Below, one piece after another: positions 1 through 64,000 of a DNA stretch of 64,000 nucleotides. Position 1 is the first letter of the stretch. Each line of letters begins with the position of its first letter. The position numbers and the translations under genes were made by a program. The stretch is from Phoronis australis. Lineage: Eukaryota > Animalia > Phoronida. The notes beneath the pieces are model-generated. The model was not told the DNA's origin and searched no databases. It worked only from the letters and a program-made list of their open reading frames with translations. The stretch is from contig NMRA01000395.1 of assembly GCA_002633005.1 (NCBI GenBank), positions 292,994-356,993 on the forward strand, read 5' to 3'.

Positions 1-300
1 TTAGGAGTAATCCTCTGCTCCTGGTTTTAAATCAGAGTTTTCCTTCTCCTAGACGAACTGCCTGCCAAGGCTAACGTGTTCTGTTTTACCCCTGTTTGGA
101 ATAGAGTTTTCTTTCTCCTAGACAAACTTCCTTCCAAGGCTAATGAACTCCATCTACCCGGGTTTGGAATCAGTTTTCCATTCTCCTAGTTTGAGTTGGT
201 TCACTGCACCATATTCCGTAGTTTATTCGGTACAACCCCCATCTAGAAGGGCTTCCCCCATCTACCACCCAGGGGATGCGCCTCTTTGCCATACAACCAC
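1..300. repeat. Repeat fragment with three diverged ~70-bp copies (gagttttccttctcctagac core), possibly the UTR of a non-LTR element
   Basis: The core motif recurs at ~35, ~104 and ~171. The family assignment is only a resemblance. Confidence 0.35.
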
Positions 301-1646
301 AGCACGAGGTTTATGCAATTGAACAATTTGGTTATCTACTGGATCTACCCTAGTACATATAGCAAAATAAATTTATGTATTGCGTTCATATGAAAGCTAC
401 GAGCAGAAACAGAATCTTTGATAATGGCCTCCTGTATTTGCATAAACTATACAAATTTATCATGCAGCAACTTGTAAACTGATTTCATTTAGTAATTGAC
501 CGTAAGAAGCTAGGTGCAATGATAGTTTACCTGTGATGCCTGATACTACAGCAGCTGCTATAAGCGTGAGTAAAATTTTGAACAGCCACTTAAATTTGCT
601 GACCGTGGAAACTTAGGTCAAAACATCAAAATAATCTGTCAGCAGCGCTTAATAAGGAAATTATGAGCAAAATTAGAATTTTGCATAATGGTGGCCTTAA
701 TTTGTATAATTTAAAAATGCTCAAGGGTTGTGAACGGCTACGCCCTATTTCATGGTCACTTAATCCTAGGCTACATGAAACATCAAAAAAAACCTTTTCC
801 AGCAAATTCAGGTTCAGCCCCCTGGCTCCCGATATATAGTTCATTTAGAGTTTCACAGGTTTTGGTCAACATAGAAGTCCAGTTTTAAGTTCGGGATGGA
901 AGTTTTGGTTGTGTGACTTAAATTTCAGTTGATAAACCCTAATTTATAATACTATAGTTTAAATCATTCTGTGTGTGTTATTTTGTATTTTTGTGGCATA
1001 TATCTATGAAGTGTTGGTTGGTTGCACTTAACTCATTTGGCTCTAATGCCGACTGCTGGAGGACCCTAATGCCAACAGGTGGCGTGGCGGTATATCTGAA
1101 TTCAGAGTCAGGTGCATGCAAACATGGTGCATTTTGTAAATTTGATTGGAGACAGTCCTACTTCTTGCTTTCATTTGAATTTTAGAATGTTAAATCTGTC
1201 TTGTGCTAAATCCGAATTCTGTTTCACCACCACCAGGCTGTGAGCCTGTTTAATATGAAAAGAATCCTATCCTAACAGCCTCACTTGGCTTGTGGAACTT
1301 GGCCAATTCCTCTGGTTTCATAACCTTAAAATACACTTATAGCTGATGTTATCGTTCTCAGTCAGGGAGGCTTATAGCTAAATGGTGGTCAAAATGAACT
1401 ACACATTTTCTGTTTCTTGGCATCTGTCTAATAACTCTTCAATATAAATACCTGTAGTAATAATTGTGTGGCTGTGGTGATGTCTAGTGCTATGTGCTTT
1501 TGCAAAATTTAAATTGATTTTCTACTGTATTTACTATGGTAGTAAGGGATAGTATTAATGTTTATTGACAGATGTAGAAGTCCGGTAATTAGGGTATATT
1601 GCTTGTAGTCAGCATTTATCAGTGAAATCTTGAGTGAATTTTACAG

Positions 1647-1780
1647 CCCCTGAGACTGTACGGCAGTTCAGTGTCACTGTTGTGAATTACACTTGTGTCC
1701 GTGTGTCATGGTCTGCTCCATTAGAAAGAGGTCTGAATGCTCCTGAGTTGGTGTACTTCATAGAAGGAAATAGCACAAAG
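1647..1780 (+). CDS. R3-type receptor PTP exon, first half of an FN3 repeat
   Basis: ttacag|...AAG|gtgagc, 134 nt, phase 1->0. Encodes PETVRQFSVTVVNYTCVRVSWSAPLERGLNAPELVYFIEGNSTK, an FN3 'VSWxxP..Y' pattern. Confidence 0.85.
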
Positions 1781-1997
1781 GTGAGCTGGTCATGTTTTAA
1801 AATGGGGCAAAGGTGAGCTGGCTATGTTTTCACTGACTGCAAACTTGTTAATGTTATGCAGGACCATTTAGCTAAATGTCTAGAATACTACAGACCTTAT
1901 TTCAGCAAAAGTATAATTTCCTGAAAGTAAAGATTGCTTAGAATTTGATTTCTTAATTATATACCAATCTCACATTGAATAGGTCGTGTGGCCATCC

Positions 1998-4017
1998 CTT
2001 TTTATGTGCCCGAATAATTATATGTGGTAACATATTGCTGTCATCTCTGTCTGGACTTCCGCCGTCCACAGCTGTACCTCCTAAACCTCTCACAGGATAT
2101 TGATGAGATATGGCAGATACGTTCCTAACATATGTATTTGACACTGATGACGAATTTCAGACCTCTCCGGCTACTAGTAAGCTCCTTAGTGGCAATTTTA
2201 TTTTTTTACGCTTACCTCTGCATCTTCGGAGGTCCTCAATGGATTTTCATAAATTTCTTGGCAGTTAGGCATCTATAAGTGAGATGATGCCATCCTGCCG
2301 TTTTCGGATGAATTCGAGGTACTTTTCGCCACCTAGTGACCATTTTTACTGTTTTCGAGTCTGTATTTTGGCGTCCACCCTTCTATCAACCAAACCGCTC
2401 TAGCGATGATTTTGAAAATTGACGCTTATGTTCTTACTGTAAAAAGGGCGTCTGATGATGATTTTCCGACGACTTCGACTACTGTGGTGCCTCCTAGTGA
2501 CAGTCTTGTTTGTTTTTTGCGCTCATGGCTGTATCTCCTAAACACTTTACAGGATCTTTATTGAATATTGCTGGTGTACTTATATGAAGTTGATGACAGA
2601 GGATGACTACTTTTGGCGGATCGGGCTACCTGTGTGCCCCCAGTGGCAATTTTAGTTTTTTNCCACCGTGACAGTATATTTAAAGCTCGTTAATTGATTT
2701 TCACAAAATTTGGCAGATAGACATCTGTTAATGAGGTGACCCTATCATCTGGTTATTGGTTAAATGCGAGGCATTTTGCGCCACCTATTGACTATTTTGA
2801 TTGCTTTCGAGTTTTTGTGGCATCTACTCCTCTGTCAACCAAACCACTCTAAGCTTGATTTTGGTAATCGGCATGCATGTTCCTAATGTGAAGAGGAGGG
2901 CTGACGATGATTTTCCGATGACCTCGACAACTGTGGCACCTCATAGTGGCAGTTTTTTTGCGCCCATAGCTGTATCTCCTTTATTAAATTTAGCAAGTGT
3001 ATTTATATGAATTTTACAACAAACGGCAACTTTCGGATGGATCCGACTTCTGGTGTGCCCCCAAGTGGCAATTTTCGTTTTTTAATTTTACCAGAGTCTG
3101 TATCTTCAAAGGTCCTCAACGGATTTTGATAAAATTTGGCAGATAGGTATCTTTTAGCGAGTTGATGCTATCTTCCAGATTTTGGTTTGGTTAGGGGTAT
3201 TTTGAGCCACCTAGTGACCATTTTTATGCGCCCACATATTTATTTGTGGGCGCATTATGCTGTCATCCCCGTCCGTCCATCCGCTGCTCTATCTCCAAAA
3301 CCCTTTGACGTACGTTCATGAAATTTGGCACACATGGATGAGACAGCATGAGTGAACTTAAGGACAGATCCAACTACCGGTGTGCCCCCTAGTGGCAATT
3401 TTAGTTTTTTACACTTACCTCGTATCTTCAAAGGTTCTCAACGTATTTTCATAAAATTTGGCATACAGGCATCTATTAGTGAGATGACGCTATCCTTCCG
3501 GTTTTGGATGGATTCGACGAAGTTTGCGCCACCTAGGGACCATTTTTGCTGTTTTCGAGTCAACTAAACCATTCTAAGGATGATTGTGAATACGTGTTCT
3601 TAGTATGAAGAGGATGGTTGACGACGATTTTCCGACAACTTTAACCGCTGTGGCACCTCTTAGTGGCAGTTTTATTTTTTTGTGCTCATAGCTATATCTC
3701 CTAAACATACTGTAGTATTTTGTTAAATTTAGCTAGTAAGTGTATTTGTATGGAGTTGACAACAGACAGGGACGACTTTCAGATGAATCCGGAGAGTGCT
3801 GTGCCCCCTAGTGACAATTTCATTTTTTCTGTTTTCCTTTGCTTCTCTGAAGTTCCTTGAGAGAGTTTTATGAAATTTGGTAAATAGCTTTCTTTTAAAG
3901 AAACGATGGCATGTTCCCATTTTCGAATGCATTTTTATGATGCAAATATACACCCCAGAAGCACACTGTTAGCGATGCCTTTGTGGGGGCATTTTAACGC
4001 TCTGCGTTGCTCTTGTT
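1998..4017 (+). mobile_element. Two adjacent non-autonomous Helentron-derived-like (HINE/DINE-1/pearl-type) elements with internal diverged tandem repeats
   Basis: T-run starts at ~1998 and 3221. The second has a hairpin (atgcgcccaca...tgtgggcgcat) followed by a gtcc microsatellite. Recurrent ccacctagtgac / ttcataaaatttggca units; 3' end ggggcatt...ctcttgtt. Confidence 0.5.
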
Positions 4018-4064
4018 TCAACATGCTTTTAATTTTTAATGGTCTCTTTGTATTTGTATTTTAG

Positions 4065-4181
4065 AAAACACCGCCTGACAGGGTCATGCATAAAATACCT
4101 GACAATGTATCACGTGAAAACTACAGGGAAACTTTCACTGAATATATGACGGTCAAGTCTGAATACATATACAGTTTCACG
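4065..4181 (+). CDS. R3-type receptor PTP exon, FN3
   Basis: ttttag|AAA...ACG|gtacgt, 117 nt, phase 0->0. Encodes KTPPDRVMHKIPDNVSRENYRETFTEYMTVKSEYIYSFT. Confidence 0.8.
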
Positions 4182-4660
4182 GTACGTGACTTAAGACAAG
4201 GAGGCATTAACTTTGTGGTGAGAAGCTGGAGGCGCTTGGCCCCATGTCATTGGGTTGGAGAACAGCGCCCTCCGCTAGACAGGGACATTGGAAGTGAGGG
4301 CGACCCCTCAGTAATTTACAGGTGTGGTGATGAAACCTTCATAGCGACCAACTAGGCGCCGGAGGCATTTGAGAAAAGAAAATATACTGTAGTGAAAATT
4401 TAGAGAATGTTTATGAACTACCAGACGAGTGCAGTTACCCCATTGTGGGCCGGGCCTAATGGCATTTTTGTTTGGGAGATTCCCAATTTTCAAGTAGTGT
4501 GCATTAAATATGCACAGATATTCCAGAGCAGACTTTTAGGGAAATACAAAACTGTGTTTCTGGTAAAGAATAATGTATGCCAAAAATAAAACACTTTAAT
4601 TAGGACATATCATTATCAAAATTGAAAATTTTAGATCCATATCATCTGTGTATTATTATA

Positions 4661-6943
4661 CTGTAATCATTCGGGTTAACGCCCATGCTCAGTTAACCGC
4701 CCATCCCCGACTTTAAGTGAATTTTCGATTTAACCGCCCACTGCTCGGTTAACCGCCCTCTCCCGATTTTTGAAGATTTCCAGTTAAGCGCCCACCTCTC
4801 GGTTAAGCGCCCATCCCCAACTTTTAAAGAAGGAAGATTTAGCGCCTAGTGCTAAGGAAACGCGCGATTCCCCGACTTTTAGAAAAAGATCGATGATCAC
4901 AATGAGTGCAACGACGCCGGGACTCCGAGACGGTGGTTTAGCAATCTGAATTACAATACAGGTAACGAGTTATTGTCTTGGGTCATGAACTCACTTCAAA
5001 ATATAATACTTGAACNNNNNNNNNNNNNNNNNNNNNNNNNNNNNNNNNNNNNNNNNNNNNNNNNNNNNNNNNNNNNNNNNNNNNNNNNNNNNNNNNNNNN
5101 NNNNNNNNNNNNNNNNNNNNNNNNNNNNNNNNNNNNNNNNNNNNNNNNNNNNNNNNNNNNNNNNNNNNNNNNNNNNNNNNNNNNNNNNNNNNNNNNNNNN
5201 NNNNNNNNNNNNNNNNNNNNNNNNNNNNNNNNNNNNNNNNNNNNNNNNNNNNNNNNNNNNNNNNNNNNNNNNNNNNNNNNNNNNNNNNNNNNNNNNNNNN
5301 NNNNNNNNNNNNNNNNNNNNNNNNNNNNNNNNNNNNNNNNNNNNNNNNNNNNNNNNNNNNNNNNNNNNNNNNNNNNNNNNNNNNNNNNNNNNNNNNNNNN
5401 NNNNNNNNNNNNNNNNNNNNNNNNNNNNNNNNNNNNNNNNNNNNNNNNNNNNNNNNNNNNNNNNNNNNNNNNNNNNNNNNNNNNNNNNNNNNNNNNNNNN
5501 NNNNNNNNNNNNNNNNNNNNNNNNNNNNNNNNNNNNNNNNNNNNNNNNNNNNNNNNNNNNNNNNNNNNNNNNNNNNNNNNNNNNNNNNNNNNNNNNNNNN
5601 NNNNNNNNNNNNNNNNNNNNNNNNNNNNNNNNNNNNNNNNNNNNNNNNNNNNNNNNNNNNNNNNNNNNNNNNNNNNNNNNNNNNNNNNNNNNNNNNNNNN
5701 NNNNNNNNNNNNNNNNNNNNNNNNNNNNNNNNNNNNNNNNNNNNNNNNNNNATTTGTAGTGGTGCACGTGCGCAAGTTCCCACACTTTGGAGTGCATGTT
5801 ACCTTGACACCAACATGTGATTGACAGGTGACTCACACGTAGGCCCTACGTGCGTGCTGAATACCGCCACTATCTTTGGCCATAAAAAACGAGATGCATA
5901 TTGAAAGAGGCCGTTATATTTCTTGACGGCATTTCCAAGTCACGATTGTCAGCCGACTGAGACATTGCGCGAGAACAGCGGGACCAAACAGTGCCGCAGT
6001 GCGATAATACAAGCGATATAAATAGGATAATCTGGACATCTTGCATGAAAAATAAATGTTTTTCCACCACGAAGTTTGGTAAGGTGATCGTTTAGAATAA
6101 TGCATTGAAACATTGCTGTTTTCTGACATTTTGTAACATATTTATGCAGTTGCTTGAAATTTTATTCTTGATCGACGACTGGCTCGACCACCCCCGATCC
6201 TTGTCTTGCTTGCATAGCATGTTTGGCGCAACGGCAAGAGAGCAATGCCGGGCTTTCGAGATAAGACAGCTAGCCGCAGAACCATACGCTGAAAGTGTCA
6301 TTGAGTAACGGAGTGTCGACTATAACATCCCAAACACACAAAACAGCAGAGTTAAGTTTTTCAAACTTTTATTACAACCAATTTTAAAACTGCTCTCTGA
6401 CTCAGAACTTGACAGCTACATATAGTACGAGACTGTAACCATAAATTTGATGTCTGACCTCTGCAACACGTGAAGCTTGCACGCTCGCACTTAAGCAGGG
6501 TCACCGTCATCTTGAAACAGTTTTAATTCTAGTGGAGGCTGCGTGGTGACTGGTCGTCTGCGCACCGCAGGACGACACGGGGCTATTACTCAGCAATTTT
6601 GTAAATTAAATAGTGAATGACTAATCTGAGGGCAAGAGAACCTTTGTTGGGATCATCCACTGTTATGACGTTTTCACAGTCATTTGGCGACGTGCCGATA
6701 AAGCTCTTTGAAAAGGGCTACGCGTTCCGAGTATGATTGTCGTGTCGGGATTTAAATCGCCAGGTAAGATTAACCGCCCAGGGCGGTTGTCTGTCGTAAT
6801 AAGCGCCCATGTTCGGTTAACCGCCCATCCCCTACTTTAGGTGGATTTTCGATATAACCGCCCACTGCTCGGTTAACCGCCCTCCCCCGATTTTTTGGAT
6901 TCGCCAATTTAACCGCCCAGGGCGTTAACCCGAAAGATTACGG
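4661..6943. mobile_element. Non-autonomous TIR DNA transposon with TA target (Tc1/mariner-pogo-like); contains an assembly gap
   Basis: TIRs ta|ctgtaatcattcgggttaacgccc and gggcgttaacccgaaagattacgg|ta, plus subterminal ttaaccgccca repeats. Confidence 0.75.
5016..5750. other. Assembly gap (N run)
   Basis: Run of n characters. Confidence 1.
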
Positions 6944-7915
6944 TAGTACAATATAACCGTTTTTGGTATGAATTTTCTGCTAGAAATCTAAATGTGTGAC
7001 TTGTACAATGGTGCAGCTGTAAAGGTCTAATTGTGTACATTTTTGAAAGACGATCTGTGAAGAGTCCTCCCTTCTCTTATCAACTGGTTGTTAATGCTTC
7101 ACTGGTGGGGGTAGCGTGTTACCTAAGAGTGTTGTAATGAAATACCAGTTAATACTTCTTCCAAACAAGCCAACAAGTCATAACTGATGCAGAAAGAGTT
7201 GTCTTTATTCAATGAAATTCAAGACATGTGAACCTGCCTCAGGGTGATCACACATCCCAACATTTAAGGAAATTCTTGTTTGTATGATCAAGGCTTCCTA
7301 GGCAACTGGTCAGATGAGTAATCCTAATATGCTGTGAGTTAGCAGACATCTTTCTCTGCAAGTGAATTTGTGTAGACAAACTTTTTAGAAAATTAACCCG
7401 AGTATTTTTGAAAAAATGTTACAAAAAGGACTAACTTAATAGGAATACTTTAAATTAAAATGTTACTAGATATTTTTAATTGAAGGGGTGTTGGAACGAT
7501 GCTTTCTATCAAAGAATGAGTTGTAATTTATAAGTCACTTACCGTTGCCGATCTTTTCCTTACTTGGTTTAAAAGTGTGCCATTAGGCGCTACATCTGAT
7601 ATCTCTACCATTGTCCGCGAATATTTTTTACTGGTTGGGATTATGAAAATCACAACAGCACCTGGACTTATATGATGGACCGTCCGGTACTTTCAACCAG
7701 GATAACTTCATGAAATGTTGATTGTTAAATTAGTTGCAAATTTAGGCAATAAAGTTTTAGGTAAGTACAGTCTTTCTGGAGTAACTGTGTCACTTTTAGG
7801 CCCTAGACGTTTTTACACTATGAGGAACTTTAATGACAGAGTACAAGTATATTGTGCCTTGCTTTTCTGGGGTCATGTCACTTTTCATGAGATGTATCTC
7901 TGTTTGTTTTCCTAG

Positions 7916-7997
7916 ATCACCGTGGGTTATAATGCCTCAGGATCAGGCTACCTGAGTAGCTCAACATATCCAAAACAAGTGACTGTGCCTGCAGGAG
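7916..7997 (+). CDS. R3-type receptor PTP exon, end of FN3
   Basis: ttcctag|ATC...GGA G|gtgagt, 82 nt, phase 0->1. Encodes ITVGYNASGSGYLSSSTYPKQVTVPAG. Confidence 0.8.
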
Positions 7998-8010
7998 GTG
8001 AGTGATTTAA

Positions 8011-9628
8011 AGGAGCATGCCACCCAAAAAACAACCTATTTTGTAAGATCGAGTAGTTCTACTTGATAACAGTAAGTTCGGTTGCGTTATCTGACGGCAG
8101 ACGGAGGTGTTGAAATTATCCATTGGTTTCGCACGCAGTCTGTTCAGCAGTTCACAACACGGGTTACTGGTGTCAGCTTATCGCTTGAATTCATCGTGTA
8201 ACACCAATAAATCATCAAACTTCAATGTAAAACCCTTAAAAATACACCGAGTTCTTATAAAAACCTGTTGCTTTATTTCGCTGTTATGGATTTAGTGGTA
8301 TTTGGACGCACCATAGCCTACAAAGTTCGGCAGGCCAATTTACCAAGGTCCGTAGCAGGAGTTTGGGTCTGTTTGGAGATAAATTCGAAGTATTCTTCCG
8401 TGAAATACAGACAGGATAACCTGGATCTGTGTTGTTTAGACTTATGATTTTTTGAGTTCTAAACACACAAAACGCTTGTTATCCCGGCCAGTGGCTCTGA
8501 ACCAGATCAGGCCCGTCGCAGCTGTAGTGAAGACATCACGAACATAAACCAGCCAAAGTTGGAAACTAAACTTCTAGTCAAGAAAATACTATAGTAGTGA
8601 GTCGAAGAAGTAATGTGCACGTGATTATGTTGGTGAATTAGCCACGAAACTGCAAATCTACTTACTCGTCGGGGGCCGCGAATTCAGGTTCCCCTTTGGC
8701 AACAGAACCGTCAGGGCAGAAGTTGTACATTGACAATCAATGAATAATGTATAGGTAAATAAAGATTCCCCTAATAACTGGCTGTGGCGGGATAGAAAAT
8801 CGAGTTGTTTCACAACAGTTTCTGTCAGCAAACACTGAATTAGCATGCGCTCACACCGCCTCAGTGTCCGGTCAATTAGTTTTACTGCACCTAAAGCCGG
8901 TAACGCAGTGATTTATTCATTGCTGGCTTCTCAAATCATTTGCACTCACGAACACTCCAAAGGCATTACAAATTGCATCTAATGAAACAGACTTTGTTTC
9001 AGTATTGGTTAGGGTAAGAATAATTCATTTTGAAAGAGAACGCTCAGTAATAAATGCCAACGTGGCAACTCGCAATCTCGACTTAGACAAGAGCTCATCT
9101 GGCGGCGAAGGGACTTCGCAGGTGGATCGCTAAATTTCACAGGCTATCAGTTAGAATTGGAATACAGTGATGAAGAAATACTAGAGAGGGGTCGTGATCA
9201 AGCTCAGGCAATGGAACGTATGGATAGTTATTTGGTAAGGTGGCATTCGTCAGACTTACTGTCGACGATTGCAGGTCACAGACACAGAGATGTTTCACGG
9301 CGTCATACTTGCTATTTACAGCGTACTTTTCATTCTTCACTACCGCGAGCCACTTCCTAAGTATTTCGGACTCTCGAGGAAGTTGAAAAAATGATATACC
9401 CGCTTTCCTCGCAGCTGCATCAGTTCGTACAAGCGGGAACGATGCACCGCAACATAGCGGCATTGACTTTGCAAATGAACCACTGACGTCGCTGCATCGT
9501 TTCTCACCTTCCTCACTGGTTAACGCGACACCTCTCGGCAAGGTAAGGTCAAGTGTATGCGAGGCAATATGGATATAGACCGATTAAGGCAGTAAAAAAA
9601 GACTAATTAAATTGGGTGGCATTCTCCT
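8011..9628. mobile_element. Kolobok-like non-autonomous DNA transposon (internal deletion derivative)
   Basis: TTAA on both sides (8007-8010, 9629-9632) and 17-bp TIRs AGGAG(C/A)ATGCCACCCAA. A THAP N-terminus on - (MPLCC...FFQLPRESEILRKW...VC) converges on a + strand GYQLELEYSDEE fragment. Confidence 0.8.
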
Positions 9629-10380
9629 TTAATAGCTGTTAACTCTTTTGCTACAGTGTGCTGGTAGTCAACTATGATGTGGACTTGAGCTGGGGCCCAT
9701 TCCAAGAAATTGACTTGACTGTGCGTTACACGGTCTTCCAAATTTATTGTAACTGTTACAATTCAACTTGTGTGTTGGATGGAGTTCAATACGAATTGTA
9801 ACAGTTACAACTCAACTTGTGTCTTGTATGGAGTTCTACCCATGTCAAGCTTAAGGCGCATGAGATGAGCCATTTATGTTCAGGCTTTATTTCACTCTGT
9901 TTAGCTGGCTAAAAAACTAACTTTGAATTAGGTCGCTAATTCTCATGAAATAAGCCTCGTAATATTGCTTGCCGTGGTGGAATTCCATTCTCGTCGCCAA
10001 CTCAAGTCACAGGCTATGTGTTCATGCAAAATTTTGGATTTTGCAATTTAAGGGTTATTTGGCGAACCCCAATAAATTCTGAAGTGCTTTGTCGATCTTG
10101 TGGCTTAAACGGGCATAGAATCCTGTTACAGTAGGGAATATTTTTTTAATATGAGTCCAATTTTATTGATGAATTTAAAGTAAATGGCCTTATTCAATTT
10201 TCGTTTTTAGTGATTAAAAAATTCAGATTGAAATGACATATTTCTTTAAATCTTCTGTATAGCATCAATGATTCATTGTCAACAACATGTGACACCTGGT
10301 TAATAATTACATACTCTTGCCTGCTCATTATTACCTGTTGACTTTATAGTCGTCATGTAGTCATTACACTTTAATTTACT

Positions 10381-10543
10381 GATTACCTCTCCAGCTCCAC
10401 CCTCTCCCTTCCCAGATGTCATCATGTAGTCATTATACCTTATTACCTCTCTAGCTCCACCCCCTGCCTCTCCAGATGTCATCATGTAGTCATTATACCT
10501 TATTACCTCTCTAGCTCCACCCCCTGCCTCTCCAGATGTCATC
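10381..10543 (+). repeat. 60-bp tandem repeat (~2.7 copies) straddling a splice acceptor
   Basis: Lines 10381, 10441 and 10501 are near-identical, with AG at 10393-4, 10453-4 and 10513-4. Confidence 0.95.
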
Positions 10544-10694
10544 AAGCCTCTACCCTTTGAAGAAGGCAAAGATTTGGATGCTACTCGACAACATTATATA
10601 CAGCTGGATTGCCAGTTCTTCACCAACAGCATCTTCGGGAAGATCACTAAGTCTGGTCTCATTGTGGTCAGATCTACTTATAAGGGCTTTAACG
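10515..10694 (+). CDS. R3-type receptor PTP exon, membrane-proximal ectodomain
   Basis: ctctag|CT CCA...AAC G|gtgtgt, 180 nt, phase 1->1. Encodes APPPASPDVIKPLPFEEGKDLDATRQHYIQLDCQFFTNSIFGKITKSGLIVVRSTYKGFN, resembling the R3 'APP...C.WFSD.NG.I....VIV' region. Confidence 0.75.
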
Positions 10695-10748
10695 GTGTGT
10701 CTTTGCTTTCTTTGAACCTAAGTATTGTGCTTATGATAAATACACAGT

Positions 10749-11360
10749 CAGTAAACGTTTGGGTTAACGCCCTGGGCGGTTAAATTGGCGAGCCCAAAAA
10801 TTCGGGGATGGGCAGTTAACCAGACATGGACGCTTAAACGTGAAATTTCAAGATATCTTAGGTGGGCGGTTAATCGAACATGGGCGCTTATTATGACAGA
10901 CAACCGCCCTGAGTGGTTAATCTTACCTCATGATCAGTCCCACATACACATACTCGGAACGTGTAGAACTTTTCAAAGAGTTTTATCGTCAAGTCGCCAG
11001 ATATTGGTAAAAATGTCATAACAGCGTATGATTCCAAAATATGTTCTGTTGCCCTCAGATTAGTCATTATTAATTTTACAAAATTGGTGAGTAATAGCCC
11101 CGTGTCTTCCTGCGATCTTATTTTAGCTGTAGTGCGCAGACGACCAGCGACAAAAACTTGTTTGCAACTATTCTTACACAATGACACTGCAAAAGTGCGC
11201 ACATGCGAGCTTCACGTGTTGCAGAGGTCACAACAGACATCAAATTTATTGTCAAGCTCTGAGTCAGAGACCAGTAAATATGCATCAAGCAGGACACAGT
11301 GGACTGTCCAGTTATTGGAGAATACAAAAGAAACAAAATCAAGGAATCGTAGCCACTTCC
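10749..11360 (-). mobile_element. Partial inverted copy of the 4661-6943 TIR element
   Basis: Reverse-complement match to ~6380-6943 (gggttaacgccctgggcggttaaattggcga, atgacagacaaccgccctg, gtgcgcagacgaccag). Confidence 0.75.
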
Positions 11361-11361
11361 C

Positions 11362-12421
11362 ATGATTTAATCACTACTTGAAACTGAGCTCTACATTATT
11401 TTTGGCATTTTCTGTTCTATGATTTAATCACTACTTGAAACTGAGCTCTACATTATTTTTGGCATTTTCTGTTCTATTTAATGCAAAACTCAAGATAGGT
11501 TTTTATTATGTTGTGCTCAAGTATTTATGGTTTATGTAAATGACTAATCTTATTTCACACTTAATGACCCCAACGTTGAAGCTATTAGTTTGAGTCTGAA
11601 CTTGAAATCTCAAAGTTTTTTACTTGAAATCTCGAGTCTATGGGCCATCAAGTGCGAATGGACTTAACTGTCATTTACATAATCCATGACATACTTAAGT
11701 GCAAGGACTGGACTGTCATTTACATAATCCATGCTATACTCAAGTGCAAATGAACTTAACTGTCATTTACATAATCCATGATATACTCAAGTGCAAGGAC
11801 TTAACTGTCATTTACGTAATCCATGATATACTCAAGTGCAAGGACTTAACTGTCATTTACATAATCCATGATATACTCAAGTGCAAGGACTTAACTGTCA
11901 TTTACATAATCCATGATATACTCAAGTGCAGAGCGTTAGATAATTATCTTTGCTCCTTATTAATGAGAAAAGAAAATTTCAAAAAAATTGTCTTCTTTAC
12001 TGAATTTTATTATTTTATTTTTTAGCATTTTATTCTTCAAACATAACATTACAAATAGTTTACAATAATGTTGTGGCAATGATATTCAAATATAACTTTA
12101 CAAAAATGTTAACGATCATGTTGTTGAGGTACTTAATTTTATATGGTACACATACACATGTCAGCCACACAGTGCAGGCCTATCTCAGGTCAATTATATA
12201 TGGTGCACATACACACGTAAGACACACATTGCAGGCCTATCTCAGATCAAGTATATATGGTGCACATACACACGTCAGCCACATATTGCAGGCCTATCTC
12301 AGATCAATTTTATATGGTGCACATACACATGTCAGCCACACAGTGCAGGCCTATCTCAGATCAATTTTATATGGTGCACATACACGTCAGTCACACAGTG
12401 CAGGCCCCTCTCAGATCAATT
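11362..12421. repeat. Minisatellite cluster: 57-bp x2 (11362-11477), 45-bp x~6 (11660-11930), 57-bp x~5 (12137-12421)
   Basis: Directly visible tandem units, which also explain the repetitive ORFs here. Confidence 0.9.
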
Positions 12422-13495
12422 TTAAGTGACTGTGCAATATATATCAATTTCTGAAATAAAGTTCATAGGCCCACTGTACAAAACTAACATACTTAAGAGT
12501 GCACCAAGCTATCACGGAGTCGAAAAGCATCTCCCTGTCTTCTGTCCAAATTGTCATAATGCACTTTGGGCAGAAGACAGGGAGATGCACTTACTTAATG
12601 ATTGACTAATAAAAGTCACATGGTCTTATGTAATCATATCATTGGCTGTTACTATCTGATCTCAAACATTTCTTGACTCCTTACTGAACAGTACATTGAG
12701 CCAGAACAAAAGAAGCAAACATCATCTAAAATACAATATGTAGACATCAAGATATATTAAATGAAATCACGTTTGATCCCATGCACAAACTTTGGCCAAC
12801 TTCAATCATGGAACTATCTCTACTAATTACATAATCCATATTTGTTCTGGCAATACAACTTAACAAAGTGGCTAACTTTCTTTTTAGACTGCTTACAACT
12901 ATACAGCTGGACAAGTGCTAACTTTCTGTTTAGAATATTTACAACTACGGTATGCAGCATAGCTGGTCGCATTTGATTCCTTGTCTACTGATCTCTTTTT
13001 TAGGGTGAAGTGAAAGGTGGTGTTATTATTATTGTTGTTATAATTGTTATTATAATTTATATGTAACTTCTTTACCCATGACATCATTGCTTGAGATCAT
13101 GGCAGGGTCATGTGACTCCATGGTTAAATCACGTGTTGAATGTGTCTCCAGAAATGATCACCTGTCTGTCCTTACCAATCTCAGAACTTGGTAATTAATT
13201 TCCTCTCAATTTAGAAAACAAAATGGCTGAATAACAAAATGGTATTTTATTAAAAATGTTTGACAAAAGTAAACAAGTCATAAAGAACACGCTACTCCAC
13301 CATTGGTACAGTTTATATTGTACAGCTGTCCTAAACATACATGCAATGAAATCGAGGATTATTGTCAATACAGTATGTGTTTAAGCTTTTGAAAATAGAA
13401 AAAAAAATGATTATTTTGGAAATGATTGTTGTTCGAATTTGTGCAGGTGGACTCCTTAGCTACTGCTTGGCAATTATTGGTCACTTACTTTGTAG

Positions 13496-13612
13496 CTTCT
13501 GGTCTAACAGCACAACCAGGACGACATTCTAACTACTCGACTTGGCGAGAGTCAAAAGAAAAGGATTTCAATGATCCCTACGTAGCCATCAAAAATGTTC
13601 ACCAAGTCATTT
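13496..13612 (+). CDS. R3-type receptor PTP exon, membrane-proximal ectodomain
   Basis: tttgtag|CT TCT...ATT T|gtaagt, 117 nt, phase 1->1. Encodes ASGLTAQPGRHSNYSTWRESKEKDFNDPYVAIKNVHQVI. Confidence 0.8.
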
Positions 13613-14876
13613 GTAAGTGCACACTTCATTTTACATTAGGTAGCTAGCTACATAGCTAGCTAGCTACATAGCTAGCTACATATCTATTGCAAATTATGTG
13701 GAAGCTGTTTACTTGTTTAACTGCTGAATTTGTGAAATAAAAAGTTGGCGTGGTTTGGATAGTTTATGATCGAGTCAATGTAGATGATGGTAAGACACGA
13801 CTTAAAAATCTGGTAAAGGTTTCAAACCTAGTAGGAGCGGCCCTTCATAAGGTATGAACACAAAGTGTTGCAAAAGGCCTTCTTATACCATCTTGTTTTA
13901 AACTACTAAGGGGAGGGTCAAGAAACGATGAAAAAATGCAATGGCTTAAAGTGGCTCATGTAGCCCATGTCTTTGTGAACACCTCCGTTCTCATGGCTGT
14001 TGAATATGATTGGGTTCACGTGACTGTCCAATCCATAGCTTTACAACTATGTGAGAGTGCACGACATGGTGCTTCCCAAAGTATTACTTATTGAGTGACA
14101 CATGTCCAATCATTAGCTTTACATAACCTTTTTGTGTATAATTATTAAGTGGACTGTTTCGCAGTGTGGCATCATTCAAAAGCAAAAATGCAGCTTTTTC
14201 CAAAGATTAAGTAGCAACAATGTAATATAAATATAGATTATTACATGGCGAATTCGTTATCCCTGATCTAGAGCCTGAGTGGATTTTGGAGAATTATCGC
14301 CCGAGGGGCATTAGCCCCGAGGGAGATAATTCTCCAAAATCCACAAGGGCTCTAGATAAGGGGTATAACGACTGAGAACACGTAATAATCTATTTATTCC
14401 ACATACTTAAAGAGAAACATTACAATGAATCGATCTACCTTTGTTGACTCGCCTCGGCTTTGTAACTACTTTCTGTATCAGAGGCCCGGGGTCGGAGGTC
14501 GTGGCCGTTTAAGAAAAGCCGAGCTATTTTTGTAAAATAATGCTTATACTCAAAATCATTTGAAAATTTAAACAAAATAGAAATAAAGTGAATCTATGAA
14601 TTAAGGTTTAGCAACTATTATAGCTTACTACACATTTTATCACGATAAGCTTCCACCAGGAAAATATCGTCTGCTAAACTTGGTTACCACTAGTAACTGA
14701 CTATAATGCTCAAGTCAAAGGATCCGGATGACACGATTCCCGCATTCAAATTGGAGACCGGTGGTTTACAAGTGAGAGAACAGCGTATAAATATCGGTGC
14801 AATGCCCTTTGCTGAACATGCGATTGTTGCGCGTGCTCATTTAAGTATTCTATTTTCACGTTCGATGACGTCAACC

Positions 14877-14945
14877 GCTGAGTGGTGTAGTGGTAAAGTC
14901 GGCGACTCGAAACTCTTGAGGCCCGGGTTCGAATCCAGCCTCGGT
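14877..14945 (+). promoter_or_regulatory. tRNA-derived segment (Pol III A/B boxes) inside the foldback element
   Basis: A-box tggtgtagtggt and B-box ggttcgaatcc. The anticodon stem does not pair, so it is not a functional tRNA. Confidence 0.6.
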
Positions 14946-15132
14946 TTCCCGCCAAAATGTTATCTCACTAGTGAGATAACTAAATGGGTTATTACACGGT
15001 TGTATGTGCCATTCGAGGCTAATATTGTGGTATAATAAGGCATTATACCACAATATTAGCGTCAAATGGCAGATAAAACCGTGTAATAACCCATAAAGTT
15101 ATCTCACTAGTGAGATAACGATTTGGCGGGAA

Positions 15133-15202
15133 ACCGAGGACGGAGTCGAACCCGGGACCCTAGAGTTTGGAGGTCGCCGACTTAACCACTACACCACGCA
15201 GC
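15133..15202 (-). promoter_or_regulatory. Mirror tRNA-derived segment (Pol III A/B boxes)
   Basis: Minus strand reads gctgcgtggtgtagtggttaag...gggttcgactccgtcctcggt. Confidence 0.6.
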
Positions 15203-16141
15203 GACTGACGTCATCAAGAGTGAAAATACAATACTTAAATGAGCACGCGCAATAATCGCACGTTCAACAAACCGCATTGTACTGTACTTACACGCTACGA
15301 AAAATAAGACACATAATTTCCATAAAAACGATATCTTAATTCAGTGAAATATTTCTCTCATGTCCTCTTACTTGTAAATCACCGATCTCCAGTTTGAATG
15401 CGGGTATCGTGTCGTCAGGATCTTTGACTTGAGAATTATATTCAGTTACCAGTGGTAACCTACTTTAGCAGACGATAATTTCCCGGTCGAAGCTTAGCGT
15501 GAAAAAAACGTGTTTTAAGCTATAATAGTTGGTAAATCTTAATTTACCAATTCAATTTATTTCTATTATATTTAAGTTTTCAATTGGTTTTGAGTAAAAG
15601 CATTATTTGACAAAAATAGCCGGGCTTTTATTAAAAGGTCACGACCTCCGACCCCGGGCCTCTGACATAGAAAGTAGTTACAAAGCCGTGGAGAGTCAGA
15701 AAAGGTAAATCGATTCATTGCAATGTCTCTCGTTTAGTATGTGGTATAAATAGATTATTACATGTTCTCAGCCGTTATCCCCCTTATCTAGAGCCCTCGT
15801 GGATTTTGGAGAATTATCACCCTCGGGGCTAACGCCCCTCGGGCGATAATTTTCCAAAATCCACTCGGGCTCTTGATAACGGGGGATAACGACTTCGCCA
15901 TGTAATAATCTATATATATCTGACTTTCATTATCTGTCAGTATATTGTTTTTAGTTCCCAAAACTGTAGGTTCCCGTGGTGAAAGTGTGACTGTATAATA
16001 TTCATAAGTTAATTGTTTGTAATATGTTAATATAAACTTATCAACTTTGTTAACAATTTGTGTACTCGTCTGTCTTTTAGTGTAAGCTCAGCGATTGAAC
16101 ATAAAAGTGGTTTTGATGAAATTTGAGGTTGTGCTTCACAG

Positions 16142-16259
16142 GCTCTGAGAAGAGGATTAAACGAGAAACCAATCCTAATTTAAAGGATGTACTCATTGGA
16201 GAAGACACAGATTGTAATGGTGACTGTAATGGATACTTAAATGATGGTGCTAAGTATAG
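16142..16259 (+). CDS. R3-type receptor PTP exon, membrane-proximal ectodomain (CNGxL motif)
   Basis: ttcacag|GC TCT...TAT AG|gtaagt, 118 nt, phase 1->2. Encodes CSEKRIKRETNPNLKDVLIGEDTDCNGDCNGYLNDGAKY. Confidence 0.85.
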
Positions 16260-16629
16260 GTAAGTGTTGGGTAGTTGTTTATGTCTGATCATTGTAACAG
16301 ATACTTAAGTGATGGCTCTGGGTATGGATGCTCTGCGGTTATAATGGTTACTTAGATGGCGCCACTGAGTATAGGTAAGTGTTGGACAAATGCTCTTGAC
16401 CTTCTCATCTTACGAAATACTTTTATTTAGAAATCATAACAAGCAACCATTTTGATTAAAAAGCGATCTCTTTTATACAAGGATACTATTATTATAATTT
16501 TGTGATTTTACGCAAAACTATCGTGTAATTAGCACTTGTTGCTGTTTTTAAATAAATTATTAGTAAGTGGACACTAATATATCAGACTTATACTAGATGC
16601 TTGGCATAAGGGAGGGTAACTCATTATGG

Positions 16630-17330
16630 TATCGTCTCTGTGTGACGTCTGCTGCGTTATCACCTAAATGCCAGCATCTTTATGAAATTTGAAAGCATGC
16701 TCTTATCAAGCTCGCAATGCTTGACAAGGATTTTTGGATGGATCCGAGTATCGCTGTGCCTTCTAGTAGCAATTTTAGATTTTTGTGTCCTCCACCATAT
16801 TTTATCATAAAATTTTCACCTTGAAGTTCTAATTTTTTAATGGATCCGACATTTTTTGCATTACTTAGTGACTGTTTTCACTGTAATTATGGAGTTTGCT
16901 TTTTGGTGTCTGCCTCTTTCTTTAGAAAAACACTCTAAGGATCATTGCTTTATTTGACAAACATGCTCCTACTGAGAATACCACAGCTGACTTTGATTTT
17001 CAGATTGAACTACTTTCAATTGGAATTCCGAACCGACAATTATGTTTTTTTGCCTCTGAATTCATGCAATGTACTTCATACCTACAGTTCTGTAAAGAGG
17101 ACGGTTAAAGATAATTTTTGGTTGTCGTGAACTACTATGACGCCTCCTAGTGGCAGTTTTGGTTAAATTTGTAGATCATCATCAAATTTGCCCTATGTGC
17201 TCTTTATGACCTCAGCTAGCAGAACTGATGTTGATTTTCAGATGGATACAACTGAGCACCATTTATTTATTGAGTGTATCTGTTGTACATGGTGGGTGCA
17301 TGTCAATGCTACAAGTTGTGCATTAAACGT
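16630..17330 (+). mobile_element. Degenerate relative of the 1998-4017 repeat family
   Basis: Shared motifs ggatggatccga, gcctcctagtggcagtttt and cactctaagga. Confidence 0.4.
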
Positions 17331-18058
17331 TTGGACACTATTTTGTTTAGGAAGCTGTAGCTCTTACTGATTCCTAGATTTCATTAACTTTGTTTTATTG
17401 ACATGTTTTCAAGTATAACAAGGAGAAGTATAATGCTTTATCAAGCAACACTTAAAAGCAGATTACAAATGATTGAATGAAACAATTTATAATGGTTGAG
17501 AAAGTACTCCTGACCAGAATAATTCCAGCATTTCATCTTCATTGTTTAACTGCCTAAGAAATGAAAATCCAATCAGGTCTTTTATTCTTGGGAAGTCAGT
17601 CTCATAATATTCCTGAAAGGGATAGAATTCTGTCTTCATTACCAGCCAGAACATCAAAACCTTCAGCGACTTGAGAATGCAGCCAAAACTAAAGCAGACT
17701 GTTAATTTGTTGATGGTGCATGTATGCATTACCTGTGGCTTGAGTTGGTAATGTGAACAGGAATGTCCTATCAGGGTAAGACCAGTTAATGAGAGTAAAC
17801 GGCCTATTTCAGTTTTTGATTTTAGTCAGTTAAACAAGGTAAAATGATGCTTTAAACCTACTGGGTAATCCAGTCTTTTGGAATATCGTTGTAGATTAAT
17901 TTTGTTCCTTCATCATCTTTTGCATTAGATTTCAATTTATTAGTGTCAGGATAAAGTGTTGGTCTGCCATATGAACTCCATCTCCATAGTGCTAAGGTCT
18001 TTAAATTTTGCTTGTTACTTTGTTGTCCTTTATTTTTGTCAACGTTTTTTTGTTTCAG

Positions 18059-18123
18059 TGTGGTGGGATTTACATGCACTAAGGCTGGTTGTACAAGGAC
18101 CTCCTCTGTTGAAATTACAACAG
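18059..18123 (+). CDS. R3-type receptor PTP exon, last ectodomain strand
   Basis: tgtttcag|T GTG...ACA G|gtttgt, 65 nt, phase 2->1. Encodes SVVGFTCTKAGCTRTSSVEITT. Confidence 0.75.
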
Positions 18124-18137
18124 GTTTGTTTATTGGG

Positions 18138-18325
18138 AACCACCAAGTATGATACAAACACCAAGTAACAAACAAACACCACCACGCAAATACCAAATAC
18201 CACACAAACACAAAATACCACACAAACACCAAGTACCACTGACACAAACACAAGTACCAATGAAACAAACACAAGTTACACACAAGCATAAGTTACACAC
18301 AAACACTAAGTAACACTCAAACACT
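18138..18325. repeat. AC-rich degenerate ~18-bp repeat (acacaaacaccaagtacc-like)
   Basis: Visible low-complexity array; the same repeat recurs at 19420-19870. Confidence 0.85.
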
Positions 18326-18574
18326 ATTGAGCACTAGAAGTCTAAATGAAGACAAGTAAGTGACAATACTTAAAACGGAGATTTTTTCAACTTCGACGTG
18401 TTTCAATCTCTCAAACATGACCAGAACAAGCAATCAAGACCATCTAACAATCCTGACTCAGAGAATGTACAGTAAAGCTATCAGCACATGTCATTGCAAC
18501 ACAACATCAAAGACATCAAATATTCATAAGACCAGTCACAGCCTTCTGTGCACCAACTGGTTATTCAGGTCAGG

Positions 18575-19380
18575 CTTGAGCCAGTTGATGTGAATTGACT
18601 CACAGATTTTGAGTTCCTTAGTTGCTTCAGCCTGATCCATAATACTTTGCTGTATACTCATGCAGCATTCCAGTGGCTGTGTGTCGGCATGTGCTCATTT
18701 ATGTGCGAACTATTCGCAGTACCTGAATGTTCTTCAGCCAGGGTTTTAAGGTGGTTGTTTCACCATAGCTGGAACCACAACCAGCACAAAAAATTATACA
18801 CTACCCTGGGCTTAAGACGAGATGGGGCTTATCCTTAGTACTGAACAACCTTGATAATTTTAGACACTTAAATATAATATTTAGATCTCTTCAATAATGC
18901 TTCACACATTTGTCAGTTTTCCAATGGGCAATCTTGGAAAAGTAGGCAGCAAAGGTTATCTTAAATTATTCACGGTTACTTTTGTCCATCTGGAAATTAC
19001 CGTCAGAGTTATGACTAACCAGTCATTAGCTTGTTTATCAGTTCCAATGGGTTACCATTTTTTAAAAATTGATTGTAAGTCAATTCACCCCAAGTGTTGT
19101 TAATGCGATAAATTCGATCTATCAATGTTTTGACGAGACCGACCTTAAACACATAGGGTGTAAAACTTTGATAGCAGGTATACAGACGTGTATGTAAAAA
19201 AATCATGTAACCATAGTGCCCCCAGCACGTTTAACTGCCACATCCATAAAGGGCAAATGATTTTCAGCCTCAAATTCTGCATTGACTTTTAAATTCAGAT
19301 GCCTGGAGTTTAAATAAATCAAAAGCTATTTGTACATCATTAGATATTAAAAAGTCATCTACATTATCTACGTTAGAGTC
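18575..19380 (-). mobile_element. Decayed Penelope-like retroelement fragment (RT end through GIY-YIG C-terminus)
   Basis: Minus-strand fragments VDDFL..., LPFMDV, YQSFTPYVFKVGLVKTLIDRIYRINNTW, FLKNGNP, RINEH and LKICESIHINWLKPDLNNQ. Confidence 0.7.
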
Positions 19381-19419
19381 AGTAATCAGTGTGTTGATCA
19401 ATCCATATTTTTTTCGTGA

Positions 19420-19870
19420 TGACCAAGTACCATACAAAATAACAAGTACCACACAAACAACAAGCACCGCACAAACATCTAATATCACACAAACACCAAG
19501 TAGCATTCAAACACCAAGTACTACACAAACACGAAGCACCACATAAACACCAAGCACCACATAAACACCAAGCACCACACAAATACCACACAAACACCTA
19601 ATACCACACAAACACCAAGTAGCATTCAAACAACAAGTATCACACAAACAACAAGTACCACACAGACACCAAATACCACACAAACACCTAATACCACACA
19701 AACATCAAGTAGTATTCAAACACCAAGTATCACACAAACACCAAGCACCACACAAATACCACATAAACACCGAATACCACACAAACAACAAGCACCACAA
19801 AAATACCAAACTAACACCAGGTATCACACAAATACCAAATACTACACAAACACCAAGTACCATATAAACA
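19420..19870. repeat. AC-rich degenerate ~18-bp repeat
   Basis: Visible array; it is the source of the spurious Cys/Val-rich ORFs. Confidence 0.9.
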
Positions 19871-20317
19871 CTAATTGCCGTACAAAAGAAATAAAAAACT
19901 AGGCACAAACATTGCGTGGAATCCATTACTTTCAGATATGCTGGGCATAGTAAGGTAAAAGTTCCCCAGTTTGGGTTAGTCTCTAATATTTGGAACACTG
20001 AGATTCAAGCTTAAATTGAATTTTCTTGATTCTGAAAATTGGAGCATGGGCAATTTTGGCACATAAATATAAAACGATATTTATATAATTTTTGATCTTT
20101 TTCAGATGATATTTACTTTTAATAGTTAATATAATAGGTTGTTCTTTAGCCAGGTTTAATGAAGGTCACTAAGCAATGTTTGAGATAACCTTCAACAGAT
20201 GATGGTTGCAATCTTTTGGAACACTACGTAAAACTTGATGAATTACATATTCAGTGATGTATGCTGTAATGTGGAATAGTCTCCTCATCTATTCAGCTCT
20301 GCTTTTTTCTGGAAAGA

Positions 20318-21715
20318 ATGACCTTTCACAAGTTATGCTGTTGGTTAAAGTGAAGGCATGACCTTTCACAAGTTATGCTGTTGGTTAAAGTGAAGGCATG
20401 ACCTTTCACAAGTTATGCTGTTGGTTAAAGTGAAGGCATGACCTTTCACAAGTTATGCTGTTGGTTAAAGTGAAGGCATGACCTTTCACAAGTTATGCTG
20501 TTGGTTAAAGTGAAGGCATGACCTTTCACAAGTTATGCTGTTGGTTAAAGTGAAGGCATGACCTTTCACAAGTTATGCTGTTGGTTAAAGTGAAGGCATG
20601 ACCTTTCACAAGTTATGCTGTTGGTTAAAGTGAAGGCATGACCTTTCACAAGTTATGCTGTTGGTTAAAGTGAAGGCATGACCTTTCACAAGTTATGCTG
20701 TTGGTTAAAGTGAAGGCATGACCTTTCACAAGTTATGCTGTTGGTTAAAGTGAAGGCATGACCTTTCACAAGTTATGCTGTTGGTTAAAGTGAAGGCATG
20801 ACCTTTCACAAGTTATGCTGTTGGTTAAAGTGAAGGCATGACCTTTCACAAGTTATGCTGTTGGTTAAAGTGAAGGCATGACCTTTCACAAGTTATGCTG
20901 TTGGTTAAAGTGAAGGCATGACCTTTCACAAGTTATGCTGTTGGTTAAAGTGAAGGCATGACCTTTCACAAGTTATGCTGTTGGTTAAAGTGAAGGCATG
21001 ACCTTTCACAAGTTATGCTGTTGGTTAAAGTGAAGGCATGACCTTTCACAAGTTATGCTGTTGGTTAAAGTGAAGGCATGACCTTTCACAAGTTATGCTG
21101 TTGGTTAAAGTGAAGGCATGACCTTTCACAAGTTATGCTGTTGGTTAAAGTGAAGGCATGACCTTTCACAAGTTATGCTGTTGGTTAAAGTGAAGGCATG
21201 ACCTTTCACAAGTTATGCTGTTGGTTAAAGTGAAGGCATGACCTTTCACAAGTTATGCTGTTGGTTAAAGTGAAGGCATGACCTTTCACAAGTTATGCTG
21301 TTGGTTAAAGTGAAGGCATGACCTTTCACAAGTTATGCTGTTGGTTAAAGTGAAGGCATGACCTTTCACAAGTTATGCTGTTGGTTAAAGTGAAGGCATG
21401 ACCTTTCACAAGTTATGCTGTTGGTTAAAGTGAAGGCATGACCTTTCACAAGTTATGCTGTTGGTTAAAGTGAAGGCATGACCTTTCACAAGTTATGCTG
21501 TTGGTTAAAGTGAAGGCATGACCTTTCACAAGTTATGCTGTTGGTTAAAGTGAAGGCATGACCTTTCACAAGTTATGCTGTTGGTTAAAGTGAAGGCATG
21601 ACCTTTCACAAGTTATGCTGTTGGTTAAAGTGAAGGCATGACCTTTCACAAGTTATGCTGTTGGTTAAAGTGAAGGCATGACCTTTCACAAGTTATGCTG
21701 TTGGTTAAAGTGAAG
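20318..21715. repeat. Perfect 40-bp tandem array, ~35 copies, ending at an N
   Basis: Unit atgacctttcacaagttatgctgttggttaaagtgaaggc, with no variant seen and no spacers. Confidence 0.98.
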
Positions 21716-21809
21716 NATTATGCTATGGAAACAAGAAAAAATTGGCAACAATCCATACAAGCAACAAAGCATATGTCGTAGCATCACCTAGACTTTGTGA
21801 AAAGCTGTA

Positions 21810-22930
21810 TATCGGGCGCATACAAAAATTTATTTCACGGGGAGGGGACGATTATTGTAGTCTAAGGCAGTTCAGAAACCCAGTTTCTGTACCGGGTAAA
21901 ATCGGAAGCTAGGATTTATCAAATTTACGCTCTGTGACTTATTTGTAGCCTATGACAAAGTCTTTCTACAAAATTGTGGTGCATTGCTATCAAACTCCGT
22001 TGTTAAATTATGATCATTTTTCAAAAAAGTGGGCTGAACTCCCAGGGCGAAAACTGGCCGACTGATAAGTCGCTGAATTGCGATCGTCGACAGGAAAACT
22101 TGAATTCTTGAATAAAAATACAGCTATGACACAACAAATTACCTGAAATCTTCCTTATGTTTTACAATTTTTTAAGTTCATGTGGAGTCCAGATTAATTG
22201 CGATTAAGTCCAAATCTGCTCTACATCGTACCCCACAACACGAGAAAAATCTCTGGATGAACACACATGTTGTTGCCATGTGACGTTTGTTTTGAAGTTC
22301 GTATGTGTATGAGAGTGAGAGCGCCTGCAGGTCATCGACGACAGACTTTTGTTACAAAAGATGGAGGATTATGCAAGAAAATGGCGTTTATTAGATTGTT
22401 TTTCACTTAAACGGCTGCAACGTGCAAGGTGAGTGCCGGTTAACTCACAGATTTTGTGTGCAGAGGCCGACGGTCGTTACCTCTGCCGTGGAGTAAAACA
22501 TTGATGGTCCTAGGCTCGATCTACATGATGGGGACGAGGTGAACTACCCGGGCTGCGTGAAATTTCTGGGTCTAACGCAGTGGTACCTATAGTCAGTCAG
22601 CTCGCTGTATCAAGACTATCGTCAAAATCCAAATTCGTTTTATCGTGTCCCTGTCAATAATAACGGCATGCTAAAGTTTCTTAATGTTCGTACTTCAGGA
22701 ACATAATGATCCCGTGTTTTGTATACATACGCGCACGCCGCTGATCACATCTCGGAAATTTCCGATTTGACGGATGACAATGAATGACCACAATGAAATT
22801 GAACAACGTCGTTTTACATCTTGGAAGAGCTATTTATTTTGAATATTGCAAAGCATGTGTTCCAAAATCTAAATAACGGGTCCTATATTTTTGTATTCGT
22901 GCACGCCGAATGAAAGTAATCTTGAGTGTA
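21810..22930 (+). mobile_element. Dispersed repeat (DNA-transposon-like); second copy inverted at 45055-47430
   Basis: Long reverse-complement similarity, e.g. 22630-22920 vs 45060-45360 and 21960-22390 vs 47006-47420. Boundaries approximate. Confidence 0.7.
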
Positions 22931-24321
22931 GGCAATGACCATTGCCTCTGTTGGCCCGACCAGAGGCGATGCAGCTCCTATAGGTGCTCCATACACCGGA
23001 AGCTTTTCGGTGAATTATGCCTCGCACCGACTAAAACATCAAAGTCACGTTGTTATAAATACCTTTTACGCATAGAGGAACACCTTAGGAGGTTGTTGAT
23101 GTGTTTAATTCCTTCCAACTCACCTAGAGAGAAAGAGGTGTTTCATTAGGTTCTAAATTCAACCTACTGTTCTCTAATTATTAGAGATTTTCTTGTAATG
23201 ACTAAGGTTCGACTCTGGTATATTGTTCAGGCTCAAGCGAAATCACACATCTCAGGTTTTAAAAACTAGATGGGTACTATAATACCAGTCTGTTATCGGT
23301 ATTGATATGAAATTTACGCTTGTCTGGATTTTTCAGTGCCTTTCACCTTCACTGTCAGGTCATCACCAGCATTGCAAGTGTTGTTGCTAGTTTTCCATGG
23401 TGTTTTTGGCAGTGTTACTGCTGTGGGGGATTTTTGACTTGCAACGCTGGGATTAACTTTCGACATTGATGTCTGGGTTAAGCGTCATGTCATTGAAGCA
23501 TTGGTTATCATCAAAGGTTGTTGTGAGCAGTGTTGCTGTTTCCATTGGATGTTCTCTTTGGCTCATCAGTGATGTTCTATTCATTTGTCCATTTGCATCA
23601 GCATCGCTGTGGACATCGAGAGTAATGGTTGCACTATTAACACCATCAATACCACGTGTGCAGCATTTGACATCTTTGTCGACTCACTGACGTTGTCCTA
23701 GTGTTGTGATAATACTGCATTGTAGGGGACCTCGTTGTCACTTCTAGCAACGTCAGTCTTATCAGCAGTGTTGTGTTATTGGTTAAGTGTTGTTGCTTGT
23801 ACCAGTGTCATCAGCCGTGTTTTTGTCATCGTCAGTATCATGGCTGTCATTGTCATGGGTGTTCCTGTTTTTCGTCATCGACTTTATTTTTATTTTTTTC
23901 ATTCGATTTTGTCTAGTGTCACTGACTCGGAATGCTTTCATTTTGAATTTCCATGATATATTAATTGTTCAAGATCTGACCGTTTCTATAATATTGAGTG
24001 CTCACTTTGACTAAACTTGTCAGGAATTCGGGTCTCCATGCATTCCCCAAGTGTTAGCTGTTCAGTTATGGACATCAGTGTCAACATTCCCATTACTTGC
24101 AAGTGATGATGGCAGCAGGCAGTTGATCTGTGGGTCTGTGTGTCACCATGGAGATAAAGGTGAATAAAAAGTGCACTGTTCACTTGCAATGAGGTAGATT
24201 AATTTATGTTCTGAGGAAGGTATCCTTTAGCTCCTTCTTAAGGTCGGAGCATGAGTCAACTTGCCCATTTCAGCTCAGTGGTGTTGAAAAGTGGCTTCAT
24301 TCTTTACCCTTATCTTTCCAG

Positions 24322-24441
24322 ACCATTCGCACCATCAGCTGAAGACATTCCTTTCTCCAATCTGGACACACGAAGAGGTCAAGACAACTTGGCGTTGGAC
24401 CTTGAGCCAGAAGAGGACCTCTCCACAATGCCTCGTACAAA
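24322..24441 (+). CDS. R3-type receptor PTP exon, cytoplasmic juxtamembrane
   Basis: tttccag|A CCA...ACA AA|gtatgt, 120 nt, phase 2->2. Encodes PFAPSAEDIPFSNLDTRRGQDNLALDLEPEEDLSTMPRT and is phase-compatible with the next exon. Confidence 0.7.
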
Positions 24442-24689
24442 GTATGTGAATGCAGATATTATACTTATATAGATCCTTACATGGCAGTGTCGTTATTCCC
24501 TGTAATCTAGAGCCTGAGTGTCTTCTAGAATTATCGCCTAACGTTCTCCAAAATCCTCATGGGCTGTAGATAATTATTACATGTTCTCAGTCATTATCCC
24601 CTTTTAAGAAATAATCTATACCACATAATGAACGATAAACGTGCCAATGAATTGGTCTGCCTTTCTCAACTCACTTTGGTTTGGAACTA

Positions 24690-25390
24690 CCGTATTCGCC
24701 CTAATAAACGGCCATGCCCCAAAAAGCGCCCACCCACGCGTTTTCAGATTTCGCTAAAGTAAGTGCCCAGCCCATGAACGTGTATACCTTACGTACAGTT
24801 CTAAAATTCTACAGTAACGTCTTCAATTTATTAATAATATCCGACAGTCCTGCAAAAGTCATTGTGTGCGTAATTTCTAGACTACGAGCCTCGCTGTTAT
24901 GTCCGCATTTAGCCATGACTGTACACTTCAAACTTCTGCAGTGCTTCAAAACATTCCAAAAGTTTTGCTGACATTGCGAAAAACGTGTTCAACTATGGTC
25001 AGGCCTTTCAAAACAGAAGCAGCGTACTTGTCAACGGGATTGTATTGTATTGTATCTTTCCCATACAAATCTTCTCCCTCAATAGGAATCCAGATTTCTT
25101 TGTACACGTAGACTAATAAAAAAGCTTGACCAGTGTTAAAAGCACGTGGCCAGGAAGCGCGTGCTACATACATGGGGGCCTGCTACTCAGGCAAATGAAC
25201 TCTGATGACACGCACGTGCTTGCTCACTCGGCACACACCTGCAGACTAACTTCAAAATAAATGTTACGTGACAACAACATTGTGTGTTCGTCCAGATTTT
25301 TCTTGTGTTGTGTTGTGGGGATGCGCTCTAGTGCAGATTTGGACTTAATCTGTGGTTGATCCCGATTCCACAGGAACTTAAAAAATCTTA
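24690..25390 (-). mobile_element. Partial inverted copy of the CCGTATTC-TIR element (see 45602-47005)
   Basis: ta|ccgtattcgccctaataa terminus and internal reverse-complement similarity to 45950-47005. Confidence 0.65.
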
Positions 25391-25639
25391 GGGTGTACTC
25401 AATCGCCTATAATAAGCTACGGCTAGACTGCGCAAGGAGGGTGTACTCGCCCCAGGACACTGGTGTTTTTCATTCAGGAATTGCGAAAGCTCCGTATGCT
25501 GTTTATATATGTGAGCATGCGCATTCCACAGTTCATAGTTTCCTGTACATTTTTCTGATTTACAACATATGGCTGTGGTGAGTTGTTACCGAGATATTTG
25601 AAAGTTTTCCCAAGTTTTATCTTGGCTGGTGCCAAACGT

Positions 25640-26000
25640 GGTAAGATGACTATTGACCAGTTTCTTAAGGAAGTGTTCATGGACTCAGATAGTGAAAGCG
25701 AGCTGGAATTGGCACTCAAAGTGACGGTGACAGTGACTGGGAAACTAATACAACAGTCACAAGTAATGCAGATTCTATCGATTCGGATCTCAGTGCAATT
25801 TTGGAGGAGTTACTGGTCCCTGAAGCTGAACTCGGACGGGTCTACGACGATGCTTGGCTCACGCAATTCACGCATAATACAGGGCCTCTGAAACAGGATG
25901 GAACTCATTCAGAACTAGATATTTTTGTGACTTTTTCACAGAATAGCTTTGTGTCCCCACCCATGTTTTAAGTTTTTGCACACCAAGGTGAACTTCACTA
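25640..26000 (+). pseudogene. piggyBac-like transposase remnant (N-terminus joined to the Cys-rich C-terminus)
   Basis: MTIDQFLKEVFMDSDSE / SDGDSDWE, FTHNTGP...SELDIF and LCPHPCFKFLHT. Confidence 0.5.
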
Positions 26001-27213
26001 AAAAACACTTTAGCAAGCAGCTGCACCAGTCATAATCTCACACCGTATAAGTGTCGGTACAATGCAGTTTGTTGAAAATGCGATTGTTGCATGTCCTCAT
26101 TTAGTAAGTATTCTATTTTTACATGAGATGACGTCAGCTGCTGAATAGCTCAGCGGTTAAGGCAACGTTTCAAAACTCGAGTGAAGCGGGTTCAAAACCA
26201 GCTTCAGATTCCCGCCAAAATGTTATTCAACAGGTGTTGATTAACAAAATGGGTTATTCAACAGTTGTAATGCTTATGCCAGGTTTATTATGTGGAATAA
26301 ATTTGATTATTCATAGTTATTAGAAATAGTTGGCTCATTTTATCTTGAAAGAGTCTGATGATGGGTGGAAGTGTCCCAAGTCATTTATTCATTTTCATAA
26401 ATTTTATTATTTTGTTTTACTTAGTAATACATTTACCCTTTGTTTGATTTTTAATTTTTCTGTTTCTCTTTTTAGTATGTTTGGCACAATGGGTTTGGCT
26501 ATGCATTTCTCATGCAACATCTATCTAATCACCTGCTCTGTTTTTGGTACATGGTAGTTCATTTTTCTCACCAGCATAAACCGTGTGATATTTTAAGGTG
26601 CCTTAGAAAAACAGTTAAATATTTAACCAAAATAAACCTAGTTTGCTTGTGCAGGTTTTAGACATTAAAAATGCTTCAGTCATGTCGTGTTAGCATGGTG
26701 TGTAGCAAAAGATTTAAGTTAAGCTGTGTAAGTTGTTTGTACAACCATGTTGTGATAAATATACTGACGTTGGCACAAGTGATGGTTATTGTGTGTGACA
26801 CTCTCAGGTCTTAACTGATGACTGTCATGCAGCTCTGTTTCTCTGTCGCTTTTCATTAGTGCATTGTTAAGAAGTCCCGCTTTTTGGCAGCATCGCTTTG
26901 AGTCCAGTGATCTACCATTTATCAAAAGATTTAATTCTTAAATTTATAATAATGGAACTACTTTGAATTCATCATACCAGGGAAATGGAACCTAATGCGT
27001 CTATTTTGGGAATTCAATTTCAGAAGCCAAACTGTTAAAAAGTCACTACTTTTATACCACATGGATATAATTTAGGCCACTATTGCCTTGAAGTTATCTC
27101 AAATACATTAACTGTCCTGCTCCAATCCTTGGATGGTTGTTCTTCATCAACACACTCTTCGATAACAGCATTTTTTCAAATTGGTAAAGTACATGGTACC
27201 TTGCAACTGGTGC

Positions 27214-27438
27214 TTATGGTTTAGTGCTAAGTGATATTCCAATTCTGTTAACTTATGGTTTAGTGCTAAGTGATATTCCAATTCTGTTAACTTATGGTTT
27301 AGTGCTAAGTGATATTCCAATTCTGTTAACTTATGGTTTAGTGCTAAGTGATATTCCAATTCTGTTAACTTATGGTTTAATGCTAAGTGATATTCCAATT
27401 CTGTTAACTTATGGTTTGTGCCGAGTGATATTCCAATT
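27214..27438. repeat. 39-bp tandem repeat, ~5.7 copies, just upstream of an exon
   Basis: Unit cttatggtttagtgctaagtgatattccaattctgttaa. Confidence 0.95.
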
Positions 27439-27470
27439 TCCGTCAACTTTTTTACTTGATTCCATTTCAG

Positions 27471-27552
27471 GCCAATTCAAGTGTTTCAGTTTGTCAAGTA
27501 TGTTGAAGAAATGCACAAAGATACAGACTTGAAATTTTCTGAGGAATACAAG
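27471..27552 (+). CDS. R3-type receptor PTP exon, entry to the PTP domain
   Basis: atttcag|G CCA...AAG|gtagat, 82 nt, phase 2->0. Encodes PIQVFQFVKYVEEMHKDTDLKFSEEYK. Confidence 0.9.
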
Positions 27553-28318
27553 GTAGATGTTAACATTTTGACTATTAAACAAAATTCTGTTATAAAAGTG
27601 TTTCATTCCCAATTAATTAATACCAAATGAATGACTCTCCTGGAAGTTACAAACTGGGCACGTCTTTTGACACACTCCTAACCAAGACAGCCTCACTGTT
27701 GTTCGAGCAAACAATGGAACTCTTGCTAACATGTTTAATAGAGTCAGAATGTATTCATTGTTCCTGATGTTAGCTTCAAAACACTGATGAGAAGGGTACC
27801 AGGGTACCAGATGGCACAATCGCTCATTATAAATCAGGTCACCAAGATTAAATGTAAGCAACCCATGCACCTAAGCAGTATCCGTGTGTCAGAGGCAGCA
27901 CACTACGGCAACAAAATGTTATAAAACATCCACTGAAACATACTTGTGTCTTCTGATTGGTTAACGCGGATAGCAATGTGATATCTCTTTATTTATGCCA
28001 CCCCTCAGAATGAGGCTATTCATGATCTGACCAATTACAAAGTGCACACTGGTAATTATTGACATCAAGATGAGGATTACCCTAAAGTGGTCTTTCTTAA
28101 CACAGTAAAAGCAACACAAAAATATAGTAGACAAGTGAGATTTTTACAAGATTAGTAATGATGGGTACTGTCCTTCATTGTGGCATAAGATGAGGAACAA
28201 AATTTGCATATTGCTTGAACATGGGAAATATGCAATGATTACGACAGAGTTAGTAAGAAATGATAATCTGTAAGTTTTGTGATCATCAACCAACTTTGAT
28301 TGTTGGTGCATTGCTATC

Positions 28319-28486
28319 ATCTGGGTCTGGGTGTCCTGTGGCCACTGATGTATCTGGGTCTGGGTGTCCTGTGGCCACTGATGTATCTGGGTCTGGGTGT
28401 CCCATGGCCACTGATGTATCTGGGTCTGGGTGTCCCATGGCCTCTGATGTATCTGGGTCTGGGTGTCCTGTGGCCTCTGATGTATC
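28319..28486. repeat. 33-bp tandem repeat x5
   Basis: Unit atctgggtctgggtgtcctgtggccactgatgt. Confidence 0.95.
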
Positions 28487-28819
28487 TCCCAAACACCTTT
28501 GTAGGATAATAAGCTTTAGATGTAGTAGTTGTGTTCCTTGGAAGCTGATGGCAGATGACATCCAGTTTTGGATCACACTAATGTCCGCTCTGCCCTGTAG
28601 TGATACATTTGCTACTTTGTCTTCATAGTTCCTTGAGGGTTTTCAGGAAATTTGGCAAAAAAAGTTTTTATTATGAAGAGGACAACACTTAAGTTTCTAT
28701 TTTGGAATGGATTCCACATATTCTTTGCCACGTAGCAGCCATTTTTATTATTTTTTACTTAATTGTCATTTGCCTCTGCATGCGTCCAACAGCTCAAGGC
28801 ATCAGGAAAATGGGTTGAT

Positions 28820-29010
28820 GGGTTCCTACTAACAAGTGGTAAATGTGTTTCTACTGGTAATTGGCAGATGCGTTCCTACTGACAATCAGTAGATGCATTC
28901 CTACTGATTATTGGCAGATGCATTCCTACTGACAATTGGTAGATGCATTCCTACTGACAATTGGCAGATGCGTTCCTTCTGACAAGTGTCAGCTGCGCTA
29001 CTGACAATTG
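28820..29010. repeat. Diverged 25-bp tandem repeat
   Basis: agatgcattcctactgacaattggc-like units. Confidence 0.85.
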
Positions 29011-29519
29011 CATGACTGATGTGGATTTATGAGATAGTTGCAACTTGATAATCACTAGTTACATTTTTGCACCTGCGTCTGTATCTCATAAGCCACTTGT
29101 AATATCTTGATATTTGACAAGAGTATGTCTGTTAACTGGGCACCAGTTAGATGCTTAACCTCCTATTGGTAATTTGGTTTCTTTGTGGTTGCCTCTGCAG
29201 CTTTGGGGTTCCTTGATGGATTTCATGAAACTTGGCGAATTAATTTCTAGTTGTATTGAGACATGATGAATCATTTGAGTTTGACATGTTCTACCCAATC
29301 TAATGGCCATTTTCATGTAATGGTCATGACATGAATACCACCAGAAGCATGTTGTTCATTTTGCTGCAGTTGTGTGCACATTTCAACAGTCTGAGCCACG
29401 CAACTTAAAAATGCATTGAACCCAACAGAAAATACATGGTCCTGCAATATCAGCTCAAATGACCAGATTGAACAGTTTGCATGATTAAAAACAGATTTCG
29501 TATTTGATAGTTAGGATTT

Positions 29520-30085
29520 ATTCACTGCTGACCTGATGCTGTAATTTTTCCATTAACAAATATTCACTGCTGACTTATGATGTTGTATTCACTGCTGACT
29601 TTATGATGTTGTGTTCTCTGTTGACTATAATATTGTATTCACTGCTGACTTATGATGTTGCTGTGTTCTCTACTTACTTTATGATGTTGTATTCACTGCT
29701 GACTTATGATGTTGCTGTGTTCTCTGCTGACTTATGATGTTGCTGTGTTCTCTGCTGACTTATGATGTTGCTGTGTTCTCTGCTGACTTTATGTTGCTGT
29801 GTTCTCTGCTGACTTTATGATGTTGTGTTCTCTGCTGACTTTATGATGTTGTGTTCTCTGCTGACTTTATAATATTGTATTCACTGCTGACTTATGATGT
29901 TGCTGTGTTCTCTACTGACTTTATGATGTTGTATTCACTGCTGACTTATGATGTTGCTGTGTTCTCTGCTGACTTATGATGTTGCTGTGTTCTCTGCTGA
30001 CTTATGATGTTGCTGTGTTCTCTGCTGACTTATGATGTTGCTGTGTTCTCTGCTGACTTTATGATGTTGTATTCGCTGCTGACTT
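29520..30085. repeat. 25-28-bp tandem repeat abutting the KNRY exon
   Basis: ctgctgacttatgatgttgctgtgttct-like units. Confidence 0.9.
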
Positions 30086-30115
30086 GTTGACTAATCCATT
30101 ACCATTATTCTTCAG

Positions 30116-30206
30116 AGACTTAAGTTACTATCATCAAAAAAGTCGCTGACAATGGCAGAACTGCAATCAAATCGTCCAAAGAACAGATACATCAACATCT
30201 TGCCGT
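30116..30206 (+). CDS. R3-type receptor PTP exon, pTyr-recognition (KNRY) loop
   Basis: ttcttcag|AGA...CCG T|gtaagt, 91 nt, phase 0->1. Encodes RLKLLSSKKSLTMAELQSNRPKNRYINILP. Confidence 0.93.
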
Positions 30207-31792
30207 GTAAGTGCTGAGTAAATCTAGAACACTGAGCGACTTAGGACTAAAAATACTTAATGCAAGGTCACATGAAATGTGTTCCTCAACAGTTCGTTTT
30301 GATACCAGACTAAAGTAATTCAGACTAAAAGTGATGTTATACCCACTCCTTAATAGACTACTCAACGGTCGCAGGTAGAACCCATTTTGGTCATAATTTT
30401 GGTCTGAAGAAATTTCACGAAACACAGCTAAAACAGCGTGCGTGCGTGCGTGCATGTGTGTGTGCATGCCATGTTGTTGAAATTCTACGAAAGATTGCGC
30501 TGTGGCTGCACCTTTCTCTTTGCTAGAGGGAATATTCTGAAATTTGACATGTGGATACAAAGCATTCCGATGACTTACTGTTGAATTATTGGAAATCACC
30601 TGATGGCTCCGCTTTCTCTCCAGTGTTCCTTGAAGGATCTCTCTGAAATTTAGTAATAAGTGGATATATCTCATCATGCACTGTTGACAGGAGTCCCACA
30701 TTTTGAGAATCAGTTTTCTTCACTAAGTAACAATAACGGGCATCAAACTGATTCTCATTTATCGTAATCTATTTTGCCCGGGGTACGCCGCGAATAATGT
30801 CATTTATTTTGACGTAAATAGATAAAACTAACTAAGACTCTGCAAGATGGGCATGGACAAAACGCCCACCAACGTGTATAATGAATAGCCCTGAAAGAGG
30901 AAACAAAACAAAGGAACTGCCTGAAGGGCTTAAAGGAAAAGTACAGAACAAAAATTGAAAACACCTAACAGGAAATGTATATGAGAAAACAGAAAGTGGA
31001 ACCGACACCCAGGATGGGGGGTGGTGAAAAAAATGCAGAGAACGAACGTAGGTCTTGTAGACGATGAGGTATGTGGCTGAATGAGAAAGACCACGTTGAA
31101 CTGAACAAAGGAAATATGGGCCACCAATCAGGTGTCGCATAGAGAAATGTGTGAATACAAAAGTAGGCCCTTGAGGCTATAAATAGAGATTAGTAATGCA
31201 AAATAAACCCTAAGGGTTGGTATCGAAATAAATAAAGAGACAAGTGTCAAAATAAGGACGATAAATGCATTTAACAAGTTAAATTTAATTTATCGTAATC
31301 TATTTTGCCCGGAGTACGCCACGAGCTATGTTGCAGAGTAAAACACGAGGAGGATTGCGAATAATGTCATTTATTATGACGTAAATAGATAAAACTAAGA
31401 CTCTGCAAGATGGGCATGGACAAAACGCCATAATGGCAGCACGGGAATGCTGACATCGCCCATCCGAGGAAGTGGAACCCGGGCAATAACAAGGGTAGAC
31501 TATGATAAAATATAGGAACTAATAACGTTAAAACAGAAAACTAGAATACAAAAGTCTAGAATATAAAAAACAAGAACATAACGAACTGGGAGGAAAGGTA
31601 ACTAGAACTAATGACTAGAAATTGAAGCCTGCAATTACAGACCTTGGGCCACAGGCTGCAACAACGAACCTGCGAACGGGAGGAGGCCGGCTGCAACAAC
31701 AGACCTGACCTAGGGGGCTGAGACCACAGACCCAGAGGAGTGGGAGGGGCTGAAAAGCAAAGTGAGAAAAATGGGGAGCTGCAACAACAGGC

Positions 31793-32786
31793 TCACCAGG
31801 AGTTCAGGAAGCCTGGGGAAGAGGAAAAAGCAGACATGTGAATGTAGTTTTTGAGTGCGTCAGATTTCCAGCGCCCCATGCGCTGGATCACCGGTTCAGG
31901 GACGCCACGGCTGGCCGCTGAGGTGGCGGCGCAAATGCGAAAGCTATGTAACGTATAAGACTTGGTGTTGAGCCCTACAAAGGAAACCACTTTAGTCAAC
32001 ATGGAGTTGAAGCAGGAATGTGTAACCGGTGATCCACTGAGGTGTTGGAACAAGGGGCCAGGAGAGGGCTGAAAAGTAGACAAGTACAAGGTTAGGGCAG
32101 CTACTGGGCAATGGGGAGATTGGATGGACAGAATCGTAAGTGAGACTGGTCCCGAGCTGTGCTTGAAGGTACACATATTGATGACCACGGAATCGCCCGA
32201 GGGGGGGAAGACGACGTCGCTGACCTGTATGACATGGGAGGAGGGCGAGGAGGTGACTGTGAATTCACCTACTCTGAGAAAGGCATGGAAGGCTAGGAGG
32301 AACATAGCACGTGCAAGAACTGAGTCGGCAAAAGAGCCGAGTGCAGAAGGGCAGGCGTCAAACAAGTGGTGAAGCAAAGCTGAAGTAATGGGCATGCGTG
32401 TGTCAGAAGAAGGGTGCAGATTGGAAGCGCCTTTGATGTTTTTTGATGAAAAAGGAGGAAGTGGGGTCAGGGAGGTTGTAAAGCTTGTGGACAAAACTAA
32501 TGGCAGAGACACAGGACTGGATAGACGAGATACTAAGGCCAGATTCGATGAGATGAGAGATGTAGTGGGCCAGGAAAGAGGTATTAATGGGCAAGGTGAG
32601 CGGAGAGTTGTTAGAGAGGTGAAACTGAGCAAGGTTATGCAGGATGCGGGTGTAGGACTGAAGAGTGGAGGGGGCCAGGGAAGCCCGGAACAGTCTGGTC
32701 ACTCTGTCAGGAGGTGCGGCGGGATAGGTGTCGGATGAAGGCTGAGCCAAGAATCCTGGGAAAAGGCGACCTGAAAGTTGAAACAA
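31793..32786 (-). pseudogene. Tyrosine recombinase of the Ngaro element (frameshifted)
   Basis: N-terminal SLAPSTLQSY...; catalytic part AFHAFLRVGE...HSFRICAAT...MGRWKSDALKNYI. Confidence 0.9.
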
Positions 32787-34290
32787 GAAAGTGCATCAGC
32801 TATGATGTTAGTGTAGCCAGGGATATGTTTTGCCCGAAAATGAACGTTGAAGGTAAGAGCGGAGATGACCAGACGACGAACAAGAGACATGATGGGGGAG
32901 TGGCGGGAGGAGGTCTTGTTGATAATGTCAACGACGGCACGGTTGTCGCACAGGAAGAGGATCTTGTGGTTGGCGAGCTTTGGTCCCCACAGCTCTAGCG
33001 CTATGAGGATAGTAAGGAGTTCCTTGAAGGTGATGTGATGGCGTTGCAGGTGCTGGGGCCATGGGCAGGCAAACCAGGAAGCTCCCAATGTCGCAGCAAA
33101 ACCCCCCATTGGAGCCCGCAACATCAGAGTACAGTTTGATGGTGTCTGAAGATGTCCACTAATCGAATAGGAACAGTGTTTTCCCATTGAAGCCTCGGAG
33201 AAAGATGGACCAAGCCTGAAGGTCCGCTCTAGCTTCTTTATTGAGAGTGACGAAGTGGTCTGGTCTCGAAATTCCGATGGTAAGGTTGATGAGTCGGCGC
33301 AGGAAGGCGCGGCCGGGCACGATGACAGAGCAGGCGAAGTTTAGTAGACCAATGAGGGATTGGAGGTCGCAAAGAGTAACCTTGCGGTGCTTCTGGAAGT
33401 CGAGGAGGAGGTCGGAAGCTCTGTCCACCTTGTCCTGTGGAAGAGAAGCAGTCATGGTAGCAGAGTCGAGGTAAATGCCATAAATGGTGATGGAGGTGGT
33501 CGGCTGAATTGTCTTGTCGTGGTTGGTAGGGATGCCTAAGGAGTCGCAGAGTGATATGAATGCGGCGAGGTCTCGGGAGCATGTTGGCGAGGATGGGGGG
33601 CCCACGAAAAAGAAGTCATCGAGGTAGTGCAAAACGCCGACGACCTTCAACTTGGTTTCCAGGATCCATTGAATCACAGAACTGACCTTCTCGAAGATGT
33701 TGCAGCTGGAGGCACAGGCAAATAGCAGGCAACTGTCGTAGTAGAAGTTGTTGGCCCAGAATAGGCCTAAGAGATGGTAGTCGTCAGGGTGTACCGGTAC
33801 AATGCGAAAAGCGTCCTTGATGTCAGTCGTAGCCATGAGGGAGTGGCGCCCAAACTGTTGAACCAGGCGGATAGCGTCCGTGATGGATTGATACTGGACT
33901 TGGGAGAATTGAGGGGGTATGAGGGAGTTAACTGAGTTAGAGTGACGAGATGGATATGTCAAGTTATGAATGAGACGAAAACTGTTAGGGTGAGATTTAG
34001 GGATGAGGGCAAGGGGTGACGTAGAGAAATGGGGGAATGGAGGGGATGGGAAGGGACCAGCATAGCGACCCAGCAGAATCTCAGTCTGTATTTTCTGAAA
34101 GGTAACTTCGGGATTACGAAGAGCTGATGGGTGGTTGGTGGGGGATTGGAGTGACAGATCGGGGAGGTGCCAAGTCTGAAACCAAAAGAGAAACCATTGA
34201 TAAGCTCCGTAGTCGAGAGGGAGTCATAACCTGAAAGGAGAGGTTTAAGTTTGCTTACTTTTACGGGTGTTGGGATACCTGGCAGGTGGG
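32699..34290 (-). pseudogene. Reverse transcriptase-RNase H of the Ngaro element (frameshifted)
   Basis: DIKDAFRIVPV, HYLDDFF, LQSLIGLLNFA, KELLTI..A, FLCDNRAVV and HIPGYTNIIADALS. Confidence 0.9.
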
Positions 34291-35392
34291 TTGGTGGTTT
34301 TGGAGGTAGATGACCGCGCTGGGTGGTTGGCGCCGCAGAAGCCACAACAGTGCTTGTATCGGCAGAGGGGAAGGTTACAGGACTGGTCGTTGAACTTCCA
34401 GCAGATACCTGTGGGGAAAGAGTTGGGTTAGGGGTTGGGGCACAGGGGCCTCGAAAAAATGTGGAGGTGGATGAGCCCTGACGAAAGGACTGACTGTTGG
34501 TTGGGTGGCGTTGGATCTTGTTGAACTTGAGGCAAACTTGGCGCCAGTGGATGTGGTCCCACTCCAAGGGGAAAGAAGACCGGAATTTCCTGAAATGTGT
34601 ATCGTAAAACAAGGCTGCAGAAAGGCCATAGTGTGTGTTGCAATCATGAACTATGGTTGAATACTTTGGGAGCTTAGGGGCATCCTGTGGAAACTTCTGG
34701 ACCAGGATGGATTGAAAAATATTGAAGGCCTGGGTGCACTGAAGAATGGATGAGATGACCTTTGGATGTGCGGAGCTGGAAAAGACGGGACTGTTACTGG
34801 TGAAGGAGATGGAGACAGAGGGAGTGGAGGAGGCGGATGGCTCACCTGAAAGGAGAGAAGAAAAGTCAATGAACTCATTGAAGATGCGTTGACGGGTTTT
34901 GGAGTCGACATGAAATCCCAGAGGCAACAACACATACAAATTATTTGAAGAAGGGTCAATACCCGAAAAAGACGGGGTGGTAGTCGCATCGGAGGCTGAA
35001 GGTGGGGCAGTGATCGTCGGCTGGGATGGGTAGACCTGAGGTGACGAGTCCAGCGGCTGGCTAACGGTGGGCAGCGGAGCAGCAGAATCTGCGTCGTGAA
35101 GTCGTTTCAGTTCTGCAGCCAGCTTGGCATAGTCAATGATGAGCGGCAATGTCTGGATTTCGGATGTTGCTGGTTGTGGACGCGCGAAGGGACTTGCGGG
35201 TGGATGCCCTGGTGGCTTTCTTGGGTGCCATGCTGGAAAAGGAAAAACATGCTGAGTAGACCACCGGGGGAAAAACCCAGGGTGGCGACCCCTGGGCGGG
35301 GACAACCAACAAAGGGAAATGAGTAAAAAAATGGGAAGTACTGGGGATATAATCATCCCGAGAGGGAAGACAGAACCTCGTCGTGGAAACAC
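34290..35392 (-). pseudogene. gag-like ORF of the Ngaro element
   Basis: PLGFHVDSKTRQRI..EFIDFSSLL and ALFYDTHFR...LEWDHIH, at the expected position upstream of RT. Confidence 0.7.
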
Positions 35393-35914
35393 CGCCGGAA
35401 GGAGTGGTTAGAACAGGGTATTGTAAGGCACCCTGCAGGCAAACCGCCGAAATAGCATTGAGCGAGCGAGGTATAAATTTGAAACAAGAGGTACAATCCC
35501 TTGGAGGGATAGAGAGTTAACTAGGGGGCTACGTAAGCCAGAAAAAGCAGAAAAACCTCCAAGTAACTGCCGAAATAATGTATAGTTAGCAGGGATTAAG
35601 CCCCCCTGAGGGCAAACCACCGAAAGTGAAAGAATTGTAGAGGAGGCGAATATGGGGATATAATAATCCCATGAGGAGGAAAGAACCTCTTTGAGAAAAT
35701 ACCACCGAAAGGAGAGATTAATATGACAGGCCATTATAAGGCTCCCTGTAGGCAAACCGCCGAAAATGAATATTTAGAACGAGGGGTAAGGTAGGAGTCC
35801 AGGATATAAAACGATACAAAAAAGGTACCAGGAATACTGGAAGGAAAGGGAGGTGGGGAGGGAAGGGGGATGGGGCGGGACTAGAGGGTGAGAAGGCCCA
35901 GTTCGCAAAGGTGG

Positions 35915-36480
35915 TAACCAATGGCCACGCGAATGCTAAAGGTGTGTTTATGAAGGCCAGAGTGGTTAAAGTGGATCCCGTCCGGGCGGTAGAGGTGGTT
36001 GGGGTTAGCCCAGAAACCTACCTCGTGAGTCCAAAAATAATTGTGGGGCTCATGGGACAGGAAGGATTTAAGGGATGAGTTGAAGGCGAGAACGAAAGCG
36101 CCTCCCGATGTGTAATCGGTGAAACGCCTGTCTGACTAGGACACGACGGATGTCATTGGAAATTAACAAAAAACGGGCGAAAGAAACACAAAGTGGGAGG
36201 CCAAGGCATGGGGTTCGATGGAAGTGGAGTGGAGGTCATTCCCTCCGATCTGGAGAAAAACGAGGTCGGGAGGGGAGCAAAGAAGGGAACGGGTGGCCAG
36301 TTGGATGGACTTTGGGCCGGTGAGAAGGGTCCCGCCCGAGATGCCCAGGGACGAAATGGTGACCAGGGAAGGTCGGAAGCCATAGTTATGGAGGTAGCGG
36401 GCCTGGGGAGGGTCGGACACGAAGTTGTGCAGCCAACAAAAGTCGAACTGCCAAGGATGAGAACATGGGGCGAGATGAGG
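35915..36480 (-). pseudogene. SGNH/GDSL-type hydrolase ORF of the Ngaro element (frameshifted)
   Basis: Block I VLILGSS, block II GISGG, block III PDLVFLQIGGNDL and block V RPDGIHFN, in order. Confidence 0.8.
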
Positions 36481-37701
36481 TATAACGTGAATGAAAAGAT
36501 TGATTAAAATCAAAAATGGGACTTACCACGAAAAGGACGAAGTAAAGCAGAGGAACGAGAAGTGGCAGAGCGTCGCACCCGAACGGAGTAAGGGGTCAAG
36601 GGTCAAAAGGAAACGAAAAAATGCAAACAAAAAAAATGCAGAGAACAAACGTAGGTCTTGTAGACGACGAGGTATGTGGCTGAATGAGAGAGACCACGTT
36701 GAACTGAACAAAGGAAATATGGGCCACCAATCAGGTGTCGCATAGAGAAATGTATGAATACAAAAGTAGGCCCTTGAGGCTACAAATAGAGATGAGTAAT
36801 GCAAACTAAACCCTAAGGGTTGGTATCGAAATAAATAAAGAGACAAGTGTCAAAATAATGACGATAAATGCATTTAACAAGTTAAATTTAATTAAATGCA
36901 AGTGATTATTGCTATGCTATCTGCATTAATTTATTTATTAATAGTATCCACTTGTGGTTTCGACTTACCATTGTCCATTGTCAAGATATTCGAGATTTTC
37001 TTATCACACGTCTAATTCTTATATTGACTATATCCTCTTTGTACTTTTGTTGTTCTATTATAATCATGCTACAGCTTACATTTTTCACATGATTGCCATA
37101 AAATTTATGTAGTTTAAAACATGTACATACTAGTTAAAGGCTCGGACACAAGATGGCACTTTGAAAATCACTTGCAAAGTTTTAACTCCATAATTCTTTC
37201 CCTGAACCTTTTAAAATTGGGGTGTGGATTGATCTCCTTCAAGTATCTGGAGTGTGCTTGGTTTCTCGATACGACTTACCTTCTTTTTGAAGTTCTTTGA
37301 GACTTTCTGATTTGGTGACTGATCCTTTCCAGTTTTGTTGGTTTATCGTTTACTGTACACTGACATCGTGGATGTCTGAGTTGTTGCTGTTGGTGTTTTA
37401 GTTCCGTTGTTGACCTTACCTTTTGGTTTTCCGTTCAATTTTGCCTAATGTTTCTCCTCAGAGCACTTTCATTTTTTGATTTTTAAGACTATAGCACCAG
37501 TATAGCCTTTGGGGTGATGTGAAGTACACTTGGAAAATGTGCTAGGTAGGCCAAAGAATGGTTAGAAAGAAGAATTTTAATTGTCATACTATTTAAAACC
37601 ATACTGTCACGTGAAATTAAGTTCATTTTATCAGTTTTGTGACATTTGTTAAAAGTGTCTAAAAGTCGCGTGACATTTCCAAATGTCATCTCTTTTTCCA
37701 G

Positions 37702-37778
37702 TTGACAGCTCCCGAGTTAAGCTTCTACCGACTGATGACGATGAAGGTTCAGACTACATCAATGCAAACTACATGCCA
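37702..37778 (+). CDS. R3-type receptor PTP exon (DxxRVxL...DYINANY)
   Basis: tttccag|TT GAC...CCA|gtaggt, 77 nt, phase 1->0. Encodes [26 protein letters not shown]. Confidence 0.95.
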
Positions 37779-37962
37779 GTAGGTGTCACTCATACTCTAT
37801 TTTATGTGTCTGTGTCACAGATCAACACAAACTACATGCCAGTAGGTGTCACTCATACTCTATTTTATGTGTCTGTGTCACAGATAAACACAAACTACAT
37901 GCCAGTAGGTGTCACTCATATTCCGTATTATTCGTTTTTGTCATACATCAATGCTAACTTAA
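37758..37962 (+). repeat. 63-bp tandem repeat (~3.2 copies) straddling a splice donor
   Basis: Units start at 37758, 37821, 37884 and 37947; GTAGGT at 37779, 37842 and 37905. Confidence 0.95.
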
Positions 37963-37981
37963 TGTCACCATTGGTTTTTAG

Positions 37982-38149
<168 letters not shown>

Positions 38150-38288
38150 TGAAAATCTTTGAATTTTCATCTGATACAATTTTAGTTGAACAGTGTTTCA
38201 CTCATGAATTGGCATCTGAATATGTTACTTTTGAACAAATAAGTGTAATTTTTTATGTCTGTTCACGACTCGTGGGTTTGTTTTTCAG

Positions 38289-38411
38289 GTGAAGTGTGAA
38301 AGGTACTGGCCAGATGACACAGAGCCAAAATTTTACGGAGACCTCATTGTTCAAAAACGTTCCGAATCTGTCTTGTCTGACTACACAATAAGGATACTTG
38401 ATATTAAACTG
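38289..38411 (+). CDS. R3-type receptor PTP exon (KCxxYWP)
   Basis: ttttcag|GTG...CTG|gtgagt, 123 nt, phase 0->0. Encodes VKCERYWPDDTEPKFYGDLIVQKRSESVLSDYTIRILDIKL. Confidence 0.95.
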
Positions 38412-39678
38412 GTGAGTATGCTCACTGATGTGTGTCGAATTTTGAAGAAATGAGTAATTATTCAGTGTGTGGTACAGTTGGTTTATTGTCAGCTAGGATT
38501 TGCTTAAGATTATTCATTATCTGGCAGCCAAATTAAGCAGTTATTCAATCCTAACAATTTCAAGACTACAATAATTAAATTCAGTAAGTTGAAAGCTTGT
38601 TTATTTTGAATTTCAAACTACAGTTGCTTGCCATGGGTTCTCAAGCCTTGTTCTCTTTGTTGAAAAATTCAGTGAAGAAATATATTTTTGAAAGCTACAC
38701 TGATTGCAAGTTGACTGTCTTAAAATATTATAAATCTTGCACATTTTCAGTGTATTTGAAGGAATCAAATTTAATTTACTTTTTATTAGTGTTTTTGCTA
38801 ATAGTTGACCCGTAAGGCTGTGTGTTTGTTGTGCCCAGATGTTCGTACTAATCACATGATTGCATTTTTCCTAAAAATTCATGATTTTTTGGAAATCACC
38901 AGATTTTTCATAAGCACAGTCATGTTACTTTTTTCTCATGGAACTATATTCTGCAAAAGTGTGTCTGGCTTAGAGTTCATCTGTCAAAAATCCGTAGTTT
39001 TAAGGAATGTTGAAGGCTTCATGAGTCCTCTTGCTAAAATGTCTCAAAAGCTAATCCCAGATACACTTTTTTGTAGCTGATAGAGTAAAGAAATTGGGCA
39101 GGTTTCTTGCAAAATTTTTTTGTTAAGTGGAACTGGCGGCGATCTCTGAAGAGTGTTTCTGAGAAAACGCAGACACACGATACCAAATGATCTTGGCGTT
39201 ATTTTTGTGGATTAAAAAGATTCCAAGATCATCAAGGATTTTAAAATGGTTTTATTGATCAAGAAATCTGATCTTTGGTTATGAAAGTATCCCAGTTGTC
39301 TTCAATCTGATCAGATGTTTCTGAGATCATAATAATTTAAAAAATTGGCCAATTTTTACAACTCCCCTGGGGTTGCTGCAGCCTAATCTTCATAACTGGG
39401 CAAGATGGGGATTAGGTGTCGGATGTTATATCTGCACTGGTGAAGTCAGTTGTCATGGAAACGAGTTGTTTACAGATCAAATGTTAAGAGACATCAGTAT
39501 TATATTAGCATTAAAAATGGTTTTAACTTGGCATGCAAGTTGAATAGTTTGGCCACATAGTTTGAAATGAGAGATATGTATCATCGCTGACATGAAGATG
39601 ATGATGAGTGATGAAGTGAAACCAAGGTCTTTCTCACCAGCTGCTAAATCATTAAGACCTTCTGCTTTGTTTGAACAG

Positions 39679-39830
39679 GGACAGTGCGAAAGAATTGTGA
39701 AACACATTCACTTTGTTAAGTGGCCCGACTTTGGCTGTCCAAGTAGCACTGAGCTGTTACTCAATTTTGTACTTAACGTTCGCACTCACTTGACTCGCGA
39801 TTCTCGTGGACCAATCTGTGTTCACTGCAG
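39679..39830 (+). CDS. R3-type receptor PTP WPD-loop/catalytic-Cys exon, alternative A
   Basis: tgaacag|GGA...TGC AG|gtattc, 152 nt, phase 0->2. Encodes GQCERIVKHIHFVKWPDFGCPSSTELLLNFVLNVRTHLTRDSRGPICVHC. Confidence 0.92.
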
Positions 39831-42414
39831 GTATTCATGTTGCATGAGGACGAATTGTGTTCTAGTTATGATGCTTTTTTGCATTTTGTTTATAATTCAG
39901 AACTTTAACACAACACTGCTATTATGCTTTACATGTAGTCACACAATCGCCATATGAGAACTATTACTATTGAATGAAATTTTAATTGGGAAGCATGGAA
40001 TCTTGAACCCTTTTCTGGTGAAACAAATTTTTGATGCAAGTTAAGTTGTTTATTGTTTATTGTTGTGCCATTTGTTTTAAAGGTAAATACCTTATTATCA
40101 GATAGTTTGCATGATAGCAGTCATTTGTATCATTATGTTGTGAGTGTTGTCTATACTGTTACTTCAGCTCTATGTCTAGCATGATGTCACTATGACTGGC
40201 TCTCATGGCTCTTGGTGGTTCTTACCTGCATTCTACCTGTCTGTTTGAAGCGCATGTTCTTTGAACTACAAAATAGAGCCTAGTATGATTACGGTTGGTA
40301 TTGACCTTGTTAAAATAACCTCAAGCGGTTATGTCCATTATTATGTTTTGGCGGTATATGTTGTGTCATTCCCTTGCTGTGTACTGTGGGTCAGCTGACA
40401 CAACTAGCATCAGATGTCACCAGTAACGTTTGGACTGATTTCAGCTTGTTGTTTGTTAAAAATACAGCAAAGTTCAGCTTCTAAAAAACAGCAGTTTCAA
40501 TTCTGTGGGAATGCACTAACTCTAGGACCCCAGGGTCTTAGACTAACCAAGGAGTGTACACTCCTTAGACTAACTGCGCAATTTTGGTTTAAAACAGGCT
40601 GTAGCCGCTTGAGACATGGCAGTATGACAGTTCACAGGATGAATTTGTTTTTAGTTATAGCCTCATTGTTAGATTATCAGGTACCTTTGTTTCTTCCAAA
40701 CATTTGCTGTTGAGTCAAGGTGTCAATTTTATCATTGAGTCTCTGACTGGCGGCTTCTGGAAACACGTCACAACTTGTGGAAACACGTCACAACTTGTGG
40801 AAACAAGTCCCTTCAAGAGGAAACAAATGCGTAGAAACAAGCCCCTACTTGTGGAAAAAAGTCCCAGTTCACATGGAAACACGTCCCCTCATGTGGAAAC
40901 AAGTTTAAACATGTTGAAACAAGATGTGTGCAGATGGTGATGTTAGAGAAAACAATGACTGGGCTCAGTGAAGTCTGTGGGCAATGAGGAGGTCTCTTAA
41001 AAAGGTAGTGCAGGGTTGTAATGACAAATTAAATGCATAGACTGATTTTTGGATCGTGCCATTCTATAAGGTTGTACCAATTAGAGGAAAAAATCTTGTG
41101 ATGACGGAGTAGAAACCAGGTGATGGTAGAACACGTACATTGACCATACCATCCAGTGAGGTTGTACCGATTTGGAGGCATCTTGTGGTGTTTTTATGTA
41201 ACAGAGTCCAGGTAAAGGTAGAATACACATTTTACAGTGGGGTTGTATCTGAGGGACGCACCTTGTGGTGAAATCATAGAATCCAGGAGAATGTAGAATA
41301 CACACAGTGATGGTATCATCCAGTGAGGTTGGACAGATTAGAGGGAGGAATCCTGTGGTGTGACGTGAATGCAGTGTAGATGTGCCGCCCTTAGATCCAT
41401 GACATTTGGGAAGCCTGTGTTGAGCACGTGGTGTTAAAGATAGTACAACTAAAAAGATGCGAGAGAGAAAAGTTTGAAGCTAGAGTAGATGATCTATGTG
41501 CATCACCAGTCATCTTTGTGTAAATGACATTATTTGTAGACTGGTTTGGATAAGGAAAGTAACAGTCGCTTGTTGTACTTTATATGGATGTGGTTTCAGC
41601 TTGTTAAAGCTTTTGAAAGTGTTGTTGTTTACGATAAGAGCATCACAATTTACATTGCTCTGGCAGGAGCAAGTTTTGAATAAATTACTGATAGAGTAAA
41701 CCTTTTCAGTGACTCAGAATATGTTTAGTGAAGTTCAGTTTACTGTTACAGCCTTTTAAGATGAATGATGATATGTTGAATAGACCAACATACAATGTGA
41801 GACAATGGAAGCAGCTCCAAGCAAATCATGAAATAGCATATCCGTATTTGTAATTATAAATTATACACTTTAGTTCCAGGTTTGTAAATATTATGATATA
41901 TTATGATATATTATGATATATTCGATAACAGTGCACTTGAATAGGGCCGTCCCGAATTACATGGAGATAGAACTCTATTTTATCCTGGAGATAAGAAAGC
42001 ACTTGACCTAGTTTTGGAAATCAGGCAGATTTTCGTGTCTCTCATTAATGTCGTGAAGGTGAAAAATTTCAGATCACGCATCCCCATTTATCAAACTTTT
42101 TAACGTCGGAGTTGCAGCCCACAGAACATCTGCAGTAACATTTCATTGGCATTGAAAAGATGAATAGAGTAATGCAACTGGTAAAAACTTGTAAAGAATC
42201 AGACAATGACAAATAACATGTGGAGGCAAAAGATGTGCCTGATGGATGTTTACAGGATTGTGGGTAAATACTGCAAGATTCAACTGTCACTGTATAATCT
42301 GGGATGGCCCTATTGAATTTCACTAAATAGCATGTCTTCAAAGCATGATGTAGTCTCAACAGTAATGCATTAGTGTAGGGGTCACAGCCTGTCACTTTGC
42401 TTTTTTGTGCGGCC

Positions 42415-43038
42415 TACTCCAAAACAATGTGACACATGGTCTCAATACAGTAAGATGTCTCCCTGCTCCAAAACAGTGTGACACATGGTCTCAATAGACC
42501 AAGAAGTCTCCCTGCTCCAAAACAGTGTGACACATGGTCTCAATACAGTAAGATGTCTCCCTGCTCCAAAACAGTGTGACACATGGTCTCAATAGACCAA
42601 GAAGTCTTTCTGCTCCAAAGCAGTGTGATACATGGTCTCAATAGACTAAGATGTCTCCCTACTCCAAAACAGTGTGACATGGTCTCAATAGACTAAGATG
42701 ACTCCCTGCTCCAAAACAGTGTGGCATATGGTTTCAATAGACCAAGATGTCTTCCTACTCCAAAACAGTGTGACATATGGTCTCAATAGACTAAGATGTC
42801 TCCCTGCTCCAAAACAGTGTGACATATGGTCTCAATAGACTAAGATCTCTCCCTGCTCCAAAACAGTGTGACATATGGTCTCAATAGACCAAGATGACTC
42901 CCTGCTCCAAAACAGTGTGGCATATGGTTTCAATAGACCAAGATGTCTTCCTGCTCCAAAACAGTGTGACACATGGTCTCAATAGACCAAGATGTCTCCC
43001 TACTCCAAAACAGTGTGGCATATGGTCTCAATAGACTA
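42415..43038. repeat. 49-bp tandem repeat, ~12.5 copies
   Basis: Unit ctccaaaacagtgtgacacatggtctcaatagaccaagatgtctccctg, with variants. Confidence 0.95.
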
Positions 43039-43625
43039 CAAAAGTGTTTGCAGCCCCTGCTTTAATGGAACCTTATGCAAACTTAACCCTTACTGTGTCT
43101 TGAGATGCATGCATACATTTTCTTTAAATGATTTCTTATCATCGTATCATTTGCATGTATATTTACTCCTAGCAAGTAAGCCGTGACTCAGAATGATCAT
43201 CTGAGTTTATGTAGTCACTTTTGTATGTTATTGTTGAGCAGTCATGTTAGTCAGTCTAAGCTATCATATTGGCTCAATAGAGTTGAATAAGCATTGGTCT
43301 CGAATTAATGCCAAGAGTTGAAAGCACCATGCTCAATTGATTTGATGTTAGTTAAAAAAAGTTAGGGATCAACACTTTTTTGTCAGTTCTGGCTATTGAA
43401 GCTACCCCTTGCGGTCAAATTGTGTCTTAAAGTTTGTACATTACATGGAGCTGATAACTACCCTTGGAACATACTGTCTGTGATGCACTCTTGTTTGAGA
43501 ATGTTTGCTCTGCTGATGGTAACCCCAACCATTGTGTGTGTTACACAGGTATGTTTACCAGTCCTGTACATTTCTGGCTTCACCTCGTCAATTAATATGC
43601 ATGGTGTCTCATTGCTTGTGTCCAG

Positions 43626-43777
43626 GGCTCGTTGACACGTACCATCAAACATCTTAACTTCACTGTATGGCCTGACTTTGGCTGCCCCGAAGGCACGACT
43701 GCACTACTTAACTTTGTTAAGGTTGTTCGTTCACACATGAAGCCAGACAGCTCCAGCCCAACTATCATACATTGCAG
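43626..43777 (+). CDS. R3-type receptor PTP WPD-loop/catalytic-Cys exon, alternative B
   Basis: gtgtccag|GGC...TGC AG|gtacct, 152 nt, phase 0->2. Encodes GSLTRTIKHLNFTVWPDFGCPEGTTALLNFVKVVRSHMKPDSSSPTIIHC. Not present in the supplied ORF track. Confidence 0.92.
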
Positions 43778-44302
43778 GTACCTCTTGCTACTAAACTGAA
43801 ATCTACAAAACCATGTCAAAGCATATTGAACCACTCTATTTATTGCATATTGCAAGTTATGTTAATGTTTGACCTACTGCATGTTGCTTTTACTGACATC
43901 TATTGTTAACTTTCAAATGGAATATTTCCCTCTTTAAAACCTAAAATAATTTCAACTTGAACATCCATCTGAGCACACCGGGTCCATAAATTGCCAAATG
44001 CGACAAACATTTCAATTTATTGACTTAGTTTCATCTAGTACATCTCTTGAAACCATCTTTATGTTGTCGGTCAGACCTGAATTTACTTCAACTACTTCTA
44101 ACCTTTTGTTATTTGTTCCGTGATGTTGTGGTGTAGCAATATTGTATGAAGACTACTTCACATTTCATTTGCCATCCCTAAGTGATTAAGTCATGTTTCC
44201 TTTTGTTGCTAAGTATTGCTAAAACTATCTAGATTGTCTATTACGTCTAAAACAACACGAAAGCTTTAGTCTTCAGCATATTTTCAAAAGTTATTCACAT
44301 GA

Positions 44303-44686
<384 letters not shown>

Positions 44687-45054
44687 GNNCAGCATGCTAT
44701 AAACATTCCCACTAAATAAGATTGGTCCAAACCTCGCCTGTCAGGGTAATCTGTGGGGTTTGAAAAATTGAACTACGTAGACGGTATTTATCCACCTTAG
44801 CTGAGTCGCGCTCAGCTCACGATCAAAGAGATGCCGCCAAGCTGCTCTAGTCATTGAGTCACGAGCGAGGATAACTGACTTCGCTCATGCGGATATGATC
44901 AGCTGATTACAATCTAGCCTAGCAGACTGTACTTTTTATGGAGAGAGTTTTACGTAGTTTTTACTGTTTGAAAAGAGGAGCGAAAACAAATATGAGTACA
45001 ACTTTGAATTTTTCAAATCGGCCCAGGATAAGAGATTTTGCAACACAGCAACAC

Positions 45055-47430
45055 TCACGATTACTTTCATTCGGCAGCATGAATACAAAAATATAGGACC
45101 CAAGTTATTTAGATTTTGGAACACATGCATTGCAATATTCAAAATACATTTATTATGAATCTTACAAGCTGTAAAACGACGTTTAATTTCATTGTGCTCA
45201 TTCATTGTCATCCGTCAAATCAGAAATTTCCGAGATGTGATCTGTGGCGTGCGCGTATGTGTACAAAACACGTGATTGTTATTTTCCTGAAGTATGAAAA
45301 TTAAGGAAATTTAGCATGCCGTTATTATTGACAGGGACACGATAAAACGAATTTGAATTTTGGCTATAGTCTTGATACAGTGAGCTGGCTGACCACTGCG
45401 TCAGTGGTCCGTTAGACCCAGAAATTTCACACAGCCCGGGTAGTTCACTTCGTCACCTCATCCCCAACATGTAGATCGAGCCTTGGACTATTAACACTCC
45501 ACGGTAGAGCTAACGACCGTCAGCCTGTGCACACAAAATCTGTGAGTTAACCAGCACTCACCTTGCAAAAAGCAATCTAGTAAACGTCATTTTCTTGTAC
45601 ACCGTATTCGCCGTAAGTTCGGTTCAGGGGGGGGGCGCTTATTATAACCCAAGGCGGTTGAAACCCGGTCTCCGAAACGGGTGAAATCGGAAGCTATGAT
45701 TCATCAAATTTACGTTCTGTGACGTATCTGTAATCTATAAAAGACTTCCAACAAAACTGTGGTGCATTGCTATCAAACTTTGCTGCTAAATTACGATCAT
45801 TTTACAGAAAATTGTGCTGAAATCCCAGGGCGAAAACTCGCCGATTGACTGCCTCAAAATCGCCGTCTTCGCCATGGCGACTTCAATGCTTGAATAAAAA
45901 TAGTTTCAACTCAAGCAAATTACCTGAAATCCTCATTAAGTTTTCTAAGTTGCGTCCCTAAGACTTTTTTAAGTTCCCGTGGAGTCTGGATTTAAGGCAG
46001 TTTTAAGTACAAATCTGCGCAACATCGTGCCATCTGCATGTATGATCGGCAACACGGCGAGAAAAATGTCTGGACTAACACACACGTTGTTGTCATGTGA
46101 CATTTGTTTTGAAGTTCGTCTGCGAGTAAGCGAGCGCGTGCGTGTAACCAGAGTTCATTTGCCGAAGCAGAGACCGTCTTTTGGCCAGAGCCACGCAATC
46201 TAATGAGCTAGATGTGCATTGCGTCTAAAGAAATTTGCACAAGCAGTAGGCCTAAACCAGAGCGTGTTTCATTCAGCACTTGCCGGTGTCGTGCTAAAAA
46301 CGTTCGACATATGCTTCGGTAAGGCCCACATTAGTCGCCGTGTAGCTGGATGCGTACGTAACTATCTGACAGTTATTTTTCGGTGTAAGGGTGTGTAAGC
46401 ATTCACTGTCAGTTGTCATTTTATCGGATATTCGGCTTAAAAACACCAATTATGGTTAATCAAACAATCCATCTAAAAAAGTAACTCAAACATGTTTTAT
46501 AGTATTAGAAATTGTCGGAAATTAGTGCCAATATTCATTTCTTACCGATGCTATGCTACCCGTTTCGTGAATGGATAGTTCCCGACTAATGTCTTTGATG
46601 ACGGCTAGGTTCATATATGTAGCGCGCGCTTTCTGGCCACGTGTGTTCAACACCGAGTTATTTTTATTCATGAGACAGTCAGTGTGTCTACTGAAAGGTC
46701 AGACCATAGTGGGACATGGTCGTCGCGAAAGTAGCAACGCTGTTGTGTTCTTTTTGAAGCGCTGTGTTACTTTGAAGTGTATAGTCACGGCTAAATACAA
46801 ACGTAGCAGTGCCGCTGGTGGTCTAGAAGACCCGTGCAAAACTTTTTTGATAAATTGAAGACGTTACTGTAGCCGAGTTTTAGGACTGAAGGTACGTCAT
46901 TGTTCGCGTGTACACGTTCATGGACTGGGCGCTTATTTCAGCAAAGTCTAAAAATGCGTGGGGGGGCGCTTATAGGGGCATGGGCGGTTATTAGGGAGAA
47001 TACGGTAATCCTCCGCCTTTTGTAACAAAAAAGTCTGTCGTCGATGACCCGCACACGTACGCTCACTCACTCTCATGTGCAGATGAACTTCAAAACAAAC
47101 GTTACGTGACAACAACATGTGTGTTCATTGTTTTCTCGCGTTGTGGAATACGATGTAGCGCAGATTTGAACTTAATCGCAATTAATCTGGACTCCACATG
47201 AACTTTAGAAATTGTAAAAGATATGGAAGATTTCAGGTAATTTGTTGAGTCGAAACTATATTTTTATTCAAGAATTCAAGTTTTCCTGTTTACGATCGCG
47301 ATTCAGCGACGCATCAGTCGGCAAGTTTTCGCCCTGTGATGAGCACAATTTTTTGTAAAATTATCGTAATTTAACAACGGAATTTGATAGCAATGCACCA
47401 CAATTTTGTAGAAAGACTGTCATTTTATGC
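45055..47430 (-). mobile_element. Inverted copy of the 21810-22930 element, interrupted by a nested insertion
   Basis: The flanks of the nested insert rejoin to match the reverse complement of 22351-22390 (cattttcttgcaTAatcctcc). Confidence 0.7.
45602..47005. mobile_element. TA-target TIR element (CCGTATTC termini; Tc1/mariner-pogo-like, non-autonomous)
   Basis: Termini ccgtattcgccgtaa and ttagggagaatacgg|ta; inserted at a TA in the host element. Confidence 0.75.
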
Positions 47431-47992
47431 CATAGTCATCCATTCAGCCAAAAGTAGTTCCAGAGGTGGCTTATCAACCAATTATTCACACATGCTGACT
47501 CACAATAGAAGCCTGATAAGAGTGAAGGTGGATAAATGCAGTGTTCCTACAGTTTCTTGTGGTAGTGGATGTATTCACGACATGGAGAGGCGTTCCAACT
47601 TCATATATTACCTGCATAGTCAACAGGTTCTACTGACTCTTGTTTTCTGTTACAAAACTTACCTGTTAAAAGAAAGACCATTTGCAAGAAAAGTTTATCA
47701 AGCCACTGTCAACCAGAGTACATACATACCAAACTTCTGTTAGAGCTGCACCACACTCGAAAACCATACTTCGTAAGTGCTTTCCTGACACAACTGTACT
47801 CCCTGACAGCTAAACCAACTCTAACTCAGTATTTGGATATTTGAAAAGACAGTGAAATCTTTTTTTGCAAATTCTTTGACGTTATTAAGGGAACATGTTT
47901 AGTCATTCAAGTTGGGTGATTACTTCCCAGTGGTCTTTTCAGAACTGCCAAACCTATTTAAATTGTATCTTTATTGAAGAGTTCTATCATAT

Positions 47993-48250
47993 TTTACACG
48001 TTTGACACGCTAGCTTGTCACATTTTACAAGTTTGATATGCTAGTGTGTCAAGTTTTACACGTTTGACACGCTAACGTGGCAAATTTTACACGTTTGACA
48101 CGCTAGCGTGTAAAATTTTACACGTTTGACACGCTAGCGTGTAAAATTTTACACGTTTGACACGCTAGCGTGTCACATTTTACACGTTTGACATGCTAGC
48201 ATGGCACATTATTACACGTGTGACACGCTAGCGTGTAAAATTTTACATAT
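47993..48250. repeat. 31-32-bp tandem repeat, ~8 copies
   Basis: ttttacacgtttgacacgctagcgtgtcaca-like units. Confidence 0.9.
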
Positions 48251-48315
48251 TTTTATACGTTTTACATGTATCACTGTGACATCTTGTTACCTTGATGTCT
48301 TATTGATGTGACGTC

Positions 48316-48466
48316 TTACTGTATTACTGTGATGTGTTACTGCATTACTGTGATGTGTTACTGCATTACTGTGATGTGTTACTGCATTACTGTGATGTGT
48401 TACTGTATTACTGTGATGTGTTACTGCATTACTGTGATGTGTTACTGCATTACTGTGATGTTACAG
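48316..48466. repeat. 21-bp tandem repeat forming the 3' end of the intron
   Basis: Unit tgcattactgtgatgtgttac x~7, ending in ttacag. Confidence 0.95.
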
Positions 48467-48551
48467 GACCAGTACATTTATATCCACGACTGCATCCGTG
48501 ATGTGTTACTGCAGAATGACGATAATGAGGAAAACATTTATGAAAACACAG
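48467..48551 (+). CDS. R3-type receptor PTP exon, domain end and YEN tail motif
   Basis: ttacag|GAC...ACA G|gttggc, 85 nt, phase 0->1. Encodes DQYIYIHDCIRDVLLQNDDNEENIYENT. A single PTP domain followed by a YxN tail is typical of the R3 subtype. Confidence 0.9.
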
Positions 48552-49128
48552 GTTGGCTCAGTTGTCTTTATTTTTGTTCTAGTTATGAGTGCAGGTATCT
48601 TGTGGATTACTTATTAAATGTAAGCTGTAGACTATATGATGTGTGGACATGTTAGATAAGACTGTTGCCATATTTTGTAGAAACAAGGACGGCCATTGGT
48701 TTTAAAGACAATATAGTGCCTATTTTATTCTTTACTTGAAAACAAAAAAATAATGTGGCTGCACTAAAAATTCTCCATTTTGGAACAGTCTCTAAAATTT
48801 GGCGCGTGGCCAGTTTTGGCTTTCACCATATTTCTCAAATGTAGGACACAATCTTTCGCATCAATATAATCTGAAACTAGACTTGACCACATTACAAATA
48901 TCCCCCACCTGTACACTTGCAGTTCGAGACTAAACTGTAATTTCTAAATTTGGGTAACAATCTACTCTATTGTGAAGCGTTCTTAAGGCACAGAAAAACA
49001 AATTCTTTAGGAGGAGAGGTTACTTGCACTTCACTCCATTGTCGCCATGGATTATTAAATAGAATCCAGGCACTATAAACACAAACACACTAAATTGATT
49101 CGATCAGTCGATCAGGTCTTTTAACACA

Positions 49129-50313
49129 TCATCCTGAGTGACGAGGAGATCTCGGAGAGTCTGAAGTCATAGGCACTACACACTGTTTAGGAACAACACA
49201 AGTAGGTGGCGCATGAGAGCTGTCCTTCGATGACATGGTTGTTGCTGTAGGATCAGTTGTTGCTGGTGGCATCTCCATAAGATGACGGCGGTTCCTTCTA
49301 CAAACTCCAGACTTAGTCTCAACTAGATATGATCTTGGCGTGCTCGCTTCACCGCGGACGATTCCCGGCTCGGTCCATCCTTTCTCACTATCTGTCTTGA
49401 CTAAGACAGGCTCTCCTTGTTGAAGCGGTTGAAGTGGCTTAGCACCATGATGTTGGTTATAGGACGTCGAAGATGTCGCCTTGTACTTCTGATCTTTGGC
49501 AAGGATCTGCGCTCGGTTTGGCCATACAGGCTCTAGTGTTGAGGACGGAACAGGTAGTGTAGTTCTCAAATGTCTTCCTACTGTGAGCTGTGATGGACTA
49601 GCTCCTGTTGCTGCAATTGGGTTATCTCGGTAGACCATCAAGGCAAGCCAGGGGTCATCTTGGCTCAACATAGTTTTAGCTGTTTGGACAGCTCTCTCTT
49701 CTTCCCCGTTGGAATTAGGAAGATAAGAACTGGAGGTGACATGACAAAAATTGTACTTAGATGCAAACTCTCTGAACTCTGCGAACGTAAATTGTGGACC
49801 GTTGTCAGATACGACCTCGATTGGGACACCGAATCGAGCAAATACGTCCTTCATGCGGCAGATGACGGCTGTAGCGTTTGTTGAACTGAGGGCGAGAATC
49901 TCTATCCAACGTGAGTAGTAGTCACACATCACTAGATAGTTCTTGCTTTTGAAGAAGAATAAATCAATTCCGAGTCGCTGCCATGGACCCTGTGGTAATG
50001 GAGTTGTCATAAGAGGTTCACACTTTTGGGTTGGCTTCTTCTCGGTACAGTGACTACACAGTTTAACAGTCCTCTTTATATCATTGGTGATACCAGGACA
50101 CAATTTAACAGTCCTCTTTATATCATTGGTGATACCAGGCCACCACACACCTAGCCGTGCTCTCTCGAGACACTTTGTCACTCCCTGATGGCCGTCATGG
50201 ATTCTGTCAAGCATTTCTGGTCTCATACCATGGGGAATGACGATCCTTGAATTGAAGACTAACAGACCATCAGTGACAGACAGTGATGCACGATGTGCAT
50301 ATAGACTCTTCAA
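49129..50313 (-). pseudogene. Gypsy integrase
   Basis: HDGHQG...C..C zinc-binding region, GIDLF, VVSDNGPQF, SNGEEERAVQTAK and RRNRRHL. Confidence 0.9.
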
Positions 50314-50332
50314 GCTTTCAGGAACATCTCTT

Positions 50333-53020
50333 TCATACCTCGGCCAACACGATGGCTGACCTCAGTACTGGATCATCAGACGTTGCTTTACGGATGTTCA
50401 TCTTCTTGTCGTGAGTAACTTGCAGGCTTGTCTCGATTGACTGTACATGTAGTTGAACATCTTGGTCAGTTGAAGAATCTTTTAGGGCGAGAGGGCTTCT
50501 TGATAACGCATCACACACATGCATATCCTTTCCTGGGACATGTGCTGCTGTGACATCATATCTCATCAGTCTCATTAGAAGCCTCTGGCAGTGTAGGGGT
50601 ACTTCAACCAGGCTCTTGGAGTTGATAAGAGGGACAAGAAGCTTGTGGTTGGTATATATTGTGACATTGCTGCGCCCACAGATATAGCGGTCAAACTTTT
50701 TGCATGCCCACACACTCGCCAAAGATTCTTCCTCAATCTGGGCATACTTCTGTTCACTCTGTGTGAGAGTGCGAGAACAAAAGGCTATTGGCTTAAAAAT
50801 GCTATCCGGCTGTTGTAACAACACACCACCCAGACCATAAGAACTGGAATCAGCGCTTACAATAATTGGCTTTGTCACATCATAGTAAGACAAGACAGGA
50901 GTTGATGCAATAAGCTTTTAAATGCTTCTTCTTGGGACGCATCCCAAGTCCATTGGCGGTCTGACTTCAGTAGATCATTTAGTGGACCGGTGACAGAGTT
51001 CAGGTCAGGTAGATATGAACCAAGGTAGTGTACCATTCCCATGAACTGACGAACTTGAGTGACTGACTTGGACGGCTGCATTTGTAGGATGGCTGTAACC
51101 TTGCCTGGGTCGGCCCGTATTCCATTCTTACTGAATAGGTGACCTAGGAACTTCTGAGCTCTTGTTTCCTGTACAAGCATTTATCTTGGTTAAGCTTCAA
51201 GCCAGCTCGGTGAAGGGTTTCAAGGACCTTTGACAACCTAGCGTTGTGTTCGGCAGCATTCGCACCATACACCAAGATGTCGTCCATATACACAAACACG
51301 CCGTCCAGGCCCTCTAGTACTTCTAGCATTTTCCTCATGAAGATTTCAGGAGCAGAAGTGATGCCGAATGGAAGACGACGGAAACAATAACGCCCAAATG
51401 AGGTTATAAAAGTAGTTAAGTCCTGGCTCTCTTCTGCTAGAGGGATCTGGTAGAAACCACTCGCTGCGTCAAGACATGAGAAAATTGTTGCTCCCAGGAG
51501 TTTCGAAGTCACATCCTCTAGGGTTGGCAGGACGAATCTTTCTCATTGGATGTTCACATTCAACTTCTTTAGATCGTCACAGAGTCTGACTTTGCCCGTT
51601 TTTTTCAAAACAGGTACCATCGGGGTACACCACAGCGTAGGACGAGTTACAACCTTGATGATTCAAAGTTTGGTAAGACGGTCAATCTCCTCTTTCACTT
51701 TCTTCTCAAGTGGAAACAGAATACGTTGAGCTACGTTTAGGGCATATGGCTGGGCATTCTCTTTCAGGGATATCTTGACTGGGTCAGTATTGAGAAGTCC
51801 TATATCTTCAGTAGCGGAGTTAACTCGAACGATAAGGTTCATCTGACTGGCTACTCCCTGGCCAAGAAGACTTTCAACTTTCCCATCAACCACCATCACA
51901 CGAAAATGATAATTCTGTCCCTTGAACACAGTTCTTGCGATGAACTGTCCGCGACAACTAATAGGACTGCCAGGGCTTGACAGCTTAGCCTTGATATCTT
52001 TCAGAGGAGGTCTTGGCTTGATATTGAGATACTGGGAGTACGACATGATGGACACATCAGCACCGGTGTCTAGAATGTTTCTGAAGAGTTGCCCAAGGTG
52101 AGAGTCACCTCCCAAGCGGGGTCGTTATCACCACAGCTTACAACGCCTAGGAAGTAGTCAACATTTACTGCACCACAGAACTGATCAGCCTGTTGGTCGT
52201 CCTCCTCTTCGTAACCTTCATTGACTTTGTTCTTACGGCATACGGAGGCGAATTGACCCTGTTTCGAACAGAACCGACATATTTTCCCTCTGGCAAGGCA
52301 GACTTCAGACCCAGGGGATCTATGGACGTAACCACAATTAGGGCATTTCTTCTTCCCCGATTGCTTGGAGTTGGATTGGCTCTGACACTGGTGTGATGAT
52401 TTCTTGGACGATTTCTTTTTCTGACTTTTGCCCCCCTTTTTCACGAAACTGACAGATGCACCTTCACTCTGGTTAGACTGGACAAGTTCTTTGTATCGAG
52501 CAGTGTCTATGGCCTTTGACAGTGTTAGGCTTTCCTGTTCCATTTGAAGATCACACGACAACTCTTTGTCGGTCATCCCTGAGATAAGACGGTCTCGAAT
52601 ATGCTCATCTTCTTTTTCGCCGAAATTACAATGAGCTGCTAGTTCATGTAGACTTCAAACAAAACTTTCAACTGACGCATCCTGCTGTTGGCTACGTTGA
52701 CAGAATTTCGTTCTCTCATGGATAGTGTTTTACGTGGAACAAAATAGTCCTCGAATTTCTGAAGAACCGTATTGAAATCGTCTTTTGGGTCTGGTGGATT
52801 TGGCACTTCCGCTGTTGGAACAGGTGTTTCAAATTTGAATGACTTGAAGATGTGTTCGGCTTGACGACCCATCATATACACAAGTGCACAGACTTGTACA
52901 TCAGCTTTTTCATCCCTGATTTTCTCTAGAATGTAGTAACGCATAAACCTGATTTTCCAGTCTAGCCATGACGATGGTTTTGAGAAATCAAATGCTTCCG
53001 GTGCTTGATATTTAGGCATT
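50333..53020 (-). pseudogene. Gypsy gag-protease-RT-RNase H, fragmented
   Basis: ORF-track fragments 52639-53091, 52070-52576, 51663-52115, 51144-51512, 50875-51180 and 50333-50893 carry consecutive motifs. Confidence 0.9.
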
Positions 53021-53179
53021 GTGTACGATATAGTAGTGCTACACACACAATGATTGACAGTACACAGTAGTAGAAGATATTGACAGTTCACGAACGAGCT
53101 AGTCTATAGATTTGACGATCAGTGACACCGACAGTAATGACACAAATTCGACTTGACTGGTGTTATAACTTGACTTTAA

Positions 53180-54896
53180 AGGCGAAGGCAACCTTTTTTC
53201 ATGTATGAAAACCTCTTTCAAACACAACTCTGTGTTACGGTTTTACGTGGGTTTATTCTAGAGATCTACAAGATACATCTATTCACTATGCTGTCTAACT
53301 CTCAACTGAAAACTTGTTTGTCAGAACTAAAGATCATATGCTCATGAGTCATAATCAGATTTCGGAGAATTGTTTTGCACAACTTACACAATCTATGATT
53401 CTAGCTACTAGTGCCATATAAGGTTATGTTTTGGACTATGCAAGTTTAATGAAAACCACGAACATAACACTTTTAGCAAAAATGAGGTTTGTTTATTATC
53501 CCAGACACATTTTTCACTTAATTACAGTTTTTCGTATTTTGATTAATTTCTTGTCGGAAGTGACGTTTCGGGAGGCAAGAGTTTTGCGCCAATTTCTTTT
53601 CATTATGTTCTGACTGTGAGAGCTGTTGAGTCAGTCATTGTTCTACCTCGGTTGGGATAAGTTCGGTCGTCGTTTGCTTTTGTTTACTAGTCAGTCAACA
53701 TGCCACGCTGTTGCTGCGTGCCGGATGTACTCATTATCGTCTCACACGCACTTTGGGTACCTTGCGTCGCTTTCCGAAGGATGACACACTTCGCCGTACT
53801 TGGCTAGCTTGTTCATGTGAAGACCACAACGCTACCCGTCCATGCAACGTACAAAGCAGTGGAGGGTTACCGAGTGTGTGGCAAGCATTTTCTGCAGTCA
53901 GATTATGACAGAGATATGGACGCTGAATTGACAAAGGTCCCTGCGAAACAATGCCTGAAGAAGGGTACCATACCGTCACTGTTGATTCCCGGCAGTGCCC
54001 CGTCGCCAACCCCGAAAAGTGCGTTTTTGAAGCGAGAAGCCTCGCGAGCTGTGGCCACTATATATAGTGACTGGAGGCACTTCATCTACTGTCACCCGTG
54101 CCTCTGAACGTACCCCATTGCGTGCAATTCCGGGAACTAGCAGTGATTTGCCCTGTGCTGTTTTCTCTAGCCTAGAGCCTGTAAGCAGCCCTGCAGCGAT
54201 GTTGAGTAGTGAGAGTGAATACAGGCTCGCTTCGACACCCAGTGAAGAGGACAGTTCGTCATCCAATGAACAGATCGGTGAGCCTAAGTTTGATAAGTTT
54301 ATTGTGGAGTTGTATTGGAGCGAGGGAGTCACATGGCGGGATGTAAGCAGTTTGGGTGCTCAGATCACCCTCCAGTGGGAGTGTGTCTCGGGACACTCGG
54401 GCAAGTGGGACAGTTCATCTTCGGTACGTGAGACCATAATGAGTACACCCCAGTACGCAGCAACAGCGTGGCATGTTGCCTGACTCATAAGCAAAAGCAA
54501 ACGACGACCGAACTTATCACAACCGAGGTAGAACAATGACTGACTCGACTGCTCTCACAGTTAGACTATATGAAAAGACATTGGCGCGAAATTCTTGCCT
54601 CCCAAAACGTCACTTCTGGAGTAGACAACAAGTAAGTAATTGAATTACGAAAAGCAGTAAATAAGTGAAAAATATGTCTGGGATAATCAACGAACCTTAT
54701 TTTTGCTAAAAATGACATGAAAGACTTGACAAGGAAACAGGAGTCGATCCTACCTTTCGAGTTATCAATTTCGTGCCGACTGACATGCAGGGAATGCTGA
54801 ATTGACGATATTACAGCTGTGTACGTAGACAATGTGGTCACAAACAAGCGATAATTTCATCCTCAAAAATCTACTTTTTCATTCGACCATCCACCT
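53180..54896. mobile_element. Kolobok-like THAP element nested in the Gypsy leader
   Basis: Left end ttaa|aggcgaagg and degenerate right end ccatccacct|tcaa. THAP remnant on + from 53700 (MPRCC..., FPKDDTLRRTW, RVCGKHF..DY, LKKGTIPSL), then WECVSGHSGKWDS. Internal inverted repeats 53471-53748 / 54428-54711. Confidence 0.6.
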
Positions 54897-54970
54897 TCAA
54901 ACTATAGTCCTAACCATTTTCTGAGGCTTTATCTTTCGTTTTCAGTGATTTTCATTTAGTATTTCGAAGT

Positions 54971-54988
54971 ATCCCACTCCTGACACCA
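54971..54988 (-). promoter_or_regulatory. Primer-binding site of the Gypsy element (tRNA-Leu-type)
   Basis: Minus strand CA|TGGTGTCAGGAGTGGGAT, complementary to a tRNA 3' end (..CCA) and directly after a CA LTR end. Confidence 0.8.
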
Positions 54989-55342
54989 TGTTTTAAGGCT
55001 ACCAAATGAGTGATGATAAAACCTCGTTGTTTACATGAAACCGGAAGTACACTATTTATTTGCTGTGGGAATGACGTCAATACAAAATGCCGACTGCCAT
55101 TGGCTAATATAATCAGAAATACGAAAACTAAAATATATCAATAATAATATAACAGATATCAGTAACCTACTTTTAACTCATGGTTCATGTACTCTTTGAG
55201 TTTCAATATTTTGCCTGAGATTGTCTGAATTTAAAAAAAAATAAGTGTCAGAAATCTTGACCTGGTCAGTTAAAATGTGTTTCTTATTTTAAGTCTATGT
55301 TGCATAACGTGCTTGTTACCATGACTACTGTGACTGTTGTAG

Positions 55343-55380
55343 GTCCTTCCCGAAGACAGGTAGCAGAAAACTGTGTTTGA
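55343..55380 (+). CDS. Probable terminal coding exon of the receptor PTP
   Basis: tgttgtag|GT CCT...GTT TGA, phase 1 as required. Encodes GPSRRQVAENCV* and is followed by long AT-rich UTR-like sequence. Confidence 0.55.
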
Positions 55381-55623
55381 ATGGACAGTCAAGCACATTC
55401 CGTTAGCAGACAATCTCTCCATTGGAAGTATGCCTAGCAAGTTATGTAACCATAGTTATCATTATTAAAGAAAATTATGTTGAAATATACCTGTAACAAA
55501 CTGCCATTTCACTTATTTAAACCATAATGTGTAATTGACTATTTTGACTTGCTTCAAGTTGGTAAATTTATGCAGAAACTGGTGTCGGTGTTTGATGATG
55601 TACGTGCTGCACAACCAGTCATC

Positions 55624-55782
55624 AATTCTCACCCTAAGCACTGTCTATATAATTAGTGTAAATTCTCACCCTAAGCACTGTCTATCTAACTAGTGTAAAT
55701 TCTCACCCTAAACACTGTCTATCTAACTAGTGTAAATTCTCACCCTAAACACTTGTCTATCTAACTAGTGTAAATTCTCACC
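55624..55782. repeat. 37-bp tandem repeat x~4
   Basis: aattctcaccctaaacactgtctatctaactagtgta units. Confidence 0.9.
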
Positions 55783-58700
55783 AATATGGGACATAATATG
55801 GCAAACAAGTGAAATTTTATTTTCTCATTTTTTGTAAAAGTTATGAAGCATCAAATTTATGTTTTACTGTGTTCAACTTCTGTAACCATAGCTACCATGA
55901 AAAAAATATTTTGAAAAATTGTGGCCATTCACAACAATGTTAAATGACCTGAAAAACAACATTTTTAATTTTTACAATTATTTTTGTCCTCATTTGGTAA
56001 AATTTTATCGTTGTCAACTAATCCATATAAATAGTATGTAGCCAGTCTGCTAACCTCACCATAACCACTCTGTAGCTAGTCAGAGTTCCTTAGTCATGAA
56101 GAGAAGTACACTGCAATGTTGTAATACAAAATGATTGATGTCTCTCAATTCAAGGAATGCAAATTTTTGTTGTTTTTCCTTTTCATCATTAAATTGAATC
56201 TGTTGTTAATATTGTTATTGTTTATTAATTTTAACTTGTTGAGATCAATTGAGGCATATCTCTTAGTAGCCTATAACCCTGAAATAAAGTTAACTACAAT
56301 GTTATATTTATGGTTGCTTTCCATTTATTTGTTTAGCTTGCTCAACTGACATATAATACCATACTAAGCTAATTAATGTTTCTGACTGGTTCAGTTATTT
56401 TACTTTTTAAAAACGTAATGTTGCAGCCAGACAACTTGAGAAACGTGTTACAGCCTGGTCCCAAACACAAGTTAGGTTGTACTCTACCCCATTTGTAGGA
56501 CTAGCACGCGAGATGGCTGTTCCCACACCAGATAGGTTGTACTCTACCCCATGTGTAGGACCAGAATGTGACATGCCTCCCAGGTTGTCTGTGATTTGAC
56601 CCCTTGAAGAACTGTAAAACAACCCAATGTTATGAGTGTTTTCACATAATTATGCTCTCATCATTTGGGTTTTGAGGGGCTAAGTGCTCTGTAAATTGCC
56701 TTGCAGTTTTGCTGACGGTAGCTGTAAATCCATCAATTGTTATAGATAAATTGCCTTTGATTGGTGTTTATTGTTTTAAGATTACTACAATCACTTTGTT
56801 TTTAGTCTACTCTGTTTAGGAAAAAGACCATGCTCGTTGTCTATTGGGAGAAAATTGTTTTATTAACCCTGTTGGTTTTGAATAAATGATGCTCATTGTC
56901 TATTGAGAGAATAACCCTGTTGGTTTTGAATAACTGCTCCAAATTTTGACTGAGTACTTATTATTGAATAAACAAATTTATTTTACCAAACTCTCTGTCT
57001 GTCTGTACGTGTGCATGTATGTCTGTCTCTATCTGGTGTTTTTGTACGTAATTTTCACTGTTACCAAAATCTTTATTATTGGCTTTACAGGCATGTTTGA
57101 CAGATATGTCTGATGGCAAATCTTCGGTATTTTTGTAAAGTGGTACATCAGTAGTCACAATTGTTTGTAAATGGTTTGAGAAAAGTTTACAAACAGCAAA
57201 TGTATCTACTTGGAAAGCGAAATATTAAGAATGTGATTGTTTATTTTCTCACACTTGTGCCACTTTGATCAAAGGTTTTCGTCAGACATTTTATCACTTA
57301 TACCAGATAAAGTACATTAGTGTATCATATGGTCCATCTACCAAATATCTTTATAGAACTATTTAGTGAATTATTAACAGCATTCATTACATTGTGTTAG
57401 ATTTATTTTTATCACTATTTAGCCAGGTTACCCATAAGATATATCGTCCTTACTTGTGTATTAATAGCTTTAAATCCTAATATACTGTGCCATCTGGTGT
57501 CCAACTACGCTACCTGTTGTCCTGCAGTGCCATATATTTTAAAAGCTTGAAGGCACTTGTCATTCAGTGCCATGAGTTGGCATTCTTAGTTGTACTCAAC
57601 TATGTATTGAGTGGAGTTCTCGCTTTCAGGTTGATTTAGTTGCCCATTTGAATTTGTCAATCATTGTTTGTGACTTTAGCAGTATGATATACCAGTGAGA
57701 GAATTTGAAATAAATTCTTATGCCAAATGATTCTTACCAAACTTCGTTACTGTTTAGGAAATAATAATATCTACTTTGTGTACACTAGGGAACATGCCTT
57801 CACCCACTTGTCAGTCAATACCATCCCAAACTACACACTAGTGTACAGTGTCACTTAATCTACTGGACTGTGTTGTAATGTTCATGTCACTTGTGACTAT
57901 TGTTAACTTCACGTCTACTTATGAAAATCTCCTGTACAAGAGACTACAGCATACAGGCCACTCATTACAACCAACCTTACTAATTAACATAATTAACATT
58001 ATGAGTAGACCCCAAACAATGGGTAAGTTTGATAGAAAATGCGGTCTGAGATTCACAATTTATTAAATTGACAAAATAAATAGATAACATTTCCATCAAC
58101 ATCACAATACATGCAAGCTATGCAGCATAAACAACCCAAATGTTCACAAGTTTTCAAATACAAAAAAGCACCCTTCAACATACAAATCTGGAGACAGCTA
58201 TACAAACACAGACTTCAAGTATTTTTTGATAACAAGAAAAATGTCACAATAAAAACGAATTAAATAAGAATTCTATTGTGAAAAGTCAGCAAGTGGCACT
58301 TGTCACTGCAAGTGGCACCTGGCACTACAAGTGGCACTTGGCACTACAAACAGTTCAACTTAAAATGACTACCATTAAAATCATTGATCTCAGTTCTTAA
58401 CATTTTTCATTACAACATTTCACCCCAGTCTGTGCTGAACTCAACTTGAGAGAAAAAAATCACATGTTAAGTAACAAAGTGCAAAATTACATCGCTACAC
58501 ATTACTTGCAGCAAAAGGTTTAGCATATGCTCATCAGTCGAGCAATCCACAAATTATTCAGATTTTAAAAACTGTATTAATCTGCAAAGATGAATTTTGT
58601 GTCATCTCTTCTTATTTTAGTTTTTTAGTGTTTGAACACTAACATGTAAAGAACACAAAATGTCACATGGAAGGTGCAGTTAGGGTTAGGGTGCAGTTGG

Positions 58701-58852
58701 TGTCAAGTGTCAACTACTGCACAGTGTTATTAATATCAAACAGTGATTCAACAATCATTCCACAAATGGTTTCTAAAACATCTTAAAATGATTTGAATTG
58801 ACGTTTCTTTTTTGTCACCTTGTTTTTACTGAAGATACGTTCCAACAGCCAG

Positions 58853-59010
58853 CAGAAGTTGTCACCAACCACACAGTAGAAGTTGTCACCCACCACACAG
58901 TAGAAGTTGTTACCCACCACACAGTAGAAGTTGTCACCCACCACACAGTAGAACTGGTCACCCACCACACAGTAGGACTGGTCACCCACCACACAGTCGA
59001 ACTGGTTACA
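58853..59010. repeat. 24-bp tandem repeat x~6.5
   Basis: agaagttgtcacccaccacacagt units. Confidence 0.9.
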
Positions 59011-59654
59011 TTCCAGGTTCACCCATCACATGAATCCATGATGATAATCATTTGTAAATTGGTGGACCTCCAAAAACAGTGACAAGTTCTCTTAGGAATG
59101 TAAAACACATAGCTTGCCATCAATTATGCCACAATTGAAGCCAGTTTGTACAAACAATATCTTACACACTTACTGTTCACCAATGACAGCAGTGAACCAA
59201 TTGTAAATAATTTGCTTGCAATAACCAGTCATGAAACTATCTTTTAGTGACAATTCACCAAATATTTTAGTGACAACAAAAACAGGCACTAAAATTTGAT
59301 GCACGATTTCCTTTTATATAAATAGCAGTCAACAATGAATCATATTTGATCATTGAAACTTGCTCATATGTATGTCCATGCTCATATGTAGGCCAATGCA
59401 CATATACCTGCAATAACACTTAAGGTAAATCCTTTTGGGCAAAACGCCAAAGAGTAACTTTTCAAAATAACATGTAACTAAAGCTCGTTTCCAGAAAGTT
59501 TGAAATAACACACGACATTTTCTCCTCACTACGAAGACATCAGCCTCACACCCATCGAGGAACTGATGTAGTCACAGAGGTGGACACAAAACTTAATATT
59601 GCCATGTCAACAATTTGAACTTTAAATTAAGTGTTTGTTAGTGCCCTTCTCATC

Positions 59655-59775
59655 TTAAGTGAGACCGAATCCTTTTCCATTCTCTATGGCTGTGTACAGG
59701 TGACGTTTTAACTTGTCAGCAGATGTGTATGCTGGCAATAGTAGTCTGTTGAAGCAGGTCATCGCCGTTGGCAAC
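59655..59775 (-). CDS. HECT E3 ubiquitin ligase (UBE3A/HECTD2/small-HERC-like), last exon
   Basis: ttttag|G TTG...TAA. Encodes [39 protein letters not shown], with the catalytic Cys and terminal GFG motif. Confidence 0.93.
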
Positions 59776-60289
59776 CTAAAAGGCAGAAGTAAAAGACAGT
59801 GTTGGCAGGCAAAAGGATGAAAGCATGGTACTGTGTGTTGTTAAAGTTAGAGATGACACTTATACGACATATTGAGTTGTTGAATATTTGCTAATTATAA
59901 AATAACCTTTCAGGGTAATTCTGTATAATAATACGATTTTGTGGCACAAACTCTGCCTTCTACAGTCAGTGTGGGCAGATTTCGTCACCATGTGCCTACA
60001 GCCTGGTCTTCTCCAAATGTGCCATATGTATTTGATGGTGGGGGTAATCACTACTCCAGGAGGGATTGAACTAACATTGCAGACATAGAGTTGAATATAT
60101 TACCATGGCCATGACTGCAGTGCAGGGTGTGGTGAATATATTACCAAGGCCATGATTGCAGTGCAGGGTGTGGTGAATATATTACGAAGGCCATGATTGC
60201 AGTGCACGCTGTGGTATCCTAACAGCTAACTAAAGCTTCAATGTTAAATTAGTCAACTGTTTGGTATCATACAACTGTAGTGTGATCAC

Positions 60290-60504
60290 CTGTCAGACTG
60301 CCCTGTACCGTTCCTCTGTATCACAATGGGTAGGTGGGAGAGCCCTTTGAGGGGCACGCGGTCACTGCCTGTGATGAAATGGAGCAGCATCTTCTTATGT
60401 TCTCCACTCATCTCATGAACGACAGACCAGAACGCTCTGATGACTTGATGGTCTTCACTGAACCCGTCGTCATATGAGACCGAGGATTGCAATGCATGGA
60501 AATC
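60290..60504 (-). CDS. HECT E3 ubiquitin ligase, penultimate exon
   Basis: gactag|GAT...GAC AG|gtgatc, 215 nt. Encodes DFHALQSSVSYDDGFSEDHQVIRAFWSVVHEMSGEHKKMLLHFITGSDRVPLKGLSHLPIVIQRNGTGQSD. Confidence 0.9.
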
Positions 60505-60745
60505 CTAGTCAGAAAAGATTCATATAAACCACTACAGAATAGTAGGAAATTCAAAATACATTTTACACGACAATGAATCCAAAGGTAATTAGTTTGATTA
60601 TACACTAAATGGCGGACCAAACACAAAAACATTCAAGTAGTCCAGACTGAGTGCTTGCAGGTGATAAAAGACAGTTGCCATGATGTTATATTATATACCA
60701 TTTGTTGTGTTGTGTAACTCTTATCAAAGGTAATTACTGCATTAA

Positions 60746-63075
60746 GGCAGGTAAATACACAAAAAATTAATTTTGACTGTTTTTTTACATTTTTATGTCA
60801 TCCTAATCTTTAATTCTTGATGCACATCATAGTGAAGAAAACTAAAATCATTCTGAAAATCCAAAGTTGTTTTTTAATTATATTTGACCAAGCTTCAGTA
60901 AGTCAGTCATATGGCTTGAGTGCTCACCAGCTCCGTGACTGACAAGTGGGGCGGAGCTTATACAAGGACACTAGCTCTAATCTAATCCTGTCAACAAACA
61001 TTGCGTAACCAGGCAATCAAGAGTGCTGTACCAGCTGATATAGATGATGTAGCGAGACCAAGAATAAAATAATTCTATTTTTGACCATGTGAAAGTTGGT
61101 GGTGAAATGGTGAAATCCTGTTCCAAGCCTGAGCCTGTTTGTCCATCAGCAAAAAAATTAAGTTGTACGCTAAGTCCTACAGAAGCCATCGCTGCACTCA
61201 GCTCGAGGAGTTAGTGCAGAAATTGGGCGTGTGCAAGAGAATTCGAAAAGGTGAGGTGTCTTGTGAGAGGATGCTGAGCGTCGACGTGGGTGGTGTTGCA
61301 CGATTTGATGAGAGTGTGCGCACGCGCTGTGAAGACACGCCGCACGCGCGAGACATGGACAACTACATGCCGTTGGAGTAGAGTTTCTGGAGATAAACCG
61401 TGCTTCTGTGCTAGGAACACGCCGTGGAGAAACTAGGCTGCCAAACTCAGTGGATTTTTGAACTTGCCGCCAGCAGTAACCCAAAGAATTAGAGAAATGA
61501 CCATACCACAGATTCAAACGTATCCCTGAACTAAAACTCATGATACTATTATACGATTTTAGTAGAAAGCAAGACAGGAAACTTTGGTAACTTGAGAATC
61601 TCACCCAAGCGACGCTATTTGTACAGAAAGTGCTATTTTTTATCCCAAAGTCCATTCGATCAAAATGTTAGCGGTACAGGCACATGAAAATGTTGAACCA
61701 TTAGGGTGAAAGTAGTTCTTGATCCTCGTTGCCAATATTGTTATCATATGCAGACAGTAACGCGGCGATTTGATGTAACACATGTTGGTTGATGAAGAGA
61801 CGGTAACTACATATAACATTATAACATTGGAATATCAACAAATAGGTCTATGTGAGAGAGTCTTTTGCCACACTGAGTGGAGAGTGCAGATGAGTCGCAT
61901 AAACAATCAACACATGGTTTTAATGATGTGTGGTCGGCACACCAGGGCCCGGTCTCCAATCTTTTTACTCGAAATGGAACTCGAAATTAGGTTTGGCATT
62001 TTCTACTCTACTTTTGGCGAACTCAAGATAAGTGTCTATTATTCTGTACTCGAGTACACAATAACTTATGTAGATAATTTATTGCCCTTCGTTCAAAGTT
62101 TGTAAACCCAATATTAAAGCAATAAGTTCGAGTTTGAACTCGAAATTTCGAGTTTTTACTCAAGTTTGTGGCACGAATATAAGAGTCTTCAAGGGCAAAC
62201 TTGAATTAGAAACTCCTATGCATAAACTACAATGTATTCGAGCACAGTCTGATAACCAATTATCTTAAGTTTGCACGAAAGGAGCAGAGAAATTGCCAAA
62301 AAGTTTTGAGTTCGTTTCGAGTACAAAGATTAGAGACCGGGCCCAGAACAGCAGACAATAGATTAACGCTAAGCTCCGCCCACGTGACAGCAATATTCGT
62401 TTTGGTCGTCTGTTGTGCTTCACAAGTTTGCAAAAATGATAAAAAGTACGCTGTGAACAAACAGGTATGTAACATTTTCAAAACATGAAGTAGTACATCA
62501 ACAAAAATTGGAACATAATGACTGTATTCTAATCGAATTGAATTATGATCTCAAGTGGCAATCGATGCCCGCTGAAGTTCAAAGCCGTTTTTCTCGGCTC
62601 ATGATTTCAGGGTAGTGACAAGATTCTCACGCCTATTTTTCCGCAACACATGGGTTAATTTTTATGAAATTTGCAAATTTGAAATCCTCCAGAACTGAAG
62701 GAAAATCGCGTGCCAGGGTTTTTTGATACATGGACCAGATTTTTAATTATTAGACGGAAAGTGACCAAAAAGTGGCGTGCTTGCCACAACTCACACGTAA
62801 AAATGCCACAAAATCAAGATTGTTCATATATTTGGTATGTATAACTAGAATATTGCGTTAGGAAACAGTTGATGATAATCCCTGTACATTTTGAAAAAAA
62901 ATCGAGGTATAATTGGATTTTTTGAAAATTAAAAAATACGAGATGAAAAAAACGAACTACAATAAAAACTTTTTTTTGATTTTTGTCACTTTGAGAGTCA
63001 ATTCTAACTAGTTAAAACACTTTATACTTATTTTAGATAGGAACCTTGAGATCTGACCAGTGTATACACCCACCC
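60746..63075. mobile_element. Probable TTAA-flanked non-autonomous DNA transposon
   Basis: ttaa|ggcaggtaaatacac ... gtgtatacacccaccc|ttaa, imperfect TIRs. Confidence 0.45.
61946..62343. mobile_element. PIF/Harbinger-like MITE
   Basis: ~35-bp TIRs ggcccggtctccaatcttttta.. / ..tacaaagattagagaccgggcc and a 3-bp TSD CAG. Confidence 0.8.
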
Positions 63076-63359
63076 TTAACACTAGGATAACTCTAATCAA
63101 AGCTGTAAGGGGGTTTTGCAGCAAATTTTGATTAAGGATAAATGGTAACTGATCTGGCAAAGCAATCCCTGTTACAACAATAATAAGAAAGGTTTGGAGG
63201 GAGACAGTTACTGGGAGACTTTAGTTGCAAGGAGACCTTAGTTGCTGGGAGGCCTCAGTTGCTGGGAGAGCTTAGTTGCTGGGAGTCTTTTAGTTGCTGG
63301 AAGACCTTAGCTGCTGGGAGACCATAGATGCGGGAAACATTCAGCTTTTGAACTGAGTA

Positions 63360-64000
63360 GAGTACTCTACAGTCGATAACATCTTTAACCTACAGAGTAT
63401 CATTCAGAGACATGTCACTAAACGGAAGGGGAAAGTGCATTGCGAATTCATTGATTTCAGTAAGGCATTTGATAGTGTAAATATTTCCCATTTACTTTAT
63501 GCCCTATTAACCAAAGGTTTGCATGGAAAATGTTTCACATTTTGTGCACTATGTACAGCTCTATACAATTGTGCGTTATGGTACAGTCACAGACCACGCC
63601 CTATTTCAACTGTACAGTCACAGACCACGCCCTATTTCAACTGTACAGTCACAGACCACGCCCTATTTCAACTGTACAGTCACAGACCACGCCCTATTTT
63701 AATTGTGCAGTTGGTCTCCAGCAAGGATGTGTTTTAAATCCCTGGGTGTTCTCGGAGTTAGCACACTGGTATCTGATATTAGAAAAAAATGTAAGCAGAT
63801 GTATACGCGTCTCCCCAGGTTGTGATATAGGTTCTCTGTTTTTTGCAGATTATTTAGTGCTGGTTTCAAATACTGTTGATGGGCTACAGATGAAGCTCAA
63901 TGTTCTCGATAAGTTTTGACGAGATTGGAACTTGCAAGTTAATTTGAAGAAAACAAATGTGGTATTTAAGCGAGGCGGCATACATTAAAAGACTGAAAAT
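63360..64000 (+). mobile_element. Decayed non-LTR (LINE) reverse transcriptase fragment with an internal 31-bp tandem repeat (63581-63700)
   Basis: FIDFSKAFDSV, GLQQGCVLNP, LFFADYLVL, GLQMKLN and WNLQVNLKKT. Confidence 0.85.

Follow-up and report, generated by a model that had tools for sequence, protein, structure and literature searches.

The window, by which we mean the whole 64-kb stretch of DNA analysed, carries on its forward strand the exons of an R3-like receptor protein tyrosine phosphatase (PTP) gene whose start likely lies before the first position (Table 1). The R3 assignment made in the initial annotation agrees with a tree in which the PTP domain falls into a 19-row clade (SH-aLRT 98) of R3 (Ptp10D-like) members, comprising chelicerate Ptp10D-like, mollusc, Lingula, Owenia and fish PTPRH-like proteins; this was a quick tree, computed with the swapped segment excluded and one row dropped, and it misplaces one long row. 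The nearest relative of the gene is that of Lingula (72%). Directly after the PTP domain follows a YxN motif (IYENT), and a C-terminal YxN motif is a feature of R3 receptor PTPs (PMC5336234). Five D2 queries matched no second exon set over the following 15 kb of the window, and the three relatives scanned have one PTP domain each. The single PTP domain, the YxN tail and the tree grouping are shared with PTPRB/J/H/O/Q and Drosophila Ptp10D, as may be the FN3-like and PTP_tm-like ectodomain pieces, putatively recognised here from weak matches (PMC5336234). For the membrane-proximal piece, the match to PF18861 falls below the Pfam cut-off; a profile of the relatives reaches E 8e-10, in the scanned region only. 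No convincing candidate for a transmembrane exon was found between 18125 and 27470; the relatives possess a transmembrane helix. A probable assembly join lies near 21716.

Table 1. Exons of the phosphatase gene and UGCAUG motifs beside the exon pair, in window coordinates.
Feature	Position	Strand	Evidence or remark
Probable FN3 exon, within reading frame	1634..1813	+	weak Pfam FN3 (E 0.019-0.06), weak tblastn
Membrane-proximal ectodomain exon, PTP_tm-like, approximate	16132..16260	+	Pfam PF18861 E 0.0079, relatives' profile
Exon opening the PTP region (FSEEY)	27471..27552	+	tblastn with relatives, splice sites
PTP-domain exon (NRY motif)	30116..30206	+	splice sites; 3' end agrees with a loose X1 contig end before 37702
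PTP-domain exon (DYINA)	37702..37778	+	junction reads, X1 contig
PTP-domain exon (IAAQGP, FWRM)	37982..38116	+	junction reads, Pfam
Shared upstream exon U (KCxxYWP), 123 nt	38289..38411	+	junction reads, splice sites
Exon A, mutually exclusive, His type	39679..39830	+	splice sites, Pfam, junction reads, X1 contig
UGCAUG, candidate Rbfox enhancer	39841..39846	+	11 nt after the donor of A
UGCAUG, second copy after A	40108	+	motif scan
UGCAUG, candidate Rbfox silencer	43598..43603	+	28 nt before the acceptor of B, adjoins branch-point-like TTAAT
Exon B, mutually exclusive, Asn replacing His	43626..43777	+	splice sites, Pfam, junction reads, X1 contig
UGCAUG after B	43878	+	motif scan
Shared downstream exon D (SAGVGRTG ... 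VQTE), 136 nt	44380..44515	+	junction reads, Pfam
Exon with PTP-domain end and YxN tail motif (IYENT)	48467..48551	+	5' end agrees with loose ends of reads behind 44516; 3' end placed from sequence alone

The peculiarity of the gene lies in exons A and B, which occupy exactly the positions between the KCxxYWP and SAGVGRTG exons where the initial annotation had placed them; the former exon does end at 38411, its bounds being slightly corrected to 38289-38411 by the reads. Each of the two is 152 nt long, runs from phase 0 to phase 2, is preceded by AG and followed by GT, and is free of stops in frame 0; adjacent, homologous and equal in length and phase, they have the marks of a tandem duplication. 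Both match the Pfam family Y_phosphatase over profile positions 131-176 (E 1.2e-09 and 1e-08), exon A encoding a strand, the WPD loop, helix alpha3, a further strand and the HC. They share the 26 of 50 residues that had been counted, at a nucleotide identity of 81/152 (53%), and the silent divergence noted in conserved codons extends to 16 of the 26 identical residues. A pS of 0.82 against a pN of 0.37, together with the retention of the pair in other phyla, supports the proposal of an old duplication kept by selection; as pS exceeds 0.75, silent sites are saturated and dS between A and B is not computable. A tblastn search of the 64-kb window with both peptides gave no third copy (next match E = 0.35), and no homology was found between the introns around A and B. 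Whichever of the two is taken, the nine phosphatase-domain exons form an open frame of 293 codons, and the motifs NRY, DYINA, WPD, HCSAGVGR and QY are intact in both predicted isoforms. As had been foreseen, including both exons or neither breaks the frame, with stops at 43633-43635 and 44419-44421, respectively.

Are both exons used? In three raw-read RNA runs of the same species, of each of which 18-19% was read, the four predicted junctions 38411->39679, 39830->44380, 38411->43626 and 43777->44380 all occur in 3/3 runs: U-A with 2/7/2 reads by run (11 in total), U-B with 13/8/9 (30), A-D with 10/3/6 (19) and B-D with 24/10/5 (39). Exonic reads are in sense orientation, and X1 contigs contain the joints U-B and A-D. 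Thus, A and B are both spliced between the same flanking exons U and D. Of the 99 junction reads, 30 belong to A and 69 to B (about 30% and 70%), making B the major form in the sampled RNA. Neither an A-B joint nor a U-D skip is listed beside these 99 reads, where listing took at least 3 reads per run, so that 1-2 reads of a joined or skipped form could be hidden; no single read or listed contig covers a whole U-A-D or U-B-D span. With all four joints in the reads and the joined and skipped forms unlisted, the mutually exclusive use claimed at the outset is supported. The share of A was 24, 36 and 36% in the three runs, without a difference (p 0.46), so the comparison of runs gives no sign of regulation.

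That one of the two exons is decaying after the duplication or reflects noise in splicing, with a single isoform of importance, could be argued from the minor status of A (30/99 junction reads), yet A is joined to U and to D in 3/3 runs, neither frame is broken although silent sites are saturated, and both types have counterparts in Lingula; we consider this reading very improbable, and the case named beforehand as refuting, that only one exon is ever spliced in, is contradicted by junction reads for both. Still less credible is an assembly artefact merging alleles or paralogous genes with one exon each. The tandem families of this gene in bivalves, the probable assembly join and the missing transmembrane exon would fit such an artefact, but a nucleotide identity of 53% excludes alleles, no ambiguous N base occurs between 38289 and 44515, the reads connect A as well as B to the shared flanking exons with none fitting two places, and five other species have the same structure within one annotated gene.

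These five, one brachiopod and four bivalves, are Lingula, Mizuhopecten, Saccostrea, Ruditapes and Mercenaria, for which RefSeq contains full-length isoform pairs differing only in this block. They represent 5 of the 18 multi-member clusters among 30 clusters looked up. In the other 13 the pair is absent from the annotation, which does not equal absence from the genome: Limulus, Octopus bimaculoides, Stegodyphus, Trichonephila, Babylonia, Centruroides, Potamilus, Dreissena, Crassostrea gigas/angulata, one Mya cluster, Sinanodonta, Octopus vulgaris/sinensis and C. virginica. A Mya pair (P0283/P0302) lends weaker support, as it consists of partial models that may be paralogues. A homologue search with exon A alone gave no candidate, and one that started from the cuttlefish domain was swamped by PTPs with two domains. 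Bivalves have tandem families of this gene.

What can be discerned about the age of the pair? In the tree of the exons, A groups with the Lingula X1 type (support 96/92) and B with Lingula X2 and the annelid Owenia (98/97), from which it follows that the tandem duplication likely predates the brachiopod-annelid split. That A and B each have their counterpart in one of the two Lingula copies appears highly probable: the quartet of window and Lingula exons has 4 sites sorting by exon type and 0 by species, and an 8-row AU test rejects both a clade of A and B (p 0.036) and a clade of the Lingula pair (p 0.004). A 43-row test, on an alignment of only 50 columns, does not reject the A+B clade (p 0.25), and on removal of the His column described below the grouping of A with Lingula is no longer starred. 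For the bivalves, the alternative of at least two independent duplications, one in the line of the window organism, Lingula and Owenia and one in bivalves, with His lost in parallel, comes close to an even chance. The 43-row tree requires 2 changes for the B label, WPDM is common to both scallop copies and to both oyster copies, quartets of window and bivalve exons tend to group by lineage, and pairwise scores do not sort the clam copies to A or B. Moreover, the cephalopod, gastropod, Solemya and chelicerate proteins compared have His-type exons only, and Fgfr provides a precedent for recurrent alternative splicing at one locus (PMC5703972). On the other side, the AU test does not reject a common origin of every B-like exon (p-AU 0.33), and with the His column removed 15/15 non-His exons still fall on one side, if with weak support (56/88) and in the company of 2 unnamed His rows.

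As to the consequences for the enzyme, the exons do carry the WPD Asp and the catalytic Cys, WPDFGCP and HC being present in A and B. The notion that they swap the active-site core therefore stands for the WPD hinges and helix alpha3, which change, and falls for the catalytic Asp and Cys, which are identical; the P-loop Arg is encoded in the shared downstream exon. What varies is the strand leading into the WPD loop, the hinges of that loop, alpha3 and the loop that follows alpha3. The position four residues before the W, which matches PTP1B H175, is His in exactly one member of 7/7 pairs. In 68 distinct other PTP segments it is His in 42, Gln in 22 and another residue in 4, the last being oyster B-type exons; since Gln is common there, His is not essential. 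In PTP1B, H175, T177 and T178 belong to one network, the disruption of which shifts the loop equilibrium (PMC8297725). The loss of this His in one copy would likely tune WPD-loop dynamics, and we think it rather probable that, together with changes at the T177/T178 hinge and in alpha3, it would shift the balance of open and closed loop and hence turnover, pH profile or allosteric coupling. The two isoforms would then differ catalytically. An unlikely but substantial alternative is that they are nearly equivalent in catalysis, the swapped surface altering partner binding, dimerisation, stability or substrate docking instead. It would account for the identity of WPDFGCP and HC in the A and B of the window and for the many differences on alpha3 and the following loop, where length variation is concentrated and which in oyster and clam B types is longer; further, the effect of PTP1B T177G has been called modest (PMC8297725). 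However, the steadiest type-specific change, that in 7/7 pairs, is precisely the His beside the WPD hinge.

How a transcript comes to contain one exon and not the other may be indicated by UGCAUG motifs, of which the four 300-nt flanks contain 4 where 0.44 would be expected, a post hoc count of one among four motifs. By the positional rule, UGCAUG lies upstream of a repressed and downstream of an enhanced exon (PMC2777236), and its occurrence beside both exons suggests Rbfox control; against this speaks the copy downstream of B, which would favour B. A cell-type-specific choice set by Rbfox, with A favoured, the branch point of B blocked and nonsense-mediated decay removing double or no inclusion, is a possibility that we put forward tentatively. 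For the complementary docking or selector sites that the initial annotation had proposed to look for in the flanking introns there was no clear signal, as 0/8 flank pairs beat their shuffles (best 3/20); the longest inverted repeats in the flanks are 70-88% complementary. Steric exclusivity, which takes a donor-branch point distance below 50 nt, is ruled out by the 3795-nt A-B intron. Likewise, incompatibility of U2 and U12 splice sites finds no basis, all sites around A and B being GT-AG and without a match to the U12 consensus.

Taken together, it is quite probable that transcripts of an R3-like receptor PTP take either A or B, likely duplicates from before the brachiopod-annelid split, with the same catalytic residues and likely differently tuned motion of the WPD loop. 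In this scenario, a tandem exon duplication before that split would have given A and B, of which each transcript would take one between U and D; loss of His, with the hinge and alpha3 changes, would move the balance of the loop and, more tentatively, Rbfox might favour A and block the branch point of B, and nonsense-mediated decay might remove A+B and skipped transcripts through their premature stops. A bolder version, which we regard as speculative, places the duplication in the lophotrochozoan stem and has brachiopods, annelids and bivalves retain the switch from the Cambrian onwards, with Rbfox-expressing cells (neurons or muscle) making the ancestral His form and other cells the derived His-less form with different loop dynamics.

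Mutually exclusive exons inside a catalytic domain are known from kinases: Mapk14 (p38alpha/CSBP1/2), Mapk9 and Mapk10 use one of two homologous exons there, which in Mapk14 affects activity and substrate specificity, whereas here the enzyme is a phosphatase, and the available text of the same mouse kinase and phosphatase survey names none in the catalytic domain of a PTP (PMC1431701). Among receptor PTPs, human PTPRS has a cluster of mutually exclusive exons, but the peptides listed for it are of FN3-type ectodomain and not of the catalytic domain; the 10 supplementary files searched contain no rows for PTPRB, PTPRJ, PTPRO, PTPRQ or PTPN (PMC5740500). The main text of the R3 study (PMC5336234) contains neither 'alternative' nor 'mollus-' and does not describe the exon pair. 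In vertebrate PTPRQ the WPD is changed at the level of the gene, while here the variation is by splicing and WPD is kept. The Fgfr IIIb/IIIc and C. elegans egl-15 5A/5B exons are likewise very old, mutually exclusive and part of tyrosine-signalling receptors, with UGCAUG near a branch point repressing one exon in a placement similar to that here; they swap ligand-binding ectodomain, however, and control by Rbfox or Esrp, proven there, is only inferred here (PMC5703972, PMC2777236).

To our knowledge, receptor-PTP splicing alters ectodomains, linkers or tails, whereas here it remodels the surroundings of the catalytic loop, and an exon swap in a PTP catalytic domain has no description in the literature searched. 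How non-catalytic residues around the WPD loop and alpha3 contribute to PTP rate, pH dependence and allostery is a question that has been studied with engineered chimeras. The PTP1B/YopH WPD-loop chimeras and point variants alter the loop surroundings on one scaffold, and with them loop equilibrium and pH profile (PMC12905499, PMC8297725); they are laboratory constructs, while the swap described here is natural, includes alpha3 and leaves the loop core identical. The isoform pairs would represent natural, long-selected experiments on one scaffold, available in several species and easy to express, in which the residue at the H175 position has been toggled by evolution. If the bolder reading is true, nature would here have made a loop-graft pair, with no earlier example of a classical PTP catalytic domain tuned by splicing in the literature searched. 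For lophotrochozoan biology, they would add to growth-factor signalling a switch by splicing that is very old, has not been described and went unremarked in automatic annotation. A lophotrochozoan enzyme with a comparable arrangement is the oyster alternative oxidase, where a duplicated exon 10 yields one conserved and one derived isoform, although there the exon is terminal, the enzyme is unrelated and regulation by stress has been shown (PMC5589949).

What do transcripts reveal about the two tandem exons, A and B, of this R3-like receptor tyrosine phosphatase (PTP) gene? RNA for region 37600-44650 came from four runs under one species label, three as raw reads (18-19% of each read) and one as a contig set. 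The initial annotation had named the junctions of A and B with the common upstream (U) and downstream (D) exons as the place to look, and all four occur in the three raw-read runs: U-A with 2, 7 and 2 reads, U-B with 13, 8 and 9, A-D with 10, 3 and 6, and B-D with 24, 10 and 5; contigs from a second study also carry U-B and A-D. Neither an A-B nor a U-D joint was among those listed, for which at least 3 reads at 2 starts were required, so that single reads may be hidden. Thus, mutual exclusivity of A and B is established at the junction level. Exon A accounts for 30 of the 99 junction reads (95% interval 21-40%), a share that does not differ among the three raw-read runs (p 0.46), which carry no tissue label.

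The window sequence returns the exon lengths, ends, open frames and 26 of 50 common residues previously claimed for this pair. At the base level 81/152 positions agree; 16 of the 26 common residues use different codons, in line with the silent differences noted before, and only 18/50 third codon positions are identical. Both exons match Pfam Y_phosphatase positions 131-176 as well as PTP1B residues 168/169-215, and, whichever of A and B is used, the nine joined PTP-domain exons form an open frame of 293 codons with an IYENT motif at its end. As had been predicted, the frame breaks with both exons (stop at 43633-43635) or neither (stop at 44419-44421). The window holds no third copy, and no homology was found between the introns flanking A and B.

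Features of the window, and accessions of swap pairs in relatives
Feature	Position or accessions	Description
40-bp array	20318-21716	perfect, 35 copies, terminates at single N
NRY exon	30116-30206
DIRS-like retrotransposon	32406-34223 (-)	NRY-DYINA intron; RVT_1 E 5e-07, tyrosine-recombinase SAM-like domain
DYINA exon	37702-37778
63-bp tandem repeat	37765-37920	2.5 copies of DYINA exon end and donor; first donor alone used in listed joint
Exon U	38289-38411	common upstream exon
Exon A	39679-39830	152 nt, AG before, GT after, frame 0 open
32-nt insertion	40303	2 reads each in RNA read sets X3 and X4; probably intronic polymorphism
MITE-like repeat	41930-42324	A-B intron; ends 41 nt, 73% complementary
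49-bp minisatellite	42413-43036	A-B intron; 12.8 copies
Two further UGCAUG	43106-43157	~500 nt upstream of B
Exon B	43626-43777	152 nt, AG before, GT after, frame 0 open
Exon D	44380-44515	common downstream exon
LTR-retrotransposon pol fragments	51147-52124 (-)	downstream of PTP exons; aspartyl protease, RVT_1 E 3e-24
Mercenaria swap pair	XP_053390692.1 / XP_053390693.1	predicted RefSeq isoforms
Lingula swap pair	XP_013387208.1 / XP_013387209.1	predicted RefSeq isoforms
Mizuhopecten swap pair	XP_021372256.1 / XP_021372258.1	predicted RefSeq isoforms
Saccostrea swap pair	XP_062589564.1 / XP_062589565.1	predicted RefSeq isoforms
Ruditapes swap pair	XP_060604249.1 / XP_060604252.1	predicted RefSeq isoforms

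How might exclusivity be kept? Steric interference is excluded, the A-B intron measuring 3795 nt. In a search for the complementary docking or selector sites suggested by the initial annotation, 0/8 flank pairs formed duplexes above shuffled sequence. All splice sites are GT-AG, with non-consensus donors at both A (GTATTC) and B (GTACCT). Because joint inclusion or skipping breaks the frame, wrong products likely decay, the premature stop being the presumed trigger; frame-incompatible lengths occur in 60% of human mutually exclusive exon clusters, according to the available part of PMC5740500. The motif UGCAUG follows A twice (+11 and +278) and B once (+101), and a further copy precedes B at -28, adjoining a TTAAT that resembles a branch point. 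These amount to 4 occurrences versus 0.44 expected in a post hoc count; one of seven other exons has the motif within 300 nt. Window-wide, 6/23 plus-strand copies fall within 39841-43883. By the positional rule for Rbfox sites in the accessible portion of PMC2777236, under which calcitonin exon 4 and egl-15 5B are blocked, Rbfox bound at +11 and -28 could conceivably promote A and suppress B, a hypothesis we put forward tentatively.

The swap does not exchange the catalytic Asp and Cys, because WPDFGCP and HC, correctly placed in the duplicated exon by the initial annotation, are identical in A and B. A consistent difference is a His four residues before the W of the WPD loop, present in A and replaced by Asn in B. 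Exactly one member carries it in 7/7 pairs, the partner having N, L, C, S or A; across 68 distinct other PTP segments the position is H in 42, Q in 22 and otherwise occupied in 4, all of them oyster B-type exons. With PTP1B residue 179 presumably W, which fits the exon register, exon residue 11 corresponds to H175 and residues 13-14 to T177-T178. T177 variants of PTP1B modestly shift loop equilibrium and pH profile via a T178/H175 network (PMC8297725, in part), and PMC12905499 (in part) reviews chimeras made by loop grafting and how loop motion is controlled allosterically. Loss of the His in one isoform would, we propose, alter WPD-loop dynamics, and a difference of this kind between A and B is somewhat favoured; the main rival is that the swap alters a binding surface instead. 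WPDxGCP, with Cys for the usual Val, marks this protostome R3 clade, and a cysteine in the WPD loop might respond to redox state; in the B types of scallop and oyster it has been replaced (GTP, GIP).

The swap recurs elsewhere. We looked up 30 clusters, of which 18 were multi-member; in five of these 18, same-gene RefSeq isoforms (predicted models) swap the segment, are identical outside it in full-length alignments and share the window's exon borders. Partial gene models supply a sixth pair, in Mya, and no exon pair was seen in the other 13 multi-member clusters. All cephalopod, gastropod, Solemya and chelicerate proteins compared are of the His type; Owenia, unionid, Dreissena, Mactra and Crassostrea models have the His-less type. 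Heterodont clams (Mercenaria, Mya, Dreissena) have many Ptp10D-like gene models on common contigs, mostly annotated with the His-less exon.

An old duplication, as initially claimed, agrees with saturated silent sites (pS 0.82 versus pN 0.37, Nei-Gojobori counts) and with the pairing of each exon with a Lingula copy. In the 43-row exon-peptide tree, A groups with Lingula X1 (96/92), and B groups with Owenia and Lingula X2 (98/97); without the His column the A pairing is no longer starred, while B's stays so at 96/90. The window-Lingula quartet has 4 sites grouping by exon type and 0 by species. AU tests on 8 rows reject both an A+B clade (p 0.036) and a Lingula pair clade (p 0.004), although on 43 rows the A+B clade is not rejected (p 0.25). 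Weighing this contrary result, we infer from the sequences that the duplication likely predates the brachiopod-annelid split, itself Cambrian or older. For bivalves the evidence is split: an origin of their pairs within their own lineage, apart from the event common to the window gene, Lingula and Owenia, is favoured by window-bivalve quartets and by the WPDM of both pteriomorph copies, but the AU test does not reject one common origin for every B-like exon (p 0.33), and removing the His column places all 15 His-less exons together on one side, with weak support (56/88). The exon pair is real: expressed, old and kept across phyla.

Mutually exclusive exons inside a catalytic domain are a known kind. 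The closest described cases to this pair are Mapk14/9/10 catalytic-domain exons, the PTPRS cluster (ectodomain), Fgfr IIIb/IIIc and oyster alternative oxidase. For classical PTPs, the R3 type of the initial claim included, no such swap was found described in the literature searched, which lay largely outside subscription journals and was mostly matched by listing. The isoforms are already present in public automatic annotation.

The joined PTP domain, probably from a lophotrochozoan, is nearest Lingula anatina (72%), followed by Owenia (67%) and the cephalopods. In a quick 31-row tree of columns outside the swapped segment (one row dropped, one long row misplaced, three outgroup labels guessed), the gene joins Ptp10D-like proteins from chelicerates, molluscs, brachiopods and annelids and one PTPRH-like fish protein (SH-aLRT 98), apart from LAR, R4 and R5 types. 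Its YxN tail and single PTP domain agree with the R3 definition in the available part of PMC5336234, and the window has no D2 exons 3' of the domain. Ectodomain support in the window is weak, and a search of it found no transmembrane exon; one is expected in the region of the perfect 40-bp array, whose end at an N suggests a probable assembly join at 21716. The MITE-like repeat matches many divergent RNA reads on both strands and is therefore dispersed and transcribed.
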